A DNA stretch of 56,941 bases, the filler included, from Basidiobolus ranarum (taxonomy: Eukaryota): NCBI GenBank assembly GCA_040143965.1. It is 3 parts of 3 records of this genome, joined end to end, with 100 filler letters (N's around TTAATTAATTAA, not from the genome) between each part and the next. Parts side by side here need not be neighbours in the genome. Positions count along the whole stretch, not along the records: positions 1 to 18,954 come from JASJQH010007138.1; 2 more parts are not named here. One strand, 5' to 3'. Below are positions 1-56,941 of the stretch, in pieces. The position numbers and the translations under genes are program-made. How positions within the stretch are numbered: position 1 is the first letter of the stretch; each line of letters opens with the position of its first letter. The notes below the pieces were generated by a model that searched no databases, had not been told where the DNA came from, and saw nothing but the letters and a program-made list of their open reading frames with translations.

Positions 1-79
1 CTGGAAAGGGCGATAGAGGAAGTGATGATGATAATGGTGGTGAGGTAAATGGATGAGAGAATGGCAACAAAGCTGGTTC

Positions 80-3000
80 CTATTCTACTATACGACCACC
101 ACGCTCGAATGCATTCATACCAGCGTAAATATCCTCATTCAGATGTAAACCTGTCTGAGCCTTACTGACACCACCACGAGTATTGATATAGATAGCATTA
201 AGGAAATCTGGATGACCATAATGAAGTTTGCCTCCAACCTTGGCCATGATACGTTGAGTCAGAGTACCAAAGGTAGCTTCTTTTCCGGCAGCAACATCAC
301 CAAGAAGACCAACACTTTCGGAGAAAATGTACTCACGTGCACCTACGATGGCCACTGGAGGGGGCCCTGGTTCACGGTATTCTGAATAGGGAGATGATTC
401 ATCCATATTGTATTGTTCGAACTCAGCCAAAACATTTCTAATCTTGAGAGCTTCTTCCAGATAATTATCTTGATTGGCATCGACCAATTGAAGATATTCA
501 CCACGAGTGAAGATAACTGAGTGATTCTGATTGTCAGATTTACCATCACCGAGGATTGGATTGCCTGGTAACATAATCCGGAACTTGGGTATACGTTTAC
601 CCTCTTCATCGAATTCGCATTTTCCGTCAATCAAGCAACTGTAGAATTTAGAAGGTTCACCGGAAGGTTCCCCGTTCTCCGTTAGACTAGGTACTTCTTC
701 AAGATATGCGATTTGAAGATCGGGATAAGCTTCAAGAAGGAACTTAACATTTTCCTGTTCTTCCTGACTGAAAGCCGTATACCTCTGCATACTTACAACG
801 AATCTGAACTTTCGACGAGCCATCGTCTCAAGTTCACGTTCAAGACCTTCGTTAAATCCACCATAGCCCTGAACAAGCTCTGGATGCTCGACGCGGTATA
901 AAAGTTTAAGGGCTTTATGATAATTCATAAATCCACTAACAGTACGGTACAGGGTTTGAGAGCGAAGTGAGGACCAAATACGAGTACGGAGAGTATATTC
1001 AGGCGCTGAAGACTTGAAACCAAAGCAGTATAAAGGTAATTCTTCAACCTTTTTGTTACCACGACTCTTATTGGTCTCAAAAGAAGCTTCATTATCCGAG
1101 GGATACATAGTGTTTTCTTCAGCCAGAACTTTGGTATCGTTGACAAAGTTATCCCATTCAACTGGATACAGTTTTTTCAAGTATTCCAACAGAGTGATCT
1201 GTGAGTTTTTATCCTCTTCGCGAATTACCTCCCGAAGGGAAAGAAGAATTTTCTCTCCATAATGAGGGGTAAATACAGTAAACGTGGGCATGTTCTCTAC
1301 AGGAATAGTCTCAGGCAAAGGTGTGGACAGACTTTGAGCAAAGAAGCTAAAGCGACGTTCTGCATCACTACCATTCGGGAAATACTCAGTCTTGAAAGAG
1401 GTATCTTCGTGGGAAACAAAGAATTTTGGAGCTTTCAATGTTGTACGTCCACCTTCACTACTGACAACTTGCTGGTAAAGAAGTTTTTGCACATGCTCTA
1501 CTGATAACAAGTGATCACGGTACATTGAGATGACAATGGCATTCCATATTTGAGAACAAAGAACCTTGGGCTGATACTTCAGCTCCATATCATCAATAGA
1601 TAGTAACTTGGTGTAGATACGCTTGGGAAGGCGAGAGAAAACATTTCTCCAGGGCGACCATATGGAAACACCGAGATAGAAGGAACGTGCGACACTAAAC
1701 AATGAGTTAATGACGACATACCACAAGTAGGTATCCAAAAAAAAGAGGGTCATATCCAACACCACCATAAAGAAGATGGTAATACCACTCATGATTTGAC
1801 AGATAAGAACAGTGTCCGTTTTCTTACATTCAGCTAACGAAAATTGGCCAGTAGCTTTGAAAGGATCCTTGAAAGAAAGAGCAAGGTAGAAGTAACTTTC
1901 GATGTATTTGCAAAGAAATACACAAACCCACAATCCAATTGACATCGCACGATCAGTTTGTTTGAGGTTAGGGAAATTGCTTGTGAAGGTACGGTTGGTG
2001 AGATTCTTACTGGAGCCTGTCTTATTATCACTTAATCGACGGAAAATAAGACCACTGGGGACAATAGCAAATGTGCAAAAAGTAGCCACTGAGATCAACA
2101 GACCGACCAAACCAACAATCGTAGAAATAGCGGAAGAACGATCTGCTATCACTGTGTATGCCCCAGGTACACAATTGAGAATCATAATTCCAAAAAGGTA
2201 TCCAATTCGTTTGAGCAAGATCTTAGAATTAACCCAATTAAGTGGAACAAACCAATATTCACAAAAGGCAGCTATAAGCATGATGAAAGTTGCAACTGCC
2301 CCACCAAACGAGACAACACCAAGCTGGACACCAAGTGGGGTACTCTTTTCGTGCTCTTTAGTGTAGAGCCAGGTGGCATTAGCCATTGTGTAGTAGTAAA
2401 ACATGACGATATGCAAGATCCAGAACCGTGCGAAATTCAGTAAAAGATGGGACCATGTACGGCGTTCTTTATACGTTTTTGCGAAGACCGAATTCCATTG
2501 AACTTCCGCTAGCTTAGCATACCTTTCAGCAGGAGGAAAATCCATCAATTTAACGGTTTTATCTTCGAGAACAATACGTTCGATTCCCCGAGGTGACCAG
2601 AAAAGCTCGTTGATATCATCGTAGCCGATTATGCTGGAATGATCTTTCTCTTTTTTGACGAGTTTCCCATTGATAATATTGTAAGTTTGGTCACGAATGT
2701 ATGTGTACAAGGGAGTAATAACATCTTGAAGAAATTGTCCCTCAGGTAAAGTCTTAATTTCATCTTGCTGTGCTACACTGGTATAATAGTCCCAAGCAAG
2801 TTTGAAAATAAAGCAAATAGCTTCTGGAGTGAAACGTATCACCGACGCTTCACCCCAAATCATAAGATACAAAGCGAGCTGGTTGACTAGATCGTGTTGA
2901 GACATCTGTGACATGGCACTACGCCAGGCCTCTTCAGCGCATTCGGTAGATTCCTGTGCCTCGATATCTTCCTCAGAAAGCTCTTTCTTCTTCAAATTTC

Positions 3001-3973
3001 TTGTGGCACGATCGTGAGGGTTATCTCTATCCAAATGTGCACAGAAGTACCATTTCTTGTAATTGGCATTTTCTCCACCAATGTAGTCAGCGTGAACAGT
3101 TAGTAAAGCCTGATAAGGAGGCATACGTGAAGCTCTCGAATCAAGCATTACCATCAAAGCATCATATTGGTTGAGCATATTATCCATTTGAAAACCGAAG
3201 CATGCTTGTATTCTAGAGAAAATCTCTTTGACTTCCTCTCGAGACACTGGGAAATGTCTATTTCCGGACCAAGATGCGTAAGGATCATCCTTAAAGAAAG
3301 GTCTGGGTAGGGAATTACTGTTATAATCGAATCCAGGCGGAGGGGTTCCATCTCTAGACACCCAGGAGTTTGTCCGTGACATATTACGAGACGAACTGCG
3401 AGAGTAATTAATGCTACCTGTAGATTCATTGCGGTTATTCTTTTTGGTTTCTAAAAGGGCAACAAGTGAATCACAAGATGGAGCATATTTAGCATATCTG
3501 CTATCCCCCAAAGTGCCGTGTCTAGGTGAACTGTAGGAGTCGATGCTTGTACCTCGATTGAGATTAGGATCATTAGATCTACCATAGAGACTTTCACTAT
3601 AGGCAGAATTTGTTTCGTAATCACTACTGTAGGAGAGCTTCTCCTTACTAGCAGTTTTACTACTGCTATTGTGTGTATATGAGATGTGTGCGGGAATCCG
3701 AGGGGATTGGTTTTCATGTGACATCAACAGCGCACCTACTACAGGACTTTCACCATCAACTGGATGATGAAGCCCGGTAGAATAGTCAGAATCCGAGTCT
3801 TCGGAAAGATAGGTCAGATACTTGGACTCCGAGGCTTTATAGGGTTTATCTTCACCTTGTAAATAGCTCTGGTTGGCATTGAGTTCTGGTGCGGTAGAGA
3901 GGTTAGAGAGATGATAAGATTCATCAAGAGATTTGCCAGACTTATTAGCCGCTGAACTCTGGTCTGCGGGCAT
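80..3973 (-). CDS. FKS1: 1,3-beta-glucan synthase catalytic subunit (GT48), C-terminally incomplete here
   Basis: 1297-aa ORF with FKS motifs (YIGGENANYKKWYF, PTFTVFTPHYGEKILLSL, GNPILGDGKSDNQNH, DANQDNYLEE, LHLNEDIYAGMNA). It stops at GGRIVE, before the expected C-terminal part and TM region. Confidence 0.96.
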   Translation of the reverse strand: MPADQSSAANKSGKSLDESYHLSNLSTAPELNANQSYLQGEDKPYKASESKYLTYLSEDSDSDYSTGLHHPVDGESPVVGALLMSHENQSPRIPAHISYTHNSSSKTASKEKLSYSSDYETNSAYSESLYGRSNDPNLNRGTSIDSYSSPRHGTLGDSRYAKYAPSCDSLVALLETKKNNRNESTGSINYSRSSSRNMSRTNSWVSRDGTPPPGFDYNSNSLPRPFFKDDPYASWSGNRHFPVSREEVKEIFSRIQACFGFQMDNMLNQYDALMVMLDSRASRMPPYQALLTVHADYIGGENANYKKWYFCAHLDRDNPHDRATRNLKKKELSEEDIEAQESTECAEEAWRSAMSQMSQHDLVNQLALYLMIWGEASVIRFTPEAICFIFKLAWDYYTSVAQQDEIKTLPEGQFLQDVITPLYTYIRDQTYNIINGKLVKKEKDHSSIIGYDDINELFWSPRGIERIVLEDKTVKLMDFPPAERYAKLAEVQWNSVFAKTYKERRTWSHLLLNFARFWILHIVMFYYYTMANATWLYTKEHEKSTPLGVQLGVVSFGGAVATFIMLIAAFCEYWFVPLNWVNSKILLKRIGYLFGIMILNCVPGAYTVIADRSSAISTIVGLVGLLISVATFCTFAIVPSGLIFRRLSDNKTGSSKNLTNRTFTSNFPNLKQTDRAMSIGLWVCVFLCKYIESYFYLALSFKDPFKATGQFSLAECKKTDTVLICQIMSGITIFFMVVLDMTLFFLDTYLWYVVINSLFSVARSFYLGVSIWSPWRNVFSRLPKRIYTKLLSIDDMELKYQPKVLCSQIWNAIVISMYRDHLLSVEHVQKLLYQQVVSSEGGRTTLKAPKFFVSHEDTSFKTEYFPNGSDAERRFSFFAQSLSTPLPETIPVENMPTFTVFTPHYGEKILLSLREVIREEDKNSQITLLEYLKKLYPVEWDNFVNDTKVLAEENTMYPSDNEASFETNKSRGNKKVEELPLYCFGFKSSAPEYTLRTRIWSSLRSQTLYRTVSGFMNYHKALKLLYRVEHPELVQGYGGFNEGLERELETMARRKFRFVVSMQRYTAFSQEEQENVKFLLEAYPDLQIAYLEEVPSLTENGEPSGEPSKFYSCLIDGKCEFDEEGKRIPKFRIMLPGNPILGDGKSDNQNHSVIFTRGEYLQLVDANQDNYLEEALKIRNVLAEFEQYNMDESSPYSEYREPGPPPVAIVGAREYIFSESVGLLGDVAAGKEATFGTLTQRIMAKVGGKLHYGHPDFLNAIYINTRGGVSKAQTGLHLNEDIYAGMNAFERGGRIVE

Positions 3974-5856
3974 GATAGATTAGGTATTGCGCGGATCAAT
4001 GAATTAGAGAAAAGTATATGTATAAATGTTGATTATATGTGCGAAGGAGAAATGATCAAAACTGTTGACTCAATATCGATGCTTGGAGAGACGACTTGTA
4101 CAAAGGTTAAATTACGGCTATAGACTGATGGCCAGTAGTCATGAAACAAGGCCCACTTGGATGTCGAGAAAAAGCATGGCAGTCATATTTATATAATTCT
4201 ATTTTTTATGAGCTTGATTTTAGTCTTACTAGAAACAATATGCCGCGCGAATGAGGACAAAAAAGAATATGAAATACAAAAATGGGAAGAATGCGATCGG
4301 AACGATGGTCCTCGAACTTTACGTGATCAACAATTACCAATAGCATGGAGAATAGATTGAATCCATTTCCTTGTATGGCGATAAACAAATAATCGGAGAA
4401 AACCAGCACTTCTTCATACACTTCTGCATTTTCTTTAAACCCATATTCAAGATATGTGAGGCTTCCCTCTACACCTCTATAAGAACCTCCTTGCAAAGAT
4501 ACATTTCTAAGCTCAGCTCTAAGCCAGCAAAGTTAACTCAATCTTTGCCACGCTAGTTTTTCAATCAACATCATCAACAATAGATATGCCAAATTCAGCA
4601 AAAAGATCCAAAAAGTAAACAAATAAATATATACTCTCAGTCATTTGCTTGGAAATAACAGGCAATAGAAATCTGTTCTTTCTCCCACTAGATTTTCGAA
4701 AAACTCAAAAAGTGACGAGCAATCGTATGAGCCAATCAGCAGAGGTATGGTTATTGATATGGGAAACCCAATGACTATATTGAAGTCAGGACGCGATATC
4801 TCTTCAACTTTCGATGCCATAGTAGTAAATCGAGTTGTCTTACCGACAAGCCTCATATTCTATATTCGGGCAATCTAATCGAAGATCCCGTGTACGTTGG
4901 TGTCTTATTTTAGAATTTTACCAAGATCAAGAACCTAATTTGGTTAGGCCTAAACTCACCAACGGAATCAGGATGAAATGTTTCTTCCTTTCTTTCTTGC
5001 ATTCTCAATGACATGATTAAATGATAAAACCCACAAATACCTCACTTAATAATAGTTACCAATAACTGCTAGTTTTGGATTAATTCTTAGCTGTCGTAAA
5101 TGAATATCTAATATTGACTTCTCCCATATATGCCAAAATGTCTCTCATATATCTATAGTCATCAACCACATGTCAGAATAGGCTCTAGAACATCTAGTTA
5201 CATTAAACAACTCGATTGGCCAACTTCGCCCAACTCCTGGTAACCTAATCCTCCGAGCAACACCAATGGAAATTGTATGTTCTGTAGTCATCAACTTAAA
5301 AGATGAAGGGGATTTCCTCTTTTAGCCTCTTAAAAGTCACGATCTTAGTTGATACTAAACAATCGCCTTTCCTTATCCAAGAGTTGTTTGTTGTTTCTGA
5401 GTTTACTTTTAACAATAACCCCGCTGATTAGTCATCGTTAGATAGGACATATATCTTGTTATTTAGCTTTGTGCTTTAGAGTGAGGGCCAGACCAGTTGA
5501 TTACTTGACCAATCTGGAAAATCAAGTACATTGTAGGCAGACTATCCGGACATTTCAAAATTTAATCAATCAGTGATTTTATCTTTGCTTCATGCCTCCC
5601 ACTAGTTGTAATGGAAATATCATCAAGTATGGAGTGTATGTTGCAAGAGATTAAAAGTTTTTTTAAAGTAAACGTAATGGCTTTAATTTGTATTGATCAA
5701 GGGCCATTTTGCGTATCTAAGAGAATAGATGGGTAGTAATAAAGAGGCATACAATAGTATTGTTAAACAAAAAGGACTATGAAGCAGCAAAAGATGTGAT
5801 GGTTTTAATCATGCTTTTAGACATTTGTGTTCGTTAGGATTGATTTGTGTACATTT

Positions 5857-8800
5857 TTACATCATATCCGGACCATCACGGTGTCTTTTCGGAGGTGGTG
5901 GACGTGGTCCTTTTCCTAAAAGTATATTAGATGATCGGATATTTTATGTACGCTGACATTTAGATGATTTACCTCCAAACATTACATCAGAACCATCATA
6001 ACCGCCTTCTTCTCTCGGAGGCTTTCTCTTCATGCTGCTTGGACCTGCACCACGACCCTTGATATAGTAGATGAGATTTATATTTATAGATACCATACGA
6101 AAATGTATTAGTTATATTTACCCTCTTTGAAAAATTACCCATCAGGCCACCACGCCCACCTCTCCCAGCAAAATTAGATCCACCGGAAGGCCCAGTAGGA
6201 GGTGCTGAGCCTGTTGGGGGTAGATGGGCTGGAGCAGAAGGTGGTGCAGTTTGACCAGGAATTACGGCGGTGAGAATCAAATCAAGTAGATCATCAGTAT
6301 TGATTAGAGGACCTATAATAAACAAAGTTGCTTTTTAATGTATGCTTCGTTTGGCTCTATATTCAATTAACTGTACCATTGTACGCCTGTGCGGTTGGAA
6401 GTTGAGTCATGAAAAATCCAACAGCTTCAGGTAGACCTGGAGGAATGTTTGGACGCGAAGAGTTGACAGAAGGTGCGGTTGTTGAGCCACTTGGAGCTGT
6501 TGGCAGTGGTGATTGGCCTTGTGCACCAGGTTGTCCTCGACGTAATGAATCTACCGGTGGTTTATATGATGTCCACTGGTTGAAGTCAGGGCGAGGGTAT
6601 CTTTCTGGATGAATAGGGTCTAGCAAAGCTCTTCTACCGTGTTGGCGGGCGTTGAGATCCTTGGATCGCTCGGCAGTCATAGGCTCAATATTTTTCATAG
6701 TAAGGCTTCGTGTTTTAGTTTTCTTATCTTCCCCTGGATCTGAAAATTATGAGCAAGGTGGATAGAATAATGAGAACAAAATAGCAGTTTCTTTACTTAT
6801 TCCTAGTTCACTTTCAGTTATATAGTTAATATCCAGATAGCTATACCTATCCACAAATCTACCGAGAGCAGTTTCTGAACATCAATGGATTAGAAATCTT
6901 TCAAGTTTGGGAGTAAATTTGGACCCATGGATCGTACCTGTAGTGTAAGTTTCGGTCATACGACGCTCGATCTTTTGTATGGACGTCAAATCGCCATATT
7001 TATTTTCGTAGTCGATAAATACTTTCCAAATATCCACAGCTTTATCCGAAGACAAAGAGGTAAGTGCTCTCTCAAACAGAGCCCGAATATCTAATGCCGA
7101 TGATTAGTGACTATTGTAACATCAGGTTATGTTAAACAAACTTACTATTATCATCATTCATTTGTATTAAATATTCCAAGTATTGAAGAACATAACCGGG
7201 CTCAGAGGCATAGGTTTTGAGACCGAGTTCGAAGATTTTACCGGCAATATTTTGGTCTTTGCTACAGTAATACTCCATCAAAGCTATATACATACAATTA
7301 GTCAGATCCAATAAAATACTTTTATAGCGAGTATGCTCACCGGAACTGATAAATAGATGGTATGTGGTGTCAGGTGATTTCCTAGCCCGACTGAATATTT
7401 GTCTAGCTGCTTTAATTCCCTATGAATCATAACATTGTTCAATCTTCAAGATCACGATATATTCAGCGTCAAATAAATACCTCGGCGCGACGTGCATATT
7501 TCATAAACATGATCCACACTAATGTGAAGGCTTTCTTAACACTCATTAGGTTCTTCTCAATCTGAGCTTCAACTTTAGCCTTTTGCTTCTCAGCGCTTCG
7601 CTCCTTTACTCTCAATCGCTCACGATCTTCACCATCTCGTTCTCTTTCAGAATCCTCTTCATTCTCGACTTCTTCGGATGCTAAGGACTGAACCAATTCA
7701 TTTATTTCCTGTTCACCTGAAGTGCGAATTTCCTCTATGTATTTTTCGATATTCTTCAAAAGAATTTCGTAGAGTTCCCGAGCTCGAGGGTTGTTCTTTT
7801 TGGATTCTTCTAATTCAGCATAAGCAAAATGTAATAGCAAACTATAGAAACACTTACATCGTTAGTGTGTGGCTTCTTACCGAAAAGTACGCATTAATAC
7901 ATACCTTGTTGGTACGACTTCAGTTCCAGCTTTCAAATGGGCCACAGCTTCCTCGGTTTTGCCACACTCGGCGCAGTAGATAGCAAAATCATACCTTGAT
8001 AATATGAAATTTTAGAACTTTGGTAAATGAGAATATACTACTGTCATGGAGGAACGTATATTACCATATTTCAGGATAATACCGTAGTGCTATCAGAGCC
8101 TGTTTATACGCATATATAACACGGGCACTTAACGCAGCCTTGTCTTCTAATTGAAGTGGGTTGGAGCGCTCCCAGGTTATATAATGTTTCCATGCTTCCA
8201 ACTAATCAAATATGTTAGAGTTTGTGTAACTAATACCACTCCCCAGTTCCTAAGATCTACCTGTTGGATCTCTCTGTCAGTCCATTGAGGTGGCTGTGGA
8301 AGAACGTTCTTAGCAAACGAATCAGTGATGGTGCGCATCTCTCGTAACGCAGTTCTCGCGGTCATATACGATGGTGATCTTTCAGCAAGGAATTTCTTGG
8401 CCTATAAAGGTAACGTATCCACATGAATAAAGAAAACAATCGAACGATGTTGCTCAATAACCTCATTACCGTGAGCTTGTTAAGTCCATTCTCAAAAGAG
8501 TCATATTCTTTCCAGATATGTTCTACATTGACCAGTGGAATTGTGATAGCTTTTTGATAAGTTTTACGCATAAGATCCATTTTCTGTTGTTCTTCCCAAG
8601 TATTGTGTGTCTACAAATATTCATGAGTCAACAAAACAAAGAATTTTACTACATGCAAATATGAGCATTTAACGAAAAGTAAAGGGTCACTGTACCTCTC
8701 CGGTACGTAAGAAAAATAAATAATCGCTCCATATAGGTCCAGCTTCTTTGTCAATTCCTATATGCTGTAGAACGAATTCGTAAGCTTTTCCTACCACAGC

Positions 8801-9658
8801 CCTTACATCTGGTCCTGCAGCTGAACCATTTTCTCCGCTGTTCATACGACGTATGTAATTCAGATAGAACTTCCACAATTCTATTGAAGGAACTGATCTG
8901 AGGCAACGAGTGAAAATAGATTCCACGTTTGCAAAATTGTTGTGATTAAGTTCAAACTCGGCATAGGTGATCCAATGGCGAGACTAAAAAAGGGAAAAAA
9001 GACCACGAGTTAAATGTGGATTCATGGCTTAACACTGAAGGAAAGAGAGAATAGTTAACGTGTAAGAATCATAACGTGCAAATGTGTTGATGTCCAAAGA
9101 AAAGTAAGAAAAATGTTGTTCATGGTAGTAAAAATAAAAGAATTCCCTTTCGAGTTGTGATAAAGATAAAAGTAACCTAAACGAAAAGTTCCATGTAATT
9201 CAAAGAGCACCATCAAGCAAGTTTGGGTTTAAATTGCCTACTGATTCAGCCGCTGGGCGGCAACAGTGATTTATTTTTTTTCGCGATTTACACGTTATGA
9301 TTCTCACAGAGGAGAGTGACTGACTTACCGAAGTAGGAAACTGTTTCAGGAAACGCTCGTAACAATCCCTGATCAATTTAATATCGCCAATCAAGTGTGC
9401 TTCAGCTAACAAAGATTGCCAAGCTTCAGTATCAAAAGCATCCAATGCAATCTTCTTCTCAAGAGAAAGGATCCTTCCATTCTTTATTTGTGCTAGATGT
9501 TCGAGCGTTTCTTCGCTTGGAGACTGACTTAATTCACCTACAGTTTCTTTAGCTTCCTGCAAGTTTTCTAAGTTTTTATCTTCAGGTGGAGGGATGACAC
9601 CCACTGGTGGTGTTTCTATCTCACGATCTGCAATCTTTTCTGAGTGGGAGCCTTCCAT
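5857..9658 (-). CDS. RNA14: mRNA 3'-end processing factor Rna14/CstF-77 (HAT repeats), multi-exon
   Basis: Exons encode YERFLKQFPTS-SRHWITYAEFE, IFTRCLRSVPSIELWKFYLNYIRR, MRKTYQKAITIPLVNVEHIWKEY and LLHFAYAELEE. GT-AG junctions join in frame. ATG at 9658, TAA at 5857-5859. Confidence 0.93.
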
Positions 9659-10327
9659 GAAGTTCTTACAGTAGGAAAAGATAACAGAAAGACAGGAGTG
9701 GTTTAGAGAATTTAGAGTAGAAAACACAAAATATTATTCGGCTATTTTAGGTAAAAAGAAAAGACAATCAAAAAGTGGTATATTTATAGAATTTTGGGTT
9801 AACTGCAACATAAAATAAGCCGAGTTATTTTGAATAACCATCCATTACTGGAATTATTTAACCTTTAAATTAGGGTATTTAGAGAGGAATCTCTACAAAA
9901 CTATGGGTATCTAAGCTGACAAATTTCATCTGGTTTAGTGTAGAAGCATCAAGGAGTTTTTGTTGCTAAAATGGTGAGGGCTTCATACTATAAAGCTTTG
10001 ATGTTCATATACATCATATTTCATATACTTGTGGGTAGAAAATTCTAATGAAGTATACAAGAATGGTCGAATATTGGATTCCCAACTCTTTGTAATATAT
10101 ACGAACATCTGAACGAAGCTATTTAGAAATACCTAGAGTCGGTATATTACTTGACGTTTACATCCAGATTGGACTGGAGATCGAAATATCCACTCAACAG
10201 GAAGAAAATATGATTGCAAAAAAGGTTTAAACTAACTTCACCACATCTCTCATTTTGAGACCTGCTGATATTAATTTATCACTGTTCGATACCAGAAAAG
10301 CTATAATATGTATAAATGTATCTTTAC

Positions 10328-10366
10328 ACAGGGATATTGGACAGGGATGTTGGACAGGCATATTGG
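10328..10366. repeat. 13-bp tandem repeat x3 (acagggatattgg)
   Basis: acagggatattgg / acagggatgttgg / acaggcatattgg read directly. Confidence 0.85.
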
Positions 10367-10935
10367 AATATTACGTCAAAAACACACTTTGCTTTTAGAC
10401 TAGAAACTAGGTATTAGAGATTTGACGACTATTTATATTCCATTCTTATTGTATAATTATGGCTTGTATCTCAAAGAAAGGATACCCCTTCCACGTTCAT
10501 GATCATTCATCATTACTATATTGATTCGGGGTGTCATACAGTACAAGATCTAGCCTTGCCGACCCTTTAAGGGAATTTTCCGAAATTGTATTGATTGAAG
10601 AGGTGGGATCTACAAGTTTAATTTTCAAACATCAGACTCAGCGATATCCTCTCCTCCATATTCTCGGGCCTTCGAGGTTGGAAGTGCGCGTGACTACATT
10701 CGTTTCGTTGTAGCCATCATGTCCCTTTCTAGACAGTCATTTACAAGCATCGTGTATAATCCAGTTATTCAGGGTTTATTACCACTCTTACAACATCCTT
10801 CACACACTTGGCCATAAACCAACTATTCAAAGTAACTCTGGTAGTTTGACACCTGTAGAAACTATGTATTGTAAGCGAATGTAATCCAAGGTCTATTCAT
10901 AAAGATATCGGATAATGGAAATATTGAAAACCGTT

Positions 10936-10959
10936 TTTATGGGAATCTTTATGGGAATC
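10936..10959. repeat. 12-bp tandem duplication (tttatgggaatc x2)
   Basis: Exact adjacent duplication. Confidence 0.8.
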
Positions 10960-11100
10960 ACTATTAACAAATATTGATATGCTAGTTCAAAGTGCATTAT
11001 TTTTCGGACGTAGTGAGTACCTTTTGGAATTTCCTGTACCACCTCATGCCACTTCCCAATATGTATGCGTCCTGATCTGTATAACTAGAGACGGCTGGAC

Positions 11101-11108
11101 TATATAAA
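11101..11108 (+). promoter_or_regulatory. Putative TATA box
   Basis: TATATAAA about 60 nt upstream of the ATG at 11167. Confidence 0.45.
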
Positions 11109-11166
11109 GAACACATCTGTGTGTAGCATTTCGTATCTTTCAGTACATCCATTAAATTCCCATTCA

Positions 11167-12480
11167 ATGAATCTCGATGCTGTTGGGATTGTATATTTTT
11201 TTATAACTTGTGTATGGACTCTATTCGTTATTAGCTCTGCTTTTCTGTTCATAAAAAATCGGAACTACCCTAGCATCAAATATCGTAGTGTTCCATTATT
11301 CTGTGTCAATGCAATTTCCAACCTTCTTGTTACCGTAAATATCTTGCTTTCAGCCCCTCTATCTTCGAAATATTCCTGTTTGACTTACTTTTGGGTTTTA
11401 TATCTTTGCCTTCCTCTATGGATTATTACTACTCTTGTTAAGCACATTCGACTCATAATTCTATATCGATTTGGAGCTGAAAGAATCCTGTTTGCCTATT
11501 CTTTAGAATCTCCTATCTTGGGGAAAGAAATGCTGGATAGTAACAACGCTCATATCAATGCCACTACTGAAGTATTAAACCGTAGAATGTTTCCCAAAGG
11601 AGGCTGGTTACGTCGCTTGCTTACTCCTCAAGCCCATATTATAGGTATTGCCGTATGGATGCTTCCACACATTGTCTTGGCCATTGCTTTGCATTATGCA
11701 CTACTCAAAACTCAGAAAGACTATGATCTAACAATAGTTGTGGCACATTGCATAGATGGTTGGTATTGGACTCCAGTTCTCGGTATCTTTATAGTCTATA
11801 CCGTAGGTGTGCTGCCTATCATATTTTATTATTTGCGAGGTATCAAAGATGCTTATGATATGCGGCTCGAGGTTCTCTGGGACATCTGTATTGGAGCTAT
11901 AAGTACGATTGCCTCCCTATTATCTACAGAGCTAGATAATAATGAATCGATCTCGAAAGTATTCCCGAATCAAATGTGGACGGCTCTAATGTGTATATGC
12001 ATGTATTTCATCTCCGTCGTCATTCCATTTCGTGAGAAGCGTCGCTTTCAAGCCTTACATCCCTCTAAGAATGGAAGTTTCCCTGTGTTTGAAGACATTC
12101 TGAATAACTATTCGCTATTTCGAGAATTTCACGCTTTTAGTGTTCGTGATTTTAGCGTGGAAAACCCATCATTTTACCACCGAGCGAATCAATGGAGAAT
12201 TGATATGAAAAGAATTGAAGGCACAGCATATTCACCTTTGCGTACCAAACTTCACGCTGAAGCTCACGAGATTTACGAAACCTTCATATCCAACCACGCC
12301 GATTTTGAAATCAACATTAAGGGAGAGACTTCTCAAAGGATATACTTTGATATCTCACAAACAATGATCGAAAGCACAGTCTTCGATCGAGCGTTGTTGG
12401 AAGTTGTAGACATGATGTATCAGCAAACCTTCCCCCGATTTCTTCGTTATAAAGGATGGGTCAATGGCAATGGATACTAG
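11167..12480 (+). CDS. 7-TM protein with C-terminal RGS domain (GprK/AtRGS1-like architecture), intronless
   Basis: About 7 hydrophobic helices followed by RGS motifs FHAFSVRDFSVENPSFY, IYETFISNHADFEINI and VFDRALLEVVDMMYQQTFPRF. The first ATG is at 11167; the track ORF starts at a GTG. Confidence 0.88.
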   Translation: MNLDAVGIVYFFITCVWTLFVISSAFLFIKNRNYPSIKYRSVPLFCVNAISNLLVTVNILLSAPLSSKYSCLTYFWVLYLCLPLWIITTLVKHIRLIILYRFGAERILFAYSLESPILGKEMLDSNNAHINATTEVLNRRMFPKGGWLRRLLTPQAHIIGIAVWMLPHIVLAIALHYALLKTQKDYDLTIVVAHCIDGWYWTPVLGIFIVYTVGVLPIIFYYLRGIKDAYDMRLEVLWDICIGAISTIASLLSTELDNNESISKVFPNQMWTALMCICMYFISVVIPFREKRRFQALHPSKNGSFPVFEDILNNYSLFREFHAFSVRDFSVENPSFYHRANQWRIDMKRIEGTAYSPLRTKLHAEAHEIYETFISNHADFEINIKGETSQRIYFDISQTMIESTVFDRALLEVVDMMYQQTFPRFLRYKGWVNGNGY

Positions 12481-13565
12481 AATGTAGAAGAACCCGTATA
12501 CATAGATATTTAATTTCATTCTTTTCGTTTCGCTCACCTTGATTGGTAAGCATATATATTAGCTTTGCTCAATATAAAAACCAAATTGATCCATAAAATC
12601 TTCGAGATGAGACATGGAATTTTAAGCGTCGAATCAAAACGCAGTCGAATAACAATATAGACGGGCCAATTAAGGATCAAACTAGACTTGCTGAAGCCAC
12701 ATCCGTACTTGGGAATCATTGTGAATATTATCGGAAACGGTGCGTTAATTGGCTCATACAGCGAAGCACTTTTACAATCAGTGAATTTTAACTGGAGCAC
12801 GTAATGGTCACAAAAGTAGATTTCAATGGCAGAATACTAATCACGGATGCACTCCAGATCTAGGTCAGGTTGAAATATGAGGAGGGGCTAAGAATACAAG
12901 GATAACAAACGTGGCCACCAAATACCGAACAATGTATATTTGATTTGCACAAGAATCATCATTATGTTCGTTTGAATAGAAACACGTGGCTGTTTGCGTA
13001 TAAGTTATGTTGCACCAATGGAGAATAGTTATCTGGAATACTTGCATCATCATTAAATAAGGTTTAGGTCGGATAAGTTCGTGTATCAATTTGGAAAAAA
13101 AACCCAAATGTTGTTCCACCAAGATTTCCTACAATTATTAATACTTGGAAATCGATAATAATAATAGCCGCTAAATAGAAAGCGGATAAATTAGCAGAGC
13201 AATATCTGGGGCTTTCACCCCTATATGGCATGCTCTTCATCCATTTTAATCTATCGACATTAAACAATGTGCATATTTAAGTTGAAGAATATATTGTTTA
13301 GCCAGAAACACATCGGAGATTTTTAAGGAAACCATGCAGGAAAGATATTGCGAGCATGGTTGAATCTCAGTAGTTGTACAGAAATAAAATATATTTGGAA
13401 TAAACCCAATATGGAGTAAAATGGATTTGTTCAGGCCTCCGGTTTCATATAAATATTCACTCATCTTGCCTTGGTTGTTACAAATTCTTCCGCCTAGTTT
13501 ATATTTTACCACTCCTTCGTCTCCAAGATCCAAACAAGAATATCTTTCGAAATCGAGTCACTATA

Positions 13566-14133
13566 ATGCCTATTGAATGCACTTCCTATAAAGAGCCCTT
13601 AATGCGATCGATTTCTTCTACTAGCCTTCCCGGTGCAGTGGCTTCAACCCAAACAATGTTTTATGAACAAAATCTATCAGATCCCATGATGTCTGAGCTT
13701 AAACGTCGCCTTTCTTCTGTATCTCCTCCTCGTCCTTCCTTCGAAACAGATATTCCACCAAGTCTTCGTCGCTTTCAAAGTTTACGTAAAATCCGATTCC
13801 GGGATATACCTTTACGTATCCAATGCCCATGTTGTCATAGCTACTGCACTACGAGATTGAGACTCAAGAACGGGTCAGCCGTGTGGCTGAGCTCATTAGG
13901 CTTGTAAGTGTTCTCTTAACATCTGCCTATTTGCTATGATAACTCAACTATTATTGCTAGGTTTATGCTTACTGGTGTATTATTTTGGGTTCCGTTTATA
14001 ACTCGTTTGTGTAAAGGTAAGTTGATTGAAGTGTTCACTTTGAAAATGAAGGATATTGATCTAATATCCTTTAGATGTTGTCCACGAATGTCCGAGTTGT
14101 CAATATCCAATCGGTAGATACCGCCGCCTTTAA
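13566..14133 (+). CDS. LITAF-like zinc-ribbon membrane-associated protein, 3 exons
   Basis: CPCC, then a hydrophobic stretch (VWLSSLGLFMLTGVLFWVPF), then KDVVHECPSC after two gtaagt...ag introns. TAA at 14131-14133. Confidence 0.88.
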
Positions 14134-14854
14134 ATCGCCATAACTAACCTACACTAGAAGCATTAGTTCGAACATACACGCATCAATCTATCATGCCAAG
14201 ATCACTTACGCATCTTTATTATATTATAATACTACTCTATAATCTGTATATACCAACCTTCTTCTCCAATAAACTTTTTTAGCGCTACTTCTTTTCAAAC
14301 TTCTGAATTCTTTTCACCATACATATGATAAAGGAACTATTCTAGAAATTCTTGCATCATATCCTTATCCCTTGATAACACTTATCCTTCATCGTTTCAA
14401 AAGGAGAAGAGCGAAGTAAAAATAGGAGCCATTGCTTGTTCCTCAATATCGGCATCAATCATTCCGTGATCTTAGACTGATCCGAGTCTAGTGTTGAGTT
14501 TCTATTTATATAATATAAACTGTTGCGCAATTCATTTGCTCTAGATCACTAATAGATAGATCATTCTAGCTTATTTTGGCGATTCACTAAATATCGCACA
14601 TTTGTCTTCGATAAGGCAGATAGTGTTTCTCTTTATTTCTAGCTATGGTAAAGGCTGTGAATTTGTTATACGAAATCTTTATTTCCCATGTGGGGAGATT
14701 GATGGTCACGGTTCTAATGAGAGACAGTGAATGAAGAGAGATTGTAAATATGAATGAATGGTAGGGAAATGCTTATGAAAAGGGACGGAAAGGTTGGTCA
14801 TTTATATGAGTTCTATACTGAAACTTGGATGGATCCATGGGTGACAATTCTACA

Positions 14855-16525
14855 CTAAAGTAGTTCAAGTCCACCTAACTTGATTAGTGGCTTACGTTCG
14901 GATTGACGGTTAGGATTCTTGTTTCCAACCAAAGGGCTTAGTACACCACCAACCGTGTTGAGTACACCGCCCAGTAATCCTCCCTTTCCGTCTTTGTTCG
15001 GTCCAGCTATAGGCTTCAATATATCATTCACGGTGTTATGGACAAGTCTGTTATTCTTCCCAAGGACAGGTGATAATACTCCATCAACCACATCGGTAAC
15101 TGTATTAACTAGATGATCTACAACCTTCAAAGGGCCTTCTAAATTCAAGAGAGGAACTTGATCAAGTCCGTCAAATAACCCAAGGGAATCCAAGGTACCC
15201 TCGATCAAGCTAGTAACCACAGAGTCATGACGTTCAAGTGATGCTGGAGAGACATAATTGGGATCCTTATTGATATCTGCGATGAATCTAGAGTACTCTT
15301 TCTCGAAGGAGCGAATTTGTTCTACATTATATCCATTCATTTTTGCCCAGGAATCGGGGACTGGTGGTGGGATACGTAATTCCTTCATATTTTTACGATC
15401 GTCGGCGTCTAGGTAGCAATTTTTCCTTGTAACTTTGGTGGCGTTTTTGGGAGCTGGTGGCATCTGTGGCTTAATTGAGTAACTATGATTACCACGACGA
15501 ATATGACGACGAGTGGCCCTTGGGTTCTTGGAAGCAGGAGCTGCTTGTGGTGCGTCCATCTTGGGAGGATGAGCCAGGGGTTTCTTACCGATCAAACCGG
15601 CATTGGAATAGGTGTAACAGAGGGCTGGATCATCAATTTTAAAAGTACTGGCTACTGTGGCTTTGAATGGCGCAATTTCATCTTCTGGTGTGACGGAGGC
15701 ATTGTTAGAACCAAGTCCTCCATAGTCATCTACGAGGTGAGGATTGATCAACTGAAAATCGGCCCAAATTTTGTCAACAAAAGCGTGATGTGACCAGAAT
15801 AAAGGACTATGAAAAAGAGGAGTTATTACCATGAAAAAGAAGGTGATTCGATTAATAAAATTAACTTACTCATTTGGGCTCCACATGGTTCCTACGTCCC
15901 CAGTCTTTCCACCAATGTTAACATGGACCAGTGCGTGTGGAGCTGCTTCAATGGCAACTCGAAATTCATTATAGGATTTGGCACCAGTAACAATCTTGGA
16001 AAGCAACTCTGGAGGATAGAAAGCACTGATCTTTTCACCTTTGTTCCAATTCCGCTTCAAACAATGAGGAGTAGGAACATACATCTCCCAGCTCTTGAAG
16101 GGCCCTTCATTAATACATTCCGATTCACCACTAGCACCAAAGTATTCAGGCTTAAAAATCATGCTTGTTTCCGGAGCTTGCGAGTCAAGACTCCAATCCC
16201 AATATGGTAAAGTAATGCTTGGGTTAATGCTTTGTAAAGCTAGCTCAAATTCTCGTATATACTTTCTATGCCAAGGGAAAAAGCATGGAACGTTATGAGC
16301 TTCGGCTACATACTTCAAATGAACAGCTACAATCCTATCATAGATGGTAGGTGGAGTACCGGAATGTAGCTTGTTTACAGCATCTGTATACGCCTTCCAT
16401 TCATCGGTACTGAGTTCTCGAATTTCTTTACGAACTCGAGGATTTGTACAAGTCTGACCGTTTACTTGGAATAACAAGAAGCCAAGTTGACAAAGGGAAA
16501 TTAAATTGAGAAACAATTTAATCAT
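14855..16525 (-). CDS. Secreted tyrosinase (type-3 di-copper), 2 exons; intron 15807-15869
   Basis: Signal peptide; RVRKEIRELS; CuA HLKYVAEAHNVPCFFPWHR; LPYWDWS; CuB PHALVH...SPNDPLFWSHHAFVD formed across the intron. Confidence 0.94.
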
Positions 16526-17035
16526 GGTGTGGGTTTTAGTGAAAGGTATATGTAAAGAAGTGGTAGAAACTCGGTTGACGAAGTGTAAGTCGGTGATAAG
16601 TTTTCAACACACGGGTGGCAGATAGTCTACAGTAGCAACAAGTGGGTCGATTGCAAGACGTGTTCTTGTGAAAGCCCGATAATGATTTCTTGCTAGAGAG
16701 TACAGCAGATATTGGACATTTTATAAGATACAGAATACTAAGTTGCAGAACATGCACAATATCTGCTTGACGATTGTAAAAATACATTTATGATTGAATG
16801 ATAAAGAATTTCCAATAAGTATATCAACAAATACCTCAGGTGCACTCCTAGACATGAACTCTGCCAAATCATCAAAGGATCTGATCTATAATCAGGGTCG
16901 ATTGCAACAAGGGGACTGAGGTTAGGAGTCATATCTTGGATGCATATATAAATAAATAATAAATGCAGGGAGATATTCTGACTCATGTTCCGTTTACTAC
17001 TGTTTGATGTATCGCATTCCACCAACTTTTGTAGT

Positions 17036-17091
17036 CTTCAACTCAATGAATGTAGCAGGTATCCTTCAACTCAATGAATGTAGCAGGTATC
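17036..17091. repeat. 28-bp perfect tandem duplication
   Basis: cttcaactcaatgaatgtagcaggtatc x2. Confidence 0.9.
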
Positions 17092-17355
17092 CATGTTGTC
17101 TACTACTCAATGACCTTTTGGTTGCAGTATGAGTGAATATCTTGCTATGAATTATTTACCATAGCACCTTGATAATAGGGCTAGCATAAAATTCCTCAAA
17201 TTCGGTGTACAACTCACCAAGCTATTTTTAGCTTGCAACTAATGCTAGGTGAACGAGTTTGACGATCAGAACATGCATGTCCAAAGAATGAAACACATGG
17301 TATGCAAATTAATAATTATCAACGCATCGACAACTGAAGTTGTTTCCTTGCATAT

Positions 17356-17440
17356 ATGATATCCGTAAATGAATGCGATTGAATGAAATTGAATGATATC
17401 CGTAAATGAATGTGAATGAAAGATACCCGTGAATGAATGA
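17356..17440. repeat. Degenerate tandem repeat, about 3 units (gatatccgtaaatgaatg...)
   Basis: atgatatccgtaaatgaatg occurs twice, plus gatacccgtgaatgaatg, with tgaat-rich spacers. Confidence 0.75.
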
Positions 17441-17543
17441 TTTACTATCATAAATAACGCTGATCTATACCGCCGCGAATAAACACTGAGCGAACGTTGA
17501 TCAAATAACTGACTACTGTGAAGAGAACAAATCTAGATAAGTC

Positions 17544-17579
17544 AATAGACACCTCTTGACGAATAGACACCTCTTGACG
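17544..17579. repeat. 18-bp perfect tandem duplication
   Basis: aatagacacctcttgacg x2. Confidence 0.9.
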
Positions 17580-17718
17580 CGATGCATTTATCTTTAAAAG
17601 ATAACCAATAATGTTAAGAGAGGAATATATCGTTTACTGATTGGCTCACAATGTGACTGTAATCAATATATGTGGTTTAAATCGCGTCCAAAGACCATTC
17701 AAATATTACAGATCGCGT
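17577..17718. promoter_or_regulatory. Cluster of three ACGCGA/TCGCGT (MCB-like) motifs
   Basis: ACGCGA at 17577, TCGCGT at 17682 and 17713, within 250 bp upstream of ATG 17822 in AT-rich DNA. Confidence 0.5.
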
Positions 17719-17821
17719 TAAAGATAACTCTACATACTTCCGTATTGGTCTACCTTCTTTCCTTAGCCTCCTTTCCTGGTGGCTTTTCTAATAGTTTAGA
17801 ACTTTGAACTAAACAGCTTAT

Positions 17822-18265
17822 ATGATTTCATTCAGAGCAAAGAGCAAGATTATCGTCCTTGAAGATCCCGTGGAATTTGACACACTGACCACTGGTTGTA
17901 ATTCGAAAATCGTTCTAAACAAACGCTCATACAGTGAAGATAAAGAGAATATCGACCCAGTGCGCAAAATCCTCTTGAAGGGCTCCAAGAATACAAAGCT
18001 GATCTCCTCGAAAAACTGGACTGGTTCGTCAGGTCTTCGAAATAGCATGACACGACATGCTCCATCACCACTTGCTGATATCACAGAAGCTTATAATGGT
18101 TCATATGTTTCCCCTCTCCCCCTTTCAACAGCATACACCGTTGGCGGTATGGTACGTAGAACTGTAAAAACTCTTGATACAATCTTTCTTTTGCTTACCT
18201 AACTTACTTAGAGAGTAGCTAAGAAAAATCTAAAGCAGCAACAAACGTGTAAAAAGGTATCTTAA
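17822..18265 (+). CDS. Small basic protein with KEN box (DKENIDP) and PLADIT motif, 2 exons
   Basis: ORF from 17822; intron gtacgt(18152)...ctaac...ttag(18211); last exon RVAKKNLKQQQTCKKVS*. Confidence 0.65.
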
Positions 18266-18475
18266 GATTCGCCCTGCTAGCCACTATTTGATATATATAT
18301 AGCAAGCAAATAATAATAATAATGGCGATTAAAAGTAATCAATTTGGTTTATTAATCACAAAAATGAATAAAATACAACGAACTTCGGAGATTCACTCTC
18401 ATTATCTGATAATAATGATGGGTATATGTATATTTCTTCATCAGTATTCAGAAAACCTCATCAAAATTGATATAT

Positions 18476-18907
18476 TTAATGAGATTTGAAGTATTCGAGA
18501 AGGACGTTCAAGGCCTCGGATTCCTCCCCATAGTCCTTAACAACAACACATGAGCATCCGACAACCTTACGGGCGCTTCCCTCACGGTCGATCTTGCAAA
18601 GACCAGCCCATTCACCAAGCTTCTTGGCATCAGATACCTTGATGAGGTTGATGTTGTGTTCAGCGCATAGAGCTTCAACAAGTCTGATATACTCCTTCTC
18701 AGTACAGGTCTCGACGAGAACGCACAAATGAGCTTGACGCTTGTCCAAAGCTTTAGCGCACTCTCTCAAACCACGAGCAAGACCGTCGTGAACAAGAGCC
18801 TTCTTAAGGACCTCTTGAAGGGCTTCTTCAACAGACATTTGTCCACGGGGAGCAGCTTCGGCGGGAACCTCAACTTCTTGGGGGATTTCTTGGTTTTCGG
18901 CAGACAT
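18476..18907 (-). CDS. RPS12: 40S ribosomal protein eS12
   Basis: [21 protein letters not shown]...[33 protein letters not shown]. Confidence 0.98.
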
Positions 18908-18954
18908 TGTAAAAGCTAACAGACGTCCTCACTGCATTTAAATAATTAAAATGA

Positions 18955-19054
18955 NNNNNNNNNNNNNNNNNNNNNNNNNNNNNNNNNNNNNNNNNNNNTT
19001 AATTAATTAANNNNNNNNNNNNNNNNNNNNNNNNNNNNNNNNNNNNNNNNNNNN
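18955..19054. other. Assembly gap / artificial linker (N44-TTAATTAATTAA-N44)
   Basis: N runs flank a palindromic 12-mer with stops in all six frames. Confidence 0.97.
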
Positions 19055-19956
19055 TATGGTCATAAATTACCCAATCGAGTCTTCAGAGCTACCAATCATG
19101 GTTGAGATCAAGTTTTTTAACCAAGGATATGCTCTTATTTTCTTTCAAGGTTTTTGATTCATTTTAGTTGTTACATTTTTAGACATAGGTAAGGAGTGGT
19201 TCTCTTGGATACAAATTAGACCTGCACTTACTGTTATGAAAATCAATGAGTGAGTTTGAAGAAAGTGAACTCATCAAAGTTCCAAGTGAGGAATTTTTGC
19301 ATAGCATAACTGTAACTTAGCATTCTACAACACATTGATTTCTCAGTAAGAATCGATCATTTTCACCTTATCTACCATCAATACTGAAGTTACTTTTTGC
19401 TTCCTATTCAAAATGAGCATTAACAGTGACTCATTTAAGTGAAATTTGAGCTACACGTAGCACATAGTTAAGGTTGTATCACCGCAAAAACTAACTACCT
19501 TTCAGTTCGATAGAAAAGATACGGACTGCTTTTTCTACCGACATTTTTGGATATCCATCAGATTTACGTGTCCAAAGAGAGCGCGAATCAACGACTATTT
19601 ATGTGAATAAGGCATACACATGACTCTGGAGTGCTATCAATTGGTGTGAATCAGTATCTATTTGCATGGACTCTTAGCCTAAAGTAGCCCTCGTGAATAG
19701 TTATTTCACTTACCATTCACCAGTTTGGTCATCAAGTGTAGTTTAGCCGAGTGTGTGTCCATCGGTTCAAGTACCTAGAACGTATACGTTGTCCATTAAA
19801 TGAAAGTCCCTATTGGTGACTTTCAAGGGTTTATCTCCAGAAAAATACGAATTAGAACTTTGGTAGATTCAGTAAACGTGGTATTGGGATTTTTTCCAAA
19901 TATAAATATTTATCATGGTACAGCTTTCGTAGATTGAATCGATTCCTTTGGTGATC

Positions 19957-22059
19957 ATGGCCTCTCTCCGCCTCCATCGAGGCTTTACTAGACTATCTTT
20001 GACGAGAGCATATAACATCCGTGGTAGATGTATCCCCACTATTTCACCCGTTAGACCTATAACCCCTTTAGCAAATACCAACACTTGGTTTCGGGAAATT
20101 AATTCCTCTTTTTCTACCACATCAGTCACCACATTTGCTGCTGAATACGAAGAAGATCCCACCAAAGCGAAACGCTTCGTGGATGAGACTGATGTCATCA
20201 TTGTCGGTGGAGGTCCTGCTGGTTTATCTGCTGCCATCAAACTAAAGCAACTTGCTATCAATGCTGGCAAAGAAATCAAAGTAGTGGTTGTGGAGAAGGC
20301 TGGCGAATTAGGTTGGTAAAGTTGAATTTTGGAATCAAAATAGAAATTTAATCACCTTTACAGGCGGACATACTCTGTCGGGTGCTATACTTGAGCCTAG
20401 AGCTCTAAACGAACTCATTCCAGACTGGGCTGAAAAGGGGGTATGTATCTTAAATGTTCATAATGAATTTCAATTTTTATTCACCATTGGAATATTTTGT
20501 AAATAAGGCACCATTAAATCAACCTGCGCTAAAAGATCGAATGCTTTTTCTAACCGAGAAATTCTCTATTCCACTCCCTCATCCTCCACAAATGACCAAC
20601 AATGGAAATTTTATTGTTAGTTTAAATAATTTCACTAAATGGTTGGGTGAACAGGCCGAGGAACTAGGCGTGGATATCTACCCTGGCATTGCTGCTAGCG
20701 AGGTATATATCTCAAGGATGATGTACTAATAATATCACTAAACTCACGCTCACTATAGATCATATATGATGAAAAAGGCCGAGTTAAAGGGATTGCCACC
20801 AACGATGTCGGTTTAGACAAAAATGGGAAACCCAAGGTATCAGATGAGATCCATTTACTCTATTCCTAATGCTAATACTAATGGTGGTCTATATAAAGGA
20901 AAGTTATGAAAGAGGAATGGAGATTCATGGCAAAGTTACTTTATTTGGTGAAGGTTGTCATGGTTCTTTAACCAAAACATTGTTTCAAAAATACCAATTA
21001 CGCGAAGATTCTCAACCTCAGACATACGCCATTGGTTTAAAGGAAGTATGGGAAATTGACTCTTCTAAACATGATCCCGGTCTGGTGCTTCATACCGTTG
21101 GTTGGCCGGTCGACTATAAAACATATGCAGGTTCCTTTGTGTATCATATGGAAAATAACCTTGTTAGCATTGGATATGTGGTAGCTCTCGATTACGAAAA
21201 TCCTTACCTCAGCCCATATAAAGAATTCCAACGATTTAAGCAACACTCTGCTATTAGAAAGTACTTGGAAGGCGGTAAATGTATCTCCTACGGCGCTAGA
21301 GCTTTGAATGAAGGTGGTTATCAGTCGATTCCCAAGTTAATATTCCCTGGTGGTGCATTGATTGGCTGTACCGCTGGATTCTTGAATGTTCCCAAGATCA
21401 AAGGAACTCATACTGCCATGAAGAGTGGAATGTTAGCTGCTGAGGCAGCATTTGAGGCCCTTTCCAAAGACGAAGAGGTGACTGAACCCCTTACACTTAA
21501 CTCTTACGAAGAGAACATCAAGAAATCTTGGGTTTGGGATGAGCTTTATGAGGTTCGAAATGTCAGACCATCATTCCACAACCCCCTCGGTCTATTCGGT
21601 GGTATTATTTACTCCGGTTTAGATACGTTATTTTTGAAGGGGAGAGTCCCATGGACCTTTAAGCATCCAGGACCTGATCATGCCATGCTTAAGCCCGCCA
21701 AAGATTGTAAACCTATAGAGTATCCTAAACCCGATGGTGTGGTATCATTTGAGTTACTGGAAAACCTGGCTCGTAGTGGCACTAATCATGCAGAAAATCA
21801 ACCAGTTCATTTAAAACTACATAATGAAGCAATTCCTGTTCAACGTAATTTGAAAATATTCGATGGACCGGAAAATCGATTCTGTCCAGCTAACGTATAC
21901 GAGTATGTAGAAGACGAGTCTAATCCAGGTCAAAAGAGGTTGCAAATCAATTCCCAAAATTGTCTGCACTGCAAAACTTGCGATATCAAAGATCCCTCCC
22001 AGAATATCAATTGGACCGTTCCTGAGGGAGGCGATGGTCCCCAATATTCTTACACATAG
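19957..22059 (+). CDS. ETFDH: Electron-transfer flavoprotein-ubiquinone oxidoreductase, mitochondrial, 5 exons
   Basis: Arg-rich presequence; [16 protein letters not shown] (FAD binding); [22 protein letters not shown]; 4Fe-4S motif RFCPA...[13 protein letters not shown]. Confidence 0.97.
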
Positions 22060-22554
22060 TCAGTTGAACAACATCCGGTTCATGTCAATCAACCCAAGTA
22101 AAGAAATGATTTACATGTATCCTTAGAGTAGTGGTATGTTAAGATAAACCTTGAGCAATTATTGGCTGAGCTCTACATAACTTGAATCTCAATTAAATCA
22201 AAAACACGAATAAAACTAATATAGTGGACAAAATTGATTTGAGGTACATCCCATTTATTGGTTGAAACTAACTACAAATACCACTTCATTACAGAAGTTG
22301 AACTGTAGTTGATGAATTGGCCAATTGGGATTGGAGGAGAATTCAATATTGGTCAAAAACTTGCATACACTTAGTAAAGGTGTATACCAAGAGAACTTGG
22401 TGCGAGTTTTTCGACATTACTGCCACCACTGAAGAGCATCGCATTACCTGACTTTATTAAATTCAACTGACTTATTCCTCATTCACTTGGAATATTTGAA
22501 CCAGATCACTATACCTGAAAATTAACGGGATTTCTTTCAGTCAGGACTGATATT

Positions 22555-24516
<1,962 letters not shown>

Positions 24517-24690
24517 ACATTGAATGACTACCTATGTACTTTTATCACGAAAAAAAACCAGTTCTGGCTGAGAATTCATTTCTACCAAAAGGTTGTTCTC
24601 TTTTAATTAAATACAATTATTGTTTAAAATCTCTTCAGAGAAGGTTAATAAAAGGATATCACTACCTCGTAATAAATAAATCAAACTCCC

Positions 24691-25140
24691 TCAAACTTTG
24701 AACATACTTTTTATCACACCCATATCCATCTTTATCTGATTTTCACTACTCCAGTCATATATTTGCTGAGCCTTGGGGCGAATTTCCGAATCATTCCAAA
24801 GTCTTAACAGAGTCAACATTCCTGGGGGTTGCTCAGGGTTCCAGCTTATTCCTTTACGACGTAATATAAGAAATAAGGAATCTAAAGCCTCCGTAATTTG
24901 TTCGTCGCGAAGAGCTCTATTCACAATTGGGTGGTCGATATTCAAGATACCACTTACTCGAGCAAGTGGAGTGGTTTGAAATTGTCGAAGAAAAAGGGCT
25001 TTGGTATGTAGAGGAACAGCAGCCGGCTTATGAGTGGTAGTAAGCTTTCGAGAAAAGCGAGAGTGTGTAGAGATTAAAGGAAATATCGCCCCTCTAATGA
25101 AGGTAACAACGCGTAATAATCGAGGAATTATAAGAAACAT
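24691..25140 (-). CDS. Hypothetical 149-aa protein with probable mitochondrial presequence
   Basis: ATG-started intronless ORF filling the intergenic space; Arg-rich, acid-free N-terminus followed by a helical-looking domain. Confidence 0.55.
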   Translation of the reverse strand: MFLIIPRLLRVVTFIRGAIFPLISTHSRFSRKLTTTHKPAAVPLHTKALFLRQFQTTPLARVSGILNIDHPIVNRALRDEQITEALDSLFLILRRKGISWNPEQPPGMLTLLRLWNDSEIRPKAQQIYDWSSENQIKMDMGVIKSMFKV

Positions 25141-25423
25141 CTTGTAAACCTTGTAGACGATATCCTGTCTACTTCAACAGGAGTTCTACAAAACCTATTG
25201 CTACTTTACCCCACATCAAGAGTTGTTTATAACATTCCTCCAAATTTCCGCAATTCATTATCTGCTCTTGTGTTTCACGAAAAATATTCAGTGATATTTA
25301 GACTTCATCAATATTTACATAAGATTAATCAAGGTTGGTATTTCAGTTGAAGCATTTATTATCTTAATATTCTATCCAAAGTTTAAATACATTTTACATA
25401 TGTTGGTGTGCTGATGAATCTGT

Positions 25424-26341
25424 TTATAAAATACCCCACAAATCCTCGAGAGCACAGCAAACTTTTCCGCAAGCAACAGAAGCAGATAATGGGTACTCAC
25501 TGATACCAATCTTTTCATCAACATATGCGTCCGCAAAATTATCCTCACCGTGAGCAAGGGCACCAATGGAAACGACGAGGTTCTGGTCTTCAGGGATAGT
25601 TTTGACCCACTCGGAGATACGGACGGTGGCGGCATCATAAGAGAAACCTACACAAACATTAGTCAATATGAATTTCAATAAAGTCCAATATTTCTTTGAT
25701 CCGTACAAATCTTTTTGGAGTTGGCTGGAAGATGATCTGTGATGGGATTTTTGATAACCTTCAGAAGTTTCTCTGAGCCATTGACAGACCGAATACTCAA
25801 TTTATGAAGAAGTTGAACTACACAAGAAAGGTTGAAGAGTCAGTACAGGAAATACCCCAGGAATTAATAATCATATACATACCCATAAGTCCTGAGAAAC
25901 GCTTGAAAGTTCTAGGGATACGAACGTGAGGATTGACTTCAATCAAAACATTCTTGGCAGTGTGAATGTAGACTTGGAGCAAACCAGCCTTATTCAAGGG
26001 ACTGTCTAAAAGAGTGAGAAGACACTATACAAAAGGTAAATAAGTAAGCCCTTCAAAAACCGAATCATAAATAACATCATAGTACAAACCTGATGTGTAA
26101 TATCGGGACGAGAATCGGCGATATCCTTTCCCATCTTCTTCAAGATGCCTTGATGGTCGTCACAATTGAGTAGTTGATAACGCGCTTCTTTGTTCTTACC
26201 AATTTTGTAAGTTTCAAGACAGGCCGATTCAAGGACAACGATTAAACGACGAGACTTTTCACGTTCAGCTTTCGTCTTGGGGACTTTTGGTGCCTTTGGT
26301 ACCATAAAAGCATCGGTATCCTTACGTTTAACAGAACTCAT
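25424..26341 (-). CDS. EMG1: 18S rRNA pseudouridine N1-methyltransferase Nep1/Emg1, 4 exons
   Basis: [68 protein letters not shown]. Confidence 0.97.
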
Positions 26342-26700
26342 TTTAGGTAAAAGATAGGTATCGAGTAGTACTTCGAAATATACCACGGTGATAGTGAAGC
26401 AACTACATATTTGCCAATTTCAACCACTTGGTTTTTTTCTTTCAAGACTGTTCTCTGATCTCATTAATTTTTTTTTTCGCATCAGTACAACACCGATCAA
26501 ACTTCGCAGATAATTCCTGCTCAGGTCAACAATCCAATCTATACTTCAATGTTGTCTATCTTCATTACTAGAATTTGGCATAGCCTAAGCAACTACTATA
26601 CTATATAGAGGCTTTTTATTTCACAAATACTTTCAAATATTGATGAGGCTGGGCGTATATTGCAGAAGAGAGGAAGTGAAGTAATCATCGTAGTAAGCTT

Positions 26701-27867
26701 TTAGCTATCTAAACTACGTCCAGGACCTGGAAATGGATTAGGCGATGCGTTACTTGAAGGATTATTAGATTGGATGGGTGAGGCAGTGCGGCTGTTATGT
26801 AATGGTAAACATACATTAGTTGGTATGTATTGGCCACAAGTCTATAATCTTATAAATCTATTACATTCCACGTCTTGAATCGGAGTTGGTACTTATTGAC
26901 CCGTCTGAGGGATCTATTTCTGTCTGGAAAGTAGGTAATAGTCCATATTGCTCTACACTACGTACGAAACGTGGGTGATTGACTACTTTGGTCAGGAAAG
27001 TTCGCTCCTCCAATCTTTGAAAATAACCAGTGGCTGGAATGATAATCTTGAAATAGTTAAAAATATCTAGAATTCGAGTCTATGTTAGTATTACGAGTAG
27101 GAGTTGTCCGAGTAGATTTAATAACTCACATGCATATCCAACAGCCATTGCGATGAAGTGCCCCCAAAACGCCACGCCAGAGAATAGTATAGAGGTAATC
27201 AAGAGTAAAAATAGTGGATATACAGTTGATGGGATATTAAATAATCCACAGAAACTACAAACACGCAATTTGAGGTTAGTAAAGCTTCTATTCTACGACC
27301 AATAAAAGTACTCAATTTACCTGAGCGGACGAGGAACCCGACATTCCCAAACAACAAGAATAAAGATTAAAGTAGAGGTTCCAGCAAGAAGTCCAGCCTC
27401 GATGAAGGGCAAAAGAGAGCTAAGAATGTAAATTGAGGCAGGAAGGAAGGTAAACACCACAAAAAAGATGTAAAGATAACGAAAAGTTCCCATCGACAAT
27501 TCAAAATGTGCACTTAAAGGAATAAAAGCTATCATATTGAAGAAGATATGAAGAAAACCGACGTGCGGGAACGGGTACGTAATTAAACGGTAAACTTAAA
27601 ACCAACAGTTAGGCTTGATGTTCTCGAGGTATCAACTAGATCTGCGGAAACTTTACCTTGACCAGACTTCACTCCTTCAGCCCATAATCCAAGCTCTGTG
27701 GCAAGGTTCAACTTTCCCCATGTGAAAGCATGTATTGAGTAGCAGGAGGCACAAATCACGGCTATCCCCAAAGTTAATACAGGTAAAGTAAGCATATAAT
27801 TTCTTAAAGCTTCAACTCCATAATTAAAAGTGTTGCGCACAGCTGGTAAATTTAGTCGTGAAGACAT
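26701..27867 (-). CDS. Rhomboid protease, Rbd2-like, 5 exons
   Basis: GQVYRLITYPFPHVGFLHIFFNM; GxS (AGTS); FWGHFIAMAVG catalytic His; C-terminal FPGPGRSL. Confidence 0.85.
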
Positions 27868-28245
27868 TAAACAGGTTTGTAGAAACTTTTTCACTCGTAA
27901 TTAAGAAACAAAAAGTACACAACAAATGTATATTTACGTAGATAAGTGTTGGCCAAAAATAAAGAAGTATTATTTGGATATTGCGGACTGCGTTATCAAA
28001 TATAATGCAGTTAGGAGAATGAGGGTACCAAATTAGGTGAAGGGGAAAAGGGGTGCTGCTCCGCAACCAAACTTTCACAGATTCACACTAAATGGATGTC
28101 ACCTATCACCTATCACCTGTGATTGATCTAGAATTAGTCTTTGTAGGACTAAGCACTACCATTGTATTATTGGGTTCAATAAAGTTGTGTACAGCAAGGA
28201 TAAATGATAAAAATATTACATGAGATCTCAATAAAAACTAAGATA

Positions 28246-29492
28246 CTAGGGCTTGCTCATTAATTCCAAGTCATGTTCAAATTCATTCCGGAGATATTCA
28301 AAACAAAGCAACCCAAGAGAAGATGCTGGAACGGCTCTCAAAGCGTTAGTTACAACGCCTTTGAAAAGAAATTGCTGATAGCCCTTTTTGTTTCCGAGTC
28401 TGATGCATTCCCGGATGGTTTCTACATATGTGGTTCGAGTACGGTACCTGATCTCAGCCTGTGACGCTTTGACAAAGAAAACTTTTCGGATTTGCTCGAA
28501 TGGATGATCAACTGCCTGGTAAAATATAGCTGCTAATGCACCAGATCCTAGGACAAGTAAAGGTTGTACCCAAAACTTAGGTTTGACTAGTTGTGAATTA
28601 ACGTCGGCTAGGTCTCTATCACGATTGGCGTGCTCCACTGCCATTTTATACCCTTGCTTTTTGGCCAACTCGAAGACTCCAAAGAAAATGCCGTATCCTA
28701 GTGCATCCTGTTTTATGGTATGTTAGTATATCAAACATTTATTATCGTCGGGATATAAATGTATACCTTTACTAGAGTTAACCCCAGCCCACGATACAGG
28801 GTCGCGACTCCTAGTTCCTGAACCATGCTTTTTGTGTAAGCCATAACACTCTTAAATTTTCCATCAATCATTTCTTGAACATGAAATCTTGCTTGTATCG
28901 AATCTAAAGGAGTTGCTATAGTGGAGGAAACAGCCCCTGCCAATGCTCCAGCAGTGAATGCATTGCTGAAGGTCTTGTACCCAGAAGGATTGAGACCAGA
29001 ATCTGGATCCAAAGATAACAAAGTTGCCGTATAAACAGTGAAGAGAGAGATACCAACAGCTGTATTAGCCAGAAGAGGCGGGAGGACATATCTATGAATA
29101 ATATCAAACTATGAAAAGTCAATATAAGTTTTTAGGAGACACAATAGCTGATTAATGAATAGCATACCCCTCCGTATTTAACTGCTGCTGAGATCATACC
29201 AAATGAGGTGCGGTATCCAACACGCTCTTTAGCTGGTATTATTGCTTTTACCACCCCAAGATAATCTACTCTCAATGGTCTGAAGAGCTATACTTTCCAA
29301 ATTAATAAACGATTGCGTACGTTCCAATTATATCACTATCTTGCTAACCTTCAACGGTGTTTTATACCAAAAGTACAAGGGCTTCATTACAGCCGCACGT
29401 ACAATTCCACTGGTTATACCAATATCTTTAGGACGCTTTGCTGAGTTTTCAGACTCGAAATCGAAATCACTGATATACAGCCTTGTGTCCAT
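28246..29492 (-). CDS. Mitochondrial carrier (SLC25) family protein, 4 exons
   Basis: AGALAGAVSSTIATPLDSIQARF, LYRGLGLTLVKD, HPFEQIR, LFKGVVTNALRAVP. Confidence 0.87.
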
Positions 29493-29735
29493 TTGTCTCC
29501 AAGTTGCAAAAGTCTGTACCCCTAACTACTACAAGGTTACCAAAGCTCATTATTAAACTAAAATCATTTGATCTCATTTCAAGTGTAATAGTGGGGTGAG
29601 CCATATATGGTATCCCTTGCGGAATACAAATTTGAATTATAATGTAAATATATATAGTCTCAGTCACGTGCTTTGGGGGATTCAGCTTTTTATTGTAAAG
29701 TTGAATATAAAAATGGCATATAACTGAATCTAAAT

Positions 29736-31055
29736 CTAACTATTAATTCTACAAGCTTCCAAGATAGCGCAACGAAGTTCAGTTATCCCGACCTTTTTGG
29801 TGGTACTGATGGGTAAAACTTGAGGGAAGCAACTAATGGTATTTTGGGAGAGCTCAGTTTCAATTTCTGAACGTATTTCGGCCAAAGCGCTGCTAGATAG
29901 TTTGTCAATTTTCGTGAGTACCACCTGAGTTTTGTGAATCAAATTAGCCTTGATAATGACAAAGAATTTAACAAACACATACTTGATAAGAGACACCCAT
30001 TCCATCTAAAAGAGACATCAAATCTCGATCCTTCTCTTTAAAGCTATGAGTGGCCTCGATAAGAACGAAAATTCGGCGGAGTCTGATGTAGAAAATTAGA
30101 GATAATCGTAGAGCACAGCAATATCTTTGATGACTTACCGGGTGCTTTCTCTAAAATAATCCATACTCATAGTGCCCCACTCGTCCCAACTACGGAATCC
30201 ATATCCTGGCATATCCACCAGCACCAACTTGTCTGCCATCGAAAATGTGTTCAAAAGCTTAGTGTGGCCCTGAGAAAAAAAACCTGATATCAGCAAAAGG
30301 AGTAAAACTCAATGAGTAGATAATGCACGTACAGGAGTCTTGGATGTTTTCACTAAACGATTTCGGTTTGCTAGCGCGTTGATGATAGAGGATTTCTACG
30401 AATACAGAGTCTATCAGATAATAAGTACTAACAATCAATTAATGGTCCAAAACATCCATACCCCAACATTACTTCTACCCACGAAAGCTACCTAGTATAT
30501 CAAGAAGATTTATAGCGTCAGCAAGTGAACAACCTATAGTTACAATGACAAACGAAATAAAAATTAGTATAAAAATATTCACACCTCAGGGAGCGTTTTC
30601 AACTTGAATTCAGTATGTTTGACCGCAGAGTGCACGAAATAAGGATTTTTAGTAAATATGGTATCAGCCAATTCCGATAACTTCTTTCCAGGTTTCGCTT
30701 CTGTAAATTCTACTCGAAGAACCTCTTTTTTTTTAGCAATTGGTACGACAACATTCTCCTTTGAGGTTTTTTGAATTGTGTTTTCATTCTTTAGAGCCGA
30801 CTCATTTTTCTTGGCAAGTTTCATATTCTTCGCATGTTGTTGTGGAGAAATGCGCTCACGAGCAGGTCCTGGCTTGCGAGCTCGTGGGCTCCCAGGTTTT
30901 AAATCAGGTCTTATGTTATTTCGAATAGGCTTGTTGGCTGAATTAAAAGCATATCTGATTCCAACTGTAGGATAGCTTTTTCTCTCTACGTGTCGCAGAA
31001 AATTTAAAGTCAAACTTGTCGGAAAGGAAGTAACGGTTGGTCGAGTGAACCACAT
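29736..31055 (-). CDS. EngB/YihA-family ribosome-biogenesis GTPase, probably mitochondrial, 6 exons
   Basis: Spliced G1 LPEVAFVGRSNVGKSS, G2 SKTPGHT, G3 LVDMPGYG, G4 VLTKIDK; presequence-like N-terminus. Confidence 0.92.
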
Positions 31056-32244
31056 TATCAAATGTCCACTATAGTAATGCTTTACGATTTGGCACCAAGT
31101 GAAGGGCTAAGTGAAGAATGATATATCAGCTTTGACTGTATACTTGAATCGTTCATGAAATTTCTTAGTGCCGATTCCAATTTACAATTCACCTGTACAT
31201 AATTGAATTTTATAGTATGAATACTTAAATGAACCTTGATCGCGTCAAACAGACAAAATTTGCAATCTTTGGCTTGGTAAACAGAATATGGTTTAATTAT
31301 TGTGCTAAATATAATTAATTTTACTTCGCATGTGACAGGACTTTACGTTCGTACAGATTTTGGTTAGAAGATAATTCATTATTTGAGAGGCACTACATGT
31401 CTGAGTTTTTTGATCTCTGTGTAGCTTATAGCAGATAGAAATTTGCTGAGTCTACTACACAGGCATCGATATTACTTATAGAGCTCTCTACATACAACAT
31501 AAAGGCACTTTTAGCAAAGCAAGATTTATATGCAAACACTGTTTTTTGAACAAAAGTAGCCGATATTTGTTAGAACCCTCCATTACTAACATAGTATTTC
31601 AGCTGATACACAAGTCCCGAACTTCTCGGAGTTGAAGCAAAAAACTGGTTTACTCTTTTCGATCTTAAATCATCAGAAAGTGGGCGTATTCATGTACAAA
31701 CTTTGAAATCAGGCTATTTCTGAATTTAACAATGGGCAGTTTGATTGGGGCTACAGCAGAATGATCGTGATGTTATCGTATACTAATGTAAACAAAGATT
31801 GGTATTTGGAGATGTACTTGAATGTAAATTTCACATCCATTATGATCAAGCGTTAAAAATACATACGGACTAACCGTAGTTACATGTTTGGTTACAATTA
31901 CTATCTGTTAGTAAAGGCAGTTTGAAGTATAGAAAAATTACCAAATGAGAGAAAGCTTAACGCTTATTTAGATATTATTTTTGGCTTTTGACATTTGATT
32001 TAAAGGGGAACACTTCAATAAAAACAAAGGATTAATTAAAATAAAAAATGTGGTTTATAGAGATGGTAAGAATCACTCTCGAAATAAATAACTAAAATAG
32101 AGAAATATGAAGGGGAAGGGGACTGTACATGACGTTCAAAGTGATGATTTTCTTTACTTCGTTTGTTCCTCACATTTGTCGTAAGTTATTCTTAATGATT
32201 GCACGTTCTTTAGAGGGGATTCGGGATTGAATGGTGAAGTGCAT

Positions 32245-35200
32245 TTATAAGATCCCGTTCGAGTAATATTGGAAGGTATCATAAAGACGAGTAAACACGT
32301 TACAGCAACTGCTAATAATCAGCTTCTCCAAATATTCATCCACTTGCGCCTCTGTTAAAGAGAGTTGGAAACGATCGCGTAAAGCAGCTACAGTAGATTC
32401 ACCAGTGTTCGAGAAACATGGAAGACTTGAGTCTGATATTCATATATGTATTAGTGACTGTACTTTGGTATTTGTTACTTTGAAATATTTACCCTTTTGC
32501 ATGATTTCCACCAGTAAGATAATATTGTCGGCAAATTTGCGAAGAGATAGGAAGCCTTGTTTGAACAGAGCTTTGAATTCAGCAAACTTTTCACTTTCAA
32601 CACCTCCCAATACATCCAGGTATTCTTGTGTTAATTTAAATGGAGCCATTTCAAACCCGACAGAGCCAGGTGAATTAGATAACATAAACCCAAAATCAAT
32701 GTCTAAAATAGAATATTAGTGAAACTTGAGTGGCATTCTACATATAATGATATATACTAACGGATAAGGTGGCCATCTGTCGCAAGGAGGACATTTCCGT
32801 TATGCCTAAAATGCAGCATTAGTTGGGCTCGTTTTAAATATTTGGCACAGGTGAGTGACTATCTATAAAACCATACCTGTCTTTAAGATGCAGAATATAG
32901 CAAACCAATGAATATCCCACCAAACTGCGCATAAAGTTGTCTTGTGCCCGTAGAAATTCAGGGGAATCAGGTGTTCCAAATTTCTATGAGGATAATCGAT
33001 TATTACTGATATCCAAAAATAAATATATCTGCAGTAAATAGAGGGTACCTGGACGAAGTAGTCATACAAAGTGAACACCACTCCCTGTTGATTAAGCTGC
33101 TTATTGTAGCCTTCTTTTTTAAGCGAATGTAGTGAAATCGTGTTTCGAACAGTTTCAATAAACCCTGACGAACTGGAGGTGACTAGTATACGATAACTTT
33201 AAAAAAATGGATGAGCTCAGATGAATCGACAACCAATATTATTGCATGCATTAGTTAAATCTTACTATTTAACCCAGATATCAATATCAGCCTCTCTCCA
33301 TATTTTCTGCATGACAAGAATCAATTGAAGCGCGAGTTGTTCCTGTCTCAGATCTCCACCAGTTTTGACAATGACTGGGAAAAGTTGCCAGTTAGGATGA
33401 CTTCCATATGGTGACGATGCACGAATCCGTTCTTTTTTAGCATTCCAGTCCTCTTGAAAAACGGCAGCTAATTTTCAAAGAAATTAAATTGACATGTAAA
33501 TGCTTGTAGTACAATAGAAGATACGTACCACTTGGATCATCTTTATGCTTGACGCTCTCTAATATATCCCCGTCATCCTCTAGAGTTTCACCTCCACCTC
33601 CTTCACCTCCATCGCCTCCAACGCCACTACCAATTCCTTCAAGCTTCATTTTTGCAATTCTGGCTTCCTCTAATGCCATCATTTTCTGTATGATTTTTTC
33701 ACGGATTAAATCGGTGGCTGATTGGTTTTTACCTGAGCTAGAAGTATCGACAGCCTTTGCATTGGATATACTACGGCCAGTTTCCCTCTTTTGACGTTCA
33801 GTTAACTGGGCAAGCATCACGGCAGCTGTACGCATATGCTCAGCGAAGCCATCAGTAGTATTCGAACTACGGCGGTTAACCACTGTCTCAAAATACTCTT
33901 TATTAGTTTGAGAGGCAGCAGGACTAGGGTGGGAAGACATCTCTTCAAACTCAGTGATATCCAAAGATCTGGTACTTGTGACGGAAGTAGGGACCTTAAG
34001 TTCACCACCTAAGAATAGATATCAATCAAACAGTTGATGTAGAGGAAATCGTTAATAAAGCGATTCACTGGTAAGAGGAGATTAACGTTTATACCCATAT
34101 GGATTGGCTCATTAGAAGAATCTGAGGAATCTGAATCTGATCCATTCTCCTCAATGGGAGCTGGAATCGCAGGCTTGTACTTTAGCAATGCAGATTCATC
34201 AAAATCAGCGTCTGTCTCGATAACTTCAACCATGATTAGATATGGGACCTATGAAATAGTTTGAGTATTTGGATGCAGAAATTGACGCGAGAACTACACT
34301 ACTTACTCTCTCAGCCGAATTGAGAACAACAGCATCTGATGGAGGGATTCGGACAATCTTGTGATGATATGGACTATCAGCAGTTGCCGGACACCACAGT
34401 GGTATACATACATCAGCGGGTAAATTATGGTTTAGCAGTGAAAGCTCGGCATGTAAAGAACTAAGTTTGAAAAGTTAAAGATAACCCTCTATGATGTTTA
34501 AAGATACGAAGGAACAATATGGCTCATTTCTTTTCAAAAAAAAAGGATATTTCTTGCTTTTTTTGGAAGCATGCACAGACGATTTGATATATCTACCAAG
34601 GCTATCACAAATGACATTTCTGAATGGAAGTAGTGTCCGTCTATCAATTGCTTGCGCCTGGAAGGCTCTGAACCAAGGAATAGATCATATTCAAAATCCG
34701 AATCTGATTCGGGAACTGGTGAAGTAGCCTCAGAGTATGACTCAGTTTCCCTTCTATCAAACGATCTTGAAGGAGAAAGATTCAGCGTAGATATGCGCTC
34801 GAAGCTTCGTCTACCAGCAGTACTTTTAATGTAGTGACCAAAAGAAAATGCTCTTCCTTTATGTAAGTCTTCTAAGGTGGGTGAGGATGTAGGGATCCGA
34901 GATGACCCCGGGGATAAATTCAAGGATGTGTTTTGGTTCGGAGTATCCTGCGATTCAGCATTAATGTCTTTTTCTTGAACCTCTGAGCCATTTGTGTCAG
35001 CCTTGTTAGTATCTTCAACCTGTTTCACAGGCGGGTAGAAAGGTGCACGTCGGCCCTGATCAATAGCCATTTGTCCAGCGCTTATAGCAAAAGCTGGACT
35101 GACTATCCCTGCAAGGAGAGCACTCATCCCAACAAGTGCGGGGAAAGGATTCTCCCTTACTTTAACCTTTCTTTTAGGTATTTCGTTGCCATCATCGCAA

Positions 35201-35704
35201 GATTCCTTAAAGATTATATTTTGAACTTGGCTGTGCATACGTTTGCATAATCTATAGGAGGATGAATGGGGAGTTGACGATAGATCAGACATGTATGCCT
35301 GAAGATACCAAAAGGTCTACAAAATATACAAGTAACAAATTAGTGGAAAGTCTCATCAAAGTGATGATCTTAAGAAAATACCAAAATAGCTATGTGAGTG
35401 GATATTTTGCATCTATCAAGTAAGAAGTTTTCTAACGAAACCGATTGCTCTGGGCGAGATATCAACATATGACTAGAAAGGCGAAGTAAGAATAATACTC
35501 AAGGGCACAATAATACCATGAAAGGTTGTACCATATTTGCGGTAAGAAGAATTCGATTTCAGACACTGGAAATTTCTTCAATTCATTACACAAGTAATGT
35601 TGAATGCCAACTGAGTCTGGATATTTGAAAATATAGGAGATGGCCAACCAAGAGGTGAAAAATTCAGAGTTGAAAAGTCGCAAGAGTAAAGAATTTGAAG
35701 TCAT
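32245..35704 (-). CDS. PIK1: Phosphatidylinositol 4-kinase III-beta, multi-exon, includes one AT-AC intron
   Basis: LLLRLFNSEFF...IEFFLPQI, LNSAERVPYL, DDPSAAVF, VIVKTGGDLRQEQLA, KDRHNGNVLL, HIDFGFMLSNSPG, FEMAPFKLT, RLYDTFQYYSNGIL*. Confidence 0.95.
34465..34550 (-). other. U12-type (minor spliceosome) AT-AC intron, 86 nt
   Basis: 5' ATATCCTT, branch-like TATCTTTAAC near the 3' end, terminal AC. Splicing gives LPKKAR-I-SSLHAELSLLNHNLP. Confidence 0.9.
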
Positions 35705-36562
35705 GGCTATTTCAGTTAATCTCCGAATAAGCTAAACTTCCATTTAAAGTCACGAAAAGTGAGATTAGTAAACAACCACAACTACTAGAGGTTTTAGCGT
35801 TAGGAGCTTTCAATCTGGGCCAAATTGATGTATATAAAACAAAAACCGCCGCGTAGCTGAAGCTCTATTGTTTAGAGAGCTGATCTCACATGATAGGTAT
35901 CAAATTAATTGATATGGATGGGCATTAAATGATTAAATCATGCAACCCACCTGAGATATCATTAAATATCGGGTTATCGTTTAATTGGGATAAATTCCCA
36001 TCTTGGTTGGTCACGGACTGAGTTGAACTAACAAAAAGTTACTTTTCCAAACATTGACTTTGTAAAGTGGCTCTTTATGAGATCTTTTGCGATCTCCAAT
36101 TGTCTGGTTATATCCATGTCTTTCACCATCAACGAATCATTCGGTTGAACATTAAAGGAGAACGACTTGACTCCTGAAAGTCATCCTTGGTAAACTCCTC
36201 AATAATTATAACATTCTCATCACAATTAGGATATTAAACATTCATCACGAAAATAGTTGTTAACTTAGTCGTATACTTAGGAAATCTAATCAAATTGTAA
36301 CAAAATTGTCAATTCAAAATCAACTAAAAAGATTCATACCAGTTAACAAATTAGAAAATAGTATTGTTTCATAATATATCTTTGGCTTGTTGAACAAAGT
36401 GCAAAAGGTAAAGCACACACGATCTATTTTGTTATCAGTATTGTTCCATTGTTAACCTGAAGGCAAAACTTAGACTTTTCTTATTAGTTTGAATTGTGTG
36501 AGAAAAAAGATCTGGTGCTCGCTATTGTGCTCAATTGCCTAGTGTTCACCTCGCTTTAGATA

Positions 36563-37975
36563 ATGAACAATTCTCGTCAACCGCATTCTCAATCGTCTTC
36601 TACATCACCTAAATCATCTCAAAATTTTCCACCCATAATCCCTGTCTCGCAAAGTTTAACCTCAAGGTCTACGTTCAACGCCTCATTCATAGAATCGGTG
36701 ACTAGTACGAACGCGTCTGGCGTTGAAGAAAAAGAAACTATTTCAGTGGTCTCAACAGAAACTAATACTTTTACCACTACTAGTACTTCAGAAAATCCTG
36801 CTTCTAACTTCAAGTATAGTAATAACGAAAAGGAAAAAATCCGTTTTTCCATTGTAAGAAAATCAGCGGGTAAATCAGCAAATGTTTTCAAAAATACTCT
36901 TTTTCAAAGTACACCTGAAGATGACGAATCCCAAAAGCAAAGCCCAAATGTTGCTGTGATAGCCAAAAATGATGAAGAATTACAGACGAAAGAAAATGTT
37001 AATCTCAGGCCTGAAAAAGCTTCTAAAGAAGTCCAAGATACTATTTCATATAACGGAACTCATCGTGAAAACTCTAGCAGGAAAAGATCTAGAAGTCGAA
37101 ACTCTAGTCAAGATATTATTTCCCAGAAAAAACATACTTTTTCAAGAGAATCTAGGTCCATTGCTTATGAATCAACACCATATAGACGCTATTCTCCTAG
37201 AATGCGTTCTAGAAGTCCTCATCGATACGATTCACAATGGCACTACAGTCCTAGAGGACATTCGCGTAGCCCCCAATATTATCATAGACAACGCTCCAGA
37301 AGTCCCAGTCCATACCGACATTATGAAAGAAGAGCCGGAAGAAGTCGTTCTAGAAGTCCAACTTCTCGGTATCAGCACTATGAACCTCGCCGGCGACGTT
37401 CGCGAAGTAGATCAGGAACCCCATCTCAGGGATATGATAACTGGCGGTGGAGATCAGCCGAACACAAGAGGTCTTACAACGGGTACGATTCATATCGTAG
37501 GGGTTACTCTAAAAGTCGATCCAGAAGCCCTTACTCTGGTTATGACTCATACAGAAGACGTTCCCCTCGAAGCCGTTCTCGGAGTAATTCTAGACCAACT
37601 GGATATCACTACCAAGGATCCACGAATTGGTCAAGAGGCCACAATTCGAGGATTCAACCTTCTTCAGGGCTATATCATAAAGAACCCGTTAGTCTATCGA
37701 GAAAATATGAAAACTCGGATTTAATGGAGGAAAGAAAGGCGGAGCATGCATCGAATGATCGAAATATAGCGCCGCCTCCGCCCCCAATAGTATCACCAAA
37801 GCCACCACCACCTCTGTCTGAAGTTAAAAACCCAACACCAACACCACCCCCGCCTCCTCTTTCTGAGCTCAAGATTCCAACGCCGCCACCTCCACCTCTA
37901 CCTGAACATAAGAATCCCAACCCGCCACCACCCCCATTACCTAAGTCTAAAGGTTCGAGCCCGACATCGCCATAG
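36563..37975 (+). CDS. RS-domain, polyproline-rich protein; probably an N-terminal fragment cut by the contig end
   Basis: 470-aa ORF with repeated RSRSRSP motifs and four PPPPP(L) blocks; the stop lies 6 nt from the gap. Confidence 0.75.
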   Translation: MNNSRQPHSQSSSTSPKSSQNFPPIIPVSQSLTSRSTFNASFIESVTSTNASGVEEKETISVVSTETNTFTTTSTSENPASNFKYSNNEKEKIRFSIVRKSAGKSANVFKNTLFQSTPEDDESQKQSPNVAVIAKNDEELQTKENVNLRPEKASKEVQDTISYNGTHRENSSRKRSRSRNSSQDIISQKKHTFSRESRSIAYESTPYRRYSPRMRSRSPHRYDSQWHYSPRGHSRSPQYYHRQRSRSPSPYRHYERRAGRSRSRSPTSRYQHYEPRRRRSRSRSGTPSQGYDNWRWRSAEHKRSYNGYDSYRRGYSKSRSRSPYSGYDSYRRRSPRSRSRSNSRPTGYHYQGSTNWSRGHNSRIQPSSGLYHKEPVSLSRKYENSDLMEERKAEHASNDRNIAPPPPPIVSPKPPPPLSEVKNPTPTPPPPPLSELKIPTPPPPPLPEHKNPNPPPPPLPKSKGSSPTSP

Positions 37976-37981
37976 TTTGCC

Positions 37982-38081
37982 NNNNNNNNNNNNNNNNNNN
38001 NNNNNNNNNNNNNNNNNNNNNNNNNTTAATTAATTAANNNNNNNNNNNNNNNNNNNNNNNNNNNNNNNNNNNNNNNNNNNN
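37982..38081. other. Assembly gap / artificial linker (N44-TTAATTAATTAA-N44)
   Basis: Same structure as 18955-19054. Confidence 0.97.
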
Positions 38082-40531
38082 ATTCTGGAACGAGGAATCC
38101 ACATCTTATTCATTCAGAGAGCCTACAGCACTGGTATTAGCCGGACTATGAAGTTAAAGGCCAAAAACGAATTTGAAGCACGTATTTCGATATTCATTAG
38201 TATCTTTTAACGGGAGGTTATATACCATACATCGGTCCTCTAGCCTCATTACTGGCAGGTTTACTAGTAGAGAAGCCGTAAGCTTAATAATGCAGGTACT
38301 TCGGGATGATAAATCCTTGATTACTAGTTCTATTTTAAGGACGAATGGGGAAGTATATCAGTGAAGTGTGACAAATTCATCTGGGTCGTGTAACGTTACA
38401 ACATCAAAGTGATAGAATTCGCCAGTGACATGCAAATTGGACCAAAGTCTGTGTAATTTCAATGAAACCTCTGTCCTAACTGCAATAAATTCGCAAATCT
38501 TCCGATTACTTAACGTCACTCCTGGTTGGTTACGCGTTGTCATGTTATGTAAAGAATGTCAAATGTACTTCGATAACTGCATATAATATTAGAACCAATT
38601 TGAAAATTCCCTGACTCAAACTTTCCTACGCATGAGTGCCATACAGTGCCAACATCCCTGCAACGGTTACTGGTGTATTACGCTTGATTAGCTAAGCCTC
38701 AAAAAGGATCAAACCTGATGAATTTATAGAGAGAATGATAAAAATAGCTTAAACAAATAGATGCATTTAGATGAACTTAAATGTATGTTCTAGTTATTTA
38801 TTTGACTCATTTAATACTACAAGAGGCATCCATATGGACTGCTTGCCTTGAGTCAAATCATGATTGTATGAGATTTCGGAATATTTTGCTTCAAGTCCCC
38901 TCTCCAACTTCGTCGAAGGATCCCTTGTCTTTGGCAAATGGTTGGTAAGCGGAGGAGTTGTAGTTCGTGAACATATGTGGTTAACCTCTTAACTAACTTA
39001 TCCAAGGCAGCTAGCTAGTTTCAGTTACCTCTCTACATTCTACGAAGATCATCAACAGTAAAATGATATGTCGCTATAGGTTTCTGGTCATATTTAGAAT
39101 CTAATAATACTGCTGTCGGACAAAGAGAAACGAGATCTCAAATATGTATTTTGGACCCACGGTAACATGGTCTAGAAAGCACACTAGTTCTAAGTAGATA
39201 TGGTTAGTCATAGTATATACTCTATGATCAATCAATTGTCACATGATTGGCGTTTACTTTGTATCCTTTGGCGTAGAAAAAGCAATCCGAACGGAGAATT
39301 AGGGAAGATGCAAGTTTCTCTTCGTGCTGCAGTTGATGGCATGTTTCACTATAGCAACTGCGTACAATTTATCACATTTTGGTGTGATGTTTACAAATCA
39401 ATCTTCTATACGGATTACGCAGCTTATCCTGCTACTGAAGTATTCGGAAAGCGTACATAATAAAGCTATACTACTTGAGTAAACTATATATTGAATTGAA
39501 CATATGGTGATACAAAACCCTTCAGTATGGTTTTTTTTACCTTAGTTGCCATAACAGCATTTTCTTATTGTAAAAAGACTATTCTTTGCGCTTAGTGTTA
39601 ACTGTTTGATGAAACCTTTTGGAGAATGTAACACATGTGAAATTATATTTTCAAAATAATGATAGACATGCTTTTGTGATACTTGAACAAAAATAGATTC
39701 ACGATTCTATCCTATTCGAATATTTAAGCCGAAGTAAATCATTGACAAGTACTCAAGACTCACAACTGTAGAGCAATGGTAAAGAATTATCCTTATTATC
39801 TTATAACTAGACTGATACTAGAGAGAGTTGCTATTTGGCTTTCAACGTGCTTATAGGTAATGTAAGCCTTTAATATATTTCAGAGCCTAAAAGGGAGTGG
39901 GGTATATAGTGGGAGATGAGCTCCTACACTGAATATACATAAAATGCACTAGATGGCCCTAAATTCAAGCATAGTAGCCAAGAATGCAAAACCCAATCAG
40001 ATACTTTTAATGTCTAATCTGAAGCCCAGCTTGATACTTACACCTGAGATTTCACACCGAATGCATACTTTAAGAACTATATAAGTTGAGAGTAAAGGCC
40101 TTTCAACCTCAATTATTGACGCATGCACATCACACGAGGTGGTTTGACTCGTTGCAAAAAAGCAGTAGTGGGTTCTTTGACTTGAATGCGGGACACTATT
40201 TCGGTATTGTGTTTTAGAATAGAACAATCGGATTCCTATATAAGCTGAGTAAAGTATTTCATGGACTGAATATTCTATAATAAACCATTCCATTTAGTGA
40301 GATCAGTAAAGAATACTTGAATATTTGAATGAGTCACAGGTTAGAAAAAATATTCTTCGATATTTCACATTTGTAGATTTCCAGAAAACCCGGATACTAA
40401 GATTAGCCCAAGTGTACCAACCAACTAATAACATATACGATCACGTTATTATAAATTTCATGTATTAAAAGGGTTCAACGGCAATCAATACTTGCGCAGA
40501 GATAAGTAACAATATAATCTACATAGAAACC

Positions 40532-41157
40532 ATGGGATCTCCAAGAATTGAAATCGAATACTGCACACAATGCCGCTGGGTACTAAGAGCTGGTAGGTGG
40601 ATGTTTTTGCTGTACTACATGATTGACTATCTTTTGGCACCTATGTGCTTTGTAAAGAGAACTTGATCGCGGTTATTGAAGCGTAATGTATATATAGGTT
40701 GGGTGGCTCAAGAGTTATTGGTTACCTTTGGACAGGCTATTGGTGAAGTGGCTTTAATCCCCGGTAACAGCGGTGTATTTCAAGTACGAGTTGATGGAGG
40801 TAAGTACTGACTTCAAAAGAGAAAATATCACCAGTGTTCTTACAGATTTTGCACTATTACAAGAAACCATATGGGATCGTAAACTCAATGGAGGTTTCCC
40901 TGAGCTTAAAGATTTGGTAATTTTCTTTCTTTGAAACGTTATAGAGATCCACATTTGTCTCATATTTGATTCGTTTATAGAAGCAACTGGTTAGGGATAA
41001 AGTTGCCCCGGAGATGGCTTTAGGCCATAGTGATTCAAAAGCTAAGCAAGAGAGCAAAAAGCTTGAAGAAAGTACTACTACATGTCCTGCACCTACCTCA
41101 GCATTGCCAGAAAATTGCGAAACTTGTACCACCAATGAAGTTAAAGTTTCCAAATAG
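40532..41157 (+). CDS. Rdx (SelW/SelT/SelH)-family thioredoxin-like protein, Cys form, 4 exons; absent from the ORF track
   Basis: Spliced MGSPRIEIEYCTQCRWVLRAGWVAQELLVTF...EVALIPGNSGVFQVRVDG...IWDRKLNGGFPELKDLKQLVRDKVAPEMALGHSD. Confidence 0.92.
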
Positions 41158-42402
41158 TGTTCTGAGGCTTTGAGTTAAATAAAAACACGTACTTTCGCTT
41201 GCGTAATTAAGATATAATCGTACGTAAAAGGGGGTTTCCTTCCAAGTTTTTATGATATGTATTGACAAGACCAGATATATCGATTATGATGATGTATCTT
41301 TATGATCAACTCACCTAACTCAAGAATGAAGGCTAAGTCCCTGAAGTATATATTAAAAAGAAATGAGCTTCACATTCATTCTCGCTAAATGCTATATGTA
41401 GTTTGATTACATAATGGTTAATAATCAGTATTATCGATGAAATCAACCCTGACCAAAGTCCTCGGATTTCTAATAATGGAACATCTCCGAAGATTCAATC
41501 GTGTCTTTAGGCACCAACCACTGGTATACTCAATAATAGTTACATTTTGTACTTCGTAGTAATTTCAGCAGCTTAGTTACTTTAGATATGATTGAATCAG
41601 TTTCGTATGCGCTAGTGACCTTTATTGATATTCGAGTTATCGGGAATAGTAGGTACGAGATATGGAAGGAGAGTTATAACTTTATAAGTGGGACTGTTTA
41701 TGGATACATCAAAATATGTCTATATGGCAATTGGGTTCCGTACAAGGCTAAGTGGCAACCGTTTATATCTTCAATACGTGGCATATTTGGAAACCACAGA
41801 TGAACGGGTGGGAGATAAGAGCGACCGGCAAGCCGTTCCGCAGATAGTCTTTTCTGGTGAGTGTGAACTTGGATATATATTAAACACGTGGTTATTGCCT
41901 TCACTAACTTGGCAATCAGATATTCTCACAATGCAAATGAATGAACGTCGCTTCAGATGGGATTTGAGAGTTGATTTATAATTATGAATTTGCCTTTTCA
42001 AGCCATCTTAGTCCGCCTTATTTCCACTATAGAAGCTCCACTGAATAAATTAGTGTTTCTTCAAACAAATCGAGGGGCACAAATTATTGTTCAGAGATAT
42101 CTGATTTACTCCTAGATAGCATAAAACATACATGTATCTTGGATGTAAAAGTGATACAGATGGTTGGCACAGATGGAGAGGTAGTAGGTAATACATATGT
42201 TGGATATGTCCATTGAATCCTTTGCAATAGCTCTTAAGTTATATACATTAGTAGTTCTGACCGTTACTTTATATTACGACGGATCACAAATCGTTGGTAT
42301 CGATTATCGGTGATGTTCAAAATATCTCCAAATACAGGTGGCAAACAGTGTGAATTGGGTAAAGTGACTGGAAGGGTAAGGGATATGGGATCTCTAAGTC
42401 GG

Positions 42403-43665
42403 TCAATATTTAAGAATCTTCTGGATGCGATTTAGCTTAACTTTAAGTTGATGACGAACGTCTTCAGTGCATCCATACAATATTGCATTGGCTGCACCAA
42501 TGAATACTTTGACAAGTAGTAAATATTCAAGGTTTGGCGATGTATAGCCCAACATCTGAAGGATACGGTAGACTATAAGAGGACACCACAGAATAATATA
42601 AACAATCGGATACAAGGACATTAACCGCATTGTCTTTAACAACTTTTTGGCTGACGAGGTTGTGTTTGTAACAATATTAATTTTTGAGCGATTGATAGCA
42701 GGGCACATTAATGTTGAAGCCTCTTTGGGTGGTGGGGAGTAGAAATATTCATTCTGACTTTTGGTATCTATTGCATCAGGGCTGTAAGAGGCTTGCGGTG
42801 ATGCTATGATTCCCAGCTCAGTTGGAGCTGAAGAAGAGTTATATGTATCTTCGGTATTTCCATCACATATTTCATCTGTTATGCACGCAAAGCTGTCTTC
42901 CATTGAACGTAAAAAGCTTTGGGCATGATTAAGATGTACGAACAGGAATGAATATAGCACACTAATGGCGAGAAAGATGAGAACTTGTATACCACTTCCA
43001 AAAACCAATCGCACCCATTCTGGTTCGGAGGAAATCCAGCACCACGTTTCACTAACTATCAGAGTTTGTCAGTTCAAGTTCAACAATTAGTCAACAGTAG
43101 TGTATAGTACCTTGCGAGAACATGTTATTGACCGCCAAAATAGTTGTCAAGAGCACAGGGTAAGTCCATATGGCTACAAATACAAAAACTCGGTTTTGTT
43201 GTAATCTAGAAGTATTTTGAAGCCAGGGTAGCGGATTTCTGAGGCAGACAAAAGTTACCAGCGCAATGCCTAGAATTGTGAAATCGGAACCCTGTTGAAA
43301 TTATTACACTATCCATTGTCGCCAAGTGAAGTGATAAGTACCTCTGATGTCAGCGTCTCTATGAGTCCATTGATCTTGCAGTACGTAGTAGGAAGACCAG
43401 TATAGTAGATACTCAAAAGTGACGATACGAATTCATTCCCATACGCAACGAAATCTATCATACAACAAAATCAAAGCAGGTGCGTTAATGTGTGTACCCA
43501 TTTGTTTGATGCACTAGGTTAGGATATGTTACCCGTTAACAAGAGACTGACAACCAGCATGTGCCTTAAACTTCGGGTTGGAGACGCGAGAAGTAACGCG
43601 ATTAAACAGCTGAAGCAACTAATTCCACTTCCAAATAAAGAAACCCCTGTAAACGTATTCAGCAT
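42403..43665 (-). CDS. G-protein-coupled receptor, Git3/cAMP-receptor-like, 4 exons
   Basis: TM1 from ATG 43665; RSLRHMLVVSLLLTDF; YCKINGL; TWCWIS; long ICL3; LYPIVYIILWCP; GAANAILYG. Confidence 0.82.
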
Positions 43666-44641
43666 CGCGCACTTAAGGCAAGCCAAAAGAAACTCCTGGC
43701 TCAGAAGACGAATAGCGACTTCTTATAGACATACATAGAGTACTCCAGTTGCTAGGTACTAAAAATGTAGCACAAAACCAGAGTTACATGTATCTAATAC
43801 GACCGCTTTGTTCGTCTGTGCATCCCTCTGTCTCATTCGTCGGCCAATTTATCTTAAGGATAAGAGGTTATTTGGTGCAACTCTTCATATCGTTGCAATT
43901 GTATCAGTAGAGATAGTTGCCATTAAGAAGTTGTTCAGAAACATCTTTCTCGCTGATTCATGTACCAGTTTCCAACTTGCTTTAAGAATGAATGCCTCTG
44001 ATCAGGATTTATACCACTGATATGGGTTAGTCATTTAATACGGAAACCTTAGCCTTTTCAGGAGTGTGGTGAACTTCAGCCAGTATCCACACTCAGTAAA
44101 CCCTTAACATGATAGGCCGATTTCAACGGCATGCGAAATTCTCCATTCAAAGATTTCCTTTTGCCTAGATATGGCTAGATTTCATATTAATCAATCGTGA
44201 AGCATGACGACTTCGGAGGTTACAAACTACCATTGCTGGAAAATTTTGCCACTGAACGAGGATTCATCGGGTGATTAGAACACTACTCTCACGAATGATC
44301 GTATCATGTGCAATTTGGCTTATTCTTGATTCCCGAATTTTCGTGGTCAAAGGCAAGACCATCCGCTCCAGGAATCAAGTGACGACAAGCATTGTTTCCC
44401 TCCGTAACAGACCAAGTAGCTTGATCGTCTATTGATGCTAGTGTTTCCCTAAACTGATAATGATACCCAGGGTTATAGGCATCTGTATTCCCAACGATGA
44501 CCAAAAGGCCAGAACAACTTGACCCCATCAAAAAGGTGATGTGGGGATTACTACATTTCATCTTAAAATCAAGGACAATGGTGGGCATATCTATAGGCAA
44601 GAAGCTAGATTCTGAACAAAACGAAAGCTCTGAGTATTTAT

Positions 44642-47600
44642 TTATGTTTGATAACGGTAGGTACGTCCAATTTCTTCCAGATTTTTAGTCCTTAGTGCGG
44701 TGTCAGCAAATATGGCTCGGATTAGATTTTCTAACTCGTTAGGTTTAAATTCGTCCAGTTGACCAGTTCTAAACCGCTCCATGATTTCTGCAAAGCTAAG
44801 TTCCAGAAGTTCTATCTGCTTATGGTATTTGGACCAGTGAGGGACATATGTTGCCAATGCATCCTAAAATAGAATATTCGTGGTTTTATAAGTGTTAGCA
44901 TAATGCAGCAAGTAAAGTGTAATAAACAAGTCTCACTTGAACATTTATCCCGTCGTAAGCTACGAGCTGGTCACAAGCTGTTAAGATAGTGCTTAGCTTA
45001 TATAAGTGATGTGACTCTTCTTCCGAAATATCTCCAAGATCTTGAATCTCCTGAATGCATCGTGCTACTACAGTATCTAGAAGCAGCCCAATGGCTTTCA
45101 AAGCCAAGTGTGATGGAAGAACAGGCTAGACAGAAATAAATGAACGGTTAACGTTATACAGCTTGGAATCTGCATCAGAGATCTATGTGTACCTTCCAGA
45201 TCTTAGAGAGTTGATTTAGACTGTAGACGATTTGGTTCAATGTGCTTTCAATCTGATGGTATTTACTTTCCAATGTAGCGTCATGAAAGCCACCCAACGA
45301 ACTGATCGTATCGATAAGAGAGTTTCGTTGACTCCTCTGAATACAAATCCGGTTATTCCCAGCATTCTTATAGACAAATGATGTGCAAGGAAATGAGATT
45401 CATACCAATTGAATGTTGAAATATTTTTCACCAAGATTTCTAAATTCAGGCACCATATCCACAAATGTGATATAACTTGGGTTCGTACTGTTCTTGACCA
45501 ATTTGGAAAACTGATATCCTAGAGTTTGAAGGTGATGCATAATATACATGCAGTCGTTATGAAATAGCATCCCCAAGGCAGGAACATTCTCATAGATATG
45601 CTGATAATGCGCGGGCATTATAGCTTTGTACAAGTCGAACATGTCCCGAACCGATTCGTATAAAGAAGAAGCACTATCAATACATCTAGGTTAAGATCCA
45701 ATACTACAATATGCATGTTCGTTTGTTCTTACCAAAATTCGTTTAATTCTTTAGCTTCCTCTAGACTTTGATATGCTAAGTTGACAATCGACTGAGTGGG
45801 TTTTGTTATGGAGCAAGCCGGGAATAAAAACATATCGTCGAGATGTAGCTCCTCTACTTGAGAAATAAAAGAATTTTTCGAGAGTGCCGATTGAATAGCT
45901 TCTGGTAGTTCACTCTCCTCCAGATTGACTACATTAATATTAACCAAGAGTTAGCTTGAGATACACAACTATGTTTTCTTGATCAAGCTCATACATGAGT
46001 CGGGCGAATCCGCAATTTCTACTGTGGAAAAGTCCTCTGCAATCATTAGAGTACGTGCCGTTTCGAGTAGGTTCTCGCGTAGTCTCTCTGAAAAGTGGAT
46101 ATCGATATCATCAACATATTTAGTCAACAAAGCAAACTCCCTCTCAACAAATCCTAAAGAGTCCAGTTGTGTTAGTCATTGAATTTAGCTTAAGAGCAAG
46201 AAGTATGTATACCTAAGGTATGTAATCTTTCTTCAAATTTTTTGGCCTTGTCTCCTATTTTTGCAAATGAATCGAGCTCGCTAAGACGACTTGGAAGTGC
46301 TGGCGAAAGATATCCAGAAATAATCTCCTGGCATATTTCCGGAAGAAGTTTACCGATATTTTTAACCATATAAAGGGGATTATTCGAATTGATTGTCACA
46401 TTTTGTGATTCGCTGTCCTCTTTGACATTGCACACATGAAGAGCCACAAAATCGAAAACTTCGGTAAGGTTATCAAAATACTGCCCTATAGTAGAAATTT
46501 GTGAGTCATTCAAATGTATATAGTAACAACAAAGCGCATAGTTAACCTTCATTAGCTTCATTGTCCATTTCACGGTAAGTCAATCTAGCACTATCGAACG
46601 TCTTCTCCACATTAATTAAAGAGTCTGGATGCTTTGAAAATGGTCGCAATATATGCTTCAGAAACGAGCGCTTAAACACATTCACACTTTTATCTAAAAT
46701 CCCCAGTGTTCTCATAATGTCAATCACTTCACCAAGCGATATATTCAATTTCTGGCCATTTTGAGATGTAACTTGGTATGGAAAACGTTAGCTATGTCAT
46801 TTATCTCTAGCCTCCTTCTTAAAAAAAGTATGTGTAGTACCTATCAATGTTGATCGTGTTTGTATGTCATGGCCTCCTTCTACACGCACAAACGATATAG
46901 CTTCACTAAATAAATCCTCCAGTTGTACGATCATATTGCGCTGCATATCTACATGTTTCTCCTGAGAAGAAAATATCAATACACATTCAATTTAATGAAC
47001 TAGATATCAAAACAACGTCTTTACCGAGACAAGTTTGAAAATAGTTGTGTCTTTACGCAGTTGATCAGAAGCAAGTAATTTTTCCTAAAATATGAATTAG
47101 CATGAGTTTGTGAACTTTAACATATGAAATCTGAAACACCAACCAGTTTCTTTAACAGCTCCGAAGCCAAAGAGAAATCTTTCATTTCAACAGCCTTTTC
47201 GAAGTTTGTCAAGCTATCCTCTACCTATAACTCTTGAATTAATATTTGGTCTGCAGTTTCGTGTTTAATAGTAAGATTTTCGATCTTCCTTTCTCCTGAA
47301 CTTAAACTTACAGGAATTAGTTGTTGTAACGCACAAATGTACTGCTTATTGAATTCGACTTCTTTTGCTAACTCTAGTTCCTCTTGTAAAGTTACCGCCA
47401 GATTATCCTCAACCTCAAGCTAACAAATAACCAAGTTAGAAATATGAAAATGGCCTCTTATTTCTCCTTCGCCAAAGTATATGTAAAGTATTTTACCTCT
47501 TGTTTGTTTACTTTCTCCTGCACCTCTTCTACTTTCTTCAAGAAACTCTCCACTCGACTCTTTATACCTAAAGAGGTCTTCCTTACATTTTCGAACTCAA

Positions 47601-47889
47601 CATTACGTTCAGAAATGAGCTGATCCAATTCACTCTGAGAAACATAAGCATTAATATACTTCTCTAAACCGATATTAAGGTATCTCAGTGAGGGATGCTC
47701 TAATAACATATGTACCTTTGCAGAGATGGCATCTTTCTGAGTTTTCTGCAAACAATCGGAAATCAAGGTTCTTTCAAGTCCTTCGTTCAACAATTCAGCA
47801 AATTTATTCTCCTCTCGGAAATATTCTTCTTCCTTGTTTCCGGAAGACAGAGTGAAAACCACGTTTGTTACTGTTTCTACGTTAGGCAT
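44642..47889 (-). CDS. ZW10: ZW10/Dsl1 kinetochore and ER tethering protein, multi-exon
   Basis: FLFPACSITKP, VRDMFDLY, MLFHNDCMYIMHHL, TFVDMVPEFRNLGE, DISEEES, ELENLIRAIFADTALR. Confidence 0.9.
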
Positions 47890-48458
47890 ATTCAACAAAT
47901 AAACTACGTAAAAGAAAGTAAGTTATCTTAGTGGCGTTCTCACAATAAATGATAAGACGATCAGTCATGGATTTTTTGAATTATACAGGTGTGTATCGTC
48001 ACCAACTAGCAAATCAATTCACGAGCTTAACGTTTAGCATGGAACTGATAAAATGTTTAAATATCTGATTATAATCCATTTTTTACTCGCATAATGGAGA
48101 TGGAATTTAAGCACGTTCAAAATTAACTACGAATGATTGGATAAAGATATCATTCTATTGGCATAATCAAAACATTCAATCTGTTGACCCTGATTGGAGG
48201 GGAAGATGTTTCATTTAACGTATTTCCAAAGCCTAATTTTATGAGTAAAAGTCACTTTGAATTTAAGATCTTTAATGAGATTAACGATTATGATGAATAG
48301 AAATATAAAACAGGACTGGGTTCAGTTTGAAATTTCACTTTTGGTAGAGATTGATGAGTAATTGTATATACATTTGCTTATGTACAAGAAATACTGAGAG
48401 CCAAGTTGAATTCCAAAATTTAAAAGCCGTTCAGCTACTTGCTTATTGTATAGAGCTG

Positions 48459-50584
<2,126 letters not shown>

Positions 50585-52562
50585 TTTAAAGCAATTTCTT
50601 ATGGAAACAAGCACTCTGGAGATATGAGCTAATATCCAAACCAAAACGGTATAGAATTAAAAGAAACCAACTAGACTGAAAATTATTGAAAGACGTTATA
50701 CTGAATAAAAGAGAGAAAACAAATTAAGGTGTTTGCTCAGAAATCCAGTAGACCAGAGTTTGGCTATAAGTCAGCTAGGATTTGCTGAACATAATACCGA
50801 AATCTGTCGGAACTAGCTCACCAAAGATCTGAATTCTACCACCATATTACTTTGTATAGCATGGATACTAAAGTAATATTAGGAAAGAAATGAAACATCT
50901 GCAAGACTGAAAATTTCAGGATCACTGATCGAAGAACTCAATCGATATCAAACGAATCGATGTGACGCTCCAAAAAGATCTGTTGCCATTTGCCAAGATG
51001 TTCAAATTTACTCAAGATAATCAAATGTTGGCCAATATAGGCACCATCGATTCAGCTCTAGACAGAAATGAAGATTCGGAGCATTAACCGATATAGGCAT
51101 CAGAAATGCCCCAATGGCTCAGAATCACTAGGATATTGAGTAAATAACTGTTTGCATAAGAAAACCGGAATAGCTCGTTTGGCTTTGCTCAGTGCATTTG
51201 TTTACAAATCTGGTTATCGATGCACAAAGGTAGCGGCTCTTAAAGCGTATTTGGGACTGGTTTGCACCTGAGACATCGACGCATCAGCTAATAACTGTTC
51301 CCATGTATATTGTGCATTTTTCAGTAACCTGTGGCACACGTGTGAAGAAGGCAGCAACGCTAGGTGCTCAACTGAGAGTATCGTATAGAACGTTAGAACT
51401 GGCCCACGATTCCATCGGATTGTTCGCCATACAACTCGAACTTGCCATGAATGCTCTCCCCCATCAAGCCTGTAGCTTAAAAGCCACTTGTACATGCAAA
51501 TACCGTCAGTCCCACATGTTTGCCGGCATCTGAAGTATCATGCTGATTTGAGATCAATATTAGGGCTAGGCTGTTTCACCAACTGTAAAGGATCACATAT
51601 ATGTGCTGGTAATGAACAATATCGCAAATAAACAATGGCGATTCTGATTCTGTCTACAATTAATTTCTGCTTTTGGGAGATATTGGCAGTTTTCTAGAGT
51701 GGTTACTGGTAATGAGACGACTGACTGATGAAACTTTGTACGAAGTACGACGTCATAGCACAAATGTTAATATACCTAGTTCACCTTTCGATGGAAAATT
51801 ATGGATTTTGGATAGATTACGTAGTGCCGACCCATATTAGTGTCATCGGTAATAGTCCACCAAGCGTATCGGTTGATGGTCACTAAGCAGAATGATTTAA
51901 TCGTCGTCACAACCTCGCTGGTAATCAGGTTTTGATCCTATTTCTTCTCTATGCCATTTGCAATAGCCTAATTTTCCACCACTTCCATGCATATCACGTG
52001 ACCTCTCCAAAAGGAAGTCTCTCAATGTTTACATCTATCGTGAATTAAAGCTAAGCCTCGGTATATTGCACTGGACATTGTGTGTTTAACGTATTCATCT
52101 CATCTTAATCTGACAAAATATCATGATTAGTTCGCTGACAACTCAGGGAGCTTCGCTTGTAATTCATGTCCATTACTCGTCTGGTCGTTAGCATGCTCTC
52201 AAATGGTCTCCAGAGAAAGATGCTTTTTATTTAGGAATTCGAGCATCAATTGAGCTTAAACGCTCATTTTTAGAGTTGAACCTTCGCAAAAGACCTTCCT
52301 TGCTTACCATGCTTCAGGCCTAAATGACTTCTGAATGTTCACTAAGTGTGGGAGAATTCGGAGAAACTGAACAACCATAACAAATCAATGATCCCAATCA
52401 CGTGTTTAGAAAGTCAACCAAGTAGTACAATTCCAATATTGCTAACATCTAAGCTTGTGACTCTCATACTAATAGATCAAATGTGGCAAGAATATTGTCA
52501 TAATAAAACTCGTAGCTTCATACTTTCTTCCCTTTCAATTTTCTACGGCTACTACTAAGATC

Positions 52563-56941: not shown

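What the first reader, a model, noticed from the sequence alone, without database searches (positions are those of the whole stretch)
8984..9328. Candidate autoregulatory intronic poly(A) site in intron 1 of RNA14/CstF-77
Seen: this intron is 345 nt, whereas the other introns I traced in the window are about 45-105 nt. On the sense strand it has AATAAA (9270-9275), a small GC hairpin (gccgc-tgg-gcggc, 9249-9261) and long downstream U-rich tracts (about 9095-9190). Exon 1 reads through into it to a stop at 9200-9202. Known: human CSTF3 and Drosophila su(f) use an early intronic poly(A) site for negative feedback, and yeast RNA14 makes a truncated transcript. Inference: the same feedback operates in this early-diverging fungus, by deep conservation or convergence.
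Basis: partly seen in the sequence, partly recalled or inferred. Interest (0 to 1): 0.72.

Follow-up and report, generated by a model that had tools for sequence, protein, structure and literature searches.

The report
Fungal RNA14 intron built for early cutting
A fungal gene for a protein that helps cut and tail messenger RNAs has an unusually long first intron with a cutting signal inside a long RNA stem; the intron stays long in the distant fungi sampled, so the protein probably limits its own production by cutting its own transcript early, as in flies and vertebrates, but no RNA data were available to show it.

Summary
In detail: Basidiobolus ranarum RNA14 intron 1 is 345 nt (8 of 1030 predicted introns are this long; median 65). 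Four new lines support a regulated early 3' end. (1) The same intron is long and holds AATAAA in 3 of 3 complete Mortierellaceae-like loci (251-770 nt) but short in 24 distinct distant ones, and is sequence-constrained among Mortierellaceae. (2) The exon-1 frame stays open 42-79 codons into all four long introns (joint shuffle p about 5e-6, post hoc), as expected for a stop-less or tail-tagged cut product. (3) An unnoticed, unique 23-bp stem encloses the AATAAA; it is the strongest such helix in 837 kb. (4) Both PCF11 paralogs have a 292-nt stop-free intron with a conserved AATAAA-led block. Against: no transcript data, a strong 5' splice site (weak in human), no such stem in orthologs, AATAAA in 11 of 21 other long predicted introns, and a strong decoy 3' splice site. 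Verdict: probable (0.6) new variant of the CstF-77 feedback attenuator. The scan noted a similar idea before for YSH1 in another genome.

The parts
9329..9658 (-). RNA14 coding exon 1 (aa 1-110, ends FPTS in the first HAT repeat)
8984..9328 (-). Intron 1, 345 nt, phase 0
9323..9331 (-). Strong 5' splice site TCG/GTAAGT (88th percentile); same 9 letters in L006, L007, L009
9200..9328 (-). Exon-1 frame open for 42 codons into the intron, stop at 9202-9200
9286..9308 (-). 5' arm of the 23-bp long-range stem (intron +21..+43); contains a TGTA at 9292-9289
9270..9281 (-). A-run with AATAAA (9275-9270), candidate poly(A) signal, unpaired in the fold (0.85); CA dinucleotides 15 and 27 nt downstream (9255-9254, 9243-9242) are candidate cut sites (inferred)
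   Evidence: sequence
9259..9265 (-). TGTTGCC after the A-run; also after an A-run in L006 and L007; weak support only
9249..9261 (-).
9084..9190 (-). U-rich tract (44% U), candidate downstream element for CstF/Rna15 (inferred)
9061..9083 (-). 3' arm of the 23-bp stem (intron +246..+268)
9035..9058 (-). Decoy branch motif TTAAC (9058-9054) and acceptor AG ending 9035 (99th percentile); use would add 51 nt with a stop in codon 2
   Evidence: sequence
8984..9013 (-). Branch motif TTAAC (9013-9009), pyrimidine tract and productive 3' splice site (89th percentile)
8696..8983 (-). Coding exon 2 (aa 111-206)

Best explanation
Intron 1 is an attenuator that sets Rna14 level by a race between 3'-end cleavage and splicing. 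Shown in sequence: an unpaired AATAAA 11 nt after the 5' arm of a 23-bp stem whose 3' arm is made about 200 nt later, a U-rich tract between them, and a coding frame open past the signal. Inferred: while polymerase crosses the loop the intron cannot be spliced and the cleavage machinery (with Rna14-Rna15 on the U-rich tract) can cut about 15-30 nt after AATAAA, giving a stop-less mRNA for one HAT repeat that is destroyed; if cleavage is slow, the 3' arm zips the stem, which shortens the 5' splice site-to-branch path to about 70 nt, crowds the decoy branch motif 5 nt behind it, and favours productive splicing. Inferred by analogy to fly and vertebrate CstF-77: more Rna14 means more cutting, a negative feedback. 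The long intron with signal appears kept in Basidiobolus and Mortierellaceae (still long, at least 314 nt, in one Mucoromycotina-like locus) and shortened in the distant, probably ascomycete, loci; the 23-bp stem is seen only in B. ranarum.
For: Length in the top 1% of the genome sample. Homologous intron: 3 of 27 distinct complete introns are long (251, 593, 770 nt; intron 2 of the same loci 80-109 nt) and all 3 hold AATAAA, 24 are 46-116 nt with none; shuffle chances 0.26, 0.084, 0.13. Intron 1 aligns beyond shuffles in 5 of 6 Mortierellaceae pairs (0, 0, 2, 8, 8 of 200; sixth 66) while fourfold sites are 0.23-0.53 identical and 0 of 15 intron-2 pairs align (best 26 of 200); L006 and L009 share a 12-letter block around AATAAA. 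Frame open 42, 74, 48, 79 codons; joint p 5e-6, 5e-5 without the discovery intron; 3 of 61 other long B. ranarum introns are open that far. AATAAA looks like this species' signal: within 250 nt after 138 of 253 stops against 34-91 for five same-composition hexamers, and 0.38/kb on the sense strand of short introns against 2.31 antisense; 56.7% of Rhizophagus poly(A) sites use it (PMC10234402). Stem: 21 Watson-Crick + 2 G-U, pairing probability 0.8-1.0, 0 of 200 shuffles, strongest uninterrupted helix in 837 kb on both strands, arms unique in the genome. Prediction met: both PCF11 paralogs have a 292-nt intron with AATAAA, stop-free in frame (p about 0.002 each), block from AATAAA 78 of 82 identical against 84 of 184 fourfold sites; background at most 11 of 237 genes.
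Against: No transcript ends, RNA-seq or feedback test. The 152-aa read-through protein is not in the protein collection and two searches found no Basidiobolus truncated form (weak, few candidates). 11 of 21 other predicted B. ranarum introns >=250 nt also hold AATAAA (several look like fused gene predictions). 5' splice site is strong (88th percentile), whereas in human a weak one is determining (PMC3708835). No comparable stem in L006, L007, L009 (57 of 60, 174 of 200, 13 of 60 shuffles as good), so no covariation evidence. B. ranarum does not align with any of the 5 other introns beyond chance (35-196 of 200); shared 7-mers p 0.03 but 2 of 35 control introns do as well. In L006 the only AATAAA (+600) lies past the in-frame stop (+223). 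TGTTG is not typical of this species' 3' ends (4 of 137). RNA15 and YSH1 introns show no long AATAAA intron. Only 3 complete long orthologs, all one family; the open-frame test was post hoc; intron background rests on my own gene finder (11 of 14 RNA14 introns matched my trace).
Confidence: 0.6

Rival explanations
1. Control by unproductive splicing: the long stem steers the spliceosome between the productive acceptor (8984) and the decoy acceptor (9035), whose use adds an immediate stop and triggers nonsense-mediated decay; AATAAA is incidental.
For: Decoy acceptor scores at the 99th percentile, above the real one (89th); its branch motif lies 5 nt after the stem and a second 10-bp register covers it; long AG-free pyrimidine zones before the 3' splice site in orthologs (328, 338, >=187 nt beyond chance; 95 and 111 nt not) point to unusual 3' splice-site control.
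Against: Orthologs have no AG in the matching zone, so no conserved decoy; 25 of 36 long predicted introns have an internal acceptor scoring >=4; does not explain the open frame at the 5' end of the intron or the conserved AATAAA block; Rna14 is not a splicing regulator (established knowledge).
Confidence: 0.13
2. The intron acts as an alternative last exon that makes a short Rna14 (one HAT repeat plus a 42-79 residue tail) with its own role or a built-in degradation tag; cleavage would lie downstream of the stop.
For: Frame open in 4 of 4 long introns and ended by a stop; the human short isoform carries an intron-coded tail that destabilises it (PMC3708835 section 8); in L006 AATAAA follows the stop, and L009 has a second one after it; a Rhizopus gene model ends at FPTS plus 41 residues (P0039).
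Against: Tails share no evident sequence; the shared TGTTGCC is read in different frames; in B. ranarum no AATAAA or ATTAAA follows the stop; such a protein is not in the collection; the Rhizopus split may be a prediction error.
Confidence: 0.12
3. An ordinary long first intron with a zipper stem that only helps splicing; the AATAAA is dormant and the rest is chance.
For: First introns are longer (11 of 231 >=250 nt); the stem meets the yeast zipper-stem geometry; AATAAA is common in long predicted introns; no B. ranarum-to-ortholog alignment.
Against: Does not explain length kept across lineages at this one intron, sequence constraint at saturated distance, the open frame (p about 5e-5 in orthologs alone) or the PCF11 parallel.
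Confidence: 0.11
4. The stem is the terminal stem of an intron-encoded small RNA, an RNase III/Dicer substrate, or the inverted ends of a small transposon.
For: A 23-bp helix closing a 202-nt insert resembles such features.
Against: No Rfam match in this or five orthologous loci; no C-box before a D-box; arms and intron are single-copy (other matches only at 2-3 mismatches, 4 places); no target-site duplication seen; enclosed region poorly structured (centroid).
Confidence: 0.04

Closest known systems
CstF-77 intronic poly(A) feedback: human CSTF3 intron 3 and Drosophila su(f) (PMC3708835; seen: abstract, passages, sections 6 and 8, text layer of supplements 1 and 5)
   Same: Orthologous gene (E 1.9e-115 to human CstF-77); unusually long early intron with length kept across species; poly(A) hexamer with TGTA upstream and U-rich sequence downstream; truncation in the N-terminal HAT region; frame runs into the intron.
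   Different: [quoted passage not shown]
Saccharomyces RNA14 internal poly(A) sites (PMC3787265; seen: passages)
   Same: Same gene; truncated transcripts sensitive to the supply of 3'-end factors; ends before a stop are nonstop-decay substrates.
   Different: Yeast sites lie in coding sequence, with no intron and no race with splicing.
PCF11 intronic poly(A) autoregulation in vertebrates (PMC7471841, PMC9836349; seen: passages)
   Same: B. ranarum PCF11 paralogs show a long intron with a conserved AATAAA-led block, suggesting the same pair of genes is attenuated here.
   Different: Untested; intron 3 after codon 208; no stem looked for specifically, none enclosed as in RNA14 was examined.
Yeast intron zipper stems (PMC12350175) and long-range pairings proposed to suppress intronic polyadenylation (PMC8052449); seen: passages
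   Same: [quoted passage not shown]
   Different: No probing or compensatory evidence here; the PMC8052449 mechanism is itself a hypothesis; not described there for a CstF-77 gene in the passages seen.

Membership tests
CstF-77/su(f) intronic poly(A) feedback | Host gene is a CstF-77/RNA14 ortholog | tested here: met
CstF-77/su(f) intronic poly(A) feedback | Early intron unusually long for the genome and kept long in relatives | tested here: met
   8 of 1030; 3 complete and 2 partial long orthologs, 24 distinct short ones in distant loci
CstF-77/su(f) intronic poly(A) feedback | Conserved poly(A) signal elements in the intron | tested here: inconclusive
   AATAAA in 4 of 4 complete long introns and conserved between L006 and L009, but no alignment of B. 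ranarum to the others and AATAAA common in long predicted introns
CstF-77/su(f) intronic poly(A) feedback | Weak 5' splice site (vertebrate form) | tested here: not met
   88th percentile, GTAAGT is the commonest donor; human 0.7th percentile
CstF-77/su(f) intronic poly(A) feedback | Polyadenylated transcripts ending in the intron | not testable with these tools
CstF-77/su(f) intronic poly(A) feedback | Site use rises with CstF-77 level | not testable with these tools
   needs experiment
Zipper stem (PMC12350175 definition) | >=6 bp, >=10 nt from 5' splice site, >=20 nt from branch point, linker 42-85 nt | tested here: met
   23 bp; 20 nt; about 50 nt to the TTAAC at 9013; about 70 nt
Zipper stem (PMC12350175 definition) | Formed in vivo or supported by compensatory change | not testable with these tools
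   no second Basidiobolus DNA; no such stem in orthologs; two G-U pairs are only modest evidence
Intron-encoded snoRNA | Rfam match or C/D or H/ACA anatomy | tested here: not met
Small DNA transposon (MITE) | Multicopy terminal inverted repeats with target-site duplication | tested here: not met
   flanks

The most novel reading that the evidence does not exclude
Early-diverging fungi run intron-based feedback on their 3'-end machinery through at least RNA14 and PCF11, the same two genes as vertebrates, but with a different logic: strong splice sites, frames kept stop-free so that cut products go to nonstop decay, and in B. ranarum a long-range RNA stem acting as a transcription-distance timer that opens a window for cleavage and then closes it in favour of splicing. 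Intronic CstF-77/PCF11 feedback would then be ancestral to animals and fungi, or have arisen twice.
Probability: 0.3. Interest if true: 0.78.

Novelty: new variant of a known kind. Interest (0 to 1): 0.63.

Why it matters
Intronic feedback of CstF-77 is described from fly to human and yeast uses coding-region sites; searches (result listings) showed no report for early-diverging fungi. If true, it extends the circuit to a deep fungal branch and gives a 345-nt test system, against 33 kb in human, in which poly(A) signal, stem and open frame can each be mutated. It would directly test the standing hypothesis that long-range RNA pairing protects against premature polyadenylation. Stop-free long introns could also serve as a simple signature to find such attenuators in genomes.

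Tried and rejected
Rfam on the intron and five orthologous loci: nothing near a gathering score. No RNA14 paralog in the genome. Pattern A-run..TGTTGCC: 3 matches against 2 for the control pattern, so not a genome-wide signal. Multiple alignments of all four introns were uninformative. Whole-intron folding of orthologs at chance level (z 1.03, 0.83, -0.50); a 10-bp pairing of a conserved block in L009 is not mirrored in L006. Short database proteins that read into the intron were not used as length evidence, since a shifted exon frame looks the same. Searches for truncated Rna14 proteins returned 1 of 7 and 1 of 8 candidates. 18 of the 56 metagenome loci gave no complete intron in my table (transcript-like, partial, intronless or not parsed). 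double-counted two stretches that lie in the window; lengths and AATAAA counts were redone without them; splice percentiles and the 4 of 137 and 25 of 36 counts were not. The first alt-acceptor score was off by one base and is replaced. The 'other frames' control is trivial for frame +1, because GTAAGT holds TAA. Pfam on PCF11 first exons alone gave 0 hits; identity rests on the CID match and my reading of the predicted proteins. The Drosophila paper PMC24368 was not held. Human exon boundary could not be read from supplements 1 and 5 (pictures); 13 other supplements were not opened.

Full report
What is there. The window is from Basidiobolus ranarum: exon 2 is 100% identical to its annotated rna14, and the pieces match Pfam Suf and human CstF-77. 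Intron 1 (9328-8984, minus strand, phase 0) is 345 nt and joins FPTS to SRHW as in the annotated proteins; the other introns of the gene are 55-85 nt. To get a background I fetched 80 stretches of the genome and trained a gene finder (it matched 11 of my 14 traced RNA14 introns). Without two stretches that duplicate the window, 8 of 1030 predicted introns are at least 345 nt, median 65; 5 of 231 first introns.

Folding shows an uninterrupted 23-bp helix between 9308-9286 and 9083-9061, 21 Watson-Crick and 2 G-U pairs, pairing probability 0.8-1.0 in context, -31.1 kcal/mol on the sense strand against -22.2 on the other. None of 200 shuffles reaches it, the next best among 63 listed introns of 150 nt or more is -17.8, and it is the strongest such helix in 837 kb. 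Its arms are single-copy, so it is no transposon end. It encloses the AATAAA (11 nt after the 5' arm, unpaired) and the U-rich tract, and meets the yeast zipper-stem geometry for the productive branch motif (20 + about 50 nt; definition in PMC12350175, passages). Just behind the 3' arm lie a second branch motif and an acceptor at 9035 that scores above the real one (99th against 89th percentile); its use would add a stop. The 5' splice site is strong (88th percentile).

Orthologs. A metagenome scan gave 56 loci; 38 yielded a complete homologous intron, 27 distinct. Three are long (L006 770, L009 593, L007 251 nt; proteins closest to Mortierellaceae) and hold AATAAA; 24 are 46-116 nt and hold none (I take these for ascomycetes, from recall). 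Two partial ones are at least 187 and 314 nt, without AATAAA in the part seen. Intron 2 in these loci is 69-123 nt. Among the Mortierellaceae-like loci intron 1 aligns beyond shuffles in 5 of 6 pairs although fourfold sites are 0.23-0.53 identical and 0 of 15 intron-2 pairs align; L006 and L009 share a block centred on AATAAA about 170 nt from the 3' end. Against this, B. ranarum aligns with none of them beyond chance and none has a comparable stem.

Open frame. The exon-1 frame continues without a stop for 42, 74, 48 and 79 codons into the four long introns (joint shuffle p 5e-6; 5e-5 for the three orthologs alone); 3 of 61 other long B. ranarum introns are open as far as 126 nt. I noticed this after seeing the data. 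In B. ranarum, L007 and L009 the first AATAAA lies before the stop, so a cut 10-30 nt later gives a stop-less mRNA; in L006 it lies after the stop, with only an A-rich stretch before it.

Is AATAAA the signal in this species? It follows 138 of 253 predicted stops within 250 nt, against 34-91 for five hexamers of the same letters, and is six-fold rarer on the sense than the antisense strand of short introns; in Rhizophagus it marks 56.7% of sites (PMC10234402, passages). But 11 of 21 other predicted introns of 250 nt or more also hold it; several of those look like fused predictions, so the presence of the hexamer is not specific by itself.

A prediction tested. Vertebrate PCF11 is the other 3'-end gene with intronic feedback (PMC7471841, PMC9836349, passages). 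Both B. ranarum PCF11 paralogs have a predicted 292-nt intron with AATAAA, wholly stop-free in frame (p about 0.002 each), with 78 of 82 letters identical from the AATAAA on, against 84 of 184 fourfold sites and 48-60% in the other introns. At most 11 of 237 intron-bearing genes have such an intron. RNA15 and YSH1 do not show one.

How it most likely works (0.6). Inferred: the intron is an attenuator. After the AATAAA is made, polymerase must travel about 200 nt before the stem can close; in that window the cleavage machinery, helped by Rna14-Rna15 on the U-rich tract, can cut and yield a dead-end RNA. If it does not, the stem closes, shortens the intron to near normal reach and disfavours the decoy branch, and splicing yields full-length mRNA. 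Feedback by Rna14 itself is inferred from fly and human (PMC3708835, sections 6 and 8) and from yeast RNA14, whose internal sites respond to factor supply (PMC3787265, passages). None of these steps was observed: RNA runs were not on offer. Rivals: unproductive splicing at 9035 (0.13), a short tailed protein (0.12), a plain long intron with a helper stem (0.11), a small RNA or transposon (0.04).

Relation to what is known. It works like the CstF-77 intronic feedback, but membership is not shown: two defining features could not be tested and the weak 5' splice site of the vertebrate form is not met. Listings of searches showed no report for early-diverging fungi; the library lacks most subscription papers, and PMC24368 was not held. 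Also seen as passages only: PMC5869017, PMC7466969 (no intron sizes), PMC8052449. I rate it a new variant of a known kind, interest 0.63.

Noticed in passing
L156:2445-2736 (-) = G000:C374; L157:2200-2491 (-) = G000:C271: Both PCF11 paralogs: 292-nt intron 3, stop-free in frame, AATAAA at +112/+109 leading an 82-nt block 95% identical between paralogs; the block also holds a CTAAT and an AG that could be an alternative acceptor. No Rfam match.
   Followed up: partly
L158 about 1990-2200 (-) = G000:C7251; L159 about 1430-1610 (+) = G000:C9205: Both RNA15/CstF-64 paralogs seem to have an AT..AC intron (214 and 181 nt) starting ATAGGT, not the minor-spliceosome ATATCC, splitting the Leu codon of AVRN-L-NNY; it holds a 37-nt block nearly identical between paralogs. 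A candidate regulatory intron in Rna14's partner.
   Followed up: partly
L006:1955-2282, L009:2798-3135, L010:1-187: AG-free pyrimidine-rich zones of 328, 338 and at least 187 nt before the 3' splice site, without a clear branch motif, with shared blocks such as GTCCGCA; may mean a distant branch point.
   Followed up: partly
P0039 and P0046 (Rhizopus microsporus), P0024 (B. meristosporus): Public gene models break at this intron: one Rhizopus model ends at FPTS plus 41 residues with the rest annotated separately; the B. meristosporus model starts in exon 2.
   Followed up: no
window 6121-6058 (-): The annotated 'variant 2' of B. ranarum RNA14 retains this late intron and changes the C-terminus. 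The gene's normal 3' flank has ATTAAA but no AATAAA in 457 nt.
   Followed up: no
L042-L044, L047, L048: In these distant loci the homologous intron is 113-116 nt, about twice that of the other short ones, without AATAAA.
   Followed up: no
L075, L076 and window 19055 onward: The window is several contigs joined by N spacers; at least C7139 reappears in it.
   Followed up: yes
L105:8570-8925, L125:1223-1509, L112:7246-7614: Other long predicted introns; one in a ribosomal-protein-like gene (356 nt), two with 12-13 bp stems.
   Followed up: no

Follow-up and report, generated by a model that had tools for sequence, protein, structure and literature searches.

The PIK1 locus of Basidiobolus ranarum

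The window, by which we mean the whole 56,941-nucleotide stretch of Basidiobolus ranarum DNA that was analysed, carries on its minus strand a phosphatidylinositol 4-kinase gene, PIK1, whose third intron is probably a U12-type intron with AT-AC termini (Table 1). The window is interrupted by two linkers (18955-19054 and 37982-38081), each composed of 44 N, TTAATTAATTAA and another 44 N, so it is a concatenation of three contigs in which genes on either side of a linker are neighbours only artificially; the middle piece, 19055-37981, has 18,927 bases. Up to the end of this piece runs a 471-codon open frame on the plus strand (36560-37975) with an Arg/Ser-rich middle containing RSRS and SPRxRSRSP repeats and a Pro-rich tail, a predicted product that resembles an SR-type splicing factor or SR-related protein.

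The identity of the kinase gene is well established. When the 51-residue exon 4 was used as the query of a protein search, 226 of 255 candidates were at E <= 0.001, the best match being a deposited 906-aa B. ranarum protein named phosphatidylinositol 4-kinase pik1alpha (P0001; 100% identity) and the next a 900-aa protein of B. meristosporus CBS 931.73 (P0002; 98%), with no further Basidiobolus protein among the exon 4 matches. Orthologues from Mucoromycota and Glomeromycota followed at 71-84% identity, and human PI4KB chains in the PDB (6gl3_A, 4d0l_A and others, representing six distinct sequences) matched at E values from 3.9e-5 to 3.1e-4. The B. ranarum model maps onto the window as 12 blocks that span 35704 to 32248 and are 100% identical to it; its precomputed Pfam families are PF00454, PF21245, PF11522 and PF00613. 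Members of the PI4K-beta/Pik1 family (type III phosphatidylinositol 4-kinase beta) are recognized by a PI3/PI4-kinase catalytic domain, a helical region of the Pik1 type and their orthology to PI4KB, and all three are present. The exact mapping and the PI4KB matches together identify the gene as PIK1/PI4K-beta. Ten of its introns are GT-AG introns of 58-86 nt, and the remaining one, of 86 nt, has AT-AC boundaries.

Table 1. Features of the PIK1 locus, in window coordinates
Feature	Position	Strand	Description
PIK1/PI4K-beta coding region	32245..35704	minus	12 exons, 906 aa
Exon 3 (upstream of the AT-AC intron)	34551..35316	minus	exact match to P0001 residues 89-343
End of exon 3		minus	...LCMLPKKAR, then base 1 of the Ile codon
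Probable U12-type AT-AC intron (intron 3 of 11)	34550..34465	minus	86 nt, phase 1
Putative 5' splice site ATATCCTT	34550-34543	minus	immediately follows 34551, where exon 3 ends
Putative branch-site motif TCTTTAAC	34481-34474	minus	one mismatch to the consensus TCCTTAAC
Intron-terminal AC	34466-34465	minus	seen in the sequence; boundary compatible with P0001
Exon 4 (downstream of the AT-AC intron)	34307..34464	minus	exact match to P0001
Start of exon 4		minus	bases 2 and 3 of the Ile codon, followed by SSLHAELSLLNHNLPADV...

The boundaries of intron 3 and the machinery that would remove it

The boundaries were assessed by enumerating, for each of the 11 inter-exon gaps, all donor/acceptor pairs near the block ends that reproduce the B. 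ranarum protein model. Ten gaps each have a GT-AG solution. Within the searched range the third gap has a single compatible pair, the AT-AC pair 34550/34465; since both Basidiobolus proteins are themselves predicted gene models, this agreement is a matter of consistency and not independent proof of splicing. An initial annotation of this DNA had proposed a U12-type AT-AC intron in PIK1 at just this place, and its coordinates are exact on the minus strand.

U12-type introns are recognized by the 5' consensus /RTATCCTT and by a branch site resembling TCCTTAAC, located some 10-15 nt before the 3' splice site. With slashes marking the splice boundaries, the sense strand across intron 3 reads ...AAAGCAAGAA/ATATCCTTTTTTTTTGAAAAG...GGTTATCTTTAACTTTTCAAAC/TTAGTTCTTTACATGCCGAG, or, in a longer view, ...CCAAAAAAAGCAAGAA/ATATCCTTTTTTTTTGAAAAGAAATGAGCC...GGTTATCTTTAACTTTTCAAAC/TTAGTTCTTTACATGCCGAG... 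The 5' site is an exact match to the U12 AT-AC consensus, and both terminal dinucleotides, AT and AC, are in place at the only boundary solution compatible with the model. Between the second A of TCTTTAAC and the end of the intron there are 10 nt, so that the branch adenosine is probably 34476 or 34475. What the initial annotation had read off the sequence, namely an exact U12 5' site, a branch site some 10 nt from the end and a terminal AC, is borne out in each respect. Among the 11 introns of the gene a U12-like branch motif is found in intron 3 only, in none of the 10 GT-AG introns; four of those 10 have CTRAY, 13-23 nt before the 3' end, a motif that intron 3 lacks.

The reading frame tells the same story. 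One base of a codon lies upstream of the intron and two lie downstream, which makes the intron phase 1, and its removal completes an Ile codon and yields the in-frame ...LPKKARISSLHAELSLLNHNLP... Retention, by comparison, gives ...KKARNILFF and then a stop, as had been anticipated. Four splice models were computed in all: the AT-AC model, retention, the AT donor with the AG at 34462-34461, and a GTGCAT donor at 34576 with that same AG. The third of these is out of frame and was ruled out.

The fourth is the only in-frame GT-AG rival, and it is absent from the initial annotation. It would make the intron an ordinary U2-type one of 116 nt, giving ...DISNRLSLHAELSLLN..., and it has canonical dinucleotides in its favour, but it is contradicted by the orthologues. 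From the 120 matches listed, 69 proteins of at least 700 aa were aligned (67 of them from outside Basidiobolus, with no anchor failures), and the AT-AC model is gap-free against all 69, which upholds the earlier claim that removal restores a continuous PI4K sequence. The GT-AG model deletes the 10 residues CMLPKKARIS and so opens a 10-column gap against these orthologues, every one of which keeps the segment without a gap; it is aligned, for instance, to VIVPKEARMS, and one example reads RLVIVPKEARMSALHAEL. Among the evidence that does not draw on the Basidiobolus gene models, this alignment gives the predicted AT-AC junction its strongest support. The GT-AG pair also conflicts with both deposited Basidiobolus models, its GTGCAT is unlike the donors of the 10 GT-AG introns in the gene (GTA in nine and GTT in one), and under it the exact ATATCCTT and the arrangement TCTTTAAC(9 nt)AC would have to be a coincidence. 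We therefore regard an ordinary GT-AG intron as very improbable.

We take the 86-nt segment to be a genuine U12-type AT-AC intron, intron 3 of B. ranarum PIK1/PI4K-beta, with a probability of roughly 0.92, and we infer that it would be excised in RNA and would depend on the minor spliceosome, whose snRNAs the B. ranarum genome presumably encodes. From what is established about minor splicing, the U11 snRNA and later U6atac would pair with the 5' site ATATCCTT, U12 snRNA would pair with TCTTTAAC with a branch adenosine bulged out some 10 nt ahead of the 3' end, and excision between 34551 and 34464 would join A/TT as the Ile codon.

Terminal dinucleotides do not by themselves settle which spliceosome acts, and a few AT-AC introns are indeed removed by the major (U2-dependent) spliceosome, so the boundaries could be right and the machinery wrong. 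Against this stand a 5' site that is the full U12 consensus ATATCCTT rather than anything U2-like, the position of the branch motif, 10 nt ahead of the 3' end, the lack of CTRAY in the intron, and the hundreds of minor introns called in the genus; U2-dependent removal of the intron is, in our estimation, highly unlikely. That the 86 nt are not spliced at all, but represent inserted DNA in a pseudogene, an error of assembly or a point where the gene ends or restarts, draws some colour from a fragmentary assembly and a window of three contigs joined by linkers, but is scarcely credible given that none of the 12 exons is damaged and each is 100% identical to the corresponding part of a full-length 906-aa model that carries kinase domains, that the boundary motifs are perfect and that 86 nt falls within the 58-86 nt range of the other PIK1 introns.

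It is important to stress that the case for a U12-type intron goes beyond chance through the exact coincidence of the motifs with the two homology breakpoints, and not through their mere occurrence. Under a loose definition, the combination of 5' site, branch motif and terminus occurs twice in the window (shuffle mean 0.47; at least two in 16 of 200 shuffles), so its presence somewhere in the window is unremarkable. With the two junction points fixed, the probability that both motif sets fall on them by chance is about 1.6e-8 per fixed junction, as calculated from motif frequencies in the window. The 5' motif RTATCCTT is itself abundant, with 16 occurrences in the window against 6.03 expected, a count attained in none of 100 shuffles. 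The remaining 15 sites are unconvincing as U12 introns, and only two of them are followed by a loose branch motif and then AC or AG: the site at 55451 (plus strand; motif TTCTTGAT) was rejected because the stretch resembles continuing coding sequence, and that at 10485 (minus strand; motif TCCTTGAT) because the motif is more than 540 nt away. Two further copies of RTATCCTT form an inverted pair, at 14049-14056 (minus) and 14064-14071 (plus).

Within intron 3 the 9-mer TATCTTTAA occurs twice on the minus strand, at 34498-34506 and 34475-34483 (coordinates counted by hand along the intron string), 23 nt from start to start. The 3' copy includes the branch motif; the 5' copy, which reads TCTTTAAAC, is at a distance of about 33 nt from the 3' end, which is more than is typical of a U12 branch. 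It may have arisen by duplication or may serve as a decoy site.

Minor splicing in the genus and the intron position in other fungi

Minor splicing in the genus Basidiobolus is already in print. Larue and Roy (2023, PMC10639083) give 249 minor introns called by intronIC in B. meristosporus, which at 0.554% is the highest share among fungi, and 205 in Rhizophagus irregularis, with no convincing support in Ascomycota and Basidiomycota; a low ancestral minor-intron density is reconstructed there for Zoopagomycota. A second survey ('Taxonomy of introns', 2024, PMC11347168) counts 237 in B. meristosporus. Its main text names U11, U12 and U6atac snRNAs and a putative divergent U4atac in this species, and its Table S7 gives U11/U12/U4atac/U6atac as 2/1/1/1 putative and 2/0/0/1 above Rfam's threshold, the status of U12 and U4atac as merely putative following from the order of the columns in that table; a coordinate sheet gives two U11 and one U6atac. 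In the B. ranarum window itself, no Rfam family, and hence no minor snRNA, matched at the gathering score, 57 kb being uninformative about the genome. At E values up to 1 the window gave two unrelated matches, one to a miRNA family and one to a CRISPR repeat family, each scoring well under the gathering score of its family.

The initial annotation also expected that an annotation restricted to GT-AG introns would mis-model this gene. Both public Basidiobolus models, that of B. ranarum and that of B. meristosporus, read ...LPKKARISSLHAEL... across the junction, with identical residues, and thus PIK1 is not mis-modelled in practice. No literature pairing 'PI4KB' with 'minor intron' was found, nor, in the searchable supplements, a per-gene list of Basidiobolus minor introns with a PI4K entry. 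As far as could be seen, intron 3 of PIK1 is individually undescribed, yet an ordinary member of a published class.

To what extent other lineages share the intron was addressed with metagenome contigs, which when scanned with an exon 4 alignment gave 31 loci. Seventeen of these (L001-L017) were inspected, those in which the match starts at residue 1 or 2 of the exon, the other 14 being left out; three pairs are near-duplicates (L002/L003, L009/L010 and L012/L013), so that independent lineages are fewer than loci. In 16 of the 17 the homologous codon is read straight through without an intron. By best match one locus is Rhizopus-like (L001) and four are Glomeromycota-like (L002-L004 and L006), their best matches being Glomus cerebriforme (78-81%), Paraglomus occultum (97%) and Racocetra and Cetraspora (97-98%); the other inspected loci have no more than 27-43% identity to any named match and so stay unassigned. 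The seventeenth, L005, allows no judgement, since its contig supplies no more than 26 nt upstream and these include an in-frame stop.

Two side observations concern introns near this position. L005 is a PIK1 paralogue locus of Rhizopus-like type; there, the 26 nt that precede the homologous position contain a GTAAGT in addition to the in-frame stop before the contig ends, and the locus may have an intron near the position homologous to that of Basidiobolus. In three distant, unassigned fungal PIK1 loci a GTGAGT donor directly follows ...NLPAEV (1549-1560 in L015, and the equivalent place in L016 and L017); this intron is at a different site, some 17 codons further downstream than the one in Basidiobolus.

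As for human and mouse, PI4KB, Pi4kb and PI4KA have no occurrence in the eight files of human and mouse minor-intron tables of PMC6717393, the same files in which PTEN, STK11 and MAPK8 are present as positive controls, and none in four supplementary files of PMC7507305. Together with the 16 loci that lack the intron, the absence of PI4KB from these lists indicates that intron 3 of PIK1 is not a widely conserved minor intron.

Such a distribution may be explained either by gain in Basidiobolus or by loss in many lineages, and the data fit both. A gain specific to Basidiobolus, or the conversion of a lineage-specific intron from U2 to U12 type, in place of an ancestral relic, is a tentative suggestion that we consider rather unlikely. 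It is kept open by the absence of the intron from 16 of 17 fungal loci, including Glomeromycota-like ones from a group that keeps many minor introns, by the lack of PI4KB in the human and mouse minor-intron lists searched, and by the low ancestral density reconstructed for Zoopagomycota as against the highest fungal density, that of B. meristosporus, in PMC10639083.

Significance and comparison with known systems

Taken alone, intron 3 of PIK1 carries little weight, being one more well-formed candidate U12-type intron in a genus rich in minor introns. It does provide a clean AT-AC substrate for tests, short at 86 nt and situated in a gene that is essential and well conserved, and the empty position in the other inspected fungal PIK1 genes is a data point on whether the minor introns of Basidiobolus were gained or merely kept. 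If many of them proved to be alike in this respect, Basidiobolus would join Physarum as the second example of a substantial gain of minor introns.

Among the systems that invite comparison, the PIK1 loci of other early-diverging fungi are alike in protein and different in gene structure. Eight of them (L001-L008) have 71-80% identity over the exon that follows the junction, and in L001-L017 the flanking ...VPKxARxS/xLxAEL... is conserved as in Basidiobolus, but at this point 16 of the 17 lack the intron and L005 allows no judgement.

The human STK11 AT-AC minor intron (PMC6717393) is of the same subtype as PIK1 intron 3, and in its 5' site, listed as AAT/ATATCCTTT, the string ATATCCTTT is identical to that of B. 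ranarum. The gene is unrelated, however, and the human intron is 823 nt long compared with 86 nt in PIK1. The branch site is listed as GTGTCCTTAGCG for STK11, as against TTATCTTTAACT in PIK1, and in the Minor Intron Database table of the same supplement the branch sites of PTEN and MAPK8 are CTTTCCTTAACT and TTTTTCTTAGCT, respectively.

A close known system is provided by the U12-type introns of B. meristosporus, with which the predicted PIK1 intron shares the genus, the intron class and the architecture of 5' splice site and branch site. The surveyed species is B. meristosporus and the window comes from B. ranarum; the residues across the junction in the orthologous protein model of the former are identical to those of the latter.
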